Made by a program: the position numbers and the translations under genes
Notes under the pieces: generated by a model
Database searches by the model: none
Seen by the model: only the letters and a program-made list of their open reading frames with translations
What the model was told of the DNA's origin: nothing
Part shown: positions 1 through 64,000 of the stretch, one piece after another
Numbering within the stretch: position 1 is the first letter of the stretch
Layout of the letters: the number at the start of each line of letters is the position of its first letter
Virus record (IMG/VR): IMGVR_UViG_2703718819_000006
DNA: 64,000 bases
Origin: a virus
Lineage: Duplodnaviria > Heunggongvirae > Uroviricota > Caudoviricetes
Direction: 5' to 3' (one strand)

Positions 1-544
1 TGTATATTTCGAACATCTCGGTTCGTTCATCGCCAACATCAAGCTCAGATGCTATAGCGTGGCATTCAGTCGCGAGAGCCGATATTTTCTGAAATAACTC
101 TGCATTATTCACTGTTCGACTCCTGCGGCGTTCTGGTAGTGGCATCCAGTGTGTGACATTGCTAATCAGACCATATTCATTAGTTTGAGGATGGTTGCCG
201 TTATCGTCTCCGTATTTAAGACTCTCCATAAAGCCATAATGCCTATCACCATTAACGCTCACAAAGCCGTAATAAGCAGGTATAACGCCGATCTCACACG
301 TAACCAGTAAAGGAAAACTAGTTCTCCAATTTAGCTCGCCAATTACAGGCATTCGCTCACTACAGCTTATCCAACCATCCTTAGTTGCTGCTGTATTGGC
401 ATAGGCCTTACGGTGCTTCTGTAGCTCTGCTGCAATCGCTCTCACGACTTCAACTGGTGCCCTTGCAGCAAACTCAATGTTGGTGATCAGCTCATTAAGA
501 TATTTCTCGCTTGGGTAGCATTTCTTATTGTTAACGGTGGTCAT
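1..544 (-). CDS. hypothetical protein, 3' part runs off the window start; contains a WMPLPE motif reminiscent of DUF551
   Basis: Open minus-strand frame from an ATG near 544 (TAATG overlap with next gene) to position 1; not in ORF track because no stop inside window. Confidence 0.4.
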   Translation of the reverse strand, partial: MTTVNNKKCYPSEKYLNELITNIEFAARAPVEVVRAIAAELQKHRKAYANTAATKDGWISCSERMPVIGELNWRTSFPLLVTCEIGVIPAYYGFVSVNGDRHYGFMESLKYGDDNGNHPQTNEYGLISNVTHWMPLPERRRSRTVNNAELFQKISALATECHAIASELDVGDERTEMFEIY

Positions 545-732
545 TAGATAGCTCTCTCAACAACAAGCAATTCGTCGTAGTCATAATCCGTTTCGGAACC
601 ATCTGTACCGAACAGAGTCACTTTGTCACCTTCCATCCAGAAAGATTTAACCGCACATCGTTTGCCTTTAGATGTTATGACCACATCACCTGGGATTACA
701 TCTTCAGCGCGAACTTCTACTGTTCTCATCAT
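544..732 (-). CDS. small hypothetical protein (start moved to internal ATG with AAGAGGG RBS)
   Basis: ORF track 544..765; internal MMRTVEV start preceded by RBS. Confidence 0.4.
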   Translation of the reverse strand: MMRTVEVRAEDVIPGDVVITSKGKRCAVKSFWMEGDKVTLFGTDGSETDYDYDELLVVERAI

Positions 733-1147
733 GCTGACCCTCTTTGGTGAAAACGCCTGATGCAATACTGTTTATGATGCTGTCAGTACAGGGAGTAGAA
801 AGCTGGGCATCTCCAGCTATTTTCATGACTTCGACATCCGCATATCGAATACCGAGGTGTATCAGACCTGCTATACCTGACTTAAGTCGAACATTTTCCA
901 TAAACAGATCCTTTTCCCGCTGTTTAACGGTCTCCAGCTCAACACGCAACTTCTCAATTTCGGCAGCCATGTAGTAACCAACCATAGCGAAAGTGGCGAA
1001 AGGGTAGTCAGAATCATCAGGAGATACGGAGGCCATTAGCAGACCATCGTGCATGTTCTGGCTTCCATCAGTGATGGATACCGCATAAGAATCGCTGGTT
1101 TCCCGTTTATACAATACGACGACCGGGTTCTTGATTTTCTCTCTCAT
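704..1147 (-). CDS. hypothetical protein
   Basis: ORF track; ATG start overlaps upstream stop (TAATG). Confidence 0.5.
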   Translation of the reverse strand: MREKIKNPVVVLYKRETSDSYAVSITDGSQNMHDGLLMASVSPDDSDYPFATFAMVGYYMAAEIEKLRVELETVKQREKDLFMENVRLKSGIAGLIHLGIRYADVEVMKIAGDAQLSTPCTDSIINSIASGVFTKEGQHDENSRSSR

Positions 1148-1689
1148 TACGATGCCTCTAACTTGTCTAACTCTTTCAGCCCTTCACGTACCGCGTTCAC
1201 AATGCGTTCCAGATACTGGTATTTCGGGTTTGGTACCGTTGGCCAGTCGGCATACCACGGATCATCACCAAAGAGATTCAGCAGTTTGTTACCGACGCCG
1301 AAACAACAGCAGCTTTCTTTTACGTCATCGGCGTTTTCCGCCTCGTCCCACATTTCACGAGCCAGTACGGCGTCGATTTCTCTCTCTCTTCGTAACTTTA
1401 TGATTTCTGACTTCACGAAAAGCAGATTTGCATCGTTGTCATCGTCGACCGTGCTTAGCAGTTGAGGGTCGAAATTGTCGATTAGATAATCGTTGCTAAC
1501 TCGCTTAATGAACGTCTGCACATCATCACCGCCCATAGCAAACCAAGCCGCAGTCCACGCTTTTCCGTAGCAGGTGATGGTGATTCTTCCCTTACCAGGT
1601 TCGTAGTTTTCAATCATCACTCGAACCGGATCGAGACGCTCCAGCTCTGTCAACACAAAGGAAAGAACATCTATTTTTTCTACCTTCAT
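1147..1689 (-). CDS. hypothetical protein
   Basis: ORF track 1147..1701 begins on GTG; ATG at 1689 has GGGAGG RBS and ATGA overlap with upstream stop. Confidence 0.5.
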   Translation of the reverse strand: MKVEKIDVLSFVLTELERLDPVRVMIENYEPGKGRITITCYGKAWTAAWFAMGGDDVQTFIKRVSNDYLIDNFDPQLLSTVDDDNDANLLFVKSEIIKLRREREIDAVLAREMWDEAENADDVKESCCCFGVGNKLLNLFGDDPWYADWPTVPNPKYQYLERIVNAVREGLKELDKLEAS

Positions 1690-2327
1690 GCAGCCTCCCA
1701 CGCGCTCCAGATCAGCGATTTGTGTTTTTCATAACGTTTGATGTGTACCGGTTTCAGAAGCGCAATACCTTCAGTGACTTTCGCCTTTGCGCTTAATAAC
1801 AACGGGTGTTCTATACCTATCCTCTCCATGTACTCGACAACATCAGCGTTGGCACCAATCTCCTTCCCGTTAAAAAGTACGTCCAGCATCAGCTCTTTCT
1901 CTGCAAGGTAGATAGCTGAAAACTCAGGATCGCGACTCACGATAGAAGAGGTATTGTCGAGCAGGTCAGCCAGCTTGATCATGCGCGTCTGCATGTCGAG
2001 ATTTTGCTCCAGCTCCCGGACATTGATGATGAAACGCTGTATTCGATTGCCGTCTTCTGGCCTTGCAATGTTGGTCAGAGCCTGAACCATTTCAGCTACG
2101 TGATCACCGAAGTGATCACGAACCATCTCTATGGTTACATGGGTGTCTTCGACCACATCATGCAGAAGCGCCGCGATTTGCATCTCCACGGTTCCGTCAT
2201 GCAATGCAACAATCTCTCGGACAGCAACCGGGTGGTTGATGTAGTTTTCGCCGGTATATTTTCTTTTCTGACCAACGCCACCATGAGCGCCAGCGGCGAA
2301 CATATGTGCTTCGGAAATACTAGACAT
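1686..2327 (-). CDS. HD-domain phosphohydrolase, SpoT/RelA-hydrolase-like small alarmone ((p)ppGpp) hydrolase
   Basis: Motifs HPVAV, LHDVVEDT, IKLADLLDN match the HD hydrolase domain of SpoT/Mesh1-type enzymes. Confidence 0.7.
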   Translation of the reverse strand: MSSISEAHMFAAGAHGGVGQKRKYTGENYINHPVAVREIVALHDGTVEMQIAALLHDVVEDTHVTIEMVRDHFGDHVAEMVQALTNIARPEDGNRIQRFIINVRELEQNLDMQTRMIKLADLLDNTSSIVSRDPEFSAIYLAEKELMLDVLFNGKEIGANADVVEYMERIGIEHPLLLSAKAKVTEGIALLKPVHIKRYEKHKSLIWSAWEAA

Positions 2328-2446
2328 TCTTAACTCCGTTGTTTTCTAGTTGTGGTTATTTTCACAAATAAGAAAAGGCAGAAAACAATTTATTTAAGGC
2401 CACAACTTATGGCCTTTATTTATTCACGCAGAAGGATTTGTAGCGT

Positions 2447-2827
2447 CTAATTGCCGGATAAAATGGGGTGAGGTGCTTGCCAGTAGGCTCCACCGTTCCA
2501 TGTGAATCCCATGCGAATAAGAGTGTTTATTGCGGCTTTGGTAGACTCAGATTCGACACTGGCTTTTCGAAACTCTTGAACCTCTTTCGCCAACTTGTAT
2601 GTAATTGTGCTGGGGACGATTGCAGCCCAGCCTTTCTCATGACTGTTAATGACCATCTGGATGTGACCATCCAGAATAGGTTGATTAGGCATGTTATTGA
2701 AAATGTCTGCCTGTTTTTGAATGTGAAGAAAAAGCCTTGCCAGCTCCATTTGCTCACTACGAGACAAGGGATTATCAAGAGGGCTTTTTGCAAAAGCGGC
2801 TATACGCTGTGCGTCAATGCCAAACAT
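2447..2827 (-). CDS. hypothetical protein
   Basis: ORF track; ATGA overlap with upstream gene. Confidence 0.5.
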   Translation of the reverse strand: MFGIDAQRIAAFAKSPLDNPLSRSEQMELARLFLHIQKQADIFNNMPNQPILDGHIQMVINSHEKGWAAIVPSTITYKLAKEVQEFRKASVESESTKAAINTLIRMGFTWNGGAYWQAPHPILSGN

Positions 2828-3531
2828 CAGCGCACCTCACCATCTTTATGGCTGGAGCTAACTTCCGCCATTAAATGTCTGACGTAATCGACAAGAGAGC
2901 CACCTGGTGGAATCTGGCATTCCTCAACTAACTGGAAGTAGATATCCGCTGCATTACGTGTATTGCTACCCGCACATATTCTTTCTTCCCGAAGTGCATG
3001 AAGCTCGTTGATCAAACGGTCACACTCTCCGTTACGCTGATCCACAACGGCCTCAAGCTCTGCGACGCGTTCACCTGGCGTCTTACCTTCTTTGCGTTGG
3101 ATGGTAACGACGAAATCGCCAATTGCAGGGGCGTTGTAATCCAGCTCAAGGTAGTTTTTGGCACCGCTGCGGACGAACTCACCCGCGAACATGGTGGCGA
3201 ACATCGCAGAGGCCACTTCGCCGTTGAAAAGTGACTCCAGATCTAACGGAGTCCCGGCATCAAGAGCCTCTTTTGCTGTATCCATTGCATCCATGAACCG
3301 ATCAAACTCATTGGCGCGCTTTTCCAGGTTTTTCCATTGCTCGCTCCAACGTTTGGCAACGAAGTCTATGAATGTTTTCGCGGATTCATCAAAATTCCCC
3401 TCAAACTTAACGATGCCTTTATCAATAATGATCTGGCCTACCGCATCCTCTGCATAACCTTTCAATGTAAACTTGAAAGGAAAATCAGAATGGCCTGTGA
3501 CGTTAAAATGCTCTAACTGGAGGTTGTTCAT
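2827..3531 (-). CDS. hypothetical protein
   Basis: ORF track; start carries the conserved AAAGGAAAAACACATG leader. Confidence 0.55.
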   Translation of the reverse strand: MNNLQLEHFNVTGHSDFPFKFTLKGYAEDAVGQIIIDKGIVKFEGNFDESAKTFIDFVAKRWSEQWKNLEKRANEFDRFMDAMDTAKEALDAGTPLDLESLFNGEVASAMFATMFAGEFVRSGAKNYLELDYNAPAIGDFVVTIQRKEGKTPGERVAELEAVVDQRNGECDRLINELHALREERICAGSNTRNAADIYFQLVEECQIPPGGSLVDYVRHLMAEVSSSHKDGEVR

Positions 3532-3592
3532 GTGTTTTTCTCTTATCGTTTAGTAACTACATTCTTACACAAATTAGGTAAGTATTTACCTA

Positions 3593-5278
3593 TCATTTAA
3601 CGCGTTTGAAAACGTATACGCTGACTGTGATCCCTGTGTCTTCAAACTCGTTGGTAAACGACTTCCCTCTGGCATAAACGTAATTATCCATCGTCATCCA
3701 GTCCAGTATTGGCGCAGTGCCCGGCAATACTGCTACAAGACGCCCGCCGACTTTCAGATGCCCCAGCGCAGCCAGCGTGTGCTCTCTATGACGACCAAGC
3801 GAGTACGGCGGGTTCATAACGATTTTGTCGAACTGATAACCTACGTTGTCCTCAGACCACTTTATGAAGTCGCAGCAAATCGTGTTCGTATACCCTTTTC
3901 CGCGCAGGATATCAGCGAAGAGAGGTGCGATTTCTATGCAGGTAACATCTTCCAGATCGGCGTTGATATAGGCCAGAAGATCCCCACGTCCGGCTTGAGG
4001 CTCCAGCAGCTTCTCACCAGGCTTCAATTCAGTGGCTCTGGCAACGTACTCAGCAATCAAGCGTGGGGTAGGGTAGAACTGGTGTGATTTTGTATCCGGT
4101 ATTAATCCGGTAGCCACAATCGTATTTAGCGTATGGCCGATCTCATACGGGAACTGCCAGTGCTTTTTCTCCTGCACGCCGCCAATGAAGCTCAGTGTGC
4201 GCTCAAGCTCTTCCACCTGCGACTTCTGGAGAGCTGAATCAGAGAAGTACCATACGCCTTTGTCTTTGCTTAATCGCCCGTCACGAAGCGCAGTGCGAAC
4301 CGGCACGGAGATCGTCTTCTGGATTAACCCGAACTGCTTTGGTGCCCGTGTTTTTGGCGCGGTGCGACATGGCGCGGGGATTGCAGCAGGCATACTGTAA
4401 GCCAGCACCTCATTCAACTTCCAGGCCACGTCAGGATGTATTTCAAAGTGAACGTTGCCGTTCTTGAACATCTTCACGCGCATTAGATTTCCATCGACGT
4501 TCATCCAGTCACCGGTCTGGCAGTCGTTTGCCCGATACGCAGCTGATAGCACCTCAGCAGTGCGGTTGATGGTAATAAATTCTTTGTGCGCGAAGAAATG
4601 AAGCAAGACACGCAGATCGTCGATATAGTCCTCTTTGCGATAGTTCACACTAACGCTGTCCCGCCAGAAATCAGAAATGCAGTCAGCGATTATCAGACGT
4701 TCGCTGAAACCGTTTGTCTTATTTGTCTTGTGCGCAGGACTCAGCGCCTTAAACAAGCCATACACGCGCTCAGAGAGATATTTGTGCCTGTCATTCAGCA
4801 AATTAAGCATCGTGGGTATGACCGTTTCTGCTTTGAACTCCGGTACACCAACGAACTCTTTAACCTTCATCTGGTAGCCGGTTCTGTCAGTTTTGATGAC
4901 TTCCTGTTTGCCCTCTATAAACTGCTCGCGCCACTCATCTCGACGGGAAGCTGGCATGATCAGCAAAACGTTAGTCATGTCCGTGACCTTCCTCCAGTAC
5001 TCGGCCCAAATATTCTGTTTCACCCATTCCAGATCGACTTTATCCAACCAACCTCGATTTAAACGCGAGCGATCTTCATCTGGTCGATGGTTTAGTCTCA
5101 GCAGGCGATTAATCATGTTGTGGCGTTCGTCGCCATAAACGAAGTCGTGTACCTGATACATGAAGGCGATCTCTTTCTCGCACTCGGCCACAATTTCGTG
5201 GATGACGTTCATTTCCTGCCGATAGTCGATAGCAGTGTTTGAGTTGGCATCGTCGATGATGGAAAGGGCTGTATTCAT
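3593..5278 (-). CDS. putative N6-adenine DNA methyltransferase (gamma-class core at C-terminus) with ~390 aa N-terminal domain of unknown function
   Basis: C-terminal motifs FYPTP (motif X), LEPQAGRGDLL (motif I), NPPY (motif IV) in that order; N-terminal part without recognisable motifs. Confidence 0.6.
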   Translation of the reverse strand: MNTALSIIDDANSNTAIDYRQEMNVIHEIVAECEKEIAFMYQVHDFVYGDERHNMINRLLRLNHRPDEDRSRLNRGWLDKVDLEWVKQNIWAEYWRKVTDMTNVLLIMPASRRDEWREQFIEGKQEVIKTDRTGYQMKVKEFVGVPEFKAETVIPTMLNLLNDRHKYLSERVYGLFKALSPAHKTNKTNGFSERLIIADCISDFWRDSVSVNYRKEDYIDDLRVLLHFFAHKEFITINRTAEVLSAAYRANDCQTGDWMNVDGNLMRVKMFKNGNVHFEIHPDVAWKLNEVLAYSMPAAIPAPCRTAPKTRAPKQFGLIQKTISVPVRTALRDGRLSKDKGVWYFSDSALQKSQVEELERTLSFIGGVQEKKHWQFPYEIGHTLNTIVATGLIPDTKSHQFYPTPRLIAEYVARATELKPGEKLLEPQAGRGDLLAYINADLEDVTCIEIAPLFADILRGKGYTNTICCDFIKWSEDNVGYQFDKIVMNPPYSLGRHREHTLAALGHLKVGGRLVAVLPGTAPILDWMTMDNYVYARGKSFTNEFEDTGITVSVYVFKRVK

Positions 5279-5381
5279 AATTGCACCATTAAGAAGTGAT
5301 TTGTTTAATGGTGCAATTATTTCAAAAATGAAAAGGTACTAAATAGAAATAAACAGGCAATCCTTCAAATAAAGGCATTGG

Positions 5382-5996
5382 CTAATCATACTTGGAGGTA
5401 TTTATCACCAGAATTTTGTTTGTATAAATCTTCTTAATATCCCATGTGACATTACCGGAATACCATTGACCGTTATATACTTGGTTTCCAGTTGCACCTG
5501 TCATTGTTACATAGACAGGTCTGTCGTAATCGGTTCGTCTATAGTTATATACCCCAACCATAGCAGGCATTACCGCACATGGATACCCCATATCTATTGT
5601 AAATTGAGGGTCAGAAATAGTGATAAGTTTCGCATCAAGGGGCATCATCTCACCGTGATACACCATTGCGCCTGCGCTGTTATACATGGCAATGCCATAG
5701 CCAGAATGTGGTAACACCATATCAGAAAAAGCATAAACTGTTATTGTTCCGGGGCTACCATTTACCTGATGCAATCTGAGAGCATTGTATCCGTTACTAT
5801 GCTCATGAATAAACATCATGTTCGCCTTATTACTGCTTTTTATGAAGAAAAAGCATGATTTGTTTGATGGGATTGATGTTTGAAAAACAGAACCTTTAGA
5901 TGTAGACATTGTCCCTTTATTAATCAGATTTTGCGGAGTAAATTCTGGACTCATCCACAAACTTCCATCTGATTGAGTAATTGACATCCCGAACAT
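5382..5996 (-). CDS. hypothetical protein, G/Y/N/T-rich, in AT-rich island
   Basis: ORF track 5382..6053 begins on TTG; internal ATG at 5996; low GC relative to flanks. Confidence 0.4.
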   Translation of the reverse strand: MFGMSITQSDGSLWMSPEFTPQNLINKGTMSTSKGSVFQTSIPSNKSCFFFIKSSNKANMMFIHEHSNGYNALRLHQVNGSPGTITVYAFSDMVLPHSGYGIAMYNSAGAMVYHGEMMPLDAKLITISDPQFTIDMGYPCAVMPAMVGVYNYRRTDYDRPVYVTMTGATGNQVYNGQWYSGNVTWDIKKIYTNKILVINTSKYD

Positions 5997-5998
5997 AA

Positions 5999-6280
5999 TT
6001 ATCCCCAGTATGTGTATATGTAAGAACCAAGCCCCGTATATAAATTTGACCAACTAACCGTATTTCCATTAATAGTAACTGTTGGAACAGGTAAATTAAT
6101 GTAGTTGTCGTTGTTAAGAGGCATCAATGACCACACGGCATGTAGCGATTTACCCGGTGGCGGATTGGAGTACGTCTTAGAGCCTGATGACGCAGTAAAT
6201 CGATCAAGAAAAAAAATAGGAGTAAGGAAGCCAGTAACGTTAATTCCTTTATTGTTGTAAATCCCTGTACCGTATGCCAT
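5999..6280 (-). CDS. hypothetical protein, G/Y/N/T-rich, in AT-rich island
   Basis: ORF track; ATG with AAGGA RBS. Confidence 0.4.
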   Translation of the reverse strand: MAYGTGIYNNKGINVTGFLTPIFFLDRFTASSGSKTYSNPPPGKSLHAVWSLMPLNNDNYINLPVPTVTINGNTVSWSNLYTGLGSYIYTYWG

Positions 6281-6335
6281 TTTTCATCCTTGTTTTTTAT
6301 CAACACAATATGGCCGATCATGCGGCCATATCAGA

Positions 6336-6905
6336 TCAATTAGAGCTTTGAAAGGCTTTGTGTGGCTGTGTTGCGAGGTTATGTCGATGGCTTAACTCAC
6401 GCATCATGTCTTCAAGCCGACTCTTTGTGTCGTCGAGTTGGTCGGCCATTGCTCCCAAAAGCTGACGAACGGCCATCGGATCATCGCTGTTTAGTGATGG
6501 CATTTTATAACCCGCCTGAGAAGACATAAGATTGAACGCAGACATCAACATCGTTAGAGAGGATTTAAGCCCAGCAATTTCACGATCTTTGCTGGCAATA
6601 ATCGCCTCACTCTTGTTAGTGTCATCAGTTCGTTGAGTCTCGCTCACCATATCCAAAGTCGCCTGCAACTTATCAGCGCGCTCTTTTTCAGCAAGATAAT
6701 GAACACCGAAATGATGTGCTAAAGCTACAACCTGAGTTGGCTCTTCAAAGGTGGACTCAAAATTAAGTGCTGTAACCACTCTCTCAAATATGGAAACGTC
6801 TTCTATTCCTCGAAGAATGGCTAACATTTTGACCAGTTCATTAGCATCCATTTCTTCGAATAAGGCGTTTTGTTCATCAGCTATCGCTTTGCATTTCTTG
6901 CACAT
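6336..6905 (-). CDS. hypothetical protein
   Basis: ORF track; conserved leader motif upstream. Confidence 0.5.
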   Translation of the reverse strand: MCKKCKAIADEQNALFEEMDANELVKMLAILRGIEDVSIFERVVTALNFESTFEEPTQVVALAHHFGVHYLAEKERADKLQATLDMVSETQRTDDTNKSEAIIASKDREIAGLKSSLTMLMSAFNLMSSQAGYKMPSLNSDDPMAVRQLLGAMADQLDDTKSRLEDMMRELSHRHNLATQPHKAFQSSN

Positions 6906-7202
6906 GTGTTTTTCCTAATGCTTAAACAAGTTGTTTTCTTATTGGCTTTATTGTGATGTGGCATAAAAGGGGAGCAAGCTAAACGTAAAGGTGCAAACTC
7001 TCTATTTCGGTCAACGAAACACAAGGGCCATTTGGCCCTTGTCATTAACACGTTGCTTTACGGACTAGCGGATAAGCGAAGTAGATCGCCAGACCAATGA
7101 GGACGCCATCAGAAATGACAGACATCATCTTTCCCGTAAAATCCACCAACACCGCCATCACCAGAAGAGCAATGACGGTCACAAGCCGGAATCTCTCAAG
7201 CA

Positions 7203-7628
7203 TTAGAGATAAGCATCCAGTGACAACTGAAGCGCCTGTGCGATCTTTTTCAGGGCCAGCTCTTCTTGTTCGCCAATACCGTCTTGGTCGGCAATATCAA
7301 GGCACAGACACAGTACATCTACTGCATCATTAGTCCCGGCCACATCAGCCAGCTCACGTAAAGCCTGGGCATTAGCGCGGCGCGGTGAGGCTTCGTATTG
7401 AGCACGGATATTGGCACTCATTTGGGCAATCTCACCAGCAAACGGAGAAAACGCAGGCAGAGCTGCAATTGTTTTCTCAAGAATGGAAATTTCCTTTGCG
7501 TCGCATGTGCCATCGGCATAGGAGATCATGTACGCGCCCCACACGGTGGCTTCAACCGCATCTCGGTTCTCCATTTTTTTGACCTCGATAACAGCTTTAC
7601 GAGTTTTCTTTTTGAATAAACCTAACAT
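7203..7628 (-). CDS. TerB-like domain protein (tellurite-resistance TerB fold), putative
   Basis: Pattern ADGxxDxKEIxxLxxxI and acidic C-terminal helices typical of TerB-like proteins; assignment from memory. Confidence 0.45.
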   Translation of the reverse strand: MLGLFKKKTRKAVIEVKKMENRDAVEATVWGAYMISYADGTCDAKEISILEKTIAALPAFSPFAGEIAQMSANIRAQYEASPRRANAQALRELADVAGTNDAVDVLCLCLDIADQDGIGEQEELALKKIAQALQLSLDAYL

Positions 7629-7721
7629 GTGCTTTCCTTTTGTTATTTGTTAAAACAAGTTGTTTTCTAGTTACATGAATTGCTTACGAAAAGACGGTCA
7701 ATGCATATGCACTAACAACCG

Positions 7722-7910
7722 TCAGAAATAACCAAGTACCGAACCGACTGGAAAAACAAAAATCCCAACAACACGAGCCAAGGTCATACCAGCCTGAAAC
7801 TGGAGATCACCAGAGCAAACGAGTTTTACAATGTTCGATACCCAACCGGCGACCATAAGGGCAAGAATTGCCAGCCAAATTTTTCCAAAGTGATTTGAAA
7901 ACCAGTTCAT
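7722..7910 (-). CDS. small membrane protein (two predicted TM helices)
   Basis: ORF track; hydrophobic segments. Confidence 0.4.
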   Translation of the reverse strand: MNWFSNHFGKIWLAILALMVAGWVSNIVKLVCSGDLQFQAGMTLARVVGIFVFPVGSVLGYF

Positions 7911-7919
7911 ACAACCGCC

Positions 7920-8414
7920 TTAGTCACAGCATGATCCTGAGTAACTGGATGAACTTGAGGTATCGCATCCACCGTCATCCCATCCAGAGTGACAGGACGC
8001 TCTACTGGAGTGGTGGTAATTGTCGTCGACGGAGGTGTGGTGATGGATGAACCCGGCATCAAAAGGCTCTGGCCGGCTGGAACGGCTACCGTCGCCAGTG
8101 AAACTATAATGAGAACGTAGGCCATTGGTTTCAGCCTCTTTCTTTGAAAATTTTCCATTCGAACTGTCCTTGTTGTTTTTCTCCTTCACTAAAGGCCGTG
8201 TACTTTTCGCTTCGCGTGAAGAACCAGAGGTAACAATCGCCCCCACGTTCGCAACAACTGACGCTTGCTTATCTAAACGTTCATTCAGCAACCGAACGGC
8301 AGTCTCTAGTTCATCAAGACGTGACAGAACACGACCGCTAAATAATTCGGCCAAAATTTGACGTAGTGAACGAGGACGTTTAGTTGCAGAAGTGAAATAG
8401 GTTTGACGTGCCAT
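7920..8414 (-). CDS. hypothetical protein (N-terminal half coiled-coil-like; C-terminal half low complexity and overlapped by a signal-peptide ORF in another frame)
   Basis: ORF track 7920..8414 and overlapping 7907..8158. Confidence 0.35.
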   Translation of the reverse strand: MARQTYFTSATKRPRSLRQILAELFSGRVLSRLDELETAVRLLNERLDKQASVVANVGAIVTSGSSREAKSTRPLVKEKNNKDSSNGKFSKKEAETNGLRSHYSFTGDGSRSSRPEPFDAGFIHHHTSVDDNYHHSSRASCHSGWDDGGCDTSSSSSYSGSCCD

Positions 8415-8559
8415 GTGGACTCCATCCAGTGTCAGAAAGAGTTGCGGCTGGCGATTGCCAGCCGCCTTTCTCGTTCCATCCTGGAACTGTGTCTTACCGA
8501 CACATTGTCATCCTGACGCCGATAAGATACATGATTTAAAATGATAGGTAAACACTTAC

Positions 8560-9153
8560 TTACTGCTTGTTGTAAACAAAACCAATATCTTTCTTGTGAG
8601 GCATATCTGCTGCGGAAAAAGCTGCGATCTTCGCGAGTCGATCACATATTTCATTTTCACGATGCCCGGCGTGACCTTTAACCCACTTCCAGCGAACATT
8701 ATGTCGACTTGCAGCCTCATCCAGACGCTTCCACAGATCAACATTCTTTACCGGTTTTTTGTCAGAAGTCACCCATCCATTGCGTTTCCACCATTTCATC
8801 CACTGTGTCATGCCGTTTTTCAGATACTGGCTATCAGAGTGCAAAATAACGTTGCATGGATATTTCAAACGCTCCAGCCCGATAAGTGCCCCCATCATCT
8901 CCATGCGGTTATTGGTGGTGCTATGAAAACCATCTGAGAACTCGCGTTCCTCACCACGATACTGGAGAACGATACCGTAACCGCCCGGGCCACCCGGATT
9001 TTTAAGGCAAGAGCCATCACTAAAGATTTTCACGGTTTTAAGCTGGGGATTGAACTCTACGACAGGCGTTGTGGGATTGGTGCGGGGGGAATTTTTGTTT
9101 TTGGCTTTTTTGCGAGTTTTTGCTTGCGATCGAGCTGGTGTCTTCGTCGTCAT
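8560..9153 (-). CDS. rnhA: ribonuclease HI
   Basis: Strong similarity to RNase HI (FSDGSC..GGYG, TNNRME, KGHAGHxENExCDxLA); start moved to ATG with AGGAG RBS. Confidence 0.85.
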
Positions 9154-9735
9154 ATAAACTCCTGAATCAAGCGCCGCGCCGATTTTTCCTCGCGCGTGCG
9201 CACACGCGTGCGTGTTAATAATTATTAAAATAAACAAATTACTTCCCAGAACAGGTTTTTATAAACCTGAACTGAACGAACGAAGTGAGTGAAGTTCACC
9301 TCGAACGAAGTGAGAGGTTGTCTTTTCAGGTAATACTCTCCCAGGGAGGTGAGTATAAAAATCTCTCACCAACCTGGTCGTTTCATAACCTGAAAAGTTA
9401 TGGTCTAAGTCTACTGCCAGCTTAGACTTGGGAAGTTATGGATGACAGCACCCCAGAACCGAGATCTTCCCACACTTTATGAAGGGGAGTACTGGATTCA
9501 ACCTCTCGAAACACCCCAGACTCGACAATCATAAAGTGACCCTTGTCTCCGCTCACTTTGGTTCCCCCTTCCCCGACACCTAAACGGCACCAGTTCTACG
9601 CTGGTAGTGAGCTTTTTTAAACCTGACGCCAGTGACGCTTACCCCCACCCATCAGGTCGAGTCTCCAGTCTACGACTGGAAACTATCAGATCTTAGCACT
9701 TACAATTCACTTTATGAATAGTTTGTACTTATCTA

Positions 9736-9990
9736 TCATTGTGATTGATTATTTTCTCTACCATGTAGTTGAACATTCAAGGCAAACACCTCATTGATCA
9801 ACTCACCTAAAAGCTGTTCAACAAGTTCGCGATGCTCGCCAAGATGCAAGCACTTAATTGCCCATTCGTACAAGTTGAAAGCCTGCTCACGATCTTTCAT
9901 CATTTCACGAGCCTGGGCCAGAAAATCGCTCTCTACGAGCGCAACGACATTAGTCGGGTATGACATGTTGGTTTCCTTAAAGTGGTTCAT
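9736..9990 (-). CDS. hypothetical protein
   Basis: ORF track. Confidence 0.4.
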   Translation of the reverse strand: MNHFKETNMSYPTNVVALVESDFLAQAREMMKDREQAFNLYEWAIKCLHLGEHRELVEQLLGELINEVFALNVQLHGRENNQSQ

Positions 9991-10071
9991 AAAATCGATT
10001 TTAAAGCGTCTGGGAAGGGGTTCTAGTGGATTCTGTAGTGATGTTCAGGTCTGGAGTCTCTGATACAAAAC

Positions 10072-10130
10072 AGCCTGCTTCCGTATATTAATAATTAATA
10101 TGTAGTTATTTATATATACAGAAGCAGGCT
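10072..10130 (-). terminator. long AT-rich-loop hairpin (17-bp stem), probable intrinsic terminator; near-identical copy at 58388..58443
   Basis: Arms agcctgcttccgtatat / atatacagaagcaggct; fully paired (one G-U) when read as minus-strand RNA, followed by U-rich tract. Confidence 0.4.
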
Positions 10131-10151
10131 AATTACAGACGCCAGAACAAA

Positions 10152-10745
10152 CTAAGCAACCTTCTTTGATGGTCTTTTTTTCCTGATCACATTCGCAGGA
10201 TCATACCCTCCCAGACTTTTCATGACGTCCAAAGGGATCTTGCTTATAGAGTGCCCAGCGTCCTGACAGAATCCTCGAAAAACAACGAGCATACTGCCAC
10301 CTGGGTTGATGTTTACTTCTACCTGACCCAGATTGACGTCAGGCTCGACAAACGCTACGCGGCCACCAGACAGAATAATCGTCTCATTCGCACACTCTGT
10401 TGCACGCTCATACCACTTTGTATCTAGGGATTGAGGAATTAGCATCACTGTTGTAACTCCGCGAGCCTGCTCACGTATAGCAGCATCAATCCAGGGGGAG
10501 ATTTTGGAGTAGGGTGGATTGAGGAAGGCAATTGTACCTGGCTGTCCCCATTCAGATTTCAAAGCATCACGCTCAATGCCTATGAAATTAGGCAGCTTTG
10601 CGTTGTCCTTGTTGCAGGCAACGTCAACATCAAATGTCACTCCAAGATAACGTTGAATGGCAGAAAACAGCCAATCAGGTGTTCTCCAGAGGTCACGAAG
10701 AGAGTTGTCGCGCTTTCGCTGTTTGATTTTTTCGGCTGCAATCAT
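10152..10745 (-). CDS. phage Dam-like N6-adenine DNA methyltransferase
   Basis: WRTPDWLF, FDVDVACN and NPPYS motifs characteristic of the small phage N-6-adenine methyltransferase family. Confidence 0.7.
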   Translation of the reverse strand: MIAAEKIKQRKRDNSLRDLWRTPDWLFSAIQRYLGVTFDVDVACNKDNAKLPNFIGIERDALKSEWGQPGTIAFLNPPYSKISPWIDAAIREQARGVTTVMLIPQSLDTKWYERATECANETIILSGGRVAFVEPDVNLGQVEVNINPGGSMLVVFRGFCQDAGHSISKIPLDVMKSLGGYDPANVIRKKRPSKKVA

Positions 10746-10812
10746 CTTCTTTCTCGATAGGTAAGTGATTACCTATTTTTGCATTTGATTTTATGTATGG
10801 CAATGAAATAAA

Positions 10813-10853
10813 ACGCGCCAGAAATGCAAACGAGAAGCTCTCTGGCGCGTTTT
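10813..10853 (-). terminator. rho-independent terminator candidate
   Basis: Inverted repeat cgcgccagag...ctctggcgcg followed by U-run on minus strand. Confidence 0.5.
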
Positions 10854-10928
10854 TGTGGTGCTGGGTATGTGATTGGCTTACCCAGCACTATAAAGCTCTC
10901 TATGGGCTTTATTTTCAGTAGGGGAACG

Positions 10929-11738
10929 TCATCCAATAGTGTACTCCGCGACAAACTTCTTAACGATCGGTGATTCTTCGTTCAATGTTAGATTTCCACC
11001 GTCTCTAACGGCAATTCCTGTCGCTGGAAATACAGCCATCATTTGCCCAGCCTGAGTTGACGCAGTGTTAAGCGGATACGGTTTTTCTGGATTGCTCATT
11101 AAAGCAATCTTAATACTATTACTTGTAGCCTTCTTTTCTGTGAGAAGGTGTCTCATGGAAATTACCGTGTAAACACTAATATCTGGACCTCCGCTAAACC
11201 AATTAAGAAGGTTTAATATCTTATCCTTTGCTTTGACAGGCGCGTTATCGTAAGCGTCTAAGAAAATATCTTTTTCTAAGCCCGCTTTATTGAAAAACGA
11301 ATCATCTTTATCACTTAAAGTAAAACGAGGACCTCTTGCAGTACGAGCTTTTTTATTTGTATTGCTATCATTTGACTGTTGAACTTTTAATTCATCATTA
11401 ACCTCAACACACTCTTCAACCTCAATAAATCCCAATTGTTCTGGCTCGTTTTCGGCAGCTTCAACACTTTCAGCGTTAATTACGTTTATAGGCTCATGCG
11501 CTAACTCCAACTCATTTAAAGCGGAGCTGAAATCACCTGCTTTTTCTTCATTGAACAGTTCTTCGGCAACATCATCAGGACTCATGGCTACGCCAGCATC
11601 GAGGCCGAGAAGCAGATCGTCAATATCATCAGTATTTTCAACCTGTGCAGCTTTTTTTACTGGTTCATCAAGTGATTGCAGCATGGCTGTCAGCTCATCC
11701 AGATCATCATTTGTCATTACATTTTCAACCGAACTCAT
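10929..11738 (-). CDS. hypothetical acidic protein
   Basis: ORF track; AAGGAGA RBS. Confidence 0.5.
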   Translation of the reverse strand: MSSVENVMTNDDLDELTAMLQSLDEPVKKAAQVENTDDIDDLLLGLDAGVAMSPDDVAEELFNEEKAGDFSSALNELELAHEPINVINAESVEAAENEPEQLGFIEVEECVEVNDELKVQQSNDSNTNKKARTARGPRFTLSDKDDSFFNKAGLEKDIFLDAYDNAPVKAKDKILNLLNWFSGGPDISVYTVISMRHLLTEKKATSNSIKIALMSNPEKPYPLNTASTQAGQMMAVFPATGIAVRDGGNLTLNEESPIVKKFVAEYTIG

Positions 11739-11896
11739 GTAAGTCTCCTTCTGTTTAGTTGCATTTGCGTTTCGATGGCTACATTTTGACTAAACCTATC
11801 AGGCGGAAAAGTATTAAATACAGGCAGTAAATGATTGAAAGGCGACTGTTCTTTAAAAGAAAGCCTACTTTAAACTTTTTAAAGTAGGCTTTTGTT

Positions 11897-12454
11897 TTAC
11901 ACAATTTCAGAGGGTAATTTAAAAAATCCGTACTTATTACGTGCCTTAAAGAAGCATTGCATCATTAAGTTTGTGTCATATAAGGCACTATGTGCTTTGG
12001 CATGATCGTATATAAAGCCAAGAGAGAAGGCCAACTCTTCAAGGCGGGGACGTTTACCGTCTTCTGTGGCCCAAAATCCCGATAACATAGTATCTATAAC
12101 AGGAACTTCTGGCAGTCTTACTCCATACCCTGAAAACTCGTGTCGAATAAATGGTATATCAAATGCTTCGCCGTTATGAGCAACCCACACACTACATGCC
12201 CCCATATAAGCGCCAATTTCGCTGGCATGATTTGACAACAAAGGTTCAGCTGCGAGCTGTTCCAATGAAATGCCATGAACGGCTTGAGCTTTCGGATCTA
12301 TGTTTCTGCGAGGGTTAAAACGCATCTCCAGACTATCAATATGTCTCTGTGTCTCCAGTTCATAGCGGGTAATTGCGATTTCAATAATTTTATGACCAGC
12401 AAGGAAATCCAGTCCCGTAGACTCGATATCGATGCCTGCAACAATCGTTGTCAT
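11897..12454 (-). CDS. DnaQ-like (DEDDh) 3'-5' exonuclease
   Basis: GIDIESTGL exo I motif, HNGEAFDIPF exo II, C-terminal H/D motif; AAGGAG RBS. Confidence 0.75.
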   Translation of the reverse strand: MTTIVAGIDIESTGLDFLAGHKIIEIAITRYELETQRHIDSLEMRFNPRRNIDPKAQAVHGISLEQLAAEPLLSNHASEIGAYMGACSVWVAHNGEAFDIPFIRHEFSGYGVRLPEVPVIDTMLSGFWATEDGKRPRLEELAFSLGFIYDHAKAHSALYDTNLMMQCFFKARNKYGFFKLPSEIV

Positions 12455-12463
12455 CAGAACTCC

Positions 12464-12883
12464 TTACAACTTCTTAGCGCCCTTAAGTAGTGCGCTACGT
12501 ACAAATTGAGCCGCTTTTTTCAAAGTTTCTTCACTGGTTTCACAGACAATCGGATCTTTCCACTTACCTGACACAGTGTTGAGAATATTGATTTGGTTGC
12601 TATCCAGACAAACAGAGATATAAAGCACCGTGCCACCAGCCAGCATCAAATGCATAGGAAACAGAGGCTTTTTACTGCCTTCACTGAACTGAGACATGGC
12701 GATGTTAATGGCTTCACCCACTTGTGTACCAACAAGCCCCTGCGCAGTTTCGAATATGGCACGAATAGCCAGACGAGCCTCTCGATCGCTCATAAGCGAC
12801 CGGGAATGTTCGTCCGCTACACGAATCAAAGCCTCTGTTGTTTTCCGATCCAGTTCATCTTCAAGCAACATTTCACTAAACAT
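12464..12883 (-). CDS. hypothetical protein
   Basis: ORF track. Confidence 0.5.
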   Translation of the reverse strand: MFSEMLLEDELDRKTTEALIRVADEHSRSLMSDREARLAIRAIFETAQGLVGTQVGEAINIAMSQFSEGSKKPLFPMHLMLAGGTVLYISVCLDSNQINILNTVSGKWKDPIVCETSEETLKKAAQFVRSALLKGAKKL

Positions 12884-12944
12884 TTTTTATCCTTAACCCA
12901 TTTTGAGAGTTTTATTGTCGCAATGTCGAAGAGGCGAACAATTT

Positions 12945-13589
12945 CTAATGAACGGTCACTCGGCCACAGAACCGGTTTTCTATCTTTTCTACAGCGTTAT
13001 CTAGCATTCTCATCACTGATCTGGCTCTTGCTTCAACTGTGCGATACCGGTTGGAAACGACGAAGGTTTGCAGATCTCCCCTTTGCGGATGCAGGTGAAT
13101 TTTTGTCAGTTCCCCGCACATCAACGCATCAATACGAGCGACATACAGACGGTCTAATGATGCTCGTTGTGACCGCAAGTAATCTCGCTCTGAGAGAGCG
13201 ACCACCGGGCGTAGGCCAGCAATGGCGTTAAAGTTTGAAATAGCAGTTTTGTGGCAAAACTTTTCGATATCGAGGGCTAACTCAATACATCGATCTTCAT
13301 TGGTATGGCCGACCAAATCCAACGTGTAGGCCATAACATCAGCAGGTGTGCGATCGATAACAAAGCCTTCAGCACCACGCGTAAGTAGCTCTATATGCTT
13401 TGCTATTTCCATTTGAATCTGAAGCCGCTCATATAGAGGCATAGAATCACCTACTCGAACACCGAGGCGGCTCATCAAACTTCCGACACCAGCATCCACG
13501 TAAGGGATTCCGTAATGTTTGTCGATATATTTAGCCAGGGTTGTTTTCCCACTGCCCTGAGCACCAGTGATCCCAATCCGGTAATCCAT
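12945..13589 (-). CDS. P-loop NTPase, putative nucleotide or nucleoside kinase
   Basis: Walker A GITGAQGSGKTT at N-terminus; position among nucleotide-metabolism genes. Confidence 0.5.
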   Translation of the reverse strand: MDYRIGITGAQGSGKTTLAKYIDKHYGIPYVDAGVGSLMSRLGVRVGDSMPLYERLQIQMEIAKHIELLTRGAEGFVIDRTPADVMAYTLDLVGHTNEDRCIELALDIEKFCHKTAISNFNAIAGLRPVVALSERDYLRSQRASLDRLYVARIDALMCGELTKIHLHPQRGDLQTFVVSNRYRTVEARARSVMRMLDNAVEKIENRFCGRVTVH

Positions 13590-14065
13590 TACGACCTTCT
13601 GTATACGATCTGCGAAAAGCCAGGCTCTTCCTCGCTGGCTCGTTGGGTATAAGCTGTTTCAACAGGCACAAAGCCTAAATTACGCATCATGCTTGCCGGG
13701 AAGAATGCATCGGCGTTTGGCACATCAACGCCGATGTGGGAGAGCCAAATCTCTTCAACATGCGGCATGAATAGCGAGTAAATTTGTTCCCCGCCAATCA
13801 CCCACACAGGCTCTGGTAATCGCAACACATCATCCACACCAGCAGGGTAGAATCCATTTGGTACAAAGCCATGAGAGCGCGTCAAAACGAGGTTATGACG
13901 CTCTGGAAGAGGGCGTTTGAGACTTTCCATCGTTTTACGCCCCATAACGACAGTGGCGTTTTTGGTGAGTCTCTTAAATAGCTTCAGATCGGTAGAACAA
14001 CGCCAGGGCAGTTCGTTCGCTATGCCGATCTCATAGTTACGGCCAACAGCAGCTATCATCTTCAT
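13589..14065 (-). CDS. folA: dihydrofolate reductase
   Basis: MIAAVGRNYEIG..LPW..DLKLFK..T..VVMGRKT..S..RPLP.R.N.VLTR pattern of DHFR. Confidence 0.8.
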   Translation of the reverse strand: MKMIAAVGRNYEIGIANELPWRCSTDLKLFKRLTKNATVVMGRKTMESLKRPLPERHNLVLTRSHGFVPNGFYPAGVDDVLRLPEPVWVIGGEQIYSLFMPHVEEIWLSHIGVDVPNADAFFPASMMRNLGFVPVETAYTQRASEEEPGFSQIVYRRS

Positions 14066-14475
14066 TTGCTCACCTCATAGATGACCGGTCTATGATGAGA
14101 GTCAGCTAAAGCGGCACGGAGTCGAGGATCGTGCACCAGCGCAGCGATAAGCAGATCGCCTTTATGCTCCGCTAATGTGCGCTTAATATGCTTCTCATAA
14201 CTAGTGCTATTCGGTACGAGGTGAAGCCAGTCGTAATCAACACCAAAATCTTTCAGCCATCGTTTAGTGGGCGCTTCAAGAGTTTCAGAGCGGCTACTGA
14301 TAAGCACCACTTCAGCCCCTGAGCGAGCAAAACCACGCAACATACGGCTGGTGGGGAAAATGAGTTCATCACCGGCAATGAATTGGCCTGCATCCGAGTC
14401 AGATACAGATTTACGATGGCTGGTATTTGCCAGCACACCTTCAATTTCGCATAAGACATACATACCTCTTGCCAT
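14062..14475 (-). CDS. hypothetical protein
   Basis: ORF track 14062..14571; internal ATG at 14475 lies directly after the thyA stop. Confidence 0.4.
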   Translation of the reverse strand: MARGMYVLCEIEGVLANTSHRKSVSDSDAGQFIAGDELIFPTSRMLRGFARSGAEVVLISSRSETLEAPTKRWLKDFGVDYDWLHLVPNSTSYEKHIKRTLAEHKGDLLIAALVHDPRLRAALADSHHRPVIYEVSK

Positions 14476-14476
14476 A

Positions 14477-15580
14477 TCACACCGCCACTGGAACCTTGAT
14501 CCACGGTAGAGGGGCATAGCCAAGAATAAGAATCTCGTCCCATTTGAAATCATCCAGCTCAGACCATTCATTAGGGAATATAACGACCGGATCTGAATGC
14601 TCTGGAGCCTGTCGTTGCATTAGCTCACACACACCTTCCATGTGGTTGTTGTACAAATGCACGTCAAAGCCAAAATGCACAAATGCACCGGCCATGTGAC
14701 CCGTAATCTTCGCGAGAAAATGAGTGAGAATGCCATAGCCAGCAATATTGAATGGCATACCAACAAAAGTGTCTACGCTACGCTGTACGAGGCAGGAGTT
14801 GAGGATGCGTTTGGGGATTCCAAGTTCATCCAGTTCAGTTTCAGTAACACTGCCGTCCATCTCCAGATCGTATAGCATCTTGGTGTAGATAGACTCATAA
14901 CCGAGGCGACTGTGTTGAAGACCAATGTCAGTTGCCATCGTTAAACGGGTTTCAAAATCCAGTTCACGACTCCACAAAGAGAAGACAAAGTGGCAAGGTG
15001 GCAGTTTCATATCCTCAAGCTCGCCTACGTTCCATGCGTTAAGCATGATGCGACGATCGGTAGGGTTCGTGCGCAGTGTATCGACAATACGCTGTAGCTG
15101 ATCGATTTCACGGGACAGCACTACGCGATCTTCACTGATACCCAGGTATCCCTCGACTTTGTACCCGCGTTCACGGAAAGTAGCGATCTTGCTCAGATAT
15201 TCACTATGGCTCACGATGCGGGTATCTTCCCATCGACGCCACTGCTTACCGTAAACCGGCCCCAAATCGCCATTCTCATCGGCCCATGCATCCCAAATCT
15301 TAACGCCGTTATCCTTGAGAAATTGGATGTTGCCCGTGCCTTTCAGATACCACTCAAGTTCGACAAGCAGTGGCTTAAGATTTACCGCCTTTCCAGAAAT
15401 AAGCGGCACAGTCCCACCAGTAAGCATGTAGTAAGAGGGAACGTAGCAGGTGCTTAAAGTACCAGTGCCTGTGCGATCATCAGCCTGCACGCCGCTTTTA
15501 AGCACCGTCTCAATAACTTTTGCATACGATGCGTTTGTTACCTGACCGTTCGTATGCTCACGATTCAAAAGGAGTGACAC
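14477..15580 (-). CDS. thyA: thymidylate synthase (ThyA type) with ~50 aa internal insertion
   Basis: DRTGTGT, PPCH active-site motif, GMPFNIAGY; ORF track start 15607 is GTG, a GTG at 15580 has better GAGG RBS (start uncertain). Confidence 0.8.
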   Translation of the reverse strand: MSLLLNREHTNGQVTNASYAKVIETVLKSGVQADDRTGTGTLSTCYVPSYYMLTGGTVPLISGKAVNLKPLLVELEWYLKGTGNIQFLKDNGVKIWDAWADENGDLGPVYGKQWRRWEDTRIVSHSEYLSKIATFRERGYKVEGYLGISEDRVVLSREIDQLQRIVDTLRTNPTDRRIMLNAWNVGELEDMKLPPCHFVFSLWSRELDFETRLTMATDIGLQHSRLGYESIYTKMLYDLEMDGSVTETELDELGIPKRILNSCLVQRSVDTFVGMPFNIAGYGILTHFLAKITGHMAGAFVHFGFDVHLYNNHMEGVCELMQRQAPEHSDPVVIFPNEWSELDDFKWDEILILGYAPLPWIKVPVAV

Positions 15581-15663
15581 AAAAACCTCACAAAGATAAG
15601 TAACCACTTATTCATTAAGTGAGTTTACATTTATTGAGGGAACAAGGCCAGATAGATAAAAAA

Positions 15664-15682
15664 ATGGTGGCCATAGGCCACC
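15664..15682 (-). terminator. rho-independent terminator
   Basis: tggtggcc ata ggccacca hairpin followed by U7 on minus strand. Confidence 0.65.
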
Positions 15683-15751
15683 AAAAACGAATAGTTGTTT
15701 CAGAAATTTAACGCGCCAGCGCAATATACACAGATAGATAACTACCTACAA

Positions 15752-16621
15752 TTATTTTTTGATCATTCCGTACATTGCTGAGGCTTTAGCTTGCTCAACA
15801 AAGGAGGATAAATCGACATCACTATAGGTTGGAGACTTCAGAATCTTTCCATCGGAAATTCGAAAACCGATCATCTTATCGGTGCCATCAGCATGGCGAA
15901 ATCCCAGGTCAGAAGAGTCGTATTTGCAGTTGGCCACAGCATGGCGACGCTCTTCGGCATCTGCAGGCCATAATTTTGTCATGTTGGACCGATGAATTTC
16001 GCCAACCAGCTCGACGACATTGATACCGAGAAAATCAGCCAGTCGATAAGTCATCATGCACGCCACATAGATTTTGTTCATTACACGGCGCAGTTCCTGA
16101 ATCAGCTCAGAATCCTTAACAGTCTTCTTCTCAAGTTTATCTGCCAGCTCTTCGAGCATACATGACGCCTCACGAGCTTCCTGAAATGGCATTGCCATAT
16201 CATCGAAAACAGTGTTACCAGGCACAAAAATTGTCTGCATAAAGCGATCAATGCTCTGTTCCTGCGTGTAATAAGTCATGCCGGTAGAAATACCACCTTT
16301 GATGGCGACCATCGTACCAACACCAACGTATAAAAAGTCGGCCATTGCATCCAGCAGTTGCTCAATATCCCCATTCATTGCGGCTGGAATACCTTCCACT
16401 ACAGCTTCTTCATGAATCAGGCTTGCACGGAGACGAAGCAGCTCTGGTGTCGGCATAACGCGTCTCGGATGCTGGAAGAGTTCATGAAACTGATCGACCA
16501 TCTTGTAAATACTTTCAGTGGCTACACCATGGCCTTCATGCAATTCATATGGTTCTGGCTTAAATCCAATGAGTCGATCGGTGGCAAGTTTCAGGTGGTC
16601 AGTCAGTTTGGTAAAGTTCAT
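15752..16621 (-). CDS. putative all-alpha NTP pyrophosphohydrolase (MazG or dimeric-dUTPase-like), uncertain
   Basis: Acidic EExxE-type helical motifs; location between thyA and nrdB; weak assignment. Confidence 0.4.
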   Translation of the reverse strand: MNFTKLTDHLKLATDRLIGFKPEPYELHEGHGVATESIYKMVDQFHELFQHPRRVMPTPELLRLRASLIHEEAVVEGIPAAMNGDIEQLLDAMADFLYVGVGTMVAIKGGISTGMTYYTQEQSIDRFMQTIFVPGNTVFDDMAMPFQEAREASCMLEELADKLEKKTVKDSELIQELRRVMNKIYVACMMTYRLADFLGINVVELVGEIHRSNMTKLWPADAEERRHAVANCKYDSSDLGFRHADGTDKMIGFRISDGKILKSPTYSDVDLSSFVEQAKASAMYGMIKK

Positions 16622-16698
16622 GCTAGTTTTGTTCCTTCTTAATTCTTGTGATCCATTGTGGCCCAGCGTTGCCAGGCCACATAATGCTTTGTATCGGT

Positions 16699-17841
16699 TT
16701 ACAGGTCTGCAAACTGGCTTAGAGAAGCCTTATCCACGGTAGAATCGATCTGACCTACCAGATATGTGCTTTGCTCTGCCTCTTGTGGTGCAATTTGCAG
16801 TGTGTCGGTTAACAACCACTTGTTCATCCAGACCAGCGGATCAGTGGTAACTTCTGGAAATAAAGCCTTCAGGCCAAGACGATTCATAGCCAGATTGGTG
16901 CGGTATTTTACATAGGTTTTGAGAATATCCGCGTTTAAACCAATCATCGAACCGTCTTTGAAGAGATAGTCGGCCCAGTTCATTTCTTGTTCGGCGACTG
17001 ATTTCATGGTGTCGTAAATGACGTTTTCTTCATCAGCAGCAATCTCTTTCCACAATAAACCTTCGCGACCGGTACGCATGAAGCGGATCATGCGTTCAGT
17101 TCCTTCGCAATGCAGAGCTTCATCACGGGCAATAAAGCGCATAATTTTGGTGTTACCCTCAAGCAACTTCCGTTCACCAAAGGCAAACGTACATGCAAAA
17201 CTTACGTAGAAACGGATCGCCTCAAGCGCATTAATGGACACCAACGTGCGGAAAAGCTGACGATGCAAAGGGTATGGCTCCCAGCCATATTCATTTACGT
17301 ACAGACGCTCAAATTCCTTCTCACCTAACGACTGGCGCTCGCAGGTCATCCCATAAAGCCTGTCATATTCAGCAGAGATACTGATCGCTCGGTTGATGAT
17401 TTCTTCATCCGTAACAATACCGTCAAAAACAATACTCGGATCGTCCACCATGCCACGAATAATGTGGGTGTAGCTGCGGCTATGGATAGTCTCAGAGAAA
17501 GACCACGTTTCAACCCACGTTTCCAGTTCAGGAATAGAGATAAGCGGCAGCAGCGTTGCATTTGGACTACGTCCCTGAACTGAATCGAGTAACGTTTGAT
17601 AACGGAGATTGCTCAGAAAAATGTGACGTTCGTGGTCCCGCAGCTTCGTGTTGAAGTCGATACGATCGCTCGAAATATCAACTTCTTCCGGCCGCCAGAA
17701 GAAAGACAATTGACGTTCAATCAACTTTTCAAAATCACGGTATTTTTGCTGATCGTAACGTGCCACGTTGACAGATTGTCCGAGGAACATAGGCTCTTTG
17801 GTTGCATCATTAGCACCCAAACGGAACGTTGAATATGACAT
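16699..17841 (-). CDS. nrdB: ribonucleotide reductase class Ia beta subunit
   Basis: Near-collinear with enterobacterial NrdB ([42 protein letters not shown]). Confidence 0.95.
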
Positions 17842-17947
17842 GTGTTTTTCCTTTTTCTTTTTTGGTGCGTTTAAACAAGTTGTTATCTTATGTGTTTAAA
17901 CAAGGCTTACAAATCAAAGAGAAGGTGGGGATATCCCCCACCATATG

Positions 17948-20263
17948 TCAGATTTTGCAGGCTCCGTCGCACTCATCTTCTGGCTCGACGGCTACAGCTT
18001 GCGTCAGTGGATTCTGCGGTTCGTCGTCATCACGCTTTCCTGCCCCATCTCTGGTGTTGTGGTAGTAAAGCGTTTTAACTCCCATCTTGTAGGCGAGAAG
18101 CAAATCTGACAGTAGCGTCATCATTGGGACTTTATCGCCTTCAAAGCGAGAAGGGTCATAGTTGGTATTGGCTGAAATAGCCTGGTCAAAGAACTTCTGG
18201 ATGATCGCCACCTTTGTCAGATAGCCGCGGTTGTCCGGCATATCCCACAGGTATTCATACTGTTCCTTCAGTTTTTCAAACTCAGGCACGACCATCTTGA
18301 CGATGCCGTCCTTAGAAGATTTCACTGACACCGGGCCACGAGGCGGTTCGATGCCGTTGGTGGAATTAGTGATCTGGCTGGAAGTCTCGCATGGCATTTG
18401 TGCCGTCAGTGTGGAGTTGCGAAGGCCGTATTTTGCAATACGTTCACGCAGTTCTTCCCACGGCATCTTTAACTCAAAGTTGGTTTCGCCACTTTCGTCT
18501 AATGAAGAACGGTAATGGTCGATCGGCAACTGACCAATTGCGTATTTGGTCTGCTCAAACCAGTCACACTCACCTTTTGCTTCAGCAAGTCGGCAGCTGG
18601 CATCAAGAAGGTAATACTGGATAGCTTCGAACGTTTCATGCACCAGTTTATTGCCAGCGGTATCAGAATAACGAACGCCATTCTTTGCCAGGTAATAAGC
18701 AAAGTTGGTTACACCAATTCCCAAGCTACGACGAGCTTTGGCAGGCACTTCGGCTGCCTCCATCGGATAGTCTTGATAATCCAGTAACGAATCCAGTGCA
18801 GCAACGGCATAGAACGCCACCTCTTTAAGAGACTCCAGTGAACGGATGGCTCCGAGGTTAAAAGCGGATAAAGTGCATAGCGCGATCTCACCGTTCGGGT
18901 CGTCGGTAAATGCCAGTGGACGGGTGGGTAGGGTGATCTCCATACACAGGTTTGACTGGCGAACAGGTGCAAGAGCAGGAATGAAAGCGCCATGCTCATT
19001 AATATGATCGACGTTCGCAATATAAATTCGGCCCGTGGACGCTCGTTCCTGCATCAGAGATGAGAACAGCTCAATGGCAGGTACTGACTTCTTGCGAATT
19101 GAATCATCGGCTTCGTATTTATGGTACAGCTTTTCAAACAGCTCCTGGTCTGTGAAGAAGGCTTCGTACATATCAGGCACATCATGCGGGCTGAACAGAG
19201 TGATGTTCTCGCTTCTGACGAGTCGACGGTACATTAGACGGTTACTCATGACGCCGTAATCAAGATGGCGAACGCGGTTTTCATCAATACCACGGTTATT
19301 TTTCACCACCAGCAGACTTTCAACTTCAAGATGCCAGATCGGGTAAAACGCTGTTGCTGCGCCACCACGAACACCACCTTGCGAACAAGATTTAACAGCC
19401 GTCTGGAAATGCTTCAGGAATGGAATAACTCCAGTATGGGTGGCTTCACCATTGCGGATCTCGCTGCCCAGCGCACGGATACGGCCAAAACCAATACCAA
19501 TTCCAGCACGACGTGAAACGTAGTCGATAATTGCGGCTGAAGCTGCACTAATCCCTTTCAGACTATCGCCAGACTCAATCAGCACACAACTGGAGAACTG
19601 ACGGGTTGGAGTACGGACGCCGGCCATGATTGGTGTGGGCAGAGACAGTTTGAACGTACTTGTAACGTCATAGAAACCTTTGACCATCTCCATACGTGTT
19701 TTGCCAGCGCAGTCGTCTTCCCAATTCTGGAACAGACACATGCCTACCAGCATATAGATATGTTGCGGTCCCTCATGAATCTCACCAGTAACACGGTTTT
19801 GAACGAGGTATTTGCTTTGCAACTGCACCGTAGCTGCATAGCCAAAAAGATCGTCACGTTTCGGCTTAATGTAATTGCCGAGTTCTTCGATCTCTTCAAA
19901 CGAATAATGTGTCAGCAAATCCTTGTCATAAACGCCCTTGTTAACGTTCTTGACAATGTGTTGGTAGAAGTTCGGATAGTCGTAACGACCGAAGGCATCT
20001 TTGCGGATTTTAAAAATGTTCAGGCGGGCAGCCACCTGTGAGTAATTTGGTGCTTCTGGTGAGATCAAATCAGCGGCAGATTTAACCAAAGCCTCATGCA
20101 ACTGGCTGGTGGTCATCCCATCAAAAATGCTGGCCGCAGCTCCCATTGCTACAGCGGATGCGCTTACACCACGAATGCCTTCTACGCCATACATTACGAC
20201 GCGGTTGTATTTTTCTTCGGATAACGGCTCTGTTTGGCCGTTACGTTTTACGATGCTTATCAT
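17948..20263 (-). CDS. nrdA: ribonucleotide reductase class Ia alpha subunit
   Basis: Near-collinear with enterobacterial NrdA (YLVQNRVTGEI, SCVLIE, CSQGGVRGGAAT, NLCMEI, C-terminal CxxC tail). Confidence 0.95.
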   Translation of the reverse strand: MISIVKRNGQTEPLSEEKYNRVVMYGVEGIRGVSASAVAMGAAASIFDGMTTSQLHEALVKSAADLISPEAPNYSQVAARLNIFKIRKDAFGRYDYPNFYQHIVKNVNKGVYDKDLLTHYSFEEIEELGNYIKPKRDDLFGYAATVQLQSKYLVQNRVTGEIHEGPQHIYMLVGMCLFQNWEDDCAGKTRMEMVKGFYDVTSTFKLSLPTPIMAGVRTPTRQFSSCVLIESGDSLKGISAASAAIIDYVSRRAGIGIGFGRIRALGSEIRNGEATHTGVIPFLKHFQTAVKSCSQGGVRGGAATAFYPIWHLEVESLLVVKNNRGIDENRVRHLDYGVMSNRLMYRRLVRSENITLFSPHDVPDMYEAFFTDQELFEKLYHKYEADDSIRKKSVPAIELFSSLMQERASTGRIYIANVDHINEHGAFIPALAPVRQSNLCMEITLPTRPLAFTDDPNGEIALCTLSAFNLGAIRSLESLKEVAFYAVAALDSLLDYQDYPMEAAEVPAKARRSLGIGVTNFAYYLAKNGVRYSDTAGNKLVHETFEAIQYYLLDASCRLAEAKGECDWFEQTKYAIGQLPIDHYRSSLDESGETNFELKMPWEELRERIAKYGLRNSTLTAQMPCETSSQITNSTNGIEPPRGPVSVKSSKDGIVKMVVPEFEKLKEQYEYLWDMPDNRGYLTKVAIIQKFFDQAISANTNYDPSRFEGDKVPMMTLLSDLLLAYKMGVKTLYYHNTRDGAGKRDDDEPQNPLTQAVAVEPEDECDGACKI

Positions 20264-20336
20264 GTATCACCAAATAAAGAGGGCCACTAAATATAGTGGC
20301 TCATGTTAATAGATAAGCACTTACCTATCAATGAAA

Positions 20337-20906
20337 TCAAATGAGAGACTTAAGAACATCGCGCACCTGGCGGAACTGATCTGTTTGCATACCGGTATGG
20401 ATGGCAGCCACCGCATCAGCCAAATGTTCGTTTTTGTTCACGAGAACATCCTGTCCAGATTGCTTACGACGCAGCCACGGTGCTTTAGGGTGTTTTTTCG
20501 TAGCCCACTGGATAATCTCTTCTTTCGATGTAGTAAGTTTATTGCCGACAAAATGCTTGATTTCGTTTGGAGTAACCTGGATCAATGGCTTATCCACACA
20601 CGCAAGTACACCGATACAAATACCGTAAGACGTCTGCGAACGAGAGTTTTGGCTCCCAACCGGTAGCTCACAAAAAACCATATTTGCCTTATCAATGATT
20701 GGCTTCGCAACACGCCATATTTCACTGGCTCGGCGCAGATCGTCACTGTTCACACGAACGGTCTTTTTGTTACTCCCCGCTTTAGTCTCAACAAGAGTAA
20801 GGCCGTGAATCTCAAGTTCGTCCGTCTCAAGGTCTAAAGTGCCCACAGCAAGCCCAAAGTTGCTCATTGAGGGATCAACACCAACTACGCTGATTTTTTT
20901 ACTCAT
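20337..20906 (-). CDS. RuvC-like Holliday junction resolvase, putative
   Basis: N-terminal GVDPSMSNFGLAV resembles RuvC catalytic motif I; AAGGAGA RBS. Confidence 0.55.
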   Translation of the reverse strand: MSKKISVVGVDPSMSNFGLAVGTLDLETDELEIHGLTLVETKAGSNKKTVRVNSDDLRRASEIWRVAKPIIDKANMVFCELPVGSQNSRSQTSYGICIGVLACVDKPLIQVTPNEIKHFVGNKLTTSKEEIIQWATKKHPKAPWLRRKQSGQDVLVNKNEHLADAVAAIHTGMQTDQFRQVRDVLKSLI

Positions 20907-20915
20907 ATAGTCTCC

Positions 20916-21659
20916 TTACCATGTTCCCCATATAGGGTTTTCCAATAATCTCGCCTCCAACGAATTGGCTACTATTGCCGTTTGCAACGTTGGTTGGGGA
21001 TAGTTTGCAAAGTCTGAATACTCATTTTCCTGCGTGACACGTTTATCTGCGGCATGTTTAACACCACTTGCTATGAAATGACGCATGATGCCCAACAGCC
21101 TCCGACTGTCTGCACTATCGTTTGCTAAAACATGAGGGAGCTGAAGTTCGATTTCTACCATTTCTCCATACTTACCAACAAACTGTAGTTTGTCCGCACT
21201 GTACTTTTTATCCCTCCTTTGGATAAGGAAACCAGTAAAAGCATCACCTGGCGATGCCAAACTATCCACCCGCTTATTGGCAAGTCGAATAAGGTTCGTG
21301 AAAGCCATACAGTGATGCGCACCCATTCCCCCAAAGAACCCTTCGCTATTAATGTTAAGATCTTCAGTTTCATGGGATGCAATAAACCCAGGCCCGACGT
21401 TGGGAAGATATCCCCCCTCAACAAAAGGATTAATCAGGATCGGCGCAATACATCCAGGTGGTAGTGATTTCAAACTTTGCATCAATGGCGTCTCGGATAT
21501 TAGACCAAGCAACGCGGCGAATTGTACTCCGTCAATATTGTTGCTGCCCCACAGAATACGTGGAGCCGCACCATTGGAAGTATGCCCATTGATCAGTTTT
21601 ATCGACTGCATCACTGCAAATACCTGCAAAAACTGCGAGCGGCTTAATTTAAACGACAT
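20916..21659 (-). CDS. hypothetical protein
   Basis: ORF track. Confidence 0.5.
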   Translation of the reverse strand: MSFKLSRSQFLQVFAVMQSIKLINGHTSNGAAPRILWGSNNIDGVQFAALLGLISETPLMQSLKSLPPGCIAPILINPFVEGGYLPNVGPGFIASHETEDLNINSEGFFGGMGAHHCMAFTNLIRLANKRVDSLASPGDAFTGFLIQRRDKKYSADKLQFVGKYGEMVEIELQLPHVLANDSADSRRLLGIMRHFIASGVKHAADKRVTQENEYSDFANYPQPTLQTAIVANSLEARLLENPIWGTW

Positions 21660-23565
21660 AGCTGCGCCCCTCTTTAACTTCCAGCGTAATAGTTTCCCGG
21701 AACCATGACTTCATCTCTTTATGGGAGATAATCAGCACAGTACCTCGCTCGCGAGCTTTGGACTCCAAAATACCCATGAGGCGTTCAAGACCGGCTGTAT
21801 CGAGTGCATCGTCAATTTCGTCGCCGATAAACAAATCGATGTTTTTACTCGCCCGGTTACTAACCAGATCCTGCAATGCCAAAGAACACGCAATGCGAAC
21901 CTTCCGCTTCTCACCACCAGAGAGGGTCTGGAACGACTTACTTGAACCTTTCTTCTGCACACTAATGTTGAATTTGTCGCGATACTCACCTTTTTTAGTG
22001 ACATCCATCGTCGACCACTCAGCAGTAATATTCCCGTCAGACAACGTATTGAGATACTCGGCAGTGCGTGTATTCAGGAAAGGCGTAACAGACGTCAAAA
22101 TATGAGAACGCACCCCGGCAGGAGAGTAGACCTGACGAGCTTTTTCCAATAGCAACGTTTGTTCCTGAATAGCCTTCAACTCATCTTTTAAGGACTTGAA
22201 GGTAGACTTACTGGATACCAGGTTATCTTCGTGTCTGGCGATAAGAGCAATAAACGGATTAATCTCTTTTGATATACGATCGACCTCAGTACGAGCACGA
22301 GTCACAAGAGACTCAATAGCAACAACCTCCTTCTCACGATGACGCAAAGATGAGAGTTGTTTCGTAAGCTCTTCAATCCGGGCAATGATAGCCGTTACAT
22401 CAGGTGTCGTTTTAACAAGGGCAGACTCAATGCTTAACGCCTTCTCAAGATTCGTTTTGTGTTTAGCCATTGCCTCTGCAAGTGTCTTCGCCTGACCAAT
22501 TTCCTGACGTGCTTGTTCAATGAAATTCTCCTTCACCGTTGATAGATCTTCTTCGCAGTAGGCTTTGCCACAAGTAGGGCATGGTGATCCCACTTTAGTA
22601 CCAACCTCTTCTGCTTTGGTCTTAAAATTACGCGCGCGGTTCATTGCATCAGCCTGACTATTTTCTGTAGCGTTGATGCTTGCCCGAATATCAGTTATCG
22701 CACCACGAACTTTGAGCAACTTGGCGTCATGTTCTTCTTTTGAGGCTAACTTTTTGCGCTCACTTTCGATTGCCTTCTCGGTATCACGGATCTGTTCGGG
22801 AAGAGTGCGGATCTCAAGTTCAACTTCCGTTAACTCAACTTCGGCACTGGCCAGCCCAGCCAGGGCATCGTCATAACGTTTAGAACGCTCTTGCTCCCAT
22901 GATTCAGAGGAGGCTTTCGCTGACTCAATTTCTGACTGTGTTGCCTCAATGGTCGAGATTGTCGACTCCAATTTGGTTTTAACCACATCCATACGTGCGG
23001 CAGCTGCATTAGCTCGCTCACGAGCAATAGCGTAGGCGCGTGTCAGTCTGTCAACGCCAGCGGCTTCTTCTACGATGGTTTTGAGGTTTTTGTCGGACAT
23101 TCCAGGTAAATCTGGCATAGCTTCTTGGCTCGCATAGATGGAAGCCATGAAAACCTCTTTAGATGCACCGATCAGACGCTCGACGAACTCTTGCGTCAGC
23201 GCATCTTTGCCTTTCGTCATATCGCCGTCTTCACCACGAACGATAAGCCGATTTTTGAACTCTTTGTGTTTACGGTGACGAATGATCGCATATCTCTTGC
23301 CTTCATCCTCGATGGTTACTGCAACACGACAGTTCTTTTCATGGTCGGTAGACAACACATCGTCACCCTTCACACCATGAGCTGTTTCGCCATAAAGACA
23401 CCACATCAGGCTATTCATTAGCGTTGACTTTCCAGAGCCATTACTTGATGCGGAACTATCATCACTATTAACACCCTGAATGAGTACTAAACCACGCTGA
23501 TCTAACTCGACCTCCGCGCTGGCGATAGCCATAAAATTCTCAACCTGGAGCTTTAAAAACTTCAT
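21649..23565 (-). CDS. sbcC: SbcC/Rad50-like recombination ATPase
   Basis: N-terminal Walker A GSGKST, long coiled-coil, CPTCG zinc hook, C-terminal LSGGE signature and D-loop. Confidence 0.8.
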   Translation of the reverse strand: MKFLKLQVENFMAIASAEVELDQRGLVLIQGVNSDDSSASSNGSGKSTLMNSLMWCLYGETAHGVKGDDVLSTDHEKNCRVAVTIEDEGKRYAIIRHRKHKEFKNRLIVRGEDGDMTKGKDALTQEFVERLIGASKEVFMASIYASQEAMPDLPGMSDKNLKTIVEEAAGVDRLTRAYAIARERANAAAARMDVVKTKLESTISTIEATQSEIESAKASSESWEQERSKRYDDALAGLASAEVELTEVELEIRTLPEQIRDTEKAIESERKKLASKEEHDAKLLKVRGAITDIRASINATENSQADAMNRARNFKTKAEEVGTKVGSPCPTCGKAYCEEDLSTVKENFIEQARQEIGQAKTLAEAMAKHKTNLEKALSIESALVKTTPDVTAIIARIEELTKQLSSLRHREKEVVAIESLVTRARTEVDRISKEINPFIALIARHEDNLVSSKSTFKSLKDELKAIQEQTLLLEKARQVYSPAGVRSHILTSVTPFLNTRTAEYLNTLSDGNITAEWSTMDVTKKGEYRDKFNISVQKKGSSKSFQTLSGGEKRKVRIACSLALQDLVSNRASKNIDLFIGDEIDDALDTAGLERLMGILESKARERGTVLIISHKEMKSWFRETITLEVKEGRSYVV

Positions 23566-23794
23566 ATAACACCTTTGATACCGTGTGTTAGCTTTTGACC
23601 TTCTTTCAATCTGAACTCCGTATGCGCCGGGAAGGATCTGCGCCTCAATACGCCTTTTCTGGTTAACCTTCCAAGATAAAACGCTACGGGATTTCCTTGT
23701 GGCGGGTAGGGCTTGTGAAACATCACCGTCTGGCCTCGTTCAAGTCTTTTCATCGTGATGGCAAAGTCTCGAAAGCTCCCATAACGACTTTGCC

Positions 23795-24880
23795 TCACAC
23801 AGCCTCCGAACTCTCCGCTTCGGTGAGGATTTCCTGACACAAAATATCCAACTTGCTTAGATCAAATCCGCCGTCAGTATCGTGGACAATCTTGCAATAA
23901 GCAGATACCGACTCTCCCAGGCTATCGATTTTGCTGGTTTCCGTTGTGCTTGCTGTCCCTTCCATCATTGATGACTTACGGATGAAGTTGCACACGACAC
24001 CTTTTGCACCCATTGTTTTGAGGATGTTCTGGTACTTAATGCCTTCTTCATCGTTCTCAATTACGGCGCGGAAACGCACGTAGTTGCCGCGAATTTGGTC
24101 ATCGGCAACATAATCTTCCAGGTTAATGAATTTAGGCGCACTGGTTTCGTAGTGACTGAAACTGCCGTCCGGGTTTACGATCATGTAACCAGCCAGAGAT
24201 CCAACATCTCCCCAATTTTGATGGGTCAGCGCACCGACACTGATAACTCCAGGAATGACCTCTTTGTGGTTGTGGTAATGCCCACTAAGCACGAGACGAA
24301 AGCCGATATCCTTTAACTCCTGCGCATCGATACCGACGTCAGGCATTGTTGGAATGGCTTTGTTAATGGATGTATGGATAACAACGTCATGATTATCACC
24401 TTCTACGCTCTTACGTAATGCTTTCAGATCGCTGATAAGCTCCGCATGATTGTTACGCCAGCTAATCAGGTGGACAGTCACATCACCAATTTTTATTGAG
24501 TGTGGGCGTTTGCCACATACGATTACCACGCCGATAGAACTCAGCGATGCTGCTGCGTTGGCGCTATATACTGAATCGTTGGTTTCAAGATCGTGATTAC
24601 CGGCCAGCATTACTACTGTCAGATCAAGCTCGTTGATAATCCACTTGTACGTTTCAGTTACGTAATGCAAAACAGAAGGGGACACAGTTCCTCGGACGTG
24701 AAATGTATCACCGGCAATCAGCATGTACTTACAACCGGCCTTCTTCATGGCGATGGCTGCTTCTTTCGTTGCTTCCAACTGTATTTCAAGTCTGGAGTTA
24801 AGCCCCTCAGCGTTCGTCGTGGAGAACGCATCCCATTTGTGGTAGTGGCAGTCAGAAATGACGCCGTATGGCAAAGTCAT
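23795..24880 (-). CDS. sbcD: SbcD/Mre11-like nuclease (calcineurin-like phosphoesterase)
   Basis: Metallophosphatase motifs DxH, GDxxH, GNHD, GHxH. Confidence 0.8.
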   Translation of the reverse strand: MTLPYGVISDCHYHKWDAFSTTNAEGLNSRLEIQLEATKEAAIAMKKAGCKYMLIAGDTFHVRGTVSPSVLHYVTETYKWIINELDLTVVMLAGNHDLETNDSVYSANAAASLSSIGVVIVCGKRPHSIKIGDVTVHLISWRNNHAELISDLKALRKSVEGDNHDVVIHTSINKAIPTMPDVGIDAQELKDIGFRLVLSGHYHNHKEVIPGVISVGALTHQNWGDVGSLAGYMIVNPDGSFSHYETSAPKFINLEDYVADDQIRGNYVRFRAVIENDEEGIKYQNILKTMGAKGVVCNFIRKSSMMEGTASTTETSKIDSLGESVSAYCKIVHDTDGGFDLSKLDILCQEILTEAESSEAV

Positions 24881-25134
24881 GTGTTTTTCCTTTGTGGTTA
24901 TTTTGATACAAATTTTAAGAGCAATGAGAAGGTAAACAACTATGCATAACGGTATGTTAGGAATGAAACGAGCGCATTAATATACAAAATTTATAAGTAA
25001 GTATATACCTATTTGTTGTGACGCAACTTTGCTTGTCTGTATGACTAAAAATAAGACAGGATCACTGTAGAACGCTATGAGAGCTATTTTGAGGGGGCGT
25101 AGATTCTATCTACGCCAATATACGATCTGGAGGG

Positions 25135-25779
25135 TTACAGCGCGTCAGTGGGCTTTTTACGCGCTGCGTTTATGCTTATGACGCCAGCTTTTGGACGTGG
25201 GTCAACAAGGTTAAGCTCTTCTTCACTGTGGTATTCGAGGTCGAACTCACGTTTTACATGTCTGATGTAGATTGCGGTGAGTAGGCTATCTTTGGTCAAA
25301 AAGTGTCCGTAGGATTTGCGGATCACTTCTTCAACCTTCTCGATTTTCTCACCACCCATGCAGAGGTGATTAAACCGGCTGTGTTTCCGCAACATCTCGT
25401 CAACTGGGCCTGAGTAAACCTTGTCTACTTTCCCAAAACGAATGATTTTTCCTGTATCTGCGGATACAAGGCAAATCAGTTTGTCTGGTGATAAACGATC
25501 TCGCCACGTCACACCTGAACGGAGTGTGTTGAAGTAGGGGGCATCCAATCCGATGATCGGTTTACGAAATGCGAGCAATGGAACGTACCTAATACAACTA
25601 TTCAAATGAAAGTTCACACCAGCCTTATCAAGTTTAATTCTGGTTTCGTAGATCGGGCACTTCGCCGCTATACCGCAGATATCACAAAGTAACTTCTGCT
25701 TATTCAGGTTGGAATTTGATTCGATAGTGTAGGAGCCGTCCTCAAGACGACGAACCCAGCGCGTGCGTTTTAGATCCAT
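25135..25779 (-). CDS. hypothetical protein adjacent to origin
   Basis: ORF track. Confidence 0.5.
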   Translation of the reverse strand: MDLKRTRWVRRLEDGSYTIESNSNLNKQKLLCDICGIAAKCPIYETRIKLDKAGVNFHLNSCIRYVPLLAFRKPIIGLDAPYFNTLRSGVTWRDRLSPDKLICLVSADTGKIIRFGKVDKVYSGPVDEMLRKHSRFNHLCMGGEKIEKVEEVIRKSYGHFLTKDSLLTAIYIRHVKREFDLEYHSEEELNLVDPRPKAGVISINAARKKPTDAL

Positions 25780-25865
25780 AATCGTTTTTTCAGTAGTTAT
25801 TGGCCGATGCTACGATAACTCATTAGGCATACCTTAATCTGCATTTGCCTGTTTACTTATCCCAG

Positions 25866-25874
25866 TTATCCACT
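25866..25874. promoter_or_regulatory. DnaA-box-like sequence (TTATCCACT) next to GATC cluster
   Basis: 8/9 match to TTATCCACA; adjacent repeated GATC sites. Confidence 0.4.
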
Positions 25875-25977
25875 GGATAGATCCAAATAAGAGATCCCAA
25901 GTAAGATCAAATAGAAGATCCAAAGAGATCCCCGATCGCCTCTAGCCGTTGCGGTTACTGGTCTGAAAGGGTGTTGC

Positions 25978-26080
25978 CATCCACTATGGAGAGCAAAGAA
26001 ACCTCTGTAGAGAGCTGAATAACCGCTATGAAGAGTAAAACAACCACTCTGGAGAGCTGTATATATCCACTGTAGAGAGT
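25978..26080. repeat. iteron array A (5 direct repeats of ~16 bp, ~21-22 bp period)
   Basis: Repeats of consensus ATCCACTATAGAGAG. Confidence 0.75.
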
Positions 26081-26238
26081 AGAGCACATTGTCTTTTATG
26101 GATAACTTAATGACTTAATTCTTCATTAACATACTGATATACATAGATATATTTTAAACTCTACTCTTAGTCATGATTCTTATGTCCTTAAATATCCACA
26201 GAAGAGTAGAGTTACCTGTTCTTGAAATCCTCTGATTT

Positions 26239-26247
26239 TTATCCACA
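26239..26247. promoter_or_regulatory. DnaA box (TTATCCACA)
   Basis: Perfect 9-mer in AT-rich segment between iteron arrays. Confidence 0.5.
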
Positions 26248-26357
26248 GGCCCGATCCAGTAATTCAGATCACAAAGAGAACCAAAGAGACCCATAAAGAC
26301 CCAATAAGATCCCCGCCCACCTCAAACCGTTGTGCCATCTGCCTTCAGACATGATCG

Positions 26358-26480
26358 ATATCCACTATAGAGAGCGAATAATCCACTATAGGGAGCAAAG
26401 CAACCACTATAGAGAGGAGAAAAACCACTATAGACGGTAGGATAACCGCTGTGATGAGTGCTACTATCCACTGTAATCAG
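26358..26480. repeat. iteron array B (6 direct repeats) immediately upstream of repA
   Basis: Repeats of (A)ATCCACTATAGAGAG at ~21-22 bp spacing. Confidence 0.8.
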
Positions 26481-26521
26481 CAAAGGCCACCAAAGCCGTC
26501 GAATAACAAGAGACATTTGGA

Positions 26522-27577
26522 ATGAGCGAAAACGGCAATAAAAACATAGCGATCGTTGAAGCATTTTCAGAAACAGATAAAAAGACAGGCGAAGTTGTTA
26601 CGTTGGTTCCTAACACTAATAACACTGTTCAGCCTGTTGCTTTGATGCGTCTGGGCCTCTTCGTTCCGACGCTGAAATCGACATCCAGAGGAAGAAAGGG
26701 GCAAATGGTCTCTATGGATGCCTCTGCTGAACTCAAACAGCTGTCTCTGGCAAAAGCCGAAGGGTACGAAGACATAAGGATCTCTGGCCTTCGGCTTGAT
26801 ATGGATAACGACTTTAAAACGTGGGTGGGAATAATCCACGCGTTTGCCAAACACAAGGTCGTTGGCGATACTGTCACGTTGCCGTTCGTTGAGTTTGTAA
26901 GGCTGTGTGGCATTCCGACCGCCAGGTCATCAGCGAAGTTACGCAAACGCCTGGACAGTTCGCTAAGCCGTATTGCCACAAACACCATCTCGTTCCGTAG
27001 CAAAGGCTCTGATGAGTTTTACGTAACGCATCTTGTGCAAACGGCAAAATATAGTGTCAAGCACGATACGGTCGAACTGAAAGCAGATCCCAAGATTTTC
27101 GAACTCTACCAGTTCGACAAAAAGGTTCTTCTGCAACTCCGGGCTATAAACGAACTCTCAAGAAAAGAATCCGCTCAGGCGCTTTATACTTTTATTGAAA
27201 GTTTGCCGCCTGATCCGGCACCAATATCACTAGCCCGTTTACGCGCCAGACTTAATCTGACAAGTCGCACTATTACTCAGAATGCGACGGTAAGAAAGGC
27301 TATGGAACAGCTGCGAGAGATAGGATATCTCGATTACACGGAAGTTAAGCGCGGAAACTCGGTCTACTTCGTCATCCACTATAGGCGGCCAAAGTTACGC
27401 CAGGCACAAATATCAACAAAAATCGATAATGATGAGACGGAATATAGCCTCCCAGATGAGAATCAAGATGACATTATCGACGTTGTGCCTGACGAAAAAG
27501 AAGGCAAAATGGTCATGTTGAGTAAAGAAGAACTGGCACTTCTCGAAGAGTTGCGCAAGGCAAAGACTCGCAAATAG
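26522..27577 (+). CDS. repA: plasmid replication initiator RepA (P1 RepA family)
   Basis: [42 protein letters not shown] and [12 protein letters not shown] closely recall P1 RepA; flanked by iterons. Confidence 0.85.
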
Positions 27578-27580
27578 CCC

Positions 27581-28060
27581 AACCACTGTAGTTAGTAGTA
27601 AGGCTCACTATCCACTGTAGTGAGCCTTACTTATATCTGTAATTCGCTATCCACTATAGTGAGTATCGTTATCTGTTGATAACCACTGTAGGCAGTAGAA
27701 TGCAAATACTGAATTAAATGTTAGTGATCACTAACACTGATGAAACAAGGGCTGCGAGGTTAGTGGTCACTGGGTATCTTGGAAAATTTACTGTCTATAG
27801 TGGTTGTTGTCGCCCTCATCTTTGAGCGTATCCACTGTGGCGAGTGGATATCCACTGAAAACAGCAAAGGCTTACTCACCATAGTGGATACCCGCTGGAC
27901 ATCTCACTCCAATACTCACCATAGTGGTTGTTTGATGCGAATGAAAGGCTGTCTACTCGCTACAGTGGTTAGCAGATATGTAGGAAGGTTTTGTTACTGA
28001 CTACAGTGGATAATGAGCTGGATACGAATGCGGTGAGCAGACTACTCACCGCAGTGGTTG
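27581..28060. repeat. downstream iteron array (incA-like), repeats in both orientations
   Basis: About 11 copies of CCACTGTAG / CTATAGTGG-type repeats. Confidence 0.75.
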
Positions 28061-28109
28061 GTGCTATTAGTGTATTTTCTTCAACAGACCCCAAAGTGTT
28101 CAGGCTTTT

Positions 28110-28279
28110 GTAGTCAGTTTTCCTGTTTCTGGATCGTACATACGCCATTCACGCCGCTGGTGGACGATATACCCATCTTCACGTTCCAGACGCTCAAGAA
28201 TGCCAGGCTGCTTGAAACCCTTAGCACGCCAGTAGCCGCTTGTTTTCTCGATTTCCAGACCTGCCAGTGTTAATGCCAT
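28110..28279 (-). CDS. small hypothetical protein (55 aa), below ORF-track size cutoff
   Basis: AGGAGG RBS; ATG overlaps stop of upstream gene (TAATG). Confidence 0.35.
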
Positions 28280-28614
28280 TATCCAACCTCCTTGCAGTCA
28301 TCGAAAAGGTAGCTTTGCTGAGAAGCGTGAACGCCATAGAAGCCCTTGTATTTGTTGTATACGAAGTGGTCTTCTCCGACGCCGGTTAATTTGCCATTAC
28401 GGTTTGTGAGATATGGGGATGACAACACTCGATCGTCACGCACAACATAGAACTGGTCGCCGCTGTCTACGACCATCGCTCCATATGGTGCTTTTATGAC
28501 GTCGGTAAGAGCGCCATTCTTAACGTCGGCTACAGACATTTCACACTGATAAACAGTGGTGTCGGCCACAACGATCGAAGAAAGGAACAACAGCGCAAAT
28601 GGGATGGCCTTCAT
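28279..28614 (-). CDS. secreted protein with N-terminal signal peptide
   Basis: MKAIPFALLFLSSIVVA signal-like N-terminus. Confidence 0.5.
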   Translation of the reverse strand: MKAIPFALLFLSSIVVADTTVYQCEMSVADVKNGALTDVIKAPYGAMVVDSGDQFYVVRDDRVLSSPYLTNRNGKLTGVGEDHFVYNKYKGFYGVHASQQSYLFDDCKEVG

Positions 28615-28790
28615 GCTGCCACCTCTTTGATTACATCAAATGCTGAATTAAATACGAGCACGATAGCCAAAGCGTTTATGACTACGTCGTTCACCGGGGA
28701 AAAGACTTTACGAATGACACCAGTGAAAATGCAGTCGATGACAAAAGCTATTGACACGATGAGTAACAAGTATTCAATAAAAATCTTCAT
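28611..28790 (-). CDS. small membrane protein (58 aa), below ORF-track size cutoff
   Basis: Hydrophobic helices; stop overlaps ATG of downstream gene (ATGA). Confidence 0.35.
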   Translation of the reverse strand: MKIFIEYLLLIVSIAFVIDCIFTGVIRKVFSPVNDVVINALAIVLVFNSAFDVIKEVAA

Positions 28791-28829
28791 GATAGGTAGA
28801 TACTAACTTATATAAATTTTACTGTAAAC

Positions 28830-29105
28830 TCACTCAAAAGTGCTGATGCTTAAAATACGCTCAAGATGTGCGGCATCTTCATCACTGATTTGTTGAGTCT
28901 CTTCTACGTACCAACAGTTGCCGTTATGCCAACAAACACCATCATCATCAACCATCACTGAATCAGCGTCATGACCTGTATATTCAACGAGAATACGCTG
29001 GATCAGTGCGTCAGTTTCTTCGTCGTTAAGGCCATCGGCTTTGACCATAAAAAGCGGAAACACGTCATAGACAGTGCTGGTAACGATTCGAACTAAAACT
29101 CTCAT
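28830..29105 (-). CDS. hypothetical protein
   Basis: ORF track; conserved leader. Confidence 0.5.
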   Translation of the reverse strand: MRVLVRIVTSTVYDVFPLFMVKADGLNDEETDALIQRILVEYTGHDADSVMVDDDGVCWHNGNCWYVEETQQISDEDAAHLERILSISTFE

Positions 29106-29160
29106 GTGTTTTTCCTTTTGTGGTTAGTGTTTACTTATTTTGTTAGTTATGAATAGGCGA

Positions 29161-29586
29161 TCAATCATCTTGTTTAGGGAAAAACTGTTCAATAACTCTG
29201 TCAACGGCTGTGTCTATATGGAGTAGATGCCACACAACCATATCTTTGCTCCCCATGCCTTGTGTGAATATCACGTCATACTTACGCCATGCGCAGTGGA
29301 ACCAATATGCTGAGTCATCAATTGGTAAATCCTCTCCCGCCTCTTTGAAGTATTTCAGCAGCATTGCTTGCTCTGCCGTTGGCGTTGGACCTATTTCCTG
29401 AGCGTACATACGGATAAATCGCTGCCAGTCTGTCTCGTCGGTGGTCGGATCTGGTGGATTCATTTCGGCGATAGCGTTTCGTAGCTGATGCGCCCAATCA
29501 GGTTCAGGAAAGCCTTTTGATACTTCATCATCAATAACATCCAGAGCCGCGTTTGCGGCATCGTAGAGTTTCTTAATTGCTGCCAT
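29161..29586 (-). CDS. hypothetical protein
   Basis: ORF track. Confidence 0.5.
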   Translation of the reverse strand: MAAIKKLYDAANAALDVIDDEVSKGFPEPDWAHQLRNAIAEMNPPDPTTDETDWQRFIRMYAQEIGPTPTAEQAMLLKYFKEAGEDLPIDDSAYWFHCAWRKYDVIFTQGMGSKDMVVWHLLHIDTAVDRVIEQFFPKQDD

Positions 29587-29647
29587 GTTTACTTCTCCTT
29601 ATAAATAGGAAAATAATCACCTTTGAAAAAATAAAGCAAAGATATAT

Positions 29648-30037
29648 TCACTCCGATACAAGACGTTTATATGCTTCGATGTCTCGACGTGCTTCACCGA
29701 GTTTTCTTCTTAGGTCCATATTTTCTGATTCAAGTTTTTCAATGTTTTTTTGGTATCGGCCACGATGTTCTTCCCAGGCATCCTGATATGCCTTCATATA
29801 TGTCGTATTAGCCTTTCTTTTTGCCTGACGAACCGCGTGGTGATTTTCTACAAACCAGTCAGGGTCGTTAAATGCTGCTCTTGCGCATTTATACCAATAA
29901 TCGGTTGACTCTCTGTTTAACCAATGAATGGTGATAAATGGTAATCGAATAGACAGAATTTTTCGTTTGGAATCTCGCTCACCAAACATATGCCCTTTTT
30001 TTATCTTTAAACCGAACCCAGGTTGAATTAAAAGCAT
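29648..30037 (-). CDS. hypothetical protein (AT-rich island)
   Basis: ORF track; GAGG RBS. Confidence 0.45.
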   Translation of the reverse strand: MLLIQPGFGLKIKKGHMFGERDSKRKILSIRLPFITIHWLNRESTDYWYKCARAAFNDPDWFVENHHAVRQAKRKANTTYMKAYQDAWEEHRGRYQKNIEKLESENMDLRRKLGEARRDIEAYKRLVSE

Positions 30038-30057
30038 TGTCAGTACCTCAGATGCAT

Positions 30058-30798
30058 TTATGGCAGTAATTCTTTACCGCTTTCCATTTTGGTGATAGAG
30101 ACAGTAGGATCATCGTTAATGCATGATTCTGTGCCTAATGCTGCTAACCCTTTACGCATAACCGTGCCCGCAACATACGCCTCAATCTCCGCCTTTCCAG
30201 ATGAGACAATTTCATCCATTTGTTCCTGCATTAATTCGGTAGCAAAGCACAGATTTTCAGGAAGGTTAGCTACAGCAGATGCTAGTTTTCTATATAGTTC
30301 TTCAAGGTCACGTTTTCCAGCTCTTCCTTTTTTCACAAGTTCACCTAGCTCTGAAACTTGCTGATTAAGTCGATCAATCTCACTATTCGTAGCGGCCTTT
30401 ATTTGATCGTTGAATTTTTGCCGAATACTTTTTTGCTCGGCAATATCATGAACTCTAATTGAGTCTCCAATGGTTTTATATGAAATAGTGCATGGCACAC
30501 CTTCGCCCACTCCAAAACTGCTAACCATAGCAGCCCATTGTGCCTGGCTAAGTCTAATTTCAACTAAAGGCCGTCTATTGCAACTTCTTTGTGGGCGGGT
30601 TCGTTCATTGTCTAAGGACAGTTCCGCCTCGTAAACGCCTATTTCAATATAGTCTCTATGTTCCAGTTCTGAATCAAATAGGCGAATGCCAGTTGTGCTA
30701 ACACGGCTTGTTTTCACAAGACCGAACGCTGGATGTGTTTGAATTTTTTCCCCATGTTTATTAAGGGTCGTTTTTGGTTCTTCAATTTTTCTTTTCAC
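30058..30798 (-). CDS. hypothetical protein (AT-rich island), GTG start
   Basis: ORF track. Confidence 0.45.
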   Translation of the reverse strand: MKRKIEEPKTTLNKHGEKIQTHPAFGLVKTSRVSTTGIRLFDSELEHRDYIEIGVYEAELSLDNERTRPQRSCNRRPLVEIRLSQAQWAAMVSSFGVGEGVPCTISYKTIGDSIRVHDIAEQKSIRQKFNDQIKAATNSEIDRLNQQVSELGELVKKGRAGKRDLEELYRKLASAVANLPENLCFATELMQEQMDEIVSSGKAEIEAYVAGTVMRKGLAALGTESCINDDPTVSITKMESGKELLP

Positions 30799-30844
30799 CT
30801 TATTAACCTCTATGCTTCATGCGTAAAGCTAAATGACAATTTTT

Positions 30845-31669
30845 TTAATATCCGGCGTATTCGTATTCTTCATTTAGACCGTATTCTTGTGGAGTGATAC
30901 CAGGACAACATAACTCAAAGGCGAACTTGCGCCATTTGATTTTTTCTTCTGACGATTGTTTGTTATTCGCCGGTGCAATGTAGTCATATTCCCATTTGCC
31001 GTTGCGAAGTAAAATGAATCCGCAGTTATTGCCGAAGTCTTCGTCTGCATAACGTATTACAAACTCAAGGTGCGGGAACTTTCTAGCCATCGCTTGATAA
31101 ATTGGTTTTGGCATAGACCAGGCTGTTTCAAAGCGAATCACCAACTCACCACCAGTTGCGGCATGTCTTGCAAGACGTTTTTTATAGATTCGTTTTGCAT
31201 ATGCTCGAACGTGTGTATGGCGGAAATTATGGCCGTACTTAATACGTGTAGGGATACGTTTTACGGGCATTTCGATGTTGTAGGCATTCCATTTTGTTCC
31301 CCAATTAGCTCGCGACCAGTCAAACCATGAGTAATAGCCATAGCGACGATAATTCTCAAGCCGCATAAGAGCCTGCTCTTTGATTTTGCGAATTTCCTTG
31401 CGTGTCATTCCTGATTCACGCATAGCTAATTCGATCTGTTCTGGAGTCTTTAATTCACCGAACATGTGGTCGTAAACTGTTTCGCCCGCCATTGCAGAGG
31501 CCATGCGCCTGATATGATTGTTTTCTTCCATTTCTATACTTTTCGGACGTCTGCAAATGGTATTAAAGTCAATTAGACCTTTTTTGTTAGTTATGGCACG
31601 TATGAAATCTAAGCGTTGTTTATTTGTACCACCTATGACTCGGATTTCGTTTGTAATGTGGTTGGGCAT
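30845..31669 (-). CDS. hypothetical protein with conserved WFDWSRANWGTKWN motif (AT-rich island)
   Basis: ORF track. Confidence 0.5.
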   Translation of the reverse strand: MPNHITNEIRVIGGTNKQRLDFIRAITNKKGLIDFNTICRRPKSIEMEENNHIRRMASAMAGETVYDHMFGELKTPEQIELAMRESGMTRKEIRKIKEQALMRLENYRRYGYYSWFDWSRANWGTKWNAYNIEMPVKRIPTRIKYGHNFRHTHVRAYAKRIYKKRLARHAATGGELVIRFETAWSMPKPIYQAMARKFPHLEFVIRYADEDFGNNCGFILLRNGKWEYDYIAPANNKQSSEEKIKWRKFAFELCCPGITPQEYGLNEEYEYAGY

Positions 31670-31728
31670 AATTAACTTAACCTTTTAACAAATTGTTTTC
31701 TTGTGTGTGATAATAACGAGAATAAAAC

Positions 31729-31746
31729 GGCGTCCAACTGGACGCC
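31729..31746 (-). terminator. rho-independent terminator
   Basis: ggcgtcc aact ggacgcc hairpin followed by U-rich tract on minus strand. Confidence 0.6.
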
Positions 31747-31764
31747 TGATCTTCTTAATGAGAG

Positions 31765-32595
31765 TTATTTCACTGTAATGAAAGGAGTGTTAGCCCCTTG
31801 AGTCATGTACTGCGGTAACTGGCCATTCCATTTATTGATGGCTTCCAGCTCCATAACGTTCGGGTTTTGACGCAGAGCTTCACCGCGCAGACGAATGGCG
31901 TCGGCTTCTGCTTGCGCACGAGCACGGATAGCATCAGCTTCACCATTAGCCTGTTCACGTAGCATATTCGCCTCAGCTTTACGCTGTTCAACTTCCTGCT
32001 GACGTTGCAGAGTACGCTGGTTAGCCGTTACTTTGGCGTTGATAGATTCAATGACGGTTTTTGGGTAATCAGGCTTTCCAACCCATGACAGGCTCAGTAC
32101 CTCAATACCAACCGGAGACATCTCTTTCTGAATATCTTTCAGTGCGTTGTCCAGCAATTGCGCCTTACCACCGTCGATAAATGAGTCAGTGGTCATACGG
32201 CTGGCCAAACGGTTTAGAGAGTCGGCAATTTTCTGACGCAGATCTGATTCGGTGATATCGTCTACGCCTTTGCGATAGGTCTGGAACACCGTCGTTACCT
32301 TGTCACGATTAACCAGATACGCAACGCCAATTTTGTGACCAATAGCAGTACCGTCACTCATCTGGAATGTGAACGGCTCGTCGTAGGTCTTCATTTGTTT
32401 GAAGGTCGGGAATACGTAAAGTTCGGTGTTAAGACCTGTCCATTGGCGACCAACGCCAACCACTTCACCGATCCCTTTGTCTTCACCTAATTTGTTTACT
32501 TTGATGCCAACGTATCCAGGCTCCACGCGATCACAGCCAGTAAGACCCATTGTGCAAATAGCCGCCAGAGCAACTGCAAGTAAACCTTTCTTCAT
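31765..32595 (-). CDS. SPFH/band-7 domain lipoprotein
   Basis: Lipobox LTGC after signal peptide; SPFH-like core and Ala/Glu-rich coiled-coil C-terminus. Confidence 0.65.
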   Translation of the reverse strand: MKKGLLAVALAAICTMGLTGCDRVEPGYVGIKVNKLGEDKGIGEVVGVGRQWTGLNTELYVFPTFKQMKTYDEPFTFQMSDGTAIGHKIGVAYLVNRDKVTTVFQTYRKGVDDITESDLRQKIADSLNRLASRMTTDSFIDGGKAQLLDNALKDIQKEMSPVGIEVLSLSWVGKPDYPKTVIESINAKVTANQRTLQRQQEVEQRKAEANMLREQANGEADAIRARAQAEADAIRLRGEALRQNPNVMELEAINKWNGQLPQYMTQGANTPFITVK

Positions 32596-32598
32596 TAC

Positions 32599-32799
32599 TT
32601 ATTTCCCCTTTGCTTTGATTAATGAGTTGATAAACTTACGACCAGCAATAAGACCGATTACAGGAGCACCAAAACCAACGATAACTCCAAACATGACGGC
32701 TAAATCACTCTTGGTAGAAATCAGCGACGGAACCAGTAATCCGTAGATGAGAGCCACTGAAAGGCCTGTGGCTACTGCCAATAGATAGATTTTGATCAT
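32599..32799 (-). CDS. small membrane protein (2 TM), upstream partner of SPFH protein
   Basis: ORF track; hydrophobic. Confidence 0.45.
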   Translation of the reverse strand: MIKIYLLAVATGLSVALIYGLLVPSLISTKSDLAVMFGVIVGFGAPVIGLIAGRKFINSLIKAKGK

Positions 32800-32866
32800 G
32801 TGTTTTCCTATGTGGTTGTTATGTGAAAATGATAAGTAAGTACTTATATATTTTCAAGAAATAAAA

Positions 32867-32887
32867 AAGGCGTCCTGTGGACGCCTT
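32867..32887 (-). terminator. rho-independent terminator
   Basis: aggcgtc ctgtg gacgcct hairpin followed by U6 on minus strand. Confidence 0.65.
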
Positions 32888-32891
32888 GTGT

Positions 32892-35231
32892 TTACTCTTC
32901 TACTGACTCGGTGGGATTGTCTTTTGATCTCCGGTCGTCGATTGCCTGTAAAGCCGCAATGATTTCAGCTAGTGGCTTCTCCCGATACATCTCGACGATC
33001 TGTGATTTGGTGTATTTCTTGTCACCAATTTCTACTCGACCGCTGGCGTTCTTTGGCAGGTATCCTTCTTCCAGCATGTACTCGACGAGCGACTCGATAA
33101 CGTCGAGGCCACGAGTAGGATCGAAGTAGAATTTCCAGGTGCATTTGCCATACGGTGGTGCAACTTTGTTTTTGATGCACTCTGCGCCTACGTCCTGGCC
33201 GATCTTCTCTTTCCCATCCTTCATCACCGATGCACCGAGACGGATGCGCACAGAAGCGTAAAACTTCGGTGAATCGCCGCCTGGAGACGTAGTAGGGTCG
33301 CCAAACATTACACCGATTTTTGTGCGAACCTGATTCAAGAAGATGATGCAGGCGTTGTATTTGCGTGCCCACAAAGCCAGAGTAGGGAAGTTCGCACTCG
33401 TCGCACGAGCCAGCGCCGTATTGTCGTTCATGTTTAGCTGATCTTTGTCTTTGGCAGTGCCTTCAGCCATCTTTTCGAACTTCTCGGCTTTGGAGTTCGG
33501 AACCATAGACGCAAGTGAGTCAGCCACGATACAGATAGGTGCTGATTCAGGAATAAGCTCTTCATCACGTACCAATTTAAGAATTGTGCCGATCAACTCT
33601 ACAGAGTCTTCGAAGGTATCAGGCTGCTTGTATACCCACTGACCGTCATCCTCATCTGCATTCAAACCATTGGCTACAGCCAGGCCAACGTCAAAACTGT
33701 TTTCATGATCGAGGAATACCGCCAGACCATCTTGTTTTTGAGCGGAGATCATCGCTGCTGTTGCAAGGAATGTGTTGTGGCTGATAATCCCGTTAGACCA
33801 GAAAGAGTGTGTTTCCGGCATCGCTACGTCGAACGTTGGTGCTTCACCTTCCTCAATAGCCACGACTTCGTCGTAGAACAAGTTAGAGCCAATTACCGCT
33901 GCCAGTTGTGCAAACAGATGCTCGTTAAAACGATTCTTTCTGCCAATGAAGGAGACATAGATTTCTCGCAGTTTGTCTATTCCGACACGATCGCCGCGGC
34001 CAATAACGTGGTCTACCAGAGCGTAGTCTTCACGGGTGGTCTTGGTGAGCGACTCGTAGAGTGATTTCACTAAGCCGCTGATGTGCGGAACATAGCCTGA
34101 GTAAGTGCGGTCAAAACCAATGTCCCGTTTGGTTGCCACTGATAAACGTGCCGGAGATTCGAAACCAATCGTTGACAGAAAAAGGTCGTAATTAGAGCCA
34201 CTGAATGACAGCCGGTAATATGTATTTTCATAACCCGCGACGTGTTTTTCAGAGATAGTTGACGTAATCCCCAGATTCAGGAGCATGAGGCGAATTTGCT
34301 GTAGCAGCAGCCCACTCGCGCTCACAACCTCAATGCAGCGACCATCATTGACGTGGCATTCCAGCTCAAAGTAGCCGCGAAGGAATGCAATTTGAGCCTC
34401 GCTATTGGCGCGACGCACACTCAACGGAACCTGCTTGCCAGCAGCTTTCTCATACTCCAGACCATATTCTTTAAAAAGCAGCGAACGCACCTCTTTGCTA
34501 AACAGCACATGGTCTTCCGAGCCGTTATGTTTTCTCGTAACTGGCATCTTGTCTGATACCAGCGAAATGAGGCGGTAGTACTCATCCTTGATGAAAGGAT
34601 CTGTGTTAGAAAAATTCACTGAATTTTCAGAGGCCACGTATCCGTCAGCAATTAAATAGCCCATCAGTTTTGCGATATTGGCATCCAGGTGCTGATCGCC
34701 GAATTGATGTGTGCCAACCATTGAAGGAATCGTGTCGCCTACACTGATTTTTTCAGCATGTCGCCAGACGACATTACCTAAGTCGTCAACCACACGGATT
34801 GGGTGACGGAACGTAGCCTCGATATAACCGCCTGATGCCAGCTTAATACGCTTGAATTTGCGACGGTTGTTCCATGTCAGGTGTGAGGTCTTCTCTATCA
34901 CGCCATTTTCATTGATGAGTCCAACGTTATGCTCTACATCGCGAGTAGTGCATGTCGCTTTGTACCCTTCAATCTCAAACAACTCTTTCACTGTTACCAT
35001 TCCACGCTCCGTCAGCAGCATGGTGTCTGCGGTAACACATTTCCCCGCGCTTGGAGGACCGAATACTTCTACGATACGACCACATGGGAAACCGCCATCG
35101 TAACGACCGGAAATAGCTTTGTTTAACGGAGGAAAGCCTGTGTCAATCCAATGAGTTACTTTCTGAATTTCGTCGTTGCTACCGATTTTCTTTTTCAGAG
35201 CAAGTGCCAGTGCGGATTTTCCTTTTGCCAT
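32892..35231 (-). CDS. RecA-like recombinase interrupted by an intein with LAGLIDADG homing endonuclease domain
   Basis: Exteins give GPPSAGK|TFLATAAM Walker A and RecA-like FLDHENSFD, YKQPDTFEDSVEL; insert begins with Cys, ends SHN, contains LMGYLIADGYV. Confidence 0.8.
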   Translation of the reverse strand: MAKGKSALALALKKKIGSNDEIQKVTHWIDTGFPPLNKAISGRYDGGFPCGRIVEVFGPPSAGKCVTADTMLLTERGMVTVKELFEIEGYKATCTTRDVEHNVGLINENGVIEKTSHLTWNNRRKFKRIKLASGGYIEATFRHPIRVVDDLGNVVWRHAEKISVGDTIPSMVGTHQFGDQHLDANIAKLMGYLIADGYVASENSVNFSNTDPFIKDEYYRLISLVSDKMPVTRKHNGSEDHVLFSKEVRSLLFKEYGLEYEKAAGKQVPLSVRRANSEAQIAFLRGYFELECHVNDGRCIEVVSASGLLLQQIRLMLLNLGITSTISEKHVAGYENTYYRLSFSGSNYDLFLSTIGFESPARLSVATKRDIGFDRTYSGYVPHISGLVKSLYESLTKTTREDYALVDHVIGRGDRVGIDKLREIYVSFIGRKNRFNEHLFAQLAAVIGSNLFYDEVVAIEEGEAPTFDVAMPETHSFWSNGIISHNTFLATAAMISAQKQDGLAVFLDHENSFDVGLAVANGLNADEDDGQWVYKQPDTFEDSVELIGTILKLVRDEELIPESAPICIVADSLASMVPNSKAEKFEKMAEGTAKDKDQLNMNDNTALARATSANFPTLALWARKYNACIIFLNQVRTKIGVMFGDPTTSPGGDSPKFYASVRIRLGASVMKDGKEKIGQDVGAECIKNKVAPPYGKCTWKFYFDPTRGLDVIESLVEYMLEEGYLPKNASGRVEIGDKKYTKSQIVEMYREKPLAEIIAALQAIDDRRSKDNPTESVEE
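33774..35039 (-). other. intein (~422 aa) within RecA-like gene
   Basis: Cys1 after GPPSAGK, LAGLIDADG motif, C-terminal HN followed by Thr+1. Confidence 0.75.
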
Positions 35232-35233
35232 GA

Positions 35234-35500
35234 TCAGGCTCCTTTTGTTTCGTTGATTCGTTTTAAAGCGGCGGATTCGTCGAATACAATCGCATCGTGG
35301 TTAAGGTGTTTGGATACACGAGCGAGGATTTTTACGATCTGCTCGCTGACTAATCCAAACTCGCGATCTGTCGCTTTCATTCCGGCAGTGCCTAGAATTG
35401 ACGGCAGTGCGATGACAGCGTACTCACCGTGATAAAAGACAATCTCTTTTGCCAGTTGGGTAGGGGTGGTGGTAGCGCCATTAATAATCGATTTAAGCAT
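35234..35500 (-). CDS. hypothetical protein
   Basis: ORF track 35234..35506 begins on TTG; ATG at 35500 overlaps FEN stop (TAATG). Confidence 0.45.
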   Translation of the reverse strand: MLKSIINGATTTPTQLAKEIVFYHGEYAVIALPSILGTAGMKATDREFGLVSEQIVKILARVSKHLNHDAIVFDESAALKRINETKGA

Positions 35501-36444
35501 TAGCAATACCTTTCGAATGGAAGAACAAACACTTCAAGGTCTTCAAGGAACGAACGGAAATTCAGCTCGTAGCACAGTTGCTCGAATGCTTTCACGTCAC
35601 GATTGCCTTTGATTGTTTCGATTTCGGTAGGCGGAAACTTCGTCTCAATCAGGTTCATTAGCGTGATGTTTCTCTTGAACGCTTCGAGCATTCGACAGCC
35701 TGTTTTCTCGTTGAAGGCATTCTTCGCTAGTTTGTTGAAGGCGGTCTTATGACGCCCTTTATTAACCACGATTGAGCCGTCGTTGATGCCGCGTACCATC
35801 GTTGCGACACTTCCCCATTCATGCAGCAGCTCTTTCGCACCGCCAGCACCAATGCCACCAACACCGCTAATGTTGTCCGAGTTATCGCCTTGTAATGCTT
35901 TTGCTTCCAAAAATGCGCGAGGCGTGGCGAATCCTGTCAGCTCCGCAAATTGCTCAAAATTAACCTGCTTGTTTTTGGCGTCTTCACGCAGGCTTACCCA
36001 GCTTACGTTTTCGCGAACTAACTGAAGCCAGTCGCTATCGCCTGTTAACAGATAGATGTGTTCAACGGTTGGCTGCGGTGCCATGCGGGATACCAGCAGC
36101 CCGGCCAGATCATCCGCTTCTGCATCTTTTGCAATGATTTGGTTAACACCAAGCGCGGTCATCATTTTGAGGATGTATGGCTTCTGGATAGCAAAGCCTT
36201 CCTTCATCTTTTTCATATCAGGATCGTCGTCGCGATTTGCTTTGTAGTCCGGGTAAAAGTCGCGACGCTTGTCACTAAATCCATCCCAAAGAATCATAGG
36301 TCGGGCATGGAGGATGGAGGCATAACGACGGACGTTCTTAACAAAGCCGAAAGCAGCCTGTACTTCCATTTCGCCGTTGTGCAATTTGTCAGATTGTTGG
36401 TGGTAATAACCCAGGCTATTGCCATCTACGAAGAGATAATTCAC
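35500..36444 (-). CDS. 5'-3' exonuclease / flap endonuclease (FEN)
   Basis: LFVDGNSLGYY, EADDLAGLL, GDSDWLQL, GVGGIGAGGAKELL; ORF track start 36495 is GTG upstream of a terminator hairpin, so a GTG at 36444 with GGAAGGA RBS is preferred. Confidence 0.75.
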   Translation of the reverse strand: MNYLFVDGNSLGYYHQQSDKLHNGEMEVQAAFGFVKNVRRYASILHARPMILWDGFSDKRRDFYPDYKANRDDDPDMKKMKEGFAIQKPYILKMMTALGVNQIIAKDAEADDLAGLLVSRMAPQPTVEHIYLLTGDSDWLQLVRENVSWVSLREDAKNKQVNFEQFAELTGFATPRAFLEAKALQGDNSDNISGVGGIGAGGAKELLHEWGSVATMVRGINDGSIVVNKGRHKTAFNKLAKNAFNEKTGCRMLEAFKRNITLMNLIETKFPPTEIETIKGNRDVKAFEQLCYELNFRSFLEDLEVFVLPFERYC

Positions 36445-36464
36445 CGGTACATTCCTTCCAAAAA

Positions 36465-36488
36465 GTAAGGCGTCCGTAGACGCCTTAC
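36465..36488 (-). terminator. rho-independent terminator candidate downstream of SSB gene
   Basis: gtaaggcgtc cgta gacgccttac hairpin followed by U5 on minus strand. Confidence 0.55.
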
Positions 36489-36504
36489 TGGTCACGTAAT
36501 GGGA

Positions 36505-37533
36505 TTACAGAGAGTCCAGCTCTCTCAGTAGATCATCCAGACCTTCATCTTCCACCGCAGATGCTGCGGCTACAGGTGTTGCTGCGACTGCTTCAGAGTC
36601 TTTGACTGATACAGCAACGGCAGCGGAACTTGCCTCTGGTTTAAATTCAGTTTCAACGGCACGGAGGATTTCTTCATCAACCAGACTGGTTGGTTCAGAA
36701 GCCGGTGTGTGCGCGGTTGCTACAGCCGTCGCTCCTTCTGTATGACCAGTGACAGAGCCAAATCCAGGTAGTGCCGCAGCCGATGTTTTCGCGGTTGAGG
36801 AAATTGCTGGTGCAGATGCTGCGGCAGTTGGTGCAGCGATGCCAATCAGACGACCCATAGTGCGAACTGTCGACAGAAGACGAGTTTCATCAGCCTGATT
36901 TGCGTATGCGATCAGATCATGCTGGGTGTTCCAGAATTTATCTTCGATATCGCCTTTGTAGACTTTACGCTTAGGCGAGACGTCATATTTGGTATCGCGA
37001 CCAGAGCCAGTACGTTTAATCAGGAATGCGTAGCCTTCCTCTTTGCTCAGTGGATTGCCGATATCATCAGCGATGTCTTCGGTGATTGCTTTGCAGATAT
37101 CATCGAATACAGTAGACGGCAGCTCGATTAACTGGCATTTCTCAGCATCTGCGAAATCCTCACGAGCAGAAAGAATGCCGTTGACCAGGTAGCGAGGAGT
37201 GGCACGCATTTGACCGATGCGTTCTTCCATTGCTTTGTTACCCTTGTGACGAGCGCGACCTTCCATCACCATTTCGCATAGCTGACAAGCGCGACCGTGA
37301 GTATGTTGCTCACAAATATAAGCGTTGGTTGCTTCTTTACCTTCCTCGTTCTGATACTTAACGTAGTGCATACCGAAAGTCTGGAAGAACTTACCGTTTG
37401 GGTCGTCTTTATTCGGGAAGATGCGGATATAGTTGACGCCGTCTTTTAAGCGAGTCAGATCAACGTTGTTACCACGTTTGGCGGCAATGTCTTCACGAGT
37501 TTTGTTAAGCAAATCAAGTAATGTCTTAGACAT
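36505..37533 (-). CDS. single-stranded DNA-binding protein, T4 gp32-like, putative
   Basis: Zn-binding-like YICEQHTHGRACQLC, Ala-rich linker and acidic C-terminal tail DEGLDDLLRELDSL. Confidence 0.55.
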   Translation of the reverse strand: MSKTLLDLLNKTREDIAAKRGNNVDLTRLKDGVNYIRIFPNKDDPNGKFFQTFGMHYVKYQNEEGKEATNAYICEQHTHGRACQLCEMVMEGRARHKGNKAMEERIGQMRATPRYLVNGILSAREDFADAEKCQLIELPSTVFDDICKAITEDIADDIGNPLSKEEGYAFLIKRTGSGRDTKYDVSPKRKVYKGDIEDKFWNTQHDLIAYANQADETRLLSTVRTMGRLIGIAAPTAAASAPAISSTAKTSAAALPGFGSVTGHTEGATAVATAHTPASEPTSLVDEEILRAVETEFKPEASSAAVAVSVKDSEAVAATPVAAASAVEDEGLDDLLRELDSL

Positions 37534-37650
37534 GTGTTTCTCCTTGTTGTGATTTGGCCGATGGCGCTATGCGCGTTGGGCTTTCGTTCATTCGTGGCTC
37601 TTTCGAGCTGTTAAATGATAGATCAGTGCTTACTTATTATCTATCAAAAA

Positions 37651-38082
37651 TCAACGGGGAGTAATAAAGCGTTCAGAGCCTAATCGCTCTAATTCAACGA
37701 TGGCCATCTTTGACGCCTGAACGATCATGTCTCGGCGATGCGAAAAGGCGGCGACAGCATGTTTGTATATGTCTGCGATGTGCCGTGCTTCATCCAACTT
37801 CTGCCTTTTAGACAGATACTGTGGGTTTGTTTTAACCTTAGCGTCCAGTACAGATTCGTTGAACTTAATGCCGTTCATACTCAAGTTCTTACGCTCTGTG
37901 TCGTATAGCTTTGCTTCAACAGCTTCAAGGTTAAGTTTTGCCTCTGCGACACTTCTTTCTGCATGAGCGAGTTTTGAGCCATACTCCATTAAAAGGCGGG
38001 GTTGTCTACGCCAGACTTCCTCCAGATTGTCTCGGTCAAACTCGAGATCAGACATTATTTTCTCGTAAATATCGGTGATCAT
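37651..38082 (-). CDS. hypothetical protein
   Basis: ORF track; conserved leader. Confidence 0.5.
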   Translation of the reverse strand: MITDIYEKIMSDLEFDRDNLEEVWRRQPRLLMEYGSKLAHAERSVAEAKLNLEAVEAKLYDTERKNLSMNGIKFNESVLDAKVKTNPQYLSKRQKLDEARHIADIYKHAVAAFSHRRDMIVQASKMAIVELERLGSERFITPR

Positions 38083-38207
38083 GTGCTTTCCTTTTTACTT
38101 ATCATCTTATATTGATTATATCATTGTGATGATAAGGCAAGGAGTTCGAGGATAGGGGATATGAGGGGATAAGAGAAAACATGGCCATAGAGGCCATGTT
38201 TATGGGA

Positions 38208-41200
38208 TCACGACTTAATAGTTTCTGCTACGTCGGCTAATATCGCTTCTAGTCGTTCTCCCTCTTCAGGTCTGAAGTAAAGAATGTTGGGGTTAAACCC
38301 GTAAAAGACAGTAACGTCAAGGTCTGGAAGATACTCCTTCCTGCCGACCAAATCGGATGGCTTGTTTTTGTTGTTAAACAATGAAGTTGCCCGGCTGCCA
38401 CACGTCAGCACATAGGTCGGACGCACCAGATTGATCTCTTCACGCATAAAGTCGGTGAACTGGCCGATCTCGTCTTTGGTGTAGTCCTTTTCTTTGTCTT
38501 TAACCTTCTTGCAAACGCCTGTGACATAGAGATCGCCCATGCGCAAATCCCCAGCCGTCAACAGCTTGGCCTTAAAATCGTCGTATCCGTTCTCCATAAA
38601 GTAACCGGTTCGAGCATCATTGCCGTTCGCATTGTCCAGAATGATCATGATTTTCGGCTTAATACCAATGCTGGGGCGGATTAGTTCATCACCTAAGCCC
38701 ATTTCAGCCGCCATCCGCGTCATGAGTACGTTAATCTCAGCCGAACGTTTGGGGTTCATCTCAAACGGACGTGAGGCTTTAACTGCGTCTATGACAAGGT
38801 TTCCCATCAATTCAGCCTGGTCGCGTAGGCGCTCTGGATCAGTTGCTGGCAGACTGCCTGGCTCGATGGATGCAAACGCCCCTACTTTTTGCAGCGATTC
38901 GCGCACTCGACTATTACAGGCACGTTTCTCGACAGCTTCTTCGAATTGCGCAAGTGACTCGAATTTGCCACCAACCTTTTCTCGCGCTCTCATGATGGCC
39001 TGGCAGCCATTCTCAGAACACCCCTTCACAGCAGAGAAGGGCGCATACAGCACCTGGCTGCCATCTTCAAGCGTGCGGATCTCAATTCGGTTAGATGACA
39101 CGTTAACGTCTGGTGGCAATACGCGAATACCATAGGTCAGCGCATCTTTAACCAGCCCCTGGTGTTTATCTTCGCCAAGAATAGTGAGAGCAGCAGCGAA
39201 AAACTCTGCGGGATAATGAGTTTTCAACCACATAGATTGATAGCTGATTAAGGAGTAAGCAACAGAGTGTGATTTGTTGAACTGGTAGGCACCATTCTTT
39301 TCGAATGCGGTCCATATCTCCTTCGCTTTCATCTCTGATAGCCCTGGATGTGACGCTGTAACGCGTACTGCGTTTATAGGTAGTTTTGCGCCGTACTCAA
39401 GTGCCTCTTCGACAGTTTTCAGAGTTCCGTCTTCGCATTTAAAATGTTCCGCACGGTGAATGCGCTGTGTAGTGCCATCTTCCAGCTCAACGTCTATCCA
39501 GCCAGCTTGAGCCTGAACGATGAACTTCTCGCCCATGCTCTTCATTTTTTCCATGTCTTTTTTGCCGATCGCTTTACGAACGCCGTCAGCTTCAGCCATT
39601 GTGAAGCCAGCAAGCAATCGAGTCGCGTTCATCGTCTGTTCCTGATAGAGAATCACGCCATTTGTTTCTGCGGTAAGTTCATCAAGAACGGGGTGTAATG
39701 ATTCCGGCGTCATAAAGCCTTTGGCTACAGAAACATAGTCATCCAACATGCCTGACTGAATTGGCCCCGGCCGGAAGAGCGCAGTCGTAGCAACAACCGT
39801 TTTAAAGCTCATTGGCTCAATTCCACCACCTAAATCTTTAAGCAGCTTGCGCATTGGGCCTGATTCAAGCTGGAAAACACCTTGAGTGTACCCAGCAGCA
39901 AAACCATCCAGCACCTTGCGATCTTCAAGAGAAATGGCATCAAGATTGATATCTTCACCTGTGTTCTCTTTTATGTAGCGTTTTGCACTATCGAGCAAAT
40001 CGAGAGTTGCCAGACCAAGTACGTCCAGCTTAATTAGGCCCATAGCCTCGCAGTAACGCTTGTCAAATGCGATACAACGCGCGTCACCACGGCGTTCAAC
40101 CGGTGTACGTTCTGTCAGAGGAACACCTGCTACGATCATCCCTGCCGCATGTCTACCAAAGCCACGCATAAGACTTTGTAACTTGCAGGCAGCATTGAAT
40201 GCATCAGGGTATTTTGTCGCGTATTTGTCGAGACTTGCCAGTTGTTCGCGCAGCTCCTCCAATGGAAGGCTATCATCCTCGACGTTCTTCAGCTCTTTTG
40301 ATACCGCCATATCTGCGGACTCCACACCATAAATACGAGCGGTATCACGTAGTGCAGAGGCTGCGCCCAGGTAGGTGAAGTTCGGAATGCCTGCAACGTA
40401 ATCTTCGCCGTAGCGTTCATTCAGATACTCGATCACCTCATGGCGACGTGCCTGGCTGAAGTCCAAGTCCGCATCCGGCAAGTCGAGACGCTCAGGGTTG
40501 ATGAAACGCTCAAACAGAAGACCGTGACGGATTGGGTCGACGTTGGTTATGCCTATGCACCACGCCACCAGAGAACCGGCAGAGGAACCACGACCAGGCC
40601 CGACAGGAATGCCAGTTTCACGACTGTGATTCATCAGATCGCGTACCATCAGGAAGTAACCACAAAATCCCAGGCGAGTCAGCGTGTCCATTTCGTACTT
40701 TAGCCGCTCAACATAAACCCTGTTCTCAGAAGCAGGTGGTGTGTAGCCAAACTCTTTTGTGGTAAGACGTTTACGCAGCCCTGCAACAGCCAGTTTCATC
40801 AGCGTTGCAGGTTCGTCGTCTGCCATCTTGGGCAGTGCTGGTGGCAATTCATGCCAGCGCCATGTGCAGGCATCGATAATGGAGTCCTGCGTTGTTGAGG
40901 CCATTGCAGCTGTTACCGGCACATCCATGCGAACGGAGAAGGCTTTAAGCGCCTCAAGGAGATGGCGACGACCATTGATGGCGTTATCTCGCTGGTGGGG
41001 GATACGCAGACGATGCGGCTGGTCGATTTTTATGTTGTTCGTAACCATGTGCGCAATGTCTTTAATGTCTGCATCGTCGATCGATTCGTAATAAGCGGGA
41101 TAGAACGCCACTGGCTCTATTTTCAATGCGCTGGCGACTTTCATCGCCCGGACGTTAATCTGGTCGTAGAATGGGGTAGGGTGCGGATAAACCACACTAT

Positions 41201-41726
41201 AGAAGTTGTCTTTTCCACCCGCTGTAATCAGTGAGCTTATGATTTTTGCAAAATCGTTGCGTTGGAACACGCTACCGATGTCGGAAGTGAGCAGGATGAT
41301 GTTGCCTTTGGCATATGTAGAAACCAACTGTTCGAGCGAGAGACGCGGTACAAAGTAGAACTGTTCTCGTGTGTTGGCCACCGTCATTAGTTCGCAGATG
41401 TCGCGATATCCTTGCTCATTTTTAATTAGAGCGGTAAACGAGTAGTTACGTCCTCGCTCTAATGATTCCATACATCCCTTAGACTCTTTAGCAATTTTAG
41501 CCCGGTACTCGTATGTGGGATCATCAACGATATTTAGTTTCACACCACAAATAACCGCCATGTCGTCACCAGCGGCACGTTGTAGTGGAATAACGCTCGC
41601 AATATTCATGCTATCTGCTGAAATTACAGCGGTGTAGCCAGCTTCTCTGGCAATCTTCACCGCGTTTTCTGCTTTTAGAGCCGACTCCCCAAGTGAGAAG
41701 TCAGTTCGAACCATCAGTGCCTTCAT
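38208..41726 (-). CDS. dnaE: DNA polymerase III alpha subunit-like replicative polymerase (DnaE family, N-terminal PHP domain)
   Basis: 1172 aa; PHP-like N-terminus, GIPVGPGRGSAAGSLVAWC and DIDLDF-type palm motifs. Confidence 0.9.
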   Translation of the reverse strand: MKALMVRTDFSLGESALKAENAVKIAREAGYTAVISADSMNIASVIPLQRAAGDDMAVICGVKLNIVDDPTYEYRAKIAKESKGCMESLERGRNYSFTALIKNEQGYRDICELMTVANTREQFYFVPRLSLEQLVSTYAKGNIILLTSDIGSVFQRNDFAKIISSLITAGGKDNFYSVVYPHPTPFYDQINVRAMKVASALKIEPVAFYPAYYESIDDADIKDIAHMVTNNIKIDQPHRLRIPHQRDNAINGRRHLLEALKAFSVRMDVPVTAAMASTTQDSIIDACTWRWHELPPALPKMADDEPATLMKLAVAGLRKRLTTKEFGYTPPASENRVYVERLKYEMDTLTRLGFCGYFLMVRDLMNHSRETGIPVGPGRGSSAGSLVAWCIGITNVDPIRHGLLFERFINPERLDLPDADLDFSQARRHEVIEYLNERYGEDYVAGIPNFTYLGAASALRDTARIYGVESADMAVSKELKNVEDDSLPLEELREQLASLDKYATKYPDAFNAACKLQSLMRGFGRHAAGMIVAGVPLTERTPVERRGDARCIAFDKRYCEAMGLIKLDVLGLATLDLLDSAKRYIKENTGEDINLDAISLEDRKVLDGFAAGYTQGVFQLESGPMRKLLKDLGGGIEPMSFKTVVATTALFRPGPIQSGMLDDYVSVAKGFMTPESLHPVLDELTAETNGVILYQEQTMNATRLLAGFTMAEADGVRKAIGKKDMEKMKSMGEKFIVQAQAGWIDVELEDGTTQRIHRAEHFKCEDGTLKTVEEALEYGAKLPINAVRVTASHPGLSEMKAKEIWTAFEKNGAYQFNKSHSVAYSLISYQSMWLKTHYPAEFFAAALTILGEDKHQGLVKDALTYGIRVLPPDVNVSSNRIEIRTLEDGSQVLYAPFSAVKGCSENGCQAIMRAREKVGGKFESLAQFEEAVEKRACNSRVRESLQKVGAFASIEPGSLPATDPERLRDQAELMGNLVIDAVKASRPFEMNPKRSAEINVLMTRMAAEMGLGDELIRPSIGIKPKIMIILDNANGNDARTGYFMENGYDDFKAKLLTAGDLRMGDLYVTGVCKKVKDKEKDYTKDEIGQFTDFMREEINLVRPTYVLTCGSRATSLFNNKNKPSDLVGRKEYLPDLDVTVFYGFNPNILYFRPEEGERLEAILADVAETIKS

Positions 41727-41904
41727 GTGTTTTTACCTTTCTGGTTTTTTTGATTTTGTCATTGGGGAAGCCTACGAACTTCCCATGCATCGAAATCGCA
41801 ACTTCTTTTGCTGATTGGTGACAATCGGGCTTGTCTGGACACACCAGACAAGCCTTACCAGTTTCAGAAGCAGCGATAAGAGAGCCGAAACATCCTTTAC
41901 GCAC
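41701..41904 (-). CDS. small Cys-rich ORF filling CobS-Pol spacer (GTG start, no clear RBS)
   Basis: ORF track only. Confidence 0.2.
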   Translation of the reverse strand: MRKGCFGSLIAASETGKACLVCPDKPDCHQSAKEVAISMHGKFVGFPNDKIKKTRKVKTHEGTDGSN

Positions 41905-41906
41905 GA

Positions 41907-43142
41907 TTAACCAAATATTTTTTGAACAACTTCACGAGCCGCTTGTGCAGAAGCTGAAGGGAGTTTGTTAATGAAAGAACGCTCAATACCTGTCACAAAG
42001 TCGCCTCGCATCATTCCAATCTTGGCCGACAACAAAAGTTCACGAGGGCCAATTGGCTGACTAATAAGGTGTTCTTCGTATCCATCGCGAACGATACCGG
42101 CAAACTTAACCATCTTTTCAGCGTATTCATCCACGATGCCTGCATTTATCAACATGTTGATCTCTGCGTCTTTGCTCATGTATTTCACATTCGAAACGAT
42201 GCCAAAACGCGAAAAGTTCGCGGCGTTCTGGATGTTTGTACCCTGGTACAAGCCGGTTTCATCACCAGATCCGTTCGTGTTGCCAGTGCCAATGAAAGCA
42301 AACCGTTCATGCGGAGTAATGCGACGCCATTCTGGAGTCGCCTCTTTGATGACCAACGCTTCACCTTCCAGCACTGGCTGATACACGCCAAGAATCTGTG
42401 GAAACGCAAAGTCGTATTCATCCGCGAGGTAAACCCAGCCATGCTTCATTGCGAGCGCAAGCAAGCCAGGCTCGAAATACGTAGAGCCATCACGCGCCAG
42501 AATTTGCCCCGTAACATGTGCCTCTTCCATTGATGCTGTATGTTGGGCACGGATCAACGGACGATTGAGCAAAGCACATAGCTGTGTAGGCAATGACGAT
42601 TTGCCTGTTCCTGCATGACCCCACAAATAGCCAGGTATGCCAAGTTCAAGCATCATGAAAATGTCTTTGATCAGTTCGAAGTCGCCATATACGTATCCCT
42701 TCTTCACTTCTGGAACGAACTCTGGAAACGGCGTATTGACGTTGACGCTAACCATGAGCGGCGTCCCACGTTTTGTTCCGAGTTCTTTCACCGTTACATT
42801 TAGCAGTTCGTGAGCTGCGACCAGATCTGTCTTGTACTCAACTGTGCCTGTGTAGCCTGGGCTACTGGTCACGCCAGATGATTTGGCCATTTCGCTTTTT
42901 TGCTCGGCACGTTTAGCTTGAATTGCATCAAGTGCCTTTTTCGATAGCGTTGGCTCATCTGGAAACTGTGTTGTGTACATTTTCAGTACGGTGTCAGGAT
43001 CGGCATCTTTTACTGACTCAGGAATGCCCTCGCAATTACCATTGGCTACATGGGACTTAAAATAGTGAAATGATTTTCCGCACCACTTGCAAACAAGGTA
43101 ATCAGAAGGATTTTTTTCATTTTGCAGTGCAGTAGTAGTCAT
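41907..43142 (-). CDS. CobS-like AAA+ ATPase (MoxR family)
   Basis: Walker A GHAGTGKSSL, AAA+ core; paired with vWA protein. Confidence 0.7.
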   Translation of the reverse strand: MTTTALQNEKNPSDYLVCKWCGKSFHYFKSHVANGNCEGIPESVKDADPDTVLKMYTTQFPDEPTLSKKALDAIQAKRAEQKSEMAKSSGVTSSPGYTGTVEYKTDLVAAHELLNVTVKELGTKRGTPLMVSVNVNTPFPEFVPEVKKGYVYGDFELIKDIFMMLELGIPGYLWGHAGTGKSSLPTQLCALLNRPLIRAQHTASMEEAHVTGQILARDGSTYFEPGLLALAMKHGWVYLADEYDFAFPQILGVYQPVLEGEALVIKEATPEWRRITPHERFAFIGTGNTNGSGDETGLYQGTNIQNAANFSRFGIVSNVKYMSKDAEINMLINAGIVDEYAEKMVKFAGIVRDGYEEHLISQPIGPRELLLSAKIGMMRGDFVTGIERSFINKLPSASAQAAREVVQKIFG

Positions 43143-43237
43143 GCGTTTTTCCTTTGTTTTCTAATGAGCGTTCAACTTCTTATATAAATATATCATTAAC
43201 TATCGTAAGTGGTTACTTATCATTAAGGCTGTTTTAT

Positions 43238-45346
43238 TCACTTCAAAATGATACGAGATAGTTCAGTAACTACAGATGAACCAAGACTATCAACGCTCGT
43301 TACCAGGGCATGATTTGAGTAAAATCTCTCCGGTGCGTCAGTCATGATGCCAATTGCCATCAAATCAATGTCAGTCTGCGTTTCAATTTGCTTCGCAACC
43401 GAACGCAAATGAGCGTCAAAACCTCTCCCAACAGCCAACGGCGCGCCATCACTCAGAACAAGCATGATCTTCCTGTCCTCCATGCGACCGGAAAATAACG
43501 ATGCAAGGCTGGCTATGCTTTCACCATCCACGTTATTAAGAAGTGGGAATGTGTAGCCTACGCACCCCATACGTGAGCGAACTTCGCGAGAATTTACCTT
43601 TTCATTCCAATTTTTGATGATAGGTAGCATTAAAGATTCAAAGCGAGAGAACTCATACTTGACAGCCTTAAGTTCTCCTGCCGCCATATGACTACCAAAT
43701 GTAGTGAAGCCGGTGATAATGTTGGGAACATTTATTCGATCAAGGGCATCGGCGATGGTATATGCACTTGCAAGAGCCAATTGTATCGTTATACCACTCA
43801 TTGAACCTGATAAATCAATCACTTGTTGAACACAGGCGTTAACGGCTTTAGATTCTTCTTTTTTACGAAACACGCGATCATCATTCATTGCTAATCTGTA
43901 GATACTAGAACCATGAATGCGCCCCCGACGCTGGCCCGGTATAAACTGAACTCTGTTTCTGCTTGCTATTGCTCGCTCCAGATCTTTTGCCAGCGTCGAC
44001 GAAACACCTGACGAAAGATGCTTTTCAATATATTTGTCGAAGAGCTGGTTGCCTTCAGGAACGATGCGATAGCGGCTGATTGGATATCCTCCTAAATCAA
44101 TATCGGAGAATGTTTTAATAAGCCGTTTGATATGGGCTTCTGCCTGATCAATCGAGCCGATGAAGTCGTATGAGCGATTGTATGGTCTGTATTCGCTTTT
44201 CGAGCTTTCTGTTAACTCGCTTTTAATCGTTTCGGATAGCGCATCTTCTGTCATGCCTCCGACTTCATCTTCCATGCTATCCAACTCCTCTAAAGCCTCT
44301 TCCAGACTCATTTTTGACGGAGTTGGAATGTCTGAAGAGCCGTCTTCTGTCGATTTTCTTTTTTCGTGGTCAGTGGTAAATGATTCTGACGCCGCGTTAT
44401 CAGAAGCACCAGAATCTGATACCTCTTTATCATTTTCTGTATCATCGAATATTGTTTCTGATGATTCAGAATTATCTGAATCATCACTGTCGTTATTATC
44501 ATGTTTGTGCTTACTGTGTGATTCTGATTTGATAGATTTGTGATTATCTACCGCTGAGGGTGTCTCATGATCTTCGTTGTCTTCATTGTTTTCTCCAGAG
44601 GCATCCGTCTGGTCAGCGTCTGAAGGATCGGAAGTTTTTCCCGGAGCTGACTCCTTACCTTTGCTTTCACTTTCAGTGTCTTTGAGGATCTTAGCTATGG
44701 TCGCAGCCACCTTTACACAATCCTCGGTGCAAGACATGTTACGCACGGCCACATCGATACCATGTTCTTTTAATAATGAAATTGGTTTCTCAATGACAGG
44801 CCAATATTCATCCATGAAATCTACGAACGGTGCTTGGCCATCCCAGGCTCTTACAACCGGACAGAGAAAGAAGTTTAGAAAAAGCGCGCGCTGATCTTTG
44901 CCACAATAAGCAATAGCCTCTGAAGCCTTTGGTTTAAAGACTTTTTCGATTATAAGGCGCTGAGTTGCCATCAGATTACGTCTTGTTCCGTTAAAGACCT
45001 GACCCATTTTTCGCTCGATGAACACGTCTTCTAAGGCATTCCATAGCGACCAGGAAGGAACGCGTCCCTTTTCTCTCATTTTGTTGGACACACGAATATC
45101 GGTAAACAAAATGTGAGCAACCTCATGATCGAGAAATCCGCGCACAGCATTCATCAATGCCGGTGTTGCGTTATCCGGGATTGATGGGATGTTTACGAGA
45201 ATTGGCTCTCCATCATCGTTATAGCGTACATAAGCGTCGTCCCCTCGTTCTGCAACAGGGATGTTTTTACCTGAAAGGAGAGCGACTACTCGTTTTACAC
45301 TGTCACGGAAGTCCTGAACCTCTTTGATGGAACGTTTTTTAGACAT
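43238..45346 (-). CDS. CobT-like protein with acidic linker and C-terminal von Willebrand A domain
   Basis: Long D/E/S-rich segment; MIDAS motif DLSGSMSG. Confidence 0.65.
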   Translation of the reverse strand: MSKKRSIKEVQDFRDSVKRVVALLSGKNIPVAERGDDAYVRYNDDGEPILVNIPSIPDNATPALMNAVRGFLDHEVAHILFTDIRVSNKMREKGRVPSWSLWNALEDVFIERKMGQVFNGTRRNLMATQRLIIEKVFKPKASEAIAYCGKDQRALFLNFFLCPVVRAWDGQAPFVDFMDEYWPVIEKPISLLKEHGIDVAVRNMSCTEDCVKVAATIAKILKDTESESKGKESAPGKTSDPSDADQTDASGENNEDNEDHETPSAVDNHKSIKSESHSKHKHDNNDSDDSDNSESSETIFDDTENDKEVSDSGASDNAASESFTTDHEKRKSTEDGSSDIPTPSKMSLEEALEELDSMEDEVGGMTEDALSETIKSELTESSKSEYRPYNRSYDFIGSIDQAEAHIKRLIKTFSDIDLGGYPISRYRIVPEGNQLFDKYIEKHLSSGVSSTLAKDLERAIASRNRVQFIPGQRRGRIHGSSIYRLAMNDDRVFRKKEESKAVNACVQQVIDLSGSMSGITIQLALASAYTIADALDRINVPNIITGFTTFGSHMAAGELKAVKYEFSRFESLMLPIIKNWNEKVNSREVRSRMGCVGYTFPLLNNVDGESIASLASLFSGRMEDRKIMLVLSDGAPLAVGRGFDAHLRSVAKQIETQTDIDLMAIGIMTDAPERFYSNHALVTSVDSLGSSVVTELSRIILK

Positions 45347-45444
45347 GGCTAATCCTTTGTTATGAAAACAAATTATTTACTAGTGTGTTTAATGTAGCAC
45401 TGCGCGAACAGGGAACTAAGCCATTCGCGCAGGGAGAAGAGGGG

Positions 45445-45657
45445 TTAACAGATTCTGACGGCTAAAGACCCGGAGCCGATATTGAGAAGCGTGAAGCGTT
45501 TGTTGTTAAGTTCGAATATAAAGCCAGTTGTGTCATTCACACCAATCTGAATCTGCTCATTCGGTAGATCGGTGAGGATGTCAGCTACACACTCATCAGC
45601 TAATTTCTGTACGTGTCCGATCTCAAGAGCGATTAGGCTGGAAATAGTGGTGTTCAT
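45445..45657 (-). CDS. hypothetical protein
   Basis: ORF track. Confidence 0.4.
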   Translation of the reverse strand: MNTTISSLIALEIGHVQKLADECVADILTDLPNEQIQIGVNDTTGFIFELNNKRFTLLNIGSGSLAVRIC

Positions 45658-45908
45658 TCAATCAATCCATTCTAACTTATACTATGGTAAGGAATACTAC
45701 TAAAATTTATATCAATACTGAATACATTCATATCATATGCAAGTTAATTTTCTTACCTGTTTTGGGCTAATTTTTCTCCGTGCAATGGCCTTTAACCGGT
45801 CTTTTAAGTGCCTATCGAAAAAAATGATAATAGCTTTACAACCCTAACCTTTGATGTAATATCGGTAAGCACTTACCAGAGAGAATTGAACGCGCAAAGG
45901 TTGTAACC

Positions 45909-46295
45909 ATGTCTGATAACAAGATTGAATTTATAGAAAGTCGCTATGCTGCTTTTATCGCAGGGCTGATTGAATCCTCACCTATGAGTCAGGCCCAAAT
46001 AGCCAGACTTATTGGTTATAAAAATGCCAACAACCTTTCTTTAATTAAAAGTGGCAAAATTCCTTTGCCTATCGATAAGGTTCGTCCGTTGGCGCTGGCG
46101 CTGGGTATTGAGCCAAGTCGTCTTATGATGATGGTGCTGGAAGAACGCCAACCTGAACTCGCAGCATTTTTATACAAAGAAGGCACCGCTCCTCTTAACG
46201 AGGACGAAAAACAGGTTCTTGCTGCATATAACGAGCGATTCGGTAAAGAGAAAGGCGCATCACAAAAGGTTGTTGAGGCTATAAAGTCTCTATGA
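45909..46295 (+). CDS. helix-turn-helix (XRE-like) transcriptional regulator
   Basis: HTH segment SQAQIARLIGYKNANNLSLIKSG; convergent with recombinase gene. Confidence 0.6.
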   Translation: MSDNKIEFIESRYAAFIAGLIESSPMSQAQIARLIGYKNANNLSLIKSGKIPLPIDKVRPLALALGIEPSRLMMMVLEERQPELAAFLYKEGTAPLNEDEKQVLAAYNERFGKEKGASQKVVEAIKSL

Positions 46296-47393
46296 AAAAT
46301 TTACACGAATAAGCTCTGTTGATAGACGATCTCCCTTGAATTTGTGGTCAATTTCGTCTAAATCCGGTTGCTCTACGATTGATGCGATGTACGTCGAGAA
46401 ACTTTCTAAGGCGTCTCGCATCTCGTCCATATAATCGTGCCGGTCGTAGACTCGATCTATCCCCTCAAGACTGTGGTTCATGATTTTGCGTGATACCTCC
46501 TGGCTTATGCCTAATGCTGGGAAGTAACTACGCGCAGTACGGCGCAAGTCTCGGGGTGTAAATGGCTCAAGCTCCATCAGTTCTGGTCGTTCCAGAATAC
46601 GACGTAATGCCTGGGCTATTGCCACTTTAGACATAGGAAGGTCTTTCCCGATTTTTTTATTCGAAGGCACGAGCCACTGGCTGCCTTTACCGTATTCGAA
46701 CAACTCTTCAATACATGTGCGCATTAATGTGCTTAAAGGCAGCGAATGCTCACGGGCAGATTTGTTCCTCTTGCCTTGATTCCAAACCCCATGCTTAAGA
46801 TTGAACTCACTTTTTTTAGCCCGCAGTACTTCGTCAGGTCGTCTTGCGGATACAAGACACAGCCTGGCCGCCCATTTTGTACCAGCGCACACATTGAAGT
46901 AGTCCCATATATTCCAGAACACCCATACCTCTGCGTCGGTCAGCTTCCGCTCGCGAGGTGTTGGCTTTGCGCCACCGGCAACTTTGTTAAGTGACATATC
47001 GTTTAACGGTGACACGTCTATCATCCCCTGGAAGGCGCACCAGCTAAGGAACTGCTTCATCAGAGAGAAAACGCGGCGGCCCATAACAATTTTGCCATCC
47101 AGTATTAGTGGGTTGACCAGTTGGTTCACCATGAACCTATTAATGTCACTTACTTTTACATCGGCAATGTGCGGCAAAACATGTATCAAAATACAATGAA
47201 CAGCGATCTCTGGCCGACGTCTTGTTATCAGCAAAGATAAGCGAGTGAATAACATGAATGCGTCCGAGAATCTCATGTCATTGCTGACCTGGGAGATCAT
47301 AACGGCCTGCATTTGAGATGCTCTTTCGAGATACTCAATCGCCTCTTTTGAGGTGTTCTCCGCAGCGCGTGCTCTGTCAAAGCTATTTTTCAT
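46290..47393 (-). CDS. tyrosine site-specific recombinase / integrase
   Basis: C-terminal R..HxxR..Y catalytic pattern (TPRDLRRTARSYF, HSLEGIDRVYDRHDY). Confidence 0.75.
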   Translation of the reverse strand: MKNSFDRARAAENTSKEAIEYLERASQMQAVMISQVSNDMRFSDAFMLFTRLSLLITRRRPEIAVHCILIHVLPHIADVKVSDINRFMVNQLVNPLILDGKIVMGRRVFSLMKQFLSWCAFQGMIDVSPLNDMSLNKVAGGAKPTPRERKLTDAEVWVFWNIWDYFNVCAGTKWAARLCLVSARRPDEVLRAKKSEFNLKHGVWNQGKRNKSAREHSLPLSTLMRTCIEELFEYGKGSQWLVPSNKKIGKDLPMSKVAIAQALRRILERPELMELEPFTPRDLRRTARSYFPALGISQEVSRKIMNHSLEGIDRVYDRHDYMDEMRDALESFSTYIASIVEQPDLDEIDHKFKGDRLSTELIRVNFS

Positions 47394-47491
47394 ATGACAA
47401 TCACCGAGTTACGCCGATGCACTGTATAAGTAAACAGTATATTAGGCATAGATTCTTATAGGATCAAGAGTCAAAGTAACTCATTTTTAGT

Positions 47492-47524
47492 AATGATTCC
47501 ATACATAGTAGGTATGGAATCATT
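47492..47524. promoter_or_regulatory. lox/dif-like recombination site candidate: 13-bp inverted repeats with 7-bp spacer
   Basis: aatgattccatac atagtag gtatggaatcatt, ~100 bp upstream of recombinase gene. Confidence 0.5.
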
Positions 47525-47712
47525 TTAGGTCTAAAATTTAAATCTGTAATATCTATAGAGAGGAATTGCACGAAAACCGATAACCCTTTATAGCGAGGAT
47601 TATTGGTTTATTTTTGTTATGGCGTCGTTGTTCCGCCGGGATTATCAAGTTCGATTTTGAGATTTTGATCAGAGCGTTGGCCCTGTGGGACACTGAAGCT
47701 ATTACTTTTGGA

Positions 47713-48129
47713 TCAGGAGGCGTGAAACTTTTCTGCAACGTCTGAAAAAAACTTTAGCAACCTAGTATCTCTAGCAGACATGCGATCGTGAGCTGGAGTG
47801 ACTAAACCCATCAGCAAATAACGGCCGCTCTCCCACATATGCTCGGTATAGATGAGATAGTGATCTGAGGTTCGATTGTAGTTTTCTTGCCTTGCAGTCC
47901 AAGTTAACTGGTAATGCAAATTTACATGAATATGTTGGACGTTAGCGTCAACGGCAAACGGAGGAAAGTCGAATGGCGCATCCCTACCGAGAAGGTTGGA
48001 CGGCTTACCCGTGGATTTGTAGGTAATGAACTCAGTTTTGAGCTGACTTTCCAGATCAGGATAAACGACAAACGTGGGTTGAAAAAAATCAACCCACGTA
48101 TCTTGACTGTATTCAGCCGTCAATGCCAT
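47713..48129 (-). CDS. hypothetical protein; possible YafO-family toxin-like (weak, from memory)
   Basis: Motifs GRDAPFD, HIHV, RTSDHYLIY, YLLMGLVTPAHD; overlaps upstream gene by 10 nt. Confidence 0.3.
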   Translation of the reverse strand: MALTAEYSQDTWVDFFQPTFVVYPDLESQLKTEFITYKSTGKPSNLLGRDAPFDFPPFAVDANVQHIHVNLHYQLTWTARQENYNRTSDHYLIYTEHMWESGRYLLMGLVTPAHDRMSARDTRLLKFFSDVAEKFHAS

Positions 48130-48668
48130 TTAGCCGCAGCCTTGTTGCCAGTCATCAATAGATGGTTCATGGCAGAAAGGTTCACGCCAGACTCACGCAC
48201 ACAAGAGGTGCGAGTAATCTGATCAATCAGATTTAGATAATTTTTGGCGGCAATACTGACCATTTTAATAGCTTTAAAGAAGGCAAACTCTACAGCGTTT
48301 TTGTCGTAAGACAAAATGACGTCTTTTTCAGGTAACATCAAAACGAAAGATTCTGCGATACCGGCTACATGAATAGTTTGATTCTTAATTTCTTCCGCTA
48401 CATTGATAGCAGCAAAGAAGTCAGTATCAGCATAACGAGCAAGTTCAGCGCGGCTTGCGCGAAGTTCTGTCGCTAGCTCATTAAGGGCTGCTGTAAGATC
48501 ACTGATGTCGGTTTTATTGACTCTAGCGCCCATCTCATAAACCCGCTCTACAATAGTAGGCTGACACGCAACCGCTTTTGGTTGCGGCTGGATACTGGCA
48601 AGAACCAGTGCCACTGCTGCCTGTAAATGCTGGATTTTAAATTTCACGATAGACTCCATTGTCGTCAT
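48120..48668 (-). CDS. hypothetical protein (upstream partner of 47713..48129)
   Basis: ORF track. Confidence 0.45.
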   Translation of the reverse strand: MTTMESIVKFKIQHLQAAVALVLASIQPQPKAVACQPTIVERVYEMGARVNKTDISDLTAALNELATELRASRAELARYADTDFFAAINVAEEIKNQTIHVAGIAESFVLMLPEKDVILSYDKNAVEFAFFKAIKMVSIAAKNYLNLIDQITRTSCVRESGVNLSAMNHLLMTGNKAAAKWH

Positions 48669-48795
48669 TTCTCGACGAGGCGTAGCATTCTACTACTGAA
48701 TCTAACTATAAGCTAAAAAAACTTGGTTGCATATGCGACTTAGACTGCAAAACACGAAATGAAAAATTAAAGGCCGCTTTCACGGCCCTTTAAAG

Positions 48796-49041
48796 TCAAA
48801 GTGTGCTGACATGTGCTGCCAGTTCTGTGTATCCGCCAATCGGTTGACCATCGATCAGCACTTGGGGGATAGTCTCTACCGGTTTACCAACAATTTCACT
48901 TAGTTTTTTCTTGTCGATACCGGCAGTGGTGATGTCTATGTACTCATAATCACCGTAGCCATGTCCCTTTAGTTGCTTCGCCAGCTCGACCGCACGTTTG
49001 CAGTATGAGCAGTTATCTCGTCCGTAGATAGTGATCGTCAT
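48796..49041 (-). CDS. glutaredoxin-like protein
   Basis: CSYC active site in thioredoxin-fold context. Confidence 0.75.
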   Translation of the reverse strand: MTITIYGRDNCSYCKRAVELAKQLKGHGYGDYEYIDITTAGIDKKKLSEIVGKPVETIPQVLIDGQPIGGYTELAAHVSTL

Positions 49042-49388
49042 TGCTTTGCCTCATGCCACTTTTGCTTCAGGAGATAGCCTTCCAGGGGCCAGATTTGATC
49101 GATAGCATCTTTTCGAGCGTACTCGCGACCAACATCAAAGTTGAAGATTTCTGGTCTTACGCACGCAGATTTTCCCGTTACGGTATATCCATTTTTGAGA
49201 ACCATAACGCAGAACGTTAAGAGTTTTAACGACTCATGACCTTTGTCGATATCTGTTTTTGAATTGTAAACAGAGATGAAGTTATCCCCGTGGCTGGCAT
49301 CATATGCAGTGAAATAATGTTCACTTTGAATGAGTTGTTCAATGTGTTCAGGGGTGACTTTTAGTGGTGTGTTCTCTTTGCTGGTCAT
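49038..49388 (-). CDS. hypothetical protein
   Basis: ORF track; ATGA overlap with glutaredoxin gene. Confidence 0.5.
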   Translation of the reverse strand: MTSKENTPLKVTPEHIEQLIQSEHYFTAYDASHGDNFISVYNSKTDIDKGHESLKLLTFCVMVLKNGYTVTGKSACVRPEIFNFDVGREYARKDAIDQIWPLEGYLLKQKWHEAKQ

Positions 49389-49434
49389 TATTTCTTCCTA
49401 CAAAGTTCGTAGACTTGACTCTTTCAGTTGCAAA

Positions 49435-49454
49435 AAAGGGGCCGAAGCCCCTTT
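49435..49454. terminator. rho-independent terminator (bidirectional-looking), closes the tRNA transcription unit
   Basis: aaaggggc cgaa gcccctttt with U-run on minus strand. Confidence 0.65.
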
Positions 49455-49608
49455 GAATTTTGCGCTGAAAAAAGTGTTGCTAGGATGTTAGCAAGCTATG
49501 GTTAAGAACGTCTGCCGTAATTGTCTATCACAGCGTTGAGCGGTCTGGTTTATGTTAGCGGAGTCTTAATCTGGGTGATTAAAAGGCCAAACCGCTCAAC
49601 GCTGTGTC

Positions 49609-49695
49609 TGGCGGAGAGTAATGGAATCGAACCATCATCGCTTGCGCAATGGGACGGTTTTCAAGACCGCTTGAGCACCATGCTCCCTACTCTCC
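49609..49695 (-). tRNA. tRNA-Ser (anticodon TGA), type II with long variable arm
   Basis: Hand-folded: acceptor GGAGAGT/ACTCTCC, anticodon loop CTTGAAA, T-loop GGTTCGATTCC, encoded GCCA 3' end. Confidence 0.7.
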
Positions 49696-50341
49696 AATTG
49701 TTGTGGTGCCGGGTGCCTCCCGGTGTCCTTTGGCTGGTTATCCACCGTGAACGGGGCCACAGATGTCATAAGATGAGCAATATAACCATTTCCCCGCGTG
49801 CGCTTAGCCGCATTCACCACAACGGAAAGAGCATTCACATCTCGCGTGCCGCCACGAATAGCAACTCAGAGAGTCGAACTCTGAAAATGCTCTTACCTGT
49901 TGTGTGCTGTGTCACTCCCTCCGCTATTACCTGGCTTTGCCTCGACCTTTTAGGTTGCGTCCGATGATAAACAGGGCTGTCGGAAATTTGTCTGTGGCAC
50001 AGCGATAAGAGAACTCGATGCATTTAAGCCAAGCCCCATATGGGAAGTTCTCTTATCTGTTGTGCGCTCCGTTTCGTGGAGCTAACGGCGGGTGAACAGG
50101 CCGCACCAGGTTGGACATATTTCAGCGTTATGCTGTTGCAAGAGAGCCAAATTGTGATGGTCGGTGCTGAACTCCGACACAGGGTTGTAGCAAGCCCCGC
50201 AAAGCGCGCACTACTGTAGTTACGGCACATCAGCCTGTGCATTCATCACAATGTTGAGAACACTGGTTGTCACGCGGCAACGCAACATTTATTCATAAAT
50301 TGGGATATGAACCCGTTACGCCAATGTTCTCAATATTATGT

Positions 50342-50417
50342 TGGTGCCGGTTAACGGACTTGAACCGCTGGCCATTCGCTTACAAAGCGACTGCTCTACC
50401 AACTGAGCTAAACCGGC
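50342..50417 (-). tRNA. tRNA-Thr (anticodon TGT)
   Basis: Hand-folded: acceptor GCCGGTT/AACCGGC, D-arm GCTCAGTTGGTAGAGC, anticodon loop TTTGTAA, encoded CCA. Confidence 0.7.
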
Positions 50418-50421
50418 AATT

Positions 50422-50508
50422 TGGTGGGGAGTGATGGAGTCGAACCACCCGAGTCGCAATGACGGTAGATTTACAGTCTACACCGCTACCTCTACGGACT
50501 AACTCCCC
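50422..50508 (-). tRNA. tRNA-Tyr (anticodon GTA), type II
   Basis: Anticodon arm GTAGA-CTGTAAA-TCTAC, T-loop GGTTCGACTCC, acceptor GGGGAGT/ACTCCCC, encoded CCA. Confidence 0.75.
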
Positions 50509-50513
50509 TAAAT

Positions 50514-50588
50514 TGGCGATGGTGGGTGGATTCGAACCACCGACCAGTTGGTTAACAGCCAACTGCTCTACCGCTGAGCTACACCATC
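50514..50588 (-). tRNA. tRNA-Asn (anticodon GTT)
   Basis: Anticodon arm GTTGG-CTGTTAA-CCAAC, T-loop GGTTCGAATCC, acceptor GATGGTG/CACCATC. Confidence 0.75.
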
Positions 50589-51364
50589 AATTCAGCACTG
50601 CCAGTATTTATTACTCAACAGTGCCAATCGCGGCGGTGTTAGTTTCTGCCAGGAAACGCACCGCTACTTGCACTTTCCGTTAGTGCCAGACGTTTTCGAC
50701 TTCGCTCAATAGAAGGCAAAATCTTTAAGTAGATGATGTTTCTGAGGACAGCACCTACTTTGTAATTCATACAATGTGATGTATGGAATCATTTGTTGTG
50801 AAAACAGGCACCAATGGCAACAGTGGTTAAACCTACACAACAATCCTGTCTTCACAACGTTGAGGCCACTACTCCGATTGAATGTTTGCCCAACATGTTA
50901 CATATCAACGCTCGCCGGTATCTCTGTGAATAGAACCTTAGAATTGATAAAAATGTAATGGCCTCAACGTTGTGTGCTGGCTAACCATACCAGCCGGGCT
51001 ACGTCGCCGCTTTTTAACCCAGTATAAACGACATAATTAAACAAAATGACGTAACAGGATGGGCGGTCAGTGGCTAAGAATCCGGGAGTCATATGGAGTT
51101 GAAAATATACCAACCGCCCATTCTGTTACTTCATCGGAGGGAACATGAATGTTCCCTCCTGCGTTCTGCAATCACACTCGCTCAGTGTGTCCCATTTCGG
51201 TAACGAGGCTGGAAACTGACCTCGCTGGTGTTTGGCTTATTAGGCTACTGCCAGATAGACTTCTTCGTTTGCACTTGTATTTAAGTTCAAACAGTCGCGT
51301 CTCAACGAAAACAAAGTCATCTTATACACAAAAGATAAGTAAGTAAATACTTATCAATATGTTT

Positions 51365-51655
51365 TTATTCGGTTGTGACTTTTTTGATCAAGGCCACTCT
51401 ACGACTAGGTGTTCTTGTAATGGTGGCAGTGAATCGTTTCGCTTGGATAGTAATGGTTTCGTTCTCCTTAAGTTGCCCGTAGCGAGTTTCCACCAGGGTG
51501 CCAAGACGCCACAGACCATCATCGATACGTTTATGACTAGCAAATTTAATCAGCAACAGTTTTACGACTAACTGACCTACGTAAAAGGCGAATGCGACTC
51601 CGGCCGCTAAGAAATAGGTGGCCAACCACCATTCCCAAGAAGTTAAATTGCTCAT
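51365..51655 (-). CDS. membrane protein, hypothetical
   Basis: ORF track; N-terminal TM helix. Confidence 0.45.
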   Translation of the reverse strand: MSNLTSWEWWLATYFLAAGVAFAFYVGQLVVKLLLIKFASHKRIDDGLWRLGTLVETRYGQLKENETITIQAKRFTATITRTPSRRVALIKKVTTE

Positions 51656-51804
51656 TTTTTCACCTTTGTTTCATGAACTACCCGATACACACGCTTTCCA
51701 ATGCACAGTGTTTTGGTTTTAAGTTCCTGCTTAATTAAATCACGACAGATGCCGAAGCCGATAAGGAAGCCACCCATAAAAGCTAATGAGATGTATGGAA
51801 TCAT
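51652..51804 (-). CDS. small hydrophobic protein (50 aa); its start codon lies in the repeated ATGATTCCATAC motif
   Basis: ATGA overlaps with both neighbours. Confidence 0.3.
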   Translation of the reverse strand: MIPYISLAFMGGFLIGFGICRDLIKQELKTKTLCIGKRVYRVVHETKVKK

Positions 51805-52016
51805 TTTAACGCTCCTGATTCTACTAATTGCTGTAGCAATACTTTCCCTTTATCAGTTAACTGGTAGTTGGCCGAACACCACGTTTCAGAAACGTTTGCA
51901 ACCAACCCTAAACGCTCTAACTTAGCTCGCGTTTTAGGCTTCCAGTACTCAGGGAACTCCGGCCACTTACTGATTTCATGAAGCGTTTCCTTCTCCCGTT
52001 TACTTAATACGATCAT
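51801..52016 (-). CDS. hypothetical protein
   Basis: ORF track. Confidence 0.45.
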   Translation of the reverse strand: MIVLSKREKETLHEISKWPEFPEYWKPKTRAKLERLGLVANVSETWCSANYQLTDKGKVLLQQLVESGALK

Positions 52017-52179
52017 CCTTAATCTCCTTCAGGGTGTTGGTTATTTCTACAATGCGATAAATACGACCGCGTCTTTCTATAACACCGCTTTTAATGTAGT
52101 CATTGATGCAACTGGACATCACCACAATACCTATGAAAAAACCAACTGCTAAAAATGCAATCATCCAGCCGAGCATCAT
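52000..52179 (-). CDS. small membrane protein (59 aa), below ORF-track size cutoff
   Basis: Start overlaps ligase stop. Confidence 0.3.
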   Translation of the reverse strand: MMLGWMIAFLAVGFFIGIVVMSSCINDYIKSGVIERRGRIYRIVEITNTLKEIKDDRIK

Positions 52180-53498
52180 TCTTTATCTCCGATTCGATCT
52201 TCTGTATCGCGTAAGCAACGCGGCCATTTGAGTCGGGGGTGGCGTAAGCTGCCATCCGGTGTTTTCTCGTGACAATGAACCTCAACAATACGACCACGGT
52301 ACTTCTCTTTGTTGTTCCAGATCTCGTCCAGATATTTATGCTTAATACCGCTCGCACGAACGATGACGCCGTTTTCAAGACGAATAACAATTTTTCCAAG
52401 TGTGTTGGCAAAACCAGAGTCCGGGTCGCCCGGCTCAAAGTCGATAATTTCACCATCTTCTGAATCTTCGTCTTTTAACTTCCACCAGCTGCGGGTACGT
52501 TTAAACTCGTAAACAGAGTTCGGATCTTTGCCCATCTCCCCTTCTTCGTTATCGTCCAGGCGTTTCATGAAGCGTTCGATGAAGTCTTCGTGGCTATGGA
52601 TGATATAGAACGGATGCAGGTGAATGTCTTGTGTGTAGCCTTCACTGCGATCGTTTTTGAACAACGCCACCAGCATAGCCAGGCGCTCTTTCAGCTTCAT
52701 ACCTGTCTTTGCATACTCTTTGGATTTAGCCTGTGCTCGCCATTCCGGTAGGAAGAAGTCAAAAACATGATAAATAGCGCCAATTGCCTGCACGTTCTTT
52801 TTGCGCAATGCAGATACGGACTGGTTAAATGAACCGGCAGTTCCTTCACCATCGAAGAAGATGTGTTTGTGGCCTGAAAGTTTGCCTAATTCGAGCATGG
52901 CTGGCTTTAGGTGATCGAGAGACGTGATTGGATTACCAGTACGAGAAAGGAAGTTAACCTCTTCCTCGTCAACAATAACCTCGCAAATTACTCGCAAACC
53001 ATCGAGCTTAAGACTGCCAATCATCGGCCATTTTGCTTTAGGATTTGGCTTGAAGGGGTATTTGTCGCCTTTTTCTTTATACGGTGACGCCAGCTGCACC
53101 TCGAATTTCGGAATGGGATTTTCAAAAACCTTGTTGCATAGGCTAATCCCAACGCCAGCTTTCGGGTCTTTTAAGAGGAAACGACGGAACACGTCCTGCC
53201 CATCGGCGCACATTGACGCCACGATAGACTCAACAGCTGCTATTGCTGCGTTCCCCGTTAGCTCGCGAGAGGCCAGCTTATTCAGTACATCAATGGCTTT
53301 TTCGTCACTTGGGATGGACTCACTAAGCGGCTCTGCCACTTTGTATTTCTTTACCCCAAAACGGATGAAAGGGTTGAGCATCAATGAAACCATGCTTTGT
53401 TCAAAGTCATCCATGTTGGCCAATGCCTCTTTTTTTGCATTGGTTCCCATAGCTTTCATTTCGTCCAGCTTATGCTTAAGTGCGATCAACTTTTTCAT
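52176..53498 (-). CDS. ATP-dependent DNA ligase
   Basis: Motif I KLDGLR (KxDG), motif III IFFDGE. Confidence 0.8.
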   Translation of the reverse strand: MKKLIALKHKLDEMKAMGTNAKKEALANMDDFEQSMVSLMLNPFIRFGVKKYKVAEPLSESIPSDEKAIDVLNKLASRELTGNAAIAAVESIVASMCADGQDVFRRFLLKDPKAGVGISLCNKVFENPIPKFEVQLASPYKEKGDKYPFKPNPKAKWPMIGSLKLDGLRVICEVIVDEEEVNFLSRTGNPITSLDHLKPAMLELGKLSGHKHIFFDGEGTAGSFNQSVSALRKKNVQAIGAIYHVFDFFLPEWRAQAKSKEYAKTGMKLKERLAMLVALFKNDRSEGYTQDIHLHPFYIIHSHEDFIERFMKRLDDNEEGEMGKDPNSVYEFKRTRSWWKLKDEDSEDGEIIDFEPGDPDSGFANTLGKIVIRLENGVIVRASGIKHKYLDEIWNNKEKYRGRIVEVHCHEKTPDGSLRHPRLKWPRCLRDTEDRIGDKE

Positions 53499-53977
53499 TG
53501 TTGTTTTGCCTCCATATGTTGATCGATTTGCTCATGTGTTTTTTTTGTTGTTTCTTCAAGCAACGCCGCATACACGTCAGTGATCGCTGTTTGTGATGTG
53601 GCGCTCTTCTTAACCATGCTATTAATCGTTACACTGTCACGTTTTCGTTTTAAAGTTCTGGCTTGTTTATTCCGTTCTTCAACCTCCTTAATGAGCGCGG
53701 TCATATCTTCGAAATACAGAGATTCTCCTTTACGAATCTCTTCAACCATCATTTTTAACGCCTTGCATTTGCCTGCTTTGATAGCGGTTGCGCACGACTG
53801 GAATGAAGTTCGAGGAAGACGGTTTTCTTTGAAGGCAAGAATGGTGTGCTGGCAAACGGAGTAGCTGCAATATGCCGACTCACCGTTTATCTTTACTTCC
53901 TCACAACGAAGTGAATAACCATTATTTCCTGAAATAGAGGGGATTTTTGACAAATCAGCTTTCACAACTACCGCCAT
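53495..53977 (-). CDS. hypothetical protein
   Basis: ORF track. Confidence 0.5.
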   Translation of the reverse strand: MAVVVKADLSKIPSISGNNGYSLRCEEVKINGESAYCSYSVCQHTILAFKENRLPRTSFQSCATAIKAGKCKALKMMVEEIRKGESLYFEDMTALIKEVEERNKQARTLKRKRDSVTINSMVKKSATSQTAITDVYAALLEETTKKTHEQIDQHMEAKQQ

Positions 53978-54031
53978 AAATAATCTTGTACTTACCTATC
54001 GTTATTTGCGTAAAAACGACGCGCGGAGAGA

Positions 54032-54808
54032 TTACCAACTTCCCCAGCTAATCATCTTGCGCTGATTGCTTTCTAAGCGATAGGGGGCAAGAAGCTCTGT
54101 GACATGATTGGTGGCGTATGATTTAGCCTCTTGCTCTATCATCGGTAATTCGTTAGCAATCCTGACCACCTTCCAAGCAAATTCCGCCATTACGCCATCA
54201 CATGCCTTCCCAGCATCAATAACGATATGCACCAGATCCAACTGGCTTTTGCACATGTCGCAAAGAGACGCATACTCACTCTCTCTGATTACATTTACGG
54301 CATCATTAGCCCCTTTATTAAGCAAGACTTCCAACAGATTTTTCGGGGTAACGAAATCTGCTTTCAGAGATAATGTCTTTTCACCACTTATCGAACGCAA
54401 GTACTCTTCGTAGTTATTCTTCATCAAACCGCTGCTGCGCATTGCTAGAACTGCTTCTTGAATGGCCGCTTCAATAGTTTCGTCGTTTGAAAGACAAAAA
54501 ACGGTATTTGTGTAGATCACTCTGCCATCAAGCCATGCTCCAACCTGCACTTTAAGACTGAGCGGGTTTTCTTTGCTAATAAAAACAACTAATGCAGAAC
54601 GCCGTGCACAAGAAGGTTCACCCCATACGTGTAACTTAACCTTCAGATAAGGTAGCCCCGGTAGCGGGATCTCGACCAAACGAGTGGCGATATGATCCAT
54701 TGCTGTTTTTACCGCTTTTTCAATGATGTCTAGTCGATTGCTCTCGCTGATTTCTAAACCAGTTTTATCAATGATGTCGCAGGCTAATTTCTGAATTTCG
54801 TCTTTCAT
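54032..54808 (-). CDS. hypothetical protein
   Basis: ORF track. Confidence 0.5.
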   Translation of the reverse strand: MKDEIQKLACDIIDKTGLEISESNRLDIIEKAVKTAMDHIATRLVEIPLPGLPYLKVKLHVWGEPSCARRSALVVFISKENPLSLKVQVGAWLDGRVIYTNTVFCLSNDETIEAAIQEAVLAMRSSGLMKNNYEEYLRSISGEKTLSLKADFVTPKNLLEVLLNKGANDAVNVIRESEYASLCDMCKSQLDLVHIVIDAGKACDGVMAEFAWKVVRIANELPMIEQEAKSYATNHVTELLAPYRLESNQRKMISWGSW

Positions 54809-54886
54809 ACCAACTCCTAGCTAACAGATGAAAGTATTCTCACAGAAAGATAAGTAATCATCTACTTATTTTAAAGGTGATTGTTA

Positions 54887-56065
54887 TCATAGAGCCTTAA
54901 TGCCCAAAACCTTGCTTTGTAACTCCAACTGCTTGGTATACGGTTTTGCCCGATAATAGGCTTTGATGATTTGCTCTGGCGTTGCATCGCCCGGGTCGAG
55001 TCCTTCCTCGCCCAAACACGCCACTTTGACATTAAGACCAATACTGGTCAGTCGCCTGGCTGCGGCCATCGTGTTGCGTATAGCTTGCTTTTCACTATCC
55101 CACATCATGATCACATTACGTAATCCACGCGCCTTGAGCGTCAGGAACGCGCCTAACTGATCTTCTGCATCCTGAGTGGTGTTACCAGATAGATGCATCC
55201 CGAACGTTCCTATCGGTTCCACGTAATCACGTAATGTTTCTTCATCAAAAATAGCTCGTTTAACCCCCATAACATCGAACGCCCCCTCACAGACAACTAC
55301 AGTCTGTTTGCCGACTGCATTATGGCCGTTGTAGAGAAACTTACCTGAAGCTGGAAGTTGCATAGGAAAGAGGTAGCGGCGTTCTGCTGTACCGGTAATG
55401 TCTCGTCCCTGAAATGTCTTCATTACCCCATCCAGATCGTAAACCGGTATCAGTATTCGCATATCGAATATCTGTCCTTTAACCTGATCTGTATACGGAT
55501 CTACATAAGCGTGCTTGCCTTCGACGCAGTATCGTAGGTCAAAATACTTTGCCATTTCAGGCGATATGTTTCGTTCAACCAGATAGTCTGGAAGACGGCC
55601 ATCTATAGGAAGTTCGTAATGACGAGGGAGTGCAAGTGGTCCCTCTAACTCGACTGTGCTTGCAAGCACTATCTCTTCTTTCTTTGGTGTCCACCCCTGG
55701 GAAAGAAGAGCGTTCTGCACATATTCCTCGAACTGTCGTCGTGATTTACCGCTGTAGTGCTTGAGGAAGACCAGCTTATTGAACTGAATCTCTTCGGGAT
55801 GATCACCAGCGAAGCATTTGCCGACGCCACTGGTCAGATTGAAATATACCTTCCAGTTGGAGCTGCCGCATACCGGACACTCCTTGATATTCACTTCACG
55901 ACCGCGAGCACTCACGCCTCCACGTCGATAAACGATACCTTCAGTGTCCAACCATTGTTCAAAATCTAATTCGGTAATTAGCTCTTTCAGCTCGCTCACG
56001 ATAATTCCACTTTTAACAGGCAATATTGTGACCAACCTAAATGTTGATATAACATAAAGGCTCAT
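54887..56065 (-). CDS. DNA primase (zinc-ribbon plus Toprim)
   Basis: CPVCGSSNW..GKCFAGDH zinc-binding region; VVVCEGAFDVMG Toprim; ORF track start 56137 is GTG, ATG at 56065 carries conserved leader. Confidence 0.75.
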   Translation of the reverse strand: MSLYVISTFRLVTILPVKSGIIVSELKELITELDFEQWLDTEGIVYRRGGVSARGREVNIKECPVCGSSNWKVYFNLTSGVGKCFAGDHPEEIQFNKLVFLKHYSGKSRRQFEEYVQNALLSQGWTPKKEEIVLASTVELEGPLALPRHYELPIDGRLPDYLVERNISPEMAKYFDLRYCVEGKHAYVDPYTDQVKGQIFDMRILIPVYDLDGVMKTFQGRDITGTAERRYLFPMQLPASGKFLYNGHNAVGKQTVVVCEGAFDVMGVKRAIFDEETLRDYVEPIGTFGMHLSGNTTQDAEDQLGAFLTLKARGLRNVIMMWDSEKQAIRNTMAAARRLTSIGLNVKVACLGEEGLDPGDATPEQIIKAYYRAKPYTKQLELQSKVLGIKAL

Positions 56066-56146
56066 GTGTTTTTCTTTTGTGGTTTGGCAAAAGAAAAGTT
56101 GTTTCACCAATGAATCAAGCGTGGAGGTGTTCTCCACGCTTATTTT

Positions 56147-57487
56147 TTAGGTAACGTCTAAGATTCGCTCAATGAAGCGCATTTGTTCGAGGTTTTGTTT
56201 AACGCGAATGCTGATCCCTCCCTGCTGGTTACGTGAACCAGCAAAGTAGAGACGAGCCTCTCCTTTCGCTTCTTCTTCTTCGGTTTTGTTGATCGTTATT
56301 ACCAGGTCAGCAATACGTACTTTTTCGATGTTGTCGGCAGCGTGCATCATTGTGGCAACTTCTGACGCGCCACCTTCACGGTTTGTCTGCGATGCCGTGA
56401 TCCCAGCAACGTTATGCTTGTCATAAAGAGCACGTAAATCGGTGTAGATACTACGAATGTTGGCGCGATCATCACGAAGGTCATAACTGGCACGCATCAA
56501 ATCTGCGTAGTCGACAACAACCATGTCAGGCACCATGCCGTTGGCTTTCATGCTGTTAAGCATACGGTCCAGATCTGCCGGTGACATACTTCCTGACGGA
56601 CGCTCAACCACCCACAAACTACCAATCCCCTTCGTGGCTCCCAACTCTGCCAACTTACGATGAACCTCATCGCGCCGTTCCACCAGCTTGGACATTTCTG
56701 TCTCCGACAATCTTGCATCAAAACGGTCGGATAAAATGGTGGTGTGAACCTCCAGCGAGAGATACAGAACATTGTAGCCAGCAAGCGTTGCGTTTATGGA
56801 AAACTCACCCATTGCGGTCGATTTACCGGATTTAGCGAACCCCATGAAGAGCACCATTTCGCGCTTTGCCCAGCCTTTTTGGTACAGCAACCTATCGAGA
56901 AGAGGGAGTCCAGTTGTAATACTGTTTGGTACATACTCCTCTGAAGCCTCATATTCACGCGCTTTCAATCGCTCACTTGCGGAGGTGTAGTAGTCATAGA
57001 TTCCGGTCGCTTCGTTCGATCCAATCTGCTGAACCTTGGCCATGATTGCCATCGCCCCCTGAAAGTCGCCTTTCTCTTTCAGTTCAGCAGCCTTAATCAG
57101 AGCATCATCAAACGCTACACTTTTTGCGAAGGTTGATACCTGGTCAACCATGTACGAGGTATCGGACAATTTTTCTGCAAGAATACGCTTAAACGCAGCA
57201 ACAACATCGGCGAATAGTTCCTCACGGATAGTCTTATCGCGTTTCGCACGCTTAAGCATATCCAGAATTGCAGATGAAGAGGGCGCGCTCTTGTACATAC
57301 GGTAATAGCCCGAAACCATATTAACCAATATGGCATTGGCCGCATTGGCAAACTGGCTAGGCACAACCAGATCTCCCGCACGAGTAAGAAACTCGTGATC
57401 ACGACAAAAATATGCCGTCAGTCTGTTCTGGAAATCTTCATCAAACTCTTCGGACAGCCCGCGTCCTGTATGGCAAAGTTCGGTCAT
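56147..57487 (-). CDS. replicative DNA helicase (DnaB-like, RecA-fold)
   Basis: Walker A GFAKSGKST, Walker B VVVDYADLM, arginine finger region. Confidence 0.8.
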   Translation of the reverse strand: MTELCHTGRGLSEEFDEDFQNRLTAYFCRDHEFLTRAGDLVVPSQFANAANAILVNMVSGYYRMYKSAPSSSAILDMLKRAKRDKTIREELFADVVAAFKRILAEKLSDTSYMVDQVSTFAKSVAFDDALIKAAELKEKGDFQGAMAIMAKVQQIGSNEATGIYDYYTSASERLKAREYEASEEYVPNSITTGLPLLDRLLYQKGWAKREMVLFMGFAKSGKSTAMGEFSINATLAGYNVLYLSLEVHTTILSDRFDARLSETEMSKLVERRDEVHRKLAELGATKGIGSLWVVERPSGSMSPADLDRMLNSMKANGMVPDMVVVDYADLMRASYDLRDDRANIRSIYTDLRALYDKHNVAGITASQTNREGGASEVATMMHAADNIEKVRIADLVITINKTEEEEAKGEARLYFAGSRNQQGGISIRVKQNLEQMRFIERILDVT

Positions 57488-57530
57488 GTGCTTTCCTTTG
57501 TTTTTTAAACAAATTGTTTTCTAGTATTAG

Positions 57531-58271
57531 TTAATTAGATAGGGGATCAATAAACCGCCGTGCTTCTTCCAGTTCTTCTGGAAAGTGGGCGGAAATAAGG
57601 CGCTCTGGAACGATTTCCATTAGCCAGATAGCGGAGAAAATTGCGCGTATGCGCTTGCTGCGAGGGATGGTGCGCAAACGCTCCAGAATCCACTCAAAAT
57701 AGCTTTCCTGAATCGGGTTGAACTGCATGTCTCCCATATGCTTAAAGCTAACCAGAGAGTCATCCAGACGGGTTGTTGCGCGTCTGGCTAATTTCTCTTC
57801 AAATATCTCAATCAGTTCTGGCTGCCATAAATGCTGTGGGCGCGGCAGCTTGTCCCACAGCCGTCGTGCAGCTGCGGAAAGAACGGTGGAGATAAAGTAG
57901 TCGTATGAGCAGCAATAGCGATCCGCAAACTGGCGTGCTTTCCATAGCGACGTTTTATTGGCAGTCGACAACTCCTGATAAGGCAGGCGTTTTAACCCGG
58001 TGGTGAACGGAGCTGTTTCAAAGTGTTCGCGACCGTGCGTCAGCATGATATTTGAGTACTGACGTTTGTATGCCTCCGTAAAAAGACAGGTGGCCATGAG
58101 AGGATGCATGTCGCGGTAATCAAACCACTTCGTCTCGAAGAGTTCAGCCTCGTCTTTACAGCGCGACAAACCAATGTTTTCAGCGACCCACTTGTCCATA
58201 ACAGCGGTATTCCACTCTGTCATGAAGTCGTACTGGTCGTTGTCGATGGTATCGAAAAAGATTTGGCTCAT
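57531..58271 (-). CDS. hypothetical protein
   Basis: ORF track 57531..58280 begins on GTG; ATG at 58271. Confidence 0.5.
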   Translation of the reverse strand: MSQIFFDTIDNDQYDFMTEWNTAVMDKWVAENIGLSRCKDEAELFETKWFDYRDMHPLMATCLFTEAYKRQYSNIMLTHGREHFETAPFTTGLKRLPYQELSTANKTSLWKARQFADRYCCSYDYFISTVLSAAARRLWDKLPRPQHLWQPELIEIFEEKLARRATTRLDDSLVSFKHMGDMQFNPIQESYFEWILERLRTIPRSKRIRAIFSAIWLMEIVPERLISAHFPEELEEARRFIDPLSN

Positions 58272-58387
58272 GTGGCTCACCTGGTAGGTAGTTACTTACT
58301 TATCGCAATGAGCGGATGATAGCGACTGGTGGCAGTTTTTGGAAGTGGAAACGGAAGGGAGTTGTTCTGGTGGTGTCTTTTAAAAGA

Positions 58388-58443
58388 CCTGCTTCCGTAT
58401 ATATTTAATAAGTTACTTATTATTTATATATATACAGAAGCAG
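58388..58443 (-). terminator. long AT-rich-loop hairpin, second copy of element at 10072..10130
   Basis: Arms cctgcttccgtatatat / atatatacagaagcagg. Confidence 0.4.
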
Positions 58444-58555
58444 GCATAACTTGTCGTCTTAGACGCCCAGAAGCTCTACACTTTGAGCCTGTTAAATTGA
58501 TTAAAAACTTATGTGTAAAATAGAACGCATTAGTCAGTAGCAAAGAGATGCAATA

Positions 58556-59323
58556 ATGGACGATTTATCGGTATACGCGAGATCATTGGATAAGGCTAAA
58601 TACTATGTTTACTGTCTCTATGATACAGAAGACAAGATGAAAAGACCGTTTTACATAGGAAAAGGCAAATCGACTCGTTGTCTCGATCACATCAAGTATC
58701 CCGATGACTCTCCCAAATCCATGCGGATCAAAGAACTTTTGGCTAATAAAAAATTAGGCATAGATATACTTCGTCATGGTATGGATGAAACCACAGCCAA
58801 ACTTGTTGAGGCGACATGCATCGACCTTATGGGGGTCGGAGAGCTTACGAATAAGGTACGAGGAAGTGGTTCCATGATGGGCAGAATATCACTGGACGCC
58901 TACCATCACTTAGTGCTGCAAGAGGAAACTGAAATTGCTCCTGAGCACGCCGGTCTTGCCTTCCTGCTAAACAGCACCTACAAGTCAGGAATGTCCGCTC
59001 TGGCATTATATGAAGCTACGCGTGGCGTATGGGCAAAGGTTCCAAGAGACGAGAATCTCAAATATGCCTACGCTACATATGGTGGGCTGATAATGGAAGT
59101 TTATCAGATTGAATGCTGGGTCAAAGCCGGTTCTCAGCAGTACTTTACAAGGGATATAGCTCTTGGCCCTGACACAAAACGTTATGAATTTGTTGGCAGA
59201 ATAGCCGATGAGCATATTAGAAAACTGTATGTAGGCAAATTAATCAAGAAGCCACCAAGCTACGGTAGCCCTTTTGTGAAGGTTGGGGTGGTTAGGACTG
59301 AACATAGTGTTAGCGCGGCATAA
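58556..59323 (+). CDS. GIY-YIG domain nuclease with C-terminal domain of unknown function
   Basis: YVYCLYD...PFYIGKGKSTR matches GIY-(x10)-YIG-R catalytic motif. Confidence 0.6.
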   Translation: MDDLSVYARSLDKAKYYVYCLYDTEDKMKRPFYIGKGKSTRCLDHIKYPDDSPKSMRIKELLANKKLGIDILRHGMDETTAKLVEATCIDLMGVGELTNKVRGSGSMMGRISLDAYHHLVLQEETEIAPEHAGLAFLLNSTYKSGMSALALYEATRGVWAKVPRDENLKYAYATYGGLIMEVYQIECWVKAGSQQYFTRDIALGPDTKRYEFVGRIADEHIRKLYVGKLIKKPPSYGSPFVKVGVVRTEHSVSAA

Positions 59324-59375
59324 AGCTGACACTGTAGTTATGCATTGGCGCAATGTACGCGCCAATGCATAATTT

Positions 59376-59735
59376 TTAACCTTTCTTCATCAACTCTCGT
59401 TTGATTTCATCGGTACGCATCGTGACATCGGCAGCGGTGATCGCCTCATTCAATTTCACGATGTCCTCGATTTCCTGCGGTGACTTCTCTGCCAGATGGA
59501 AAATGGCTGCTCGAATCACGTCAGAACGAGTGAACTTCTCGAAGCGAGGGATGAACTTCATCATCTCCAGCAGTTCGAAGTATTCGTCCTCCAGTGACAT
59601 TGTGCGGCTTTTAATTTTCTCTTTGCCACGAGTCGGGCGTCCCTGTGGTCTGACTGGTTGGCGCAAAGGAGTTGTGTTCTTAGCCGGTGCATCAGGCTCT
59701 TTGCGCTTTGCTAGGTCACCCATTTTCATGGACAT
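59376..59735 (-). CDS. partition protein ParB/ParG-like (small centromere-binding protein), putative
   Basis: Small basic protein immediately downstream of parA with TAATG overlap. Confidence 0.5.
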   Translation of the reverse strand: MSMKMGDLAKRKEPDAPAKNTTPLRQPVRPQGRPTRGKEKIKSRTMSLEDEYFELLEMMKFIPRFEKFTRSDVIRAAIFHLAEKSPQEIEDIVKLNEAITAADVTMRTDEIKRELMKKG

Positions 59736-60403
59736 TATTCTTCTTCCTCCAGACTCAACAGATAATCTACAAATTCTTCAAACTCGGCTTCCGCCTTTTT
59801 GTCGCGCTCGCTACCGGTCATTTCAAAGATAGAACGACCAGACTCTTCCGCATCATCATAGACGTTGCGGTTATATAGATTGACTGGCGCAGACTCGATT
59901 CCAAACGTCTCAACAATCTCTTTAGCCGCCAGAATGCGAGACACTTGTGATGGCAAAGCCGGGCACTGGTTCATGACCGCGCGGACCTTCACTTTATCGT
60001 TTACATTGCGAACATTGTCGATAATAGGATCGATGTCACGTAAAGATTTCAAATCACGACGCTTAGGACGCAGCGGGATAATGATAACGTCAGCCATCAG
60101 CATCGCTTGTCGCTGAATTTCGGAGTCGAAGCCACCAGCATCTACCACTACAAACTCAGCTCTACCCTGAAGCGATTTTAGGTGCTTAATGATGTCATCC
60201 TGAACGTATGCAAAAGGAATCAGCTCAAGGTCTTCGTTCTGTCGACGGTCTTCACACCAGCTCGTTGTCGTGCGCTGAATATCTATATCGGTAATATAAA
60301 CCTTCTTCTTCTTTTTGACTTTCAGGCAAACGGCAATTTGCTGGGCAACGGTGGATTTGCCAGGCCCGCCCTTTGTGCCGCCAACCACAAAGATCTTGGT
60401 CAT
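59735..60403 (-). CDS. parA: partition ATPase ParA
   Basis: Deviant Walker A GGTKGGPGKST and ParA/MinD fold motifs. Confidence 0.8.
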   Translation of the reverse strand: MTKIFVVGGTKGGPGKSTVAQQIAVCLKVKKKKKVYITDIDIQRTTTSWCEDRRQNEDLELIPFAYVQDDIIKHLKSLQGRAEFVVVDAGGFDSEIQRQAMLMADVIIIPLRPKRRDLKSLRDIDPIIDNVRNVNDKVKVRAVMNQCPALPSQVSRILAAKEIVETFGIESAPVNLYNRNVYDDAEESGRSIFEMTGSERDKKAEAEFEEFVDYLLSLEEEE

Positions 60404-60721
60404 TGGAGAGTTCCCTTTGCGTATATAATTATCGTCTGAAACAACTTGTTTTCTTATATGTGATATAGCCTAAATGCCTACGGCTGCGGTGTAAAGGTTA
60501 AATGGTAGGTTGTGATTAACAATTGGCAAACATAGCTTGTATTTGTCTGTTGAAAAAAGTAACAATGACCTCTATATTACAAGTACGGTGATATGCCGTA
60601 CACAATTTGATAATGCACACGTAATGGGCTATAGCCTTTTAAAGTAATTTTTGAGTCGAAAACTCAGTTTGAACAGAGGAGATTGATGGCCTTCCTACAT
60701 CACGGCCATCAGGAGGAATAC

Positions 60722-60991
60722 ATGTCAGCACTAAAAAAGCAGCGCATCGATTTGAGATTAACCGATGACGATAAAAGCATCATCGAGGAAGCTGCCGCAA
60801 TGTCTAACCAGAGCATTACTCAGTTTATGGTTAGCAGTGCATCTGAACGTGCCGTGAAAGTTATAGAGCAACACCGTAGACTAGTTCTGAATGAAGAATC
60901 CTGGAATCTGGTTATGGACGCTATAAGCAATCCTCCGGCACCGAACGACAAGCTGAAACGAGCTGCTGATCGTCTGAAAAGCATGGAGTAG
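60722..60991 (+). CDS. RHH antitoxin of GNAT toxin (TacA/DUF1778-like)
   Basis: KKQRIDLRLTDDDKSIIEEAAA pattern; AGGAGG RBS at internal ATG. Confidence 0.65.
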   Translation: MSALKKQRIDLRLTDDDKSIIEEAAAMSNQSITQFMVSSASERAVKVIEQHRRLVLNEESWNLVMDAISNPPAPNDKLKRAADRLKSME

Positions 60992-60998
60992 TTTACTC

Positions 60999-61520
60999 GT
61001 GGATAATATAAAGATAGAAATTTTCTCTGGAGAGAAAGATTATGATTTGAATGGTTTTGATTGCGGTGAAGAATCACTAAATGCCTTTTTAACCAACCAC
61101 TTAAAAAGGCAGCATGAGGGAAAAATTCTTCGTGCTTATGTGCTTTGCACGAAAGAAGGCAGACCAAAAGTGTTAGGGTATTACACTTTGTCAGGTAGCT
61201 GCTTTGAAAAGGAGTCCTTACCTTCAAGAAGCCAGCAAAAGAAGGTACCTTATCGGAATGTTCCAAGTGTTACTTTGGGTAGGCTGGCTTTGGACAAGTC
61301 CCTTCAAGGTCAAGGATTTGGCTCAATGCTTGTAACACATGCAATGCGCGTTGTGTACAATGCATCTCTTGCTGTAGGCATTCATGGACTTTTCGTTGAG
61401 GCGTTAAATGACAAAGCCAAGGCGTTTTATAAAAGTTTAGACTTTATCCAGCTGGTTGGTAACAACGAGCGTTCTTTGTTCTATCCTACAAAATCTATCG
61501 AAAAATTGTTCGAAGAATAA
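60999..61520 (+). CDS. GNAT-family acetyltransferase toxin (TacT/AtaT-like)
   Basis: GRLALDKSLQGQGFGSML acetyl-CoA binding motif; GTG start 8 nt after antitoxin stop. Confidence 0.7.
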   Translation: MDNIKIEIFSGEKDYDLNGFDCGEESLNAFLTNHLKRQHEGKILRAYVLCTKEGRPKVLGYYTLSGSCFEKESLPSRSQQKKVPYRNVPSVTLGRLALDKSLQGQGFGSMLVTHAMRVVYNASLAVGIHGLFVEALNDKAKAFYKSLDFIQLVGNNERSLFYPTKSIEKLFEE

Positions 61521-61551
61521 TGTACTCCCCTCAAGTGAGGGGAACTTCGCA

Positions 61552-61737
61552 TCACCAACCGCAAACTCTCTCTCCCATCGTATTGTGAAAAAGGATTTGG
61601 CGTTCGGTTTCTTCGGTCATCACATCATTATTGCTGATATAGATAGGCCCAGCTCCATCGCAGAACAATACGCTGGCGGTTTGTGGTTTAATGACGCACC
61701 CACTTATCATACAACTCACGATGAACGGCAGAAGCAT
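61552..61737 (-). CDS. outer-membrane spanin (Rz1-like lipoprotein), overlapping Rz in a different frame
   Basis: Signal plus lipobox MISGC; overlaps 3' end of Rz-like gene. Confidence 0.5.
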   Translation of the reverse strand: MLLPFIVSCMISGCVIKPQTASVLFCDGAGPIYISNNDVMTEETERQILFHNTMGERVCGW

Positions 61738-61939
61738 CTTTCTGACGTATTTTATTGCTCGTCTCATTCACCACTTCCACTGTGCTTTGAAGTCGTTTTC
61801 TGTCTTCCTGTTTTGCCTTCTCTTCCATTGCTCGTCGCGCCGCATTCCCGCCCATCGTGTAAGCGCCGACAAGAACGAAAAGAACGGCAGCCAGCGTAAT
61901 CAAAGCAACTTTTAGCTTTGTCATCAGGCTGCCTAGCAT
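61688..61939 (-). CDS. inner-membrane spanin (Rz-like)
   Basis: N-terminal TM helix followed by charged coiled-coil. Confidence 0.5.
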   Translation of the reverse strand: MLGSLMTKLKVALITLAAVLFVLVGAYTMGGNAARRAMEEKAKQEDRKRLQSTVEVVNETSNKIRQKDASAVHRELYDKWVRH

Positions 61940-61940
61940 A

Positions 61941-62633
61941 TTAGACCATCCCTTTCTGGTGTTTTCTTACCTGCGACCAGGCAATGAATCCGGCCACAAC
62001 AATAGTGGCAATACCGAAGATGATGCGTACTGTATCCCCGCTAGAGATATGGCCTTGTGCCTTATCCATAGCAGCGGAAACCTGCGGCATAACATCGGCA
62101 AGCTGCGCCAGACCAATCCCTGCGGTAACAGTTGCGCCTGCGGTTTCTTTAGTTACAGGAACAGCCTTCACGGTTTTCACCGGCTTAACGACGCCAGCTC
62201 GACGCAGACCTTCCTCAATAACTTCTGCCGCATACCAGGTGTTCAGCGTTTTTAGTGGACCTCGACCATTCTCGTGGCGAATGATTGCCTCAACCAAAGG
62301 TCGAAGGATGTCGTAATCATGCAGATCGATAATCATGTCTGCGGTTACACCAACGGCTTTAGACACCTCATTAATGTAGGCGTCAGTGTTGTTTTCATTC
62401 GGCGGTGCCCAACGTTCAATAACTTCACGAATGGTATCGATACTTGAGCCGTCTTTTGCGCGACGTTTGTCGTGGTAGGTAATTAGAGTCACCGCCAGCG
62501 CACGAATCCCCCAAACAGGGTCTTTAAACGTGCAAAAGCGCGGTTCGTCTGGATTCGCAACTAGACCTTGCCACGGTGATCCTTTGTCAAGATTACCGGG
62601 GTTATTATTACGAATGCCTCTCGGAGTCTTCAT
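61941..62633 (-). CDS. putative endolysin / cell-wall hydrolase with C-terminal TM helix
   Basis: Position between holin-like and spanin genes; GIRNNNPGNL motif; start moved to ATG with AGGAG RBS. Confidence 0.4.
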   Translation of the reverse strand: MKTPRGIRNNNPGNLDKGSPWQGLVANPDEPRFCTFKDPVWGIRALAVTLITYHDKRRAKDGSSIDTIREVIERWAPPNENNTDAYINEVSKAVGVTADMIIDLHDYDILRPLVEAIIRHENGRGPLKTLNTWYAAEVIEEGLRRAGVVKPVKTVKAVPVTKETAGATVTAGIGLAQLADVMPQVSAAMDKAQGHISSGDTVRIIFGIATIVVAGFIAWSQVRKHQKGMV

Positions 62634-62646
62634 CCTTGATCTCCTG

Positions 62647-62970
62647 TTATTGCAGTCCATTTTTTACGCCATACGCGGCTAACCCCAAAAGCAGTGCAGT
62701 GATAATGAACGACGTTATTTTAGAAACAATGCCGCCAAAGAACCCACTGGAGATGGAATCTAACCGGTTAAGGAGTTTGTCCAGATTGGAGTGTTGAATA
62801 CTATGTTGCGCCGGGGTCATATCACCAAAGTAGGTTTTCAGCTGATCATTGACCTCCTGGCCAATTTCTTCACGTAGCTCTTTACCTAATTTGCCAACAA
62901 CCTCCCGAGCAACGATCGCGGCGATACGCTCAACTTGCTCTGTTGTAACGCCCGCCATCTCGTTCGACAT
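62647..62970 (-). CDS. holin-like small membrane protein
   Basis: C-terminal TM helix; GGAGGA RBS at internal ATG; first gene of lysis cassette. Confidence 0.4.
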   Translation of the reverse strand: MSNEMAGVTTEQVERIAAIVAREVVGKLGKELREEIGQEVNDQLKTYFGDMTPAQHSIQHSNLDKLLNRLDSISSGFFGGIVSKITSFIITALLLGLAAYGVKNGLQ

Positions 62971-63107
62971 GTTTCCTCCATGAAAAGTCAAATCGGGATG
63001 GCGGATTTATATCACATTTTACCCCTCAATTGATAGGTATGTACCTGCCTATTTATATTGCAAAACTAATGAGGGCTTGGTTCTAAACTAATCCTCGTTG
63101 AAGTTAT

Positions 63108-64000
63108 TTATTCTTCACGTGAATTTAACTTCGTTTCAAGCTCCTCAACCCTTTTGGTCAATTGCTGAATATGATGAATGAGTGGTACAACCAAACGCTC
63201 ATACATCACTCCTTCAGCGACCATACCATTTGAGGAAATATCTTCTGGAGAATCATTATTTGTTGGTTCACGCCAATGGACATATTGCGGGGCAATCTCA
63301 CCAACCTCTTCAGCAATAAGGCCGTAATACCCCCAATCCTTTCGGTCACCTCGACAAATTGAACGATACCAAACAGGTCTTAATGACAAAAGTTCATCAG
63401 CATATCGATCTTGTAATGTTTCAATATCCTTTTTATAGCGCCTTGAAGAGGTTGAACGCCAAACTGTATTGATACCTGGGTTTGGATCAATGTACATATT
63501 GGCACCGCTAGTAGTTGTGCCAATATCCCATATAGCAAACCCTCCACTACCGCCTGATTTGACAACCAGTGTTTCAGCAATAATATCCAGGTTGCCACTA
63601 TAGCCTGTCAGTGATGATCTGCTTGCATAGGAACTTAGAAGGTTTGTTACCTCTGTTTTCGTGTAAGCATTAAGGTTAGTCGCAGTCAAAGTTATATCGG
63701 CAGAGCCATCAAACGCCACACCAGCAATTTTCCTTGCTGTCTGCAATTTTGTGGCGGTTGCGGCATTACCAGTAGTGTTCTGATTACCAGTTGTATTCAC
63801 ACCAGGGATTGAATCCTTAGCGGTATATACCTGCGCCCACTCTGACCATGCCGCACCTGTGTAATCTCTTCGGGAGCGAATGAAAACCGGCGCATGTGCA
63901 CCGCTCGTACCACTCCAGCCAATAAGCAACTCGCCCTCACCAGCAGCACTCGCACCTTTCATGTGCAATACGTTGCCATACGTGGTCGGGTAGCTATTGT
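63108..64000 (-). CDS. tail fibre protein, C-terminal part with intramolecular-chaperone (S74-like) domain; 5' end beyond window
   Basis: Gly/Thr/Ser-rich beta region followed by SSRRYKKDIETL..LRPVWYR..GLIAEEV chaperone-like C-terminus. Confidence 0.55.
   Translation of the reverse strand, partial: NSYPTTYGNVLHMKGASAAGEGELLIGWSGTSGAHAPVFIRSRRDYTGAAWSEWAQVYTAKDSIPGVNTTGNQNTTGNAATATKLQTARKIAGVAFDGSADITLTATNLNAYTKTEVTNLLSSYASRSSLTGYSGNLDIIAETLVVKSGGSGGFAIWDIGTTTSGANMYIDPNPGINTVWRSTSSRRYKKDIETLQDRYADELLSLRPVWYRSICRGDRKDWGYYGLIAEEVGEIAPQYVHWREPTNNDSPEDISSNGMVAEGVMYERLVVPLIHHIQQLTKRVEELETKLNSREE

Follow-up and report, generated by a model that had tools for sequence, protein, structure and literature searches.

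The locus described here is a 779-aa open reading frame that encodes a RecA/UvsX-like recombinase split by an intein. It lies on the minus strand of a 64,000-nucleotide stretch of viral DNA (the window), an SSU5-like phage-plasmid in which the recombinase gene is 98% identical to those of the Escherichia phages PhiR41_1 and Cyrano. SSU5-like phage-plasmids are a common group in clinical Enterobacteriaceae. An earlier note on this DNA had placed an insert of about 422 aa, beginning with Cys and ending in SHN before a Thr at position +1, at 33774–35039, and translation of the open reading frame reproduces these coordinates exactly. The junctions read SAGK/C and SHN/T (the slash marks the insertion point), which puts the Cys at residue 65 and the Asn at residue 486 of the precursor, and the insert therefore comprises 422 aa. 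The insertion point falls between Lys64 and the Thr of the Walker A motif, GPPSAGK/T. Excision leaves a 357-aa protein in which GPPSAGKT is contiguous, and the exteins thus rebuild a canonical Walker A as had been claimed. Thr+1 has a double role, as the predicted splicing nucleophile and as the Thr of the Walker A GKT. The precursor is represented in PHROGs by a profile of 779 positions (phrog_9666). The GC content of the intein (0.482) is close to that of the exteins (0.486), so base composition is uninformative on the origin of the intein. The parts of the precursor gene are as follows.

32892..35231, minus strand: precursor ORF, 779 aa, 86.6 kDa, RecA/UvsX-like recombinase split by the intein (ORF translation, Pfam, PHROGs)
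35040..35231, minus strand: N-extein, aa 1–64, last motif Walker A GPPSAGK; aligns with E. coli RecA GPESSGK (PDB 3cmu)
35040..35051, minus strand: split homing site, upstream half, intein-linked synonymous flank AGC GCG GGG AAA
33774..35039, minus strand: intein, 422 aa, 47.5 kDa, precursor residues 65–486
34695..35039, minus strand: N-terminal splicing (HINT) region, intein aa 1–115, with Cys1 and block B; approximate domain boundary
34803..34814, minus strand: block B TxxH, T76-F-R-H79; T76 and H79 invariant in the family alignment
33885..34694, minus strand: homing-endonuclease region, intein aa 116–385, LAGLIDADG core and helical region; approximate boundaries (Pfam LAGLIDADG_3, AF2, Foldseek)
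34635..34667, minus strand: LAGLIDADG motif 1, LMGYLIADGYV, intein residues 125–135, candidate catalytic Asp132
34350..34385, minus strand: LAGLIDADG motif 2, FLRGYFELECHV, intein residues 219–230, candidate catalytic Glu227
33774..33839, minus strand: blocks F and G, PTFDVAMPETHSFWSNGIISHN, with the penultimate His and terminal Asn422
33762..33773, minus strand: split homing site, downstream half, intein-linked synonymous flank ACA TTC CTT GCA
32892..33773, minus strand: C-extein, aa 487–779, from Thr+1; contains the RecA core (Pfam RecA, PDB RecA)

Splicing Domain

Two splicing profiles score the open reading frame above their cut-offs: Pfam Intein_splicing (PF14890) at 44.3 bits against 35.8, and TIGR01445 (intein_Nterm) at 35.5 bits against 24.5. 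The AF2 model of the intein (pLDDT 81.6, pTM 0.85) is rich in β-strand over residues 1–107 and is matched by Foldseek to inteins and to the hedgehog Hint domain. The features of a class 1 intein are found at each position. Cys65 of the precursor, directly after GPPSAGK, is position 1 of the intein and is invariant in the family alignment; block B carries TxxH as T76-F-R-H79; and blocks F and G read PTFDVAMPETHSFWSNGIISHN/T, with a His-Asn end followed by Thr+1. The splicing residues are all present and are conserved in relatives down to 27–45% identity, the PTFDVAMPETHSFWSNGIISHN-type end and the +1 residue being kept in P0005, P0007, P0012, P0013, and P0014, and the reading frame is intact in all full copies examined. 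The intein contains four cysteines, at positions 1, 30, 228, and 235.

The insert is in frame and absent from close orthologues, and its removal restores the host motif. The alleles of CMS-2020a, pLAO7, SSU5, and Yersinia pestis, among others, have no insertion and read GPPSAGKTFLATAAM. An alignment with intein-less homologues had been proposed as a check, and in it the CMS-2020a and pLAO7 alleles are identical to the deduced spliced product at 356 of 357 aa, a natural counterpart of the ~357-aa protein that had been predicted. On sequence grounds, a chance resemblance to an intein is excluded by the Pfam scores together with this natural intein-less allele. With the endonuclease and population patterns described below, we consider it very likely that the insert is a canonical class 1 intein with a two-motif LAGLIDADG homing endonuclease and a history of recent homing; motifs, fold, and population patterns all argue for its presumed splicing and cleavage.

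Endonuclease Domain

The endonuclease region matches Pfam LAGLIDADG_3 (PF14528) at 63.4 bits, with a cut-off of 22.5, which upholds the earlier assignment to the LAGLIDADG inteins. The motif LMGYLIADGYV, on which that assignment had drawn, is accompanied by a second motif; the two (L125-MGYLIA-D132-G and L220-RGYFEL-E227-C) are separated by ~95 residues, position 8 is acidic in each, and both D132 and E227 are retained. Foldseek matches the model to PI-PkoII, PI-PfuI, PI-SceI, and I-DmoI. The dN/dS of the region is ~0.17, an estimate from only ~25 substitutions, and none of the 28 IMG/VR intein copies has a stop codon. Intein residues ~296–385 are all-helical in the AF2 model and have no match to a specific known DNA-recognition domain. 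In the more distant relatives P0007, P0012, P0013, and P0014, the endonuclease has been lost.

Host Recombinase and Genomic Setting

The identification of the host protein as a RecA-like recombinase is borne out by Pfam RecA, which covers residues 484–703 of the open reading frame (E 3.4e-36), and by PDB RecA matches of the C-extein (E ~1e-27). The spliced extein matches phrog_97, a UvsX-like recombinase, at E 1e-91. The gene product scores below the cut-offs of both the bacterial recA equivalog TIGR02012 (132.5 bits, cut-off 325.3) and the mycobacterial type of intein-containing RecA, NF007072 (100.8 bits, cut-off 1024). Judged by these profiles, the host protein is a phage-type RecA/UvsX-like recombinase, distinct from cellular RecA. 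Its gene neighbors encode a gp32-like SSB, a 5'–3' exonuclease, and a protein with a weak UvsY-like match (phrog_231, E 1e-4). In complete E. coli genomes the recombinase gene is never found on the chromosome. Yersinia pestis plasmids also carry it, and the one copy examined is intein-less.

Annotation of the locus varies. RefSeq often labels the whole 779-aa product "LAGLIDADG family homing endonuclease", the precursor family has "unknown function" in PHROGs, and the name in some GenBank and RefSeq records is already "intein-containing recombinase RecA". The window also encodes other proteins of kinds that classically host inteins, namely both RNR subunits (large and small), a DnaB-like helicase, DNA polymerase III alpha, ligase, and ThyA; none of them contains an intein or HNH/LAGLIDADG domain. 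The long ThyA was considered as an intein host and rejected, as two lineage-specific insertions account for its length.

Prevalence, Spread, and Flank Signature

Of the 691 PLSDB plasmids with the recombinase gene, 248 contain the intein, as do 120 of the 243 E. coli genomes with this gene. At the DNA level, inteins of E. coli-type hosts share 97% identity with those of Klebsiella or Citrobacter, and the Citrobacter and Klebsiella inteins share 99.8%, whereas the exteins across these hosts are only 79–85% identical; dS is 0.09 for the intein and 1.3–2.0 for the exteins. Its presence or absence is polymorphic even at 96–97% extein identity.

A synonymous flank, GCGGGGAAA/ACATTCCT, goes with intein presence. 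The upstream part GCGGGGAAA occurs in 35/36 intein-containing and 5/79 intein-less alleles and the downstream part ACATTCCT in 28/28 and 0/79, respectively, counts from alleles that are not phylogenetically independent and from databases (IMG/VR, PLSDB, and RefSeq) that overlap, so that the Fisher P values exaggerate the significance. A small number of invasions with clonal expansion thereafter could account for part of the signature. In three diverged lineages, donor-type sequence ends ~7–12 nt from the junction, and the end of the N-side tract is variable, with Ec_22AR0322 retaining the GCA of its own lineage. A search of PLSDB with 48 nt spanning the junction, which tests the E. coli-type flank only, because megablast requires an exact 28-mer, and one of IMG/VR with a degenerate pattern found no intein-less allele with the intein-type flank, of the kind that precise loss or the original donor site would show. 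Unoccupied sites read as follows.

Intein-less site, example: CCAAGTGCAGGGAAAACGTTCCTTGCA
Empty site, CMS-2020a: AGTGCAGGGAAA/ACGTTCCTTGCA
Empty site, Klebsiella: AGTGCTGGCAAA/ACCTTCCTGGCG
Empty site, SSU5: AGCGCCGGTAAA/ACCTTTTTGGCA

Chimeric A/B inteins also occur, as do host genes that join N- and C-exteins of different lineages, with the switch located within the intein (L028, L044, L027, and Cyrano), and ordinary homologous recombination thus moves parts of the element as well. Together, the discordant identities, flank signature, polymorphic occupancy, and chimeras point to recent homing. These signs of horizontal spread, in an SSU5-like phage-plasmid carrier, agree with the earlier description of a mobile element within a mobile element.

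Partial intein copies on E. coli plasmids were considered as natural mini-inteins and rejected: L012 and L013, the two copies inspected with their annotation, lack the 5' portion of the intein gene, and IS-element fragments adjoin the truncated open reading frame. L018 likewise starts inside the intein. A second, profile-based search recovered only a few more relatives, and the intein family, as delimited by this search, is small in the databases searched.

Relation to Known Inteins

Table 1 of Topilina et al. (Nucleic Acids Res 2015, 43:6631; PMC4513877) includes "RecA" inteins from E. coli and Enterobacter that occupy site c2, aa 65–486. The c-site, the Lys/Thr junction at the end of Walker A in a RecA-family ATPase, is the one occupied here (GPPSAGK/C...HN/T, with flanks that align to E. 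coli RecA GPESSGK-TT), and the host genera, P-loop site, and precursor coordinates are the same. Partial E. coli "recombinase RecA" proteins in the databases are 98–100% identical over the present intein. By coordinates and host genera, it is very probably the catalogued RecA c2 element, for which M8ZI95 and V3IU74 are among the listed proteins. In that study, the host protein is taken as bacterial RecA and the word "phage" is absent, whereas here it is a phage-type recombinase on SSU5-like phage-plasmids. A literature search for an intein in SSU5, phage-plasmids, phage-like plasmids, pHCM2, or Cyrano/LF82 found nothing relevant. The intein is thus already catalogued; what is added here is its phage-plasmid host, prevalence, recent spread, flanking signature, and chimeras.

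The Pyrococcus horikoshii (Pho) RadA mini-intein (site c1; PDB 4e2t/4e2u), for which splicing is extein-controlled and conditional (PMC4513877), shares the homologous end-of-Walker A position (GK/T), Thr+1, and the HINT fold (a Foldseek match). It differs in its lack of an endonuclease, its origin in a hyperthermophilic archaeon, and its low sequence similarity to the present intein; Topilina et al. conclude that the invasions were independent (PMC4513877). The best PDB structural matches of the AF2 model are TliVMA (7qss, E 6.6e-20), followed by PI-PkoII (2cw7), PI-PfuI (1dq3), and PI-SceI (1vde), with E to 8e-09 and TM-scores up to 0.68. All combine a HINT domain with a nested two-motif LAGLIDADG endonuclease, but at only 10–20% identity and in V-ATPase, DNA polymerase, and ribonucleotide reductase hosts. 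The M. tuberculosis and M. leprae RecA inteins (sites a and b) are likewise LAGLIDADG inteins in a RecA-family recombinase, and the HINT fold of the Mtu RecA splicing domain is common to the present intein (Foldseek E ~1e-3); they are, however, inserted at aa 252 and 206 of chromosomal RecA (PMC4513877). Passages in Kelley et al. (2016 mBio, PMC5050341) and Novikova et al. (2016 MBE, PMC4760082) describe the P-loop as the commonest intein site and propose phages as intein-spreading vehicles; the P-loop inteins of mycobacteriophage terminase and DnaB covered in those passages are in different host proteins and of different intein lineages. The RuvB P-loop is the site of the related mini-intein P0014.

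Proposed Mechanism and Alternative Explanations

In the unspliced 86.6-kDa precursor, the P-loop would be unable to form. Splicing would begin with an N–S acyl shift at Cys1, followed by attack of the Thr+1 hydroxyl, cyclization of Asn422 aided by the penultimate His, and an O–N shift, and would yield a 39-kDa recombinase with GPPSAGKT restored and a free 47.5-kDa intein. Where an intein-less relative is present in the same cell, the free intein would cut its intact site (...GCN GGN AAA/ACN TTY...), and repair with the intein-bearing copy as template would install the intein and ~7–12 nt of flank per side.

That the insert does not splice, and that the gene is an inactivated recombinase or a fusion serving only as an endonuclease, is what the RefSeq name for the whole product and the "unknown function" of the PHROGs family might suggest. 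Against this stand the complete splicing residues, their conservation in relatives as distant as 27–45% identity, the frame kept in every full copy examined, and the records that already name an intein-containing recombinase, and we regard this reading as scarcely credible. It is somewhat less improbable, though still very unlikely, that the intein splices with a dead endonuclease and is a passive passenger, spread solely via the general mosaic recombination of phage-plasmids. The chimeric inteins and mosaic host genes do reveal ordinary homologous exchange at the locus, and relatives without the endonuclease exist; but generic recombination at 80–85% identity would bring long and variable flanking tracts in place of the ~7–12 nt observed in three diverged lineages, and both LAGLIDADG acidic residues, the low dN/dS, and the stop-free copies in IMG/VR speak for a maintained enzyme.

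By analogy with the Pho RadA intein, whose native exteins control splicing at the same insertion site (PMC4513877), the present intein may have been co-opted as a conditional-splicing switch that keeps the recombinase and its ATPase inactive until a signal arrives, for instance a temperature or redox cue or entry into lytic growth from the plasmid state, a role that would be compatible with mobility. Insertion in the P-loop makes the precursor necessarily inactive, about half of the E. coli carriers have the intein, and its four cysteines could in principle sense redox state. Selfish homing, however, fully explains the recent spread, the fact that the endonuclease is intact, and polymorphic occupancy at 96–97% extein identity; Pho-like extein–intein orientations are not feasible in E. 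coli RecA precursor models (Topilina et al., data not shown there, PMC4513877); and a Cys1–Cys+1 disulfide trap is impossible because the +1 residue is Thr. We consider such co-option unlikely. A broader proposal, that the intein is more than a parasite, has a similarly low probability in our judgment: it might act as a conditional post-translational gate on the phage-plasmid recombination module, which would, for example, be silent in plasmid maintenance and active in lytic replication or stress, and its 1.3 kb of near-identical sequence might also be a portable homology island that favors exchange between diverged SSU5-like phage-plasmids of different genera, an idea that fits the mosaic recombinase genes in which the lineage changes within the intein. 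The earlier suggestion that splicing efficiency gates recombination likewise stays at the level of speculation.

Significance

The genomic setting described here corrects the context of the "E. coli RecA intein", for which the host is very probably the RecA/UvsX-like recombinase of SSU5-like phage-plasmids and not cellular RecA. The RefSeq and PHROGs names conceal a core recombination gene. The locus offers a natural homing system in which occupied and empty alleles are about 1:1 in E. coli, and near-identical inteins in host genes that diverge at dS above 1, very short co-conversion tracts, and chimeras would make homing dynamics measurable in a tractable host.

Intein Insertion in the Recombinase P-Loop

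Translation of the window reproduces exactly the 422-residue insert at 33774..35039 claimed in the earlier note, within the ORF of a RecA/UvsX-like recombinase precursor:

32892..35231, minus strand, precursor ORF, 779 aa
33774..35039, minus strand, intein insert, 422 aa, from Cys (residue 65) to Asn (residue 486)

The junctions, marked here by a slash, read ...VFGPPSAGK/CVTADT... on the N side and ...NGIISHN/TFLATAAM... on the C side, and in silico removal of the insert yields a 357-aa protein with an unbroken Walker A motif, GPPSAGKT. When aligned with E. coli RecA, the two extein pieces flank GPESSGK-TT. In the precursor, Pfam detects RecA in two stretches (E 3.4e-36), LAGLIDADG_3 (63.4 bits, cut-off 22.5), and Intein_splicing (44.3 bits, cut-off 35.8), and NCBIfam detects intein_Nterm (35.5 bits, cut-off 24.5). 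The intein contains the following elements:

Block A, beginning at Cys1 of the intein
Block B, T76-F-R-H79
LAGLIDADG motif 1, L125-MGYLIA-D132-G
LAGLIDADG motif 2, L220-RGYFEL-E227-C
Blocks F and G, PTFDVAMPETHSFWSNGIISHN, with His421-Asn422 as the last residues

The +1 residue is a Thr, which also completes the Walker A GKT. An AlphaFold2 model of the intein, computed from an input alignment of 14 sequences (mean pLDDT 81.6, pTM 0.85), has an N-terminal part rich in beta strands, an alpha/beta core accompanied by additional helices, and a beta hairpin at the C-terminus. The top Foldseek match of this model in the PDB is TliVMA (7qss, E 6.6e-20, TM 0.68), followed by PI-PkoII, PI-PfuI, and PI-SceI, all endonuclease-bearing inteins; further down come mini-inteins, Pho RadA and Mtu RecA among them, and after these I-DmoI. 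The modeled similarity to inteins is one at the level of the fold. Based on the motifs, the model, and the Foldseek matches, all structural features that define a class-1 intein with a two-motif LAGLIDADG endonuclease are present, and splicing and cleavage are predicted. The motifs, Pfam, NCBIfam, and Foldseek likewise bear out the identification of a LAGLIDADG intein inside the P-loop of a RecA-like recombinase.

Host Recombinase and Phage-Plasmid Context

The recombinase gene is 98% identical to those of Escherichia phages PhiR41_1 and Cyrano, and the window is related to Salmonella phage SSU5. The plasmid relatives inspected are ~110 kb, mostly non-mobilizable, and typed as IncFIB or rep_cluster_488, features that characterise an SSU5-like phage-plasmid. 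The recombinase gene is located in a recombination and replication module:

35500-36495, 5'-3' exonuclease
36505-37533, gp32-like SSB
37651-38082, 143-aa ORF with a weak UvsY-like mediator match (phrog_231, E 1e-4); its syntenic counterpart in Cyrano carries the annotation UvsY
38208-41726, minus strand, DNA polymerase III alpha

A 90-aa ORF (35234-35506, minus strand; phrog_2207, no Pfam match), between the exonuclease and the recombinase, is kept in all inspected SSU5-like relatives. TIGR02012 scores the extein at 132.5 bits, below its cut-off of 325.3, and in PHROGs the spliced sequence falls among UvsX-like recombinases (E 1e-91); by these profiles, the extein is not a cellular RecA.

Ribonucleotide reductase (RNR) subunits, DNA polymerase III alpha, and DnaB-like helicase are classic intein hosts. 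No intein was found in the window's RNR large and small subunits (16699-20263, minus strand), DNA polymerase III alpha, or DnaB-like helicase (56147-57487, minus strand). The thymidylate synthase ORF (14477-15607, minus strand) encodes 376 aa from a GTG start that is possibly over-extended, the bacterial enzyme being ~264 aa. Relative to solved ThyA structures it has two insertions, at about aa 129-165 and 214-270; neither an intein nor an endonuclease domain was detected in it.

Intein-Less Alleles and Distribution

Alignment to intein-less homologues, a check proposed in the earlier note, supports the insertion. The gene has no insert in Escherichia phage CMS-2020a and in plasmid pLAO7, where its 357-aa product shares 356/357 identities with the deduced spliced extein; relative to these two alleles, the insertion is precisely in frame and separates AAA (Lys) from ACN (Thr). 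The alleles of SSU5, Y. pestis, Enterobacter, and Klebsiella likewise lack an interruption.

Occurrence by collection; the collections share samples and the alleles are phylogenetically non-independent
PLSDB plasmids: intein 248, C-extein 691
Complete E. coli genomes (n=5,426): intein 120, C-extein 243
IMG/VR contigs (exact-pattern scans): occupied junction 28, empty junction 71

In PLSDB, Escherichia accounts for 123 of the intein carriers, Klebsiella for 71, Enterobacter for 41, and Citrobacter for 6, with a few carriers elsewhere. All copies among the 5,426 complete E. coli genomes are plasmid-borne, and no chromosomal copy was found there. In contrast, two proteins that share 68-73% identity with portions of the intein, P0018 (159 aa) and P0019 (105 aa; locus tag QM042_02415), are annotated on a chromosome-sized 5.2 Mb E. 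coli contig and may represent a diverged, fragmented intein copy.

Evidence for Homing and Recombination

Compared with the window, the Klebsiella and Citrobacter alleles have inteins 97% identical and exteins 79-85% identical; between Citrobacter and Klebsiella, the inteins are 99.8% and the exteins ~85% identical. At synonymous sites, the intein has diverged by 0.09 and the exteins by 1.3-2.0. The C-side flank ACA TTC CT is present in 28/28 occupied alleles with a complete C-junction and in 0/79 empty alleles, and the N-side flank GCG GGG AAA in 35/36 occupied and 5/79 empty alleles. Farther than about 7-12 nt from the junction, the sequence is again lineage-specific. This synonymous flank accompanies the intein. 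E. coli allele 22AR0322 combines the C-side signature with the N-side GCA retained from its own lineage, so tract ends vary, as expected for double-strand-break repair. No empty allele with a full intein-type flank was found in PLSDB (queried with the E. coli-type flank) or IMG/VR.

The endonuclease region looks functional, and its activity is predicted: its dN/dS is ~0.17, from only about 25 substitutions, its two acidic residues are preserved, and none of the 28 IMG/VR intein copies, complete or contig-truncated, has a stop codon.

Two intein haplotypes differ at 40 sites: A, the E. coli type that includes the window, and B, in Klebsiella, Enterobacter, and Citrobacter. Single-crossover A/B chimeras occur in three IMG/VR loci (L027, L028, L044) and in phage Cyrano (L001). 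The L028 and L044 genes share 99% identity with the window over the N-extein but only ~84% over the C-extein; therefore, the host gene is mosaic, with a breakpoint within the intein. Together, these comparisons speak for homing that is still under way, and for recombination centred on the intein, among Enterobacteriaceae phage-plasmids.

Another IMG/VR locus, L045 (IMGVR_UViG_3300028993_000030), has an in-frame 6-nt deletion past the LAGLIDADG core (...LSTIG--SPARL...), with extra substitutions close by and an intein of 420 aa. Remnants of the intein-bearing recombinase are found on E. coli plasmids pSTK39-3-E-B (L012), pCUVM3.1 (L013), and pHH194M-140K (L018). The remnant ORFs start within the intein, and their carriers are larger mosaic plasmids. 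IS-element fragments adjoin the truncated end in L012 and L013. Restriction-type genes lie beside the remnants: L012 has a type III R-M endonuclease, L013 a fragment of a restriction endonuclease, and L018, grouped with them, a DEAD/DEAH helicase-family protein.

The Wider Intein Family

The family is small within the databases searched. On a distant metagenomic phage contig, L010, the orthologous recombinase is interrupted at the same Walker A position by an endonuclease-bearing intein with 44% identity, in a gene order syntenic with the window (polIII-alpha, gp32, exonuclease, recombinase::intein, ligase). At L010:6001-8388 (ENA ERZ27257820 k141_7541), an in-frame TGA occupies the position of the family's conserved block-F Trp, HSF(TGA)SNGFISHN/T, and divides the gene call into two; candidate explanations are a nonsense mutation, a sequencing error, and the reading of TGA as Trp.

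More distant relatives (27-41% identical) are located at GK/C...HN/T of more typical bacterial-type RecA proteins, one of them on a 550-kb contig. Several of them, namely P0007 (350 aa), P0012 (363 aa), and P0013 (241 aa), have an endonuclease region that is degenerate or missing. In a metagenomic RuvB, P0014 (542 aa), a mini-intein of 171 aa belonging to this family lies in the Walker A motif (GPPGLGK/C...NHN/T); therefore, the family has crossed between different P-loop ATPases. The range from full through degenerate to mini-inteins fits the usual homing cycle, as established for inteins.

Proposed Mechanism

Alongside the observed sequence architecture, exact in-frame insertion, empty alleles, and population patterns, splicing by the established class-1 pathway is proposed. 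The precursor should be inactive because the P-loop Lys and Thr stand 422 residues apart. An N-S acyl shift at Cys1 would be followed by transesterification onto the Thr+1 hydroxyl, cyclisation of Asn422, and an O-N shift, which would release the recombinase (39.0 kDa) and the free intein (47.5 kDa). The free intein would then cut the intact site GCN GGN AAA/ACN TTY on any intein-less phage-plasmid sharing the cell, and repair off the occupied allele would copy the intein with a few flanking bases.

Annotation and Significance

The observation and interpretation in the earlier note are correct, and the element has already been catalogued; the note's suggestion that splicing might gate recombination is a hypothesis. 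Table 1 of Topilina et al. (PMC4513877) lists proteins of Enterobacter cloacae, Enterobacter sp., and several E. coli as "c2 (65-486)", coordinates that match the intein of the window; the word "phage" is absent from that paper. Annotation of the 779-aa product is inconsistent across database records. "Intein-containing recombinase RecA" is already the product name in some GenBank/RefSeq records, and the 779-position PHROGs profile phrog_9666 is labelled unknown function. RefSeq mostly uses 'LAGLIDADG family homing endonuclease', and elsewhere the product appears as 'hint domain-containing protein', 'recombinase RecA', or 'hypothetical protein'. Within the literature library searched, no paper linked an intein to SSU5-like phage-plasmids. 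The increment here is a corrected context, that of a phage-plasmid recombinase and not a cellular RecA, together with comparative evidence on homing and intein-centred recombination in Enterobacteriaceae phage-plasmids.

Follow-up and report, generated by a model that had tools for sequence, protein, structure and literature searches.

The window, by which we mean the whole 64,000-nt stretch of DNA that was analysed, is a phage-plasmid of the SSU5/pHCM2/pMT1 type. The locus described here holds a tyrosine recombinase gene (int), a palindrome upstream of it, a region of variable gene content and several single copies of the palindrome arm, which we call half-sites:

41461-41476, minus strand: half-site S1, GATGTATGGAATCATT on the minus strand, inside dnaE (codons Cys-Met-Glu-Ser).
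45909-46295, plus strand: HTH protein of 128 aa, convergent with int; weak HTH_19 match; phrog_8, transcriptional regulator.
46290-47393, minus strand: tyrosine recombinase ('integrase') of 367 aa with core-binding and catalytic domains and without an arm-binding domain.
46776-46787, minus strand: decayed half-site GTTTGGAATCAA inside the int coding sequence (codons V-W-N-Q).
47492-47524, no strand assigned: perfect 13-7-13 palindrome, AATGATTCCATAC-ATAGTAG-GTATGGAATCATT, the proposed core recombination site.
47525-47550, no strand assigned: int-distal flank, a hypervariable linker of 8-9 nt followed by a T/A-rich element (T-run, GAA/AAA, TCT).
47525-50513, no strand assigned: variable cargo region with a YafO toxin pair, glutaredoxin, a gp49-like gene, tRNA-Ser, a P1-like insert, tRNA-Thr and tRNA-Tyr.
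50778-50793, plus strand: half-site S4, in a conserved structured leader, some 190 bp ahead of tRNA-Asn with respect to transcription.
51790-51805, plus strand: half-site S5, at the start of a 50-aa minus-strand ORF (51652-51804), where it overlaps the ATG and the opening five codons (MIPYI).

The recombinase matches PF00589 (E=4e-10, 40.1 bits against a cut-off of 27.1) and, weakly, PF22022, and it is assigned to phrog_1 (integrase). In an alignment of 15 sequences of the recombinase family, R185, K211, R284, H307 and Y316 vary little or not at all, which supplies the catalytic residues and the tyrosine nucleophile expected of the superfamily. The AlphaFold model (mean pLDDT 83.7) predicts a two-domain fold, core-binding plus catalytic, for which Foldseek gave lambda Int 75-356 as the best PDB match (E=1e-7, TM approximately 0.6-0.75), followed by Tn1549 Int, Xer and IntI. 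Outside the family, the nearest relatives in sequence are P4-like integrases (25-34% identical), which carry the N-terminal PF13356 domain, whereas all family members lack it. The family thus descends from P4-type integrases. In the same alignment the first catalytic histidine is replaced throughout by an arginine (Arg281 here), a replacement that counts against explaining the palindrome as a recombinase core site.

The initial annotation placed a perfect 13-7-13 palindrome about 100 bp upstream of the recombinase, and we read it at 47492-47524, 99 bp from the ATG (47393) of the minus-strand ORF. Directly downstream of it the sequence offers a plausible int promoter (TTGATC, 17 bp, TAATAT). 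One palindrome is found in the window and in each of the 75 related int loci that keep the int-upstream region. These 76 sites have GTATGGAATCA arms with essentially no variation and a spacer that measures 7 bp throughout (76/76) but occurs in 8 sequence variants; a fixed length combined with eight different sequences is the behaviour of a crossover region. Inverted arms around a spacer in the 6-8 bp range, fixed in length and free in sequence, are what a simple lox- or dif-type site would present. Motif searches allowing 1-3 mismatches found no second full site at any locus examined.

The arm sequence changes with the recombinase. Recombinases that are at least 56% identical are accompanied by GTATGGAATCA arms, which are still unchanged at 59-60% identity, whereas homologues of 44-52% identity, from Xenorhabdus, Providencia, Erwinia, Pantoea and one metagenomic plasmid, have GTCTGGAGTCA arms, with the 7-bp spacer kept and the palindrome 30-130 bp upstream of int. 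The Photorhabdus arm, GTCTGGAATCA, is intermediate. Site and enzyme therefore travel and change together, as is the case for the specificity of lox/dif-type systems. These data bear on the idea that the palindrome is transcribed as a hairpin, a terminator or small RNA, with the single copies as complementary mRNA targets that include start codons. Minus-strand copies do contain AUG, the copy at 51793 supplies a true start codon, and a 13-bp stem would be stable. However, the arms are invariant and show no compensatory substitutions, and when they do change, both shift to one new sequence in step with the recombinase. Most lineages lack a T-run directly after the stem, where a consensus scan found no terminator, and there is no Rfam match. 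In addition, the single copies occur in both senses on the transcribed strand, and the hairpin would sequester both of its own arms. We therefore regard an RNA role as highly improbable.

The distribution of the module fits a plasmid maintenance system. Among 5426 complete E. coli genomes, 215 gave matches, at 217 places in total, every one of them on a plasmid (approximately 100-155 kb) and none on a chromosome. PLSDB holds the module on 837 plasmids, 802 of which are predicted to be non-mobilizable. Erwinia and Pantoea carry int and the palindrome on ordinary plasmids that have neither phage genes nor the HTH neighbour. SSU5, which is virulent according to the literature (PMC5427195), has no int, no HTH gene and no palindrome; this bears only circumstantially on the expectation that losing a multimer-resolution system makes multimers commoner and the plasmid less stable. 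A plasmid-borne enzyme with a single site per replicon and no chromosomal target is what would be expected of multimer resolution. The annotation of the protein as an integrase and its P4-type relatives outside the family might instead suggest an attP through which the element integrates into the host chromosome. That reading has very little to recommend it: the survey returned no chromosomal match, the arm-binding domain is missing, the palindrome is perfect with no arm-type repeats nearby, and the module is also found on ordinary plasmids. Neither the arm-type sites nor the chromosomal attB of a lambda/P4-type system were thus found. The earlier view of the palindrome as a Cre/Xer-type core site gains support from the arm that changes with the recombinase, from the conserved 7-bp spacer and int-upstream position, and from the presence of the pair on non-phage plasmids. 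From sequence comparison, the palindrome is very likely the adjacent tyrosine recombinase's own crossover site, lox-like and serving plasmid maintenance.

One edge of the palindrome is also a border of gene content. In nearly all records, homology with relatives is lost on the left at window positions 47523-47532, where the int-distal arm has its outer edge. For the variable blocks, a break at 47524-47529 is followed by renewed homology at 48787-50513, near the glutaredoxin (grx) and tRNA genes. At least 15 unrelated distal flanks begin at the identical nucleotide. Beyond the int-distal arm, 18 loci hold cargo of 72 gene families, including AbiGi and a SASA esterase. The T/A-rich pattern is common to otherwise unrelated distal flanks, including those of the Nissabacter, Xenorhabdus and Providencia relatives, and the linker positions are polymorphism hot spots. 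In the window, the YafO-like, glutaredoxin and tRNA contents named in the initial annotation were all recovered: the ORF at 47713-48129 is a YafO toxin (Pfam E=2.7e-21), that at 48796-49041 is glutaredoxin, and the minus strand carries four tRNAs at 49609-50588.

That annotation had further proposed that three motif copies bracket a mobile unit, in other words that the copies are crossovers bounding a recombinase-mobilised cassette, integron-like or a resolved insertion, with the toxin pair, glutaredoxin, tRNAs and small ORFs, and it suggested aligning relatives. The alignments agree in part. One border of the variable region falls exactly at the palindrome, the cargo is hypervariable and includes defence and toxin genes, and the right arm recurs in direct orientation at 50781 and 51793. 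However, these two copies show no breakpoints; in most lineages they lie in sequence that is conserved on both sides, and the stretch of approximately 1 kb between them is core, with a spacing of 986-1025 bp in nearly all relatives. The far end of the variable region falls near tRNA-Asn and not at any copy of the motif, and the cassette idea thus holds only in part. Moreover, the 7 bp adjoining the half-sites (ATGTGAT and ATGAGAT) match the spacer ATAGTAG at only 3/7 positions, and each locus has one full site. The predicted deletion product occurs in no genome; among relatives, the palindrome and the next copy are 1196 to 6731 bp apart, and no deletion or inversion between copies was seen in any relative compared. 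An integron would have attC-bounded cassettes beside attI, whereas here the cargo blocks end at grx or tRNA genes, and no attC-like repeat was noticed in passing at gene-block boundaries. We consider a mobilised cassette very unlikely.

The extra copies themselves are real. Exact copies of GTATGGAATCATT occur five times in the window, at 41461(-), 47492(-), 47512(+), 50781(+) and 51793(+); 100 dinucleotide shuffles gave a mean of 0.01 copies, and none (0/100) reached five. The last two are the additional arms reported earlier at about 50781-50795 and 51791-51806, and both are exact. The copy at 41461(-), in dnaE, is a fourth half-site that had been overlooked. A longer 16-mer, GATGTATGGAATCATT, is common to the single copies (41461-41476, 50778-50793 and 51790-51805). 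Cyrano, a close relative with a complete 108-kb genome, likewise has five copies in total, all inside 9.2 kb around the recombinase gene.

Each half-site is strongly conserved and under constraint at the DNA level, within the one clade to which the half-sites are confined. They are invariant, with synonymous positions fixed, even in lineages whose recombinase is only 56-60% identical. S1 is invariant over 34 distinct sequences, while adjacent third-codon positions and flanking residues vary; the Xenorhabdus and Providencia relatives without S1 have other sequence in the same DnaE loop. The int-internal half-site has two mismatches in the window's lineage, but most lineages outside the E. coli group, and the relative at 56% identity, have an exact GTATGGAATCA(A/G) at this position, mostly GAT-prefixed. 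S4 lies in a structured leader (RNA fold z=-5.9), and its flanks are conserved on either side; it is missing from L052 and L053, and in Yersinia pestis plasmids homology to this region starts only at 50851. The S5 motif is invariant between diverging flanks, apart from a silent change of its first base from G to A in L033 and L039. The suggestion that the minus-strand motif supplies start codons holds at 51793, the ATG of a conserved 50-aa ORF (phrog_6302), but not at 50781, where the ORF is not conserved and, read from the sequences, extends for 5-28 codons depending on the lineage.

The half-sites are arranged as mirror images about the palindrome: at all loci the dnaE and int copies are left-arm and the copies at 50781 and 51793 are right-arm, each thus repeating the nearer core arm in direct orientation, although for four sites such an orientation has a chance value of only about 1 in 8. 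They lie 0.7, 3.3, 4.3 and 6.0 kb from the palindrome in the window, three of them within coding sequences; among relatives the distances are approximately 730 bp (int), 1.2-6.7 kb, about 1 kb further, and approximately 6.0-6.3 kb (dnaE). No extra motif copies were found in relatives with GTCTGGAGTCA arms, which suggests that half-sites are dispensable for recombination. SSU5 and L120, which lack int, retain half-sites with one of six copies mutated, which suggests that another protein may bind them.

The HTH product (a 'putative repressor' in the Cyrano annotation) is a possible alternative binder of the half-sites. More broadly, this regulator or another phage protein might bind the palindrome as a dimer and the single copies as a monomer, in the manner of the asymmetric, dispersed operators of P1 C1. 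The HTH gene is adjacent to int in phage-plasmids, the half-sites are asymmetric and dispersed, and the plausible int promoter follows closely on the palindrome. Expression of the HTH gene in the lysogen at 10x background (PMC9928086) also counts in favour. The persistence of half-sites without int in SSU5 and L120 fits an operator as well, but both genomes also lack the HTH gene, and their half-sites are thus no argument for it rather than for int. On the other side, the plasmids of Erwinia and Pantoea retain int with its palindrome but not the HTH gene, and the arm sequence follows the divergence of int. The 20-bp centre-to-centre distance and the fixed 7-bp, sequence-free spacer are typical of a recombinase core and not of an HTH dimer operator, and there are just five copies in 108 kb, mostly in coding sequence and not at promoters. 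On balance we think it unlikely that the motif is an operator.

Returning to the recombinase core site, we compared it with known systems. It resembles Cre/loxP of P1, in which a tyrosine recombinase of a plasmid prophage sits beside two 13-bp inverted arms with a short asymmetric spacer, has no arm-binding domain and no chromosomal partner, and has multimer resolution and cyclisation as its expected roles. It differs in having no detectable sequence relationship to Cre, whose fold match is weak (E approximately 1e-2, against approximately 1e-7 for lambda Int), in its P4-type descent, in a spacer of 7 rather than 8 bp, and in its dispersed half-sites, which loxP lacks. Lambda/P4-type integrases with C-O-C' sites share the closest fold, the nearest sequence and a 7-bp crossover between inverted core-type sites, lambda Int having a 7-bp overlap region. 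Unlike them, the enzyme described here lacks the N-terminal arm-binding domain, arm-type sites and attB, and its arms are perfect 13-bp repeats whereas theirs are short and imperfect.

Accessory sites of the same motif are found as the third 13-bp element of FRT and as DR1/DR2 of both the Tn4430 TnpI resolution site and integron attI1. As here, these are extra recognition motifs that repeat the nearer core arm directly. They lie within approximately 100 bp of the core, where one nucleoprotein complex can form, whereas the copies here are 0.7-6.0 kb away, three in coding sequences, and more distant relatives have none; to our knowledge, there is no precedent among known accessory sites for half-sites at such distances. 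The Rci/sfx shufflon also has multiple sites, each with one conserved arm next to a 7-bp region, but here the 7-bp regions differ between copies. The alternative segment arrangements of a shufflon were not seen: among more than 140 related loci there were no inverted or deleted isoforms, and site order and orientation were identical.

We consider it fairly probable that the following explanation holds as a whole. One recombinase monomer would sit on each of the inverted 13-bp arms, and the pair would exchange strands across the 7-bp spacer. The half-sites in dnaE, in int (decayed here), upstream of the tRNA operon and at the start codon of the small ORF would be additional sites for single monomers. 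Our best guess is that recombinase binding there would have a function that is regulatory or architectural, rather than crossover. Recombination at or very near the core site between co-resident relatives, together with selection for an intact site, would fix the border of an accessory-gene hot spot at the int-distal edge of that site. The sharp border could also merely mark the end of the conserved int module, or reflect homologous exchange with a crossover point that cannot be located; in either case site-specific exchange would no longer be needed. Because the module is always on a plasmid and has neither an arm-binding domain nor a chromosomal partner site, the likeliest job of the recombinase, as of Cre/loxP for P1, would be to resolve multimers of the phage-plasmid and possibly to cyclise infecting DNA.

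Escherichia phage Cyrano (the pLF82 phage-plasmid) and CMS-2020a match the window across this region at 97-98% identity, and Klebsiella phage-plasmids and Salmonella phage SSU5 are remoter relatives. The genes are ordered DNA polymerase III alpha, CobS-like, CobT-like, a 70-aa ORF, an HTH protein and the integrase, followed by variable accessory genes (the cargo), tRNAs and small ORFs, and then by DNA ligase, primase and helicase. All of these genes, that of the integrase (int) included, are carried on the minus strand, apart from the HTH gene. Upstream of int is a 13-7-13 palindrome, single copies of whose arm, which we call half-sites, lie elsewhere in the region.

The palindrome and half-sites in the window
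47492-47524: palindrome, AATGATTCCATAC-ATAGTAG-GTATGGAATCATT, 99 bp before the start codon (ATG) of the recombinase gene
41461, opposite strand: dnaE half-site, codons TGT-ATG-GAA-TCA
46776-46787: half-site within int, codons V-W-N-Q, decayed in the window to GTTTGGAATCAA (2 mismatches)
50781: tRNA-leader half-site, within a conserved leader of strong structure, ~190 bp before tRNA-Asn
51793: small-ORF half-site, at the start of a conserved 50-aa ORF (ATG and first codons, MIPYI)

The 13-mer arm has five exact matches in the window against 0.01 expected, a count that rules out chance: the two palindrome arms, the copies at 50781 and 51793, and one on the opposite strand at 41461. A 16-mer, GATGTATGGAATCATT, is common to all three single copies. 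The initial annotation had reported recurrence of the arm at 50781 and 51793, and the observation is real and the case stronger than it stated; the fifth copy, at 41461, had been overlooked. The complete Cyrano genome (108 kb) contains the same five 13-mer copies only, clustered within 9.2 kb, which rules out a genome-wide operator like that of P1 C1.

We compared 71 loci from a viral contig collection, retrieved with the recombinase protein as query, together with annotated phage records. Each sampled locus that retains the int-upstream region has one palindrome at the identical position, with practically invariant arms and a spacer that is always 7 bp and occurs as eight sequences (ATAGTAG, n = 40; TTAATAG, n = 20; CTTACAA, n = 8; and five rarer ones). 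The core arms are unchanged in Nissabacter and Serratia relatives with 59-60% identical recombinases, a 56% identical recombinase is accompanied by the site TTGATTCCATAC-TATATAA-GTATGGAATCAA, and recombinases that are 44-52% identical, from Xenorhabdus, Providencia, an Erwinia plasmid, a 508-kb Pantoea plasmid and a metagenomic plasmid, have the arm GTCTGGAGTCA, still with a 7-bp spacer and with the site 30-130 bp upstream of the gene. The Photorhabdus arm, GTCTGGAATCA, is an intermediate form. The Erwinia and Pantoea sites lie in contexts without phage genes and without the HTH neighbour; the recombinase gene is therefore the constant partner of the site. This covariation of arm sequence with recombinase supports the proposal that the palindrome is a lox-like core site, and makes it a well-supported candidate recombinase site.

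The int product is a divergent tyrosine recombinase. R185, K211, R284, H307 and Y316 are conserved in the family alignment, and throughout the family Arg replaces the first catalytic His, the position that is least conserved of the tyrosine recombinase catalytic set. A PDB sequence search with the recombinase gave no match. The closest relatives outside the family are P4-type integrases (25-34% identity), which have an N-terminal arm-binding domain, PF13356, that is missing from the window's recombinase family. The top matches of the predicted structure (pLDDT 83.7) were lambda Int residues 75-356, Tn1549 Int and Xer proteins, whereas the match to Cre was much weaker. By its fold match, its P4-type relatives and its lack of PF13356, it is thus a ‘simple’ recombinase of lambda/P4 ancestry, which a 7-bp crossover region fits.

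The window loses homology to Cyrano, both CMS-2020a records, PhiR41_1 and the Klebsiella phages at 47524-47529. The same border was found in nearly all of 215 E. coli plasmids, whose matches stop at query positions 55-63 (query start 47470), and in 788 PLSDB plasmids, whose matches stop at query positions 1234-1237 (query start 46290). At least 15 unrelated distal flanks begin at one identical nucleotide. An accessory-gene hot spot thus has its fixed edge at the palindrome, with 72 gene families in the cargo segment of 18 representative loci, including a YafO pair, an AbiGi protein, a SASA-type esterase, fimbrial genes and PhoH. In lysogen RNA-seq, a Cyrano gene at the cargo position was 723-fold above background (PMC9928086). 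Published surveys place the resistance genes of these elements near PhoH, the DNA ligase gene and tRNA loci.

The initial annotation had suggested that three motif copies could bound a recombinase-mobilised cassette. This reading is not supported, although the palindrome does form one edge of the variable region. Breakpoints in related genomes fall at the palindrome, whereas the far ends of the variable blocks are diffuse (48787, 48817, 48823, 49431, 49529, 50051, 50341 and 50513) and none of these eight has a motif copy. From the palindrome to the next copy the distance ranges from 1196 to 6731 bp among relatives; the dnaE copy stays at about -6.0 to -6.3 kb from the palindrome, and the two right-hand copies are 986-1025 bp apart in nearly all relatives. 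Conserved sequence surrounds both right-hand copies, and the stretch that separates them is core. Each locus has a single full site, the 7 bp adjoining the half-sites are unlike the palindrome spacer, and tyrosine recombinases require matching crossover regions. Deletion or inversion between copies was not seen in any relative compared. In PhiR41_1, everything from the palindrome to past the ligase gene has been replaced, and the replacement DNA holds one diverged homologue of the 50781 copy, which argues that this copy would be required in position, rather than being a recombination junction.

How the border arose can be explained in two ways. In one, co-resident relatives would exchange DNA at the site and homologous resolution would follow at other points; one sharp edge with diffuse opposite edges is the pattern this predicts. 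The same pattern is equally expected if constraint on a conserved int module simply ends at the palindrome.

Sequence next to the arms is itself variable. In the E. coli group, positions -4, -2 and -1 outside the left arm (within 47488-47491) are highly polymorphic: among otherwise near-identical E. coli plasmids (loci L007-L074), diversity exceeds 0.2 in three of the four columns versus 37 of 1300 background columns. The 8-9 nt beside the right arm (47525-47533) are likewise a polymorphism hot spot. Beyond them, the otherwise unrelated distal flanks share a T-run and, after it, GAA/AAA and TCT, distant phage-plasmid relatives included, a pattern from which we infer that the functional site may extend ~25 bp beyond the distal arm. 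Twice, independently, the spacer was found exactly reverse-complemented while its context was otherwise the same (locus L004 versus L038; L068 versus the TTAATAG group). Such flipping is known for short hairpin loops that lie between perfect inverted repeats, and spacer orientation would be immaterial to a one-site-per-plasmid resolution system.

The half-sites are conserved as DNA. In dnaE, 14 nt are invariant in 34 distinct sequences while nearby third positions and flanking amino acids vary, and the DnaE loop sequence differs in Xenorhabdus and Providencia, both of which lack the site. Constraint therefore runs from the DNA element to the protein and not the other way, and with synonymous sites fixed and the encoded loop unconserved in relatives without the site, a coding coincidence was rejected. 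Among the matches listed, the dnaE copy was present in a Y. pestis contig of ~108 kb that shares homology with the window in the dnaE region; a scan of the genome collection with the 14-mer GATGTATGGAATCA gave mostly chance matches. In locus L010, a 9-bp tandem duplication (ATGAGATGT x2) directly adjoins the dnaE half-site. At 51793, 15 nt are invariant and the flanks on either side diverge, the sole change seen being a synonymous first-base substitution in two loci. The suggestion that each copy supplies the start of an ORF holds at 51793, with its conserved ORF, but not at 50781, where the ORF is not conserved. Outside the E. coli group to which the window belongs, most lineages have an exact copy within int.

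We also considered whether half-sites are full asymmetric sites and rejected this: a partial partner, TAATTCATAC, across an 8-bp gap, is found only at the E. coli-group 50781 copy, with which it is paired in the RNA fold, and on inspection lineages outside the E. coli group lack such a partner. A consensus scan for sigma-70 promoters and terminators at the motif sites found nothing consistent; possible -10 elements near 50781 were seen by manual reading.

In all loci examined, copies on the left side have the left-arm orientation and those on the right side the right-arm orientation, a mirror arrangement of four independent sites that is a roughly 1-in-8 pattern by chance. No extra copies were found within 10 kb on either side in the relatives with the GTCTGGAGTCA arm; the half-sites are therefore a clade-specific addition outside the basic recombination machinery. 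The int region (837 plasmids) and the 50590-51850 region (784) occur in near-identical plasmid sets with the same genus distribution. Half-sites are retained in SSU5 and in locus L120, the only two genomes found to lack int. SSU5 keeps the dnaE and small-ORF-start copies, and its tRNA-leader copy has one mismatch (GTACGGAATCA); among the sites checked, one of six copies is mutated in these two int-less genomes, versus ~2 of ~200 in int-bearing genomes, a comparison of small numbers.

Other features surround the tRNA block. Two long inverted repeats (49529-49606 and 50853-50974), built on the 12-mer CTCAACGYTGTG (6 matches versus 0.6 expected) with 20-nt arms 38 and 82 nt apart, flank the block and coincide with mosaic breakpoints at 49529 (locus L003) and 50851 (L052 and Yersinia pestis plasmids). 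The ~400-nt leader upstream of tRNA-Asn (50589-50990, minus strand), which contains the 50781 half-site, is conserved across lineages and folds far better than shuffled sequences (z = -5.9); a processed leader and an unannotated RNA are both possible readings. An Rfam search returned tRNAs and sub-threshold matches only, among them STnc100 (49673-49845, minus strand, overlapping the tRNA-Ser flank; 42.5 bits versus a gathering score of 47). Positions 49700-50357, between tRNA-Ser and tRNA-Thr, are ~89% identical to the upl/plp region of P1 and related punaviruses, which suggests exchange between two different phage-plasmid families.

The site region was found in 215 of 5426 complete E. coli genomes, at 217 places, every one on a plasmid and none chromosomal, and the genome and plasmid surveys pointed to neither an attB nor integrated copies. 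PLSDB has 837 plasmids with the int-plus-palindrome region (Klebsiella 348, Escherichia 231, Enterobacter 92, Yersinia 63, Salmonella 49), and 802 of them are predicted to be non-mobilizable. Of the records with two int-region matches, one was examined, K. pneumoniae pF132_1 (L287, CP026146); a group II intron (ltrA; 21188-22923), inserted between the int start codon and the promoter/palindrome, splits the region, and there is no second site. Because the system is plasmid-only and without attB or integrated copies, multimer resolution or cyclisation, on the model of Cre/loxP of P1, would be the most economical function. In SSU5 (NC_018843, 9182-11763) the CobT-like gene abuts tRNA-Asn, with the 70-aa ORF and the HTH gene absent along with int, its palindrome and all of the cargo. 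SSU5 is reported to be virulent (PMC5427195); virulence together with loss of int and the site is compatible with a maintenance role and proves nothing.

We think it unlikely, but conceivable, that the recombinase doubles as a sequence-specific DNA-binding regulator or roadblock. On this reading, oriented arm copies would have been placed in the phage DNA polymerase gene and in the recombinase's own gene, and further copies before the tRNA/accessory operon and on a start codon, as mirror images about the resolution site. The recombinase could then link upkeep of the plasmid state with how the lytic replication module is expressed or replicated. In a milder form of this reading, the lox-like site would drive the swapping of accessory genes among co-resident members of the pMT1/pHCM2/SSU5 phage-plasmid family.

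In the papers that we searched, neither the site nor a role for this ‘integrase’ is described, and the motif does not appear in this context. What appears to be new here is a simple recombinase/site pair of lambda/P4 ancestry, serving a large plasmid-prophage family, with unusual dispersed, conserved, oriented half-sites alongside it. Plasmids of this family number 837 in PLSDB, hundreds of them from Klebsiella, E. coli and Enterobacter, and its members include Yersinia pestis plasmids of ~100 kb and relatives of pHCM2 from Salmonella Typhi. Its ‘integrase’, annotated everywhere, now has a defined 33-bp candidate site and so a directly testable maintenance function, and the two may provide a new orthogonal recombinase/site pair. 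The site would account for accessory genes, among them toxin-antitoxin pairs, abortive-infection genes, fimbriae and genes highly expressed in lysogens, always starting at one exact nucleotide. If the conserved half-sites that lie inside coding sequence prove to be bound, a recombinase recognition motif would be put to a new use there.

Follow-up and report, generated by a model that had tools for sequence, protein, structure and literature searches.

A conserved two-gene module on an SSU5-like phage-plasmid pairs a long-form YafO-family toxin with a putative novel antitoxin

Introduction

Two overlapping genes on the minus strand of an SSU5-like phage-plasmid raise the question of whether they form a toxin-antitoxin module and, if they do, what kind of protein the antitoxin is. 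The window, meaning the whole 64,000-nt stretch of DNA that was analysed, is 97.6% identical to Escherichia phage Cyrano, and the flanks also match phage CMS-2020a. Read rightward along the plus strand, the gene order is a CobT-like gene, an HTH regulator, a tyrosine integrase (46290-47393), the two genes under study, a glutaredoxin gene, an N4-gp49-family gene, and four tRNA genes. The glutaredoxin operon is closed just upstream of the pair.

48790..48769, minus strand: rho-independent-type terminator at the end of the glutaredoxin operon

In the equivalent slot, phage Cyrano carries a different gene of 555 nt on the opposite strand, and the pair in the window is thus accessory cargo. Toxin-antitoxin systems are listed in the SSU5 shell genome by Pfeifer et al. 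(PMC7969092).

Gene structure and start codons

The list of open reading frames gives a minus-strand pair composed of 48668..48120 (182 aa, ATG) and 48129..47713 (138 aa, ATG). The features of the pair are as follows.

48120..48668, minus strand: putative antitoxin gene (here called the partner gene); longest open reading frame 182 aa from ATG 48668, likely start GTG 48647 (175 aa)
47713..48129, minus strand: YafO-family toxin gene, long form, 138 aa
48120..48129, minus strand: overlap of the partner and toxin genes, 10 nt, ATGGCATTGA, with the toxin ATG within the last partner codons
48657..48654, minus strand: Shine-Dalgarno sequence GGAG of the partner gene, 6 nt 5' of GTG 48647

Both reading frames share positions 48120-48129, so the 10-nt overlap described in the earlier note is present as given. 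The toxin ATG falls within the final codons of the partner gene, which implies translational coupling. The upstream length of 182 aa holds as the longest possible open reading frame; the real product is likely 175 aa. Its start is most likely GTG 48647 because a GGAG precedes it by 6 nt, homologues have their start at the corresponding codon, and PGAP annotates the partner at 175 aa on related plasmids. The Erwinia homologue (L004) has a TTG at this position, without an in-frame ATG upstream, and the Klebsiella homologue (L016) has an ATG that is preceded by an in-frame TAA.

An identical 10-nt overlap is found in every intact locus of the window partner's subfamily. It is preserved in 17 loci, including homologues that are just 29% (partner) and 44% (toxin) identical to the window pair. 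Conservation of this kind indicates that the pairing of the two genes is more than chance.

The toxin

The downstream product is a member of the YafO family. It matches Pfam PF13957 (YafO_toxin) with an E-value of 2.7e-21 and 76 bits, against a gathering cutoff of 25, and the match aligns residues 36-136 of the toxin with positions 2-100 of the 101 in the profile. Against E. coli K-12 YafO, the identity is 30% over 111 residues (E 1e-10). Eight residues, G48, D50, H68, L92, Y94, H114, A132, and F135, are invariant in an alignment of eight family members that are 27-67% identical and include E. coli YafO, and the window toxin has all of them. The predicted fold is of the RelE/HigB type within the RelE/ParE (BECR) superfamily.

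Originally proposed on the basis of four motifs, the YafO assignment is now firm. The motifs are located at residues 48-54 (GRDAPFD), 66-69 (HIHV), 86-94 (RTSDHYLIY), and 104-115 (YLLMGLVTPAHD), and the Pfam profile search that the earlier note had suggested as a check returned PF13957 above its gathering score. The NCBIfam equivalog for E. coli YafO, NF007377, scores the toxin at 52.7 bits, below its cutoff of 153. By these profile comparisons, the toxin is a YafO-family member of the long-form branch and is not an orthologue of E. coli YafO.

PF13957 is placed in the BECR-fold RelE/ParE superfamily with the gene order antitoxin-toxin (PMC11980606). By analogy with E. coli YafO, the window toxin would be an mRNA-cutting endoribonuclease that inhibits growth. 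The ribosome dependence of YafO is debated according to PMC11980606 and is also an open question in PMC8546651. A sequence search of the PDB returned no YafO structure.

The partner protein

For the partner, searches of Pfam, PHROG, NCBIfam, and PADLOC returned nothing significant. It also produced no BLASTP alignment with YafN at E <= 100 and no match to PF02604 (Phd/YefM), which bears out the remark that the upstream protein is unlike YafN. The 'YfdX protein' label that UniRef gives to one member of a partner cluster was rejected, with an hhalign probability of 0.2%, a BLASTP E-value of 0.13, and no match to Pfam YfdX. The family is tiny: only 39 clusters at >=64% identity (that is, at least 64%) are found among 5.8 billion proteins, and a profile search of 1.84 billion representatives returned just 24 matches. 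Literature searches for this pairing or its homologues found nothing.

The AF2 model of the partner (pLDDT 83.6) is helical throughout, with three long helices in addition to those at the N- and C-termini. Fold searches return only generic helical bundles. No recognisable DNA-binding domain (HTH, RHH, AbrB, or Phd) was found in the partner, and classical autoregulation is therefore unsupported.

Two regions of the partner stand out.

48567..48647, minus strand: N-terminal 27 residues, MKFKIQHLQAAVALVLASIQPQPKAVA, with two Lys, a 10-12-residue apolar core, and AVA before C; signal-peptide-like
48120..48260, minus strand: C-terminal ~45 residues, made up of the helix NYLNLIDQ, a loop, and the helix NHLLMTGNKAAAKWH; proposed toxin-neutralising region

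Only Q150, A166, L170, and G174 are invariant in a 16-sequence alignment of the partner family that reaches down to 19% identity, and all four are located in the C-terminal helix-loop-helix. The C-terminal region is also the sole segment of the partner that aligns with the partner of locus L019 (93.8%, E 1.6e-7). It is the part of the protein that would neutralise the toxin.

Among close homologues, the N-terminal helix is the most conserved segment of the partner, with synonymous variation at its invariant columns and an AF2 pLDDT of 78-88. The stretch that follows the apolar helix is polar and variable, and is modelled with lower confidence. Signal-peptide features were scored with a hand-made scan of hydrophobicity, charge, and -3/-1 residues in 12 subfamily members, some of them only 19-30% identical. 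All 12 have one or two net positive charges followed by an apolar core of 10-15 residues with a Kyte-Doolittle mean >2.2, and all 12 have small -3/-1 residues at positions 21-29. Cleavage-like sites are seen after MKFKIQHLQAAVALVLASIQPQPKAVA and before CQ in the window partner, and after MKDSITKIAMVVALALSSLSHGSYA and before KD in Enterobacter plasmids. The apolar core is too short to span a membrane. In sister-group partners, the homologous helix is polar or is preceded by acidic residues (MEDMTVISSVLATVTSDASRF; short ATIGLLM core), so it cannot be a signal peptide there. The favoured interpretation is that the helix is structural or binds the toxin.

Conservation and decay of the gene pair

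The two genes are found together in several unrelated settings. With the 10-nt overlap, the pair occupies the phage-plasmid slot in Escherichia, Citrobacter, Enterobacter, and Klebsiella. It is also present on the Erwinia chromosome between an MCP (chemoreceptor) gene and dak, and on Pseudescherichia chromosomes after exbBD. The module occurs in the genomes of 12 species, a count obtained from a search with a narrower partner alignment; the broad alignment has no conserved stretch.

Partner and toxin diverge together. Their identities to the window pair (partner/toxin) are 92/92, 93/88, 80/85, 78/76, 77/75, 66/67, 50/67, and 29/44%, with the partner being the faster of the two. Antitoxins usually diverge faster than toxins. 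Both genes display synonymous codon variation at columns where the amino acid is invariant, a pattern which indicates that both are under purifying selection at the protein level.

Several decayed copies of the locus have lost the toxin and kept the partner. Among complete E. coli genomes, 29 plasmids carry the locus: the full module is present in 15/29, and the promoter and partner without the toxin are present in 14/29. These 14 plasmids (L014 and 13 more) have one common deletion end point, and the surviving partner of this lineage has also lost its last ~13 residues. In Pseudescherichia vulneris and a related MAG, a clean deletion of ~397 bp has removed the toxin and fused the partner to the last toxin codons (L028, L029); these loci are 99.4% and 94.6% identical to toxin-bearing relatives. 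Partner and toxin are both damaged in L017 and L032. An intact toxin with a broken partner was seen in no locus examined. The asymmetry is supportive rather than conclusive, as it is based on few independent events, namely one deletion lineage of E. coli plasmids and one or two events in Pseudescherichia. Taken with the shared overlap and the joint divergence, the evidence indicates that the pair is a conserved two-gene cassette, probably of the toxin-antitoxin kind, that is inherited as a unit.

The leader region

The sequence upstream of the partner gene accompanies the module.

48669..48745, minus strand: putative promoter/leader travelling with the module, ~75 nt conserved upstream of the partner gene
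48739..48726, minus strand: near-palindrome GTCGCATATGCAAC in the leader, which also contains a T7 run
48716..48711, minus strand: -35-like TTAGCT, with an 18-nt spacer to the -10
48692..48687, minus strand: -10 element TAGAAT

The ~75 nt 5' of the partner gene are kept in all contexts, including phage-plasmids, Erwinia, Pseudescherichia, Pantoea, and Leclercia. Across homologues, the only variants of the -10 are TAGAAT, TAAAAT, and TACAAT. A consensus scan of the window did not flag this promoter because the -35 is weak. Its conservation and its elements suggest that the leader acts as the module's own promoter.

Long-form and short-form YafO

The YafO family comprises 145 clusters. The 87 full-length clusters are divided into 36 short-form clusters (128-135 aa, mostly resembling E. 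coli YafO) and 51 long-form clusters (136-156 aa). An N-terminal motif, F[FL]xPxF, is found in 43/51 long forms and in 0/36 short forms.

Sampled long-form toxins (136-152 aa) each have an upstream partner of 168-205 aa without a Pfam domain. The loci sampled are located on Klebsiella phage-plasmids, on a Pluralibacter chromosome, in a Pantoea prophage, where the module lies inside the tail-gene cluster, and on a metagenome contig. The long-form partners are composed of three mutually homologous groups (hhalign probability 95.7%, E 1e-8, 110 columns), with pairwise links of 5.6e-6 to 1e-4. The sampled short-form locus has a 97-aa Phd/YefM (PF02604) neighbour, as in K-12. The description of the pair as an atypical toxin-antitoxin pairing is therefore right relative to yafNO of E. 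coli K-12 and does not hold for long-form YafO, where a helical partner is present at every sampled locus. From this sample, long-form YafO appears to be paired with a large helical protein as a rule, with YafN used by the short form only.

In PLSDB, the toxin family is found in 620 plasmids, of which 533/620 are non-mobilizable; among the matches listed, the toxin-bearing plasmids are mostly about 105-125 kb. The window partner's subfamily is present in 257 PLSDB records. Leplae et al. in 2011 reported 25 YafO sequences with Phd or unclassified partners, on chromosomes only and with none on plasmids or phages (PMC3141249). The partner described here probably represents a novel antitoxin family that is cognate to long-form YafO.

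Proposed mechanism and alternative explanations

The two genes probably form a bicistronic toxin-antitoxin module of type II, whose antitoxin is novel and which stabilises its SSU5-like phage-plasmid. From its accessory slot between the glutaredoxin gene and the integrase, the cassette would be transcribed by its sigma-70-type promoter, partner gene first, and the 10-nt overlap would couple translation of the toxin to that of the partner. The long-form YafO, with its BECR fold, would cleave mRNA and so halt translation, in the manner of E. coli YafO, and the 175-aa helical partner would neutralise it by direct binding. Probable contact surfaces are the C-terminal helix-loop-helix of the partner and the N-terminal long-form segment of the toxin (TWxxFFxPTF). 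For the element, the benefit would most likely be stable inheritance of the plasmid state through post-segregational killing, with exclusion of other phages as a possible added role.

A defence role has some room, given that copies exist in a prophage and on chromosomes and that the module sits in an accessory slot. As a rival explanation, the YafO RNase and antitoxin would be the same but would have been selected for abortive infection or superinfection exclusion against competing phages rather than for the element's own inheritance, which is possible though doubtful. It would account for the variable slot, which contains a different gene in Cyrano and additional cargo, e.g., a colicin-E1-family immunity gene, in L020. 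It would also suit the homologous module that sits as a moron in the tail-gene cluster of the Pantoea prophage, where plasmid addiction is irrelevant, the existence of chromosomal copies, and the anti-defence-type genes (Sequestin, Acb2/Tad1-like) near the module in relatives. Toxins of the RelE/ParE superfamily are increasingly tied to defence (PMC11980606). However, neither protein matches any PADLOC-DB 2.0 family at E <= 1, there is no evident trigger or sensor, and the link to low-copy, non-mobilizable phage-plasmids suits addiction at least equally. Addiction and defence roles are not mutually exclusive. Another explanation, which we regard as unlikely, concerns the partner itself: it would be a Sec-exported, periplasmic helical protein and the pair would not be a classical type II system. 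Either only a short-lived cytoplasmic precursor would neutralise the toxin, or the two proteins would be linked for some other reason. The charges, short apolar core, and small -3/-1 residues in 12/12 subfamily partners speak for export, as does the polar, variable, and less confidently modelled stretch behind the core. Signal peptides normally drift in sequence, but here the apolar helix is the best-conserved segment among close homologues, and it is modelled at a pLDDT of 78-88. Sister-group partners with a polar or acidic N-terminal helix pair with YafO likewise. The toxin itself lacks an export signal, and cytoplasmic mRNA is the target of its known relatives; Sec export, if functional, would remove the partner from the cytoplasm, where the toxin acts. 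Export of the partner by Sec is thus improbable on present evidence, and clearance of the antitoxin from the cytoplasm by Sec secretion rather than by proteolysis is, if anything, slightly more so. A phrase search of the literature for an exported antitoxin found none.

It is very unlikely that the upstream protein is not an antitoxin at all and that the toxin is controlled by RNA, an intragenic hairpin, or a small downstream open reading frame. The partner does lack an antitoxin-type domain, and a perfect hairpin is present near the 5' end of the toxin gene.

48072..48099, minus strand: perfect 11-bp hairpin with a U-rich tail, 30 nt inside the toxin open reading frame; probably not functional

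As an attenuator, this hairpin (48099..48072) was rejected. Roughly half of the loci lack it, covariation gives it no backing (70.3% of cells are paired vs 68.4% when shuffled, with 56/500 shuffles as high), and its stem results from the conserved T-W and P-T-F codons. A 61-aa open reading frame at 47553..47738 overlaps the end of the toxin gene, and PGAP annotates a 64-aa downstream open reading frame in one relative. As an antitoxin candidate, 47553..47738 was likewise rejected, since the downstream region differs between contexts: E. coli plasmid matches end at window position 47756, and the gene that follows the toxin in the Pseudescherichia locus begins 65 nt past it. The partner alone is found with the toxin, and diverges with it, in all contexts. 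Degraded copies are known (L014, L017, L028/29, L032), and the pair in the window might accordingly be a decaying, non-functional remnant as well. This is highly improbable: both window reading frames are intact, all family-invariant toxin residues are retained, both genes vary synonymously at invariant amino-acid columns, and an identical toxin sequence is present on 137 contigs.

Significance

Judged by profile and homology searches, the toxin adds a member to a known family, and the partner probably represents an undescribed antitoxin family. The latter is without a Pfam or NCBIfam model and is labelled 'hypothetical protein' in hundreds of records, and it appears to be the regular companion of the long-form half of the YafO family. 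As an antitoxin, it would be unusual in having no DNA-binding domain and a signal-peptide-like N-terminus. New antitoxin families for known toxins are often found, and the advance is incremental unless the partner is in fact exported. If it is, release of the RNase would be tied to the protein-export or membrane-energy state of the cell, or to how fast fresh antitoxin is made once the phage-plasmid has been lost.

In Escherichia, Klebsiella, Enterobacter, Citrobacter, and Salmonella, YafO-type modules are found at a fixed accessory slot of SSU5-like phage-plasmids. A survey has linked SSU5-like phage-plasmids to multidrug-resistant lineages (10.1101/2025.09.12.675607). If the module enforces inheritance of the plasmid state, it would help to explain the persistence of these elements.

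Comparison with known systems

Among the closest known systems is YafN-YafO of E. coli K-12, encoded in dinB-yafN-yafO-yafP. The two toxins belong to the same Pfam family (PF13957), are 30% identical, and have the same invariant residues, and both modules have the order antitoxin-toxin. From this likeness, the expected activity of the window toxin is mRNA cleavage that blocks translation (PMC11980606). The antitoxins differ: YafN is a 97-aa protein of the Phd/YefM type, whereas the window antitoxin is predicted to be a 175-aa, all-helical protein without similarity to it. Compared with short-form YafO, the window toxin has an extra N-terminal segment and the FFxPTF motif. The setting differs as well, since yafNO is part of the SOS dinB operon, while the window module appears to have its own promoter and sits on a phage-plasmid.

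HigB2/HigA2 of Vibrio cholerae, YoeB-YefM, RelBE, and YafQ-DinJ are more distant, with a sequence identity of just 7-20%. Their antitoxins carry HTH, RHH, or Phd DNA-binding domains, and in HigBA the gene order is reversed relative to the window module.

In its proposed role, the module resembles phd-doc of P1, likewise a type II addiction module on a low-copy phage-plasmid (PMC7969092). The proteins are unrelated, Doc being a Fic-family kinase and Phd a small antitoxin, and addiction is demonstrated for P1 and inferred for the window module.

The nearest counterparts in genomic position are the YafO modules of Klebsiella and Enterobacter SSU5-like elements, annotated as 'hypothetical protein' plus 'YafO family toxin'. 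They occupy the same grxA-integrase slot with the same architecture; their partners are remotely homologous to that of the window, and their toxins are 28-67% identical. In the Klebsiella groups, the two genes do not overlap by 10 nt as in the window but are separated by 9 nt. The partners in these Klebsiella and Enterobacter modules are 178-205 aa in length, and their N-termini, being polar or weakly apolar, do not resemble signal peptides.

CRISPR spacer against the partner gene

The partner gene of the YafO module, its putative antitoxin, contains a 33-nt stretch that is matched at 100% identity in six complete Escherichia coli chromosomes. Five of these six matches lie within annotated CRISPR arrays, and the sixth falls where no feature is annotated. 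The match is to locus L033:

48352-48384, protospacer on the minus strand, within the partner gene; spacer match to L033 401-433 over 33 nt at 100% identity

In chromosome NZ_CP020107.1, the matching spacer AATCAAACTATTCATGTAGCCGGTATCGCAGA is leader-distal and is flanked by type I-E repeats. On the minus strand of the window, the protospacer is directly preceded by AA and its first base is G, which gives the canonical AAG PAM. It follows that E. coli has acquired immunity directed at precisely the partner gene.

The cargo slot between integrase and grxA

The slot between the tyrosine integrase gene and the glutaredoxin gene grxA is a cargo-exchange point. Its flanks are 97.6% identical between the window and Escherichia phage Cyrano. 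In Cyrano, the module is replaced (window 47400-48795 versus L001 4384-5389) by CYRAN_43, a 184-aa gene on the opposite strand with no Pfam match. The slot holds an extra 286-aa ORF in a Klebsiella copy (L016) and a colicin-E1-family microcin immunity gene in another relative (L020). The integrase gene is preceded, at a distance of about 100 bp, by a lox/dif-like site:

47492-47524, lox/dif-like site; perfect 13-bp inverted arms AATGATTCCATAC and GTATGGAATCATT, 7-bp spacer ATAGTAG

No site with perfect 13-bp arms is expected by chance. The site is kept exactly in Cyrano, which lacks the module, in L002 and L003, in the toxin-deleted E. coli plasmid copy (L014), and in the distant L015. This site probably serves as the target of the recombinase and marks the variable slot on one side.

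Genes around the slot

Two further features of the window are:

43238-45346, CobT/VWA-like protein, 702 aa; Pfam matches CobT, CobT_C, and VWA
49609-50588, tRNA cluster; Ser(tga), Thr(tgt), Tyr(gta), Asn(gtt)

The CobT/VWA-like protein has a long, acidic, low-complexity insert rich in Ser, Asp, and Glu at about residues 225-345. Its Cyrano orthologue is labelled dimethylbenzimidazole phosphoribosyltransferase, a name that these Pfam matches do not support. Within the tRNA cluster, tRNA-Ser and tRNA-Thr are separated by a gap of ~650 nt. The Cyrano cluster is composed only of Ser, Thr, and Asn, closely packed, so that relative to it the window carries one more tRNA, tRNA-Tyr, as well as an insertion at this position.

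The module in relatives

In a distant SSU5-like relative, genes with a Sequestin (PF21825) match and a weak Acb2/Tad1-hairpin (PF24729) match adjoin the YafO module, between phoH and grxA:

L009 1063-1499 and L010 1035-1471, Sequestin and Acb2/Tad1-hairpin genes

These are possible anti-defence cargo. A Pantoea ananatis prophage (L036 1921-2941) carries a homologous partner and YafO pair as a moron within its tail/baseplate gene cluster, and the module is thus also carried by integrated phages.
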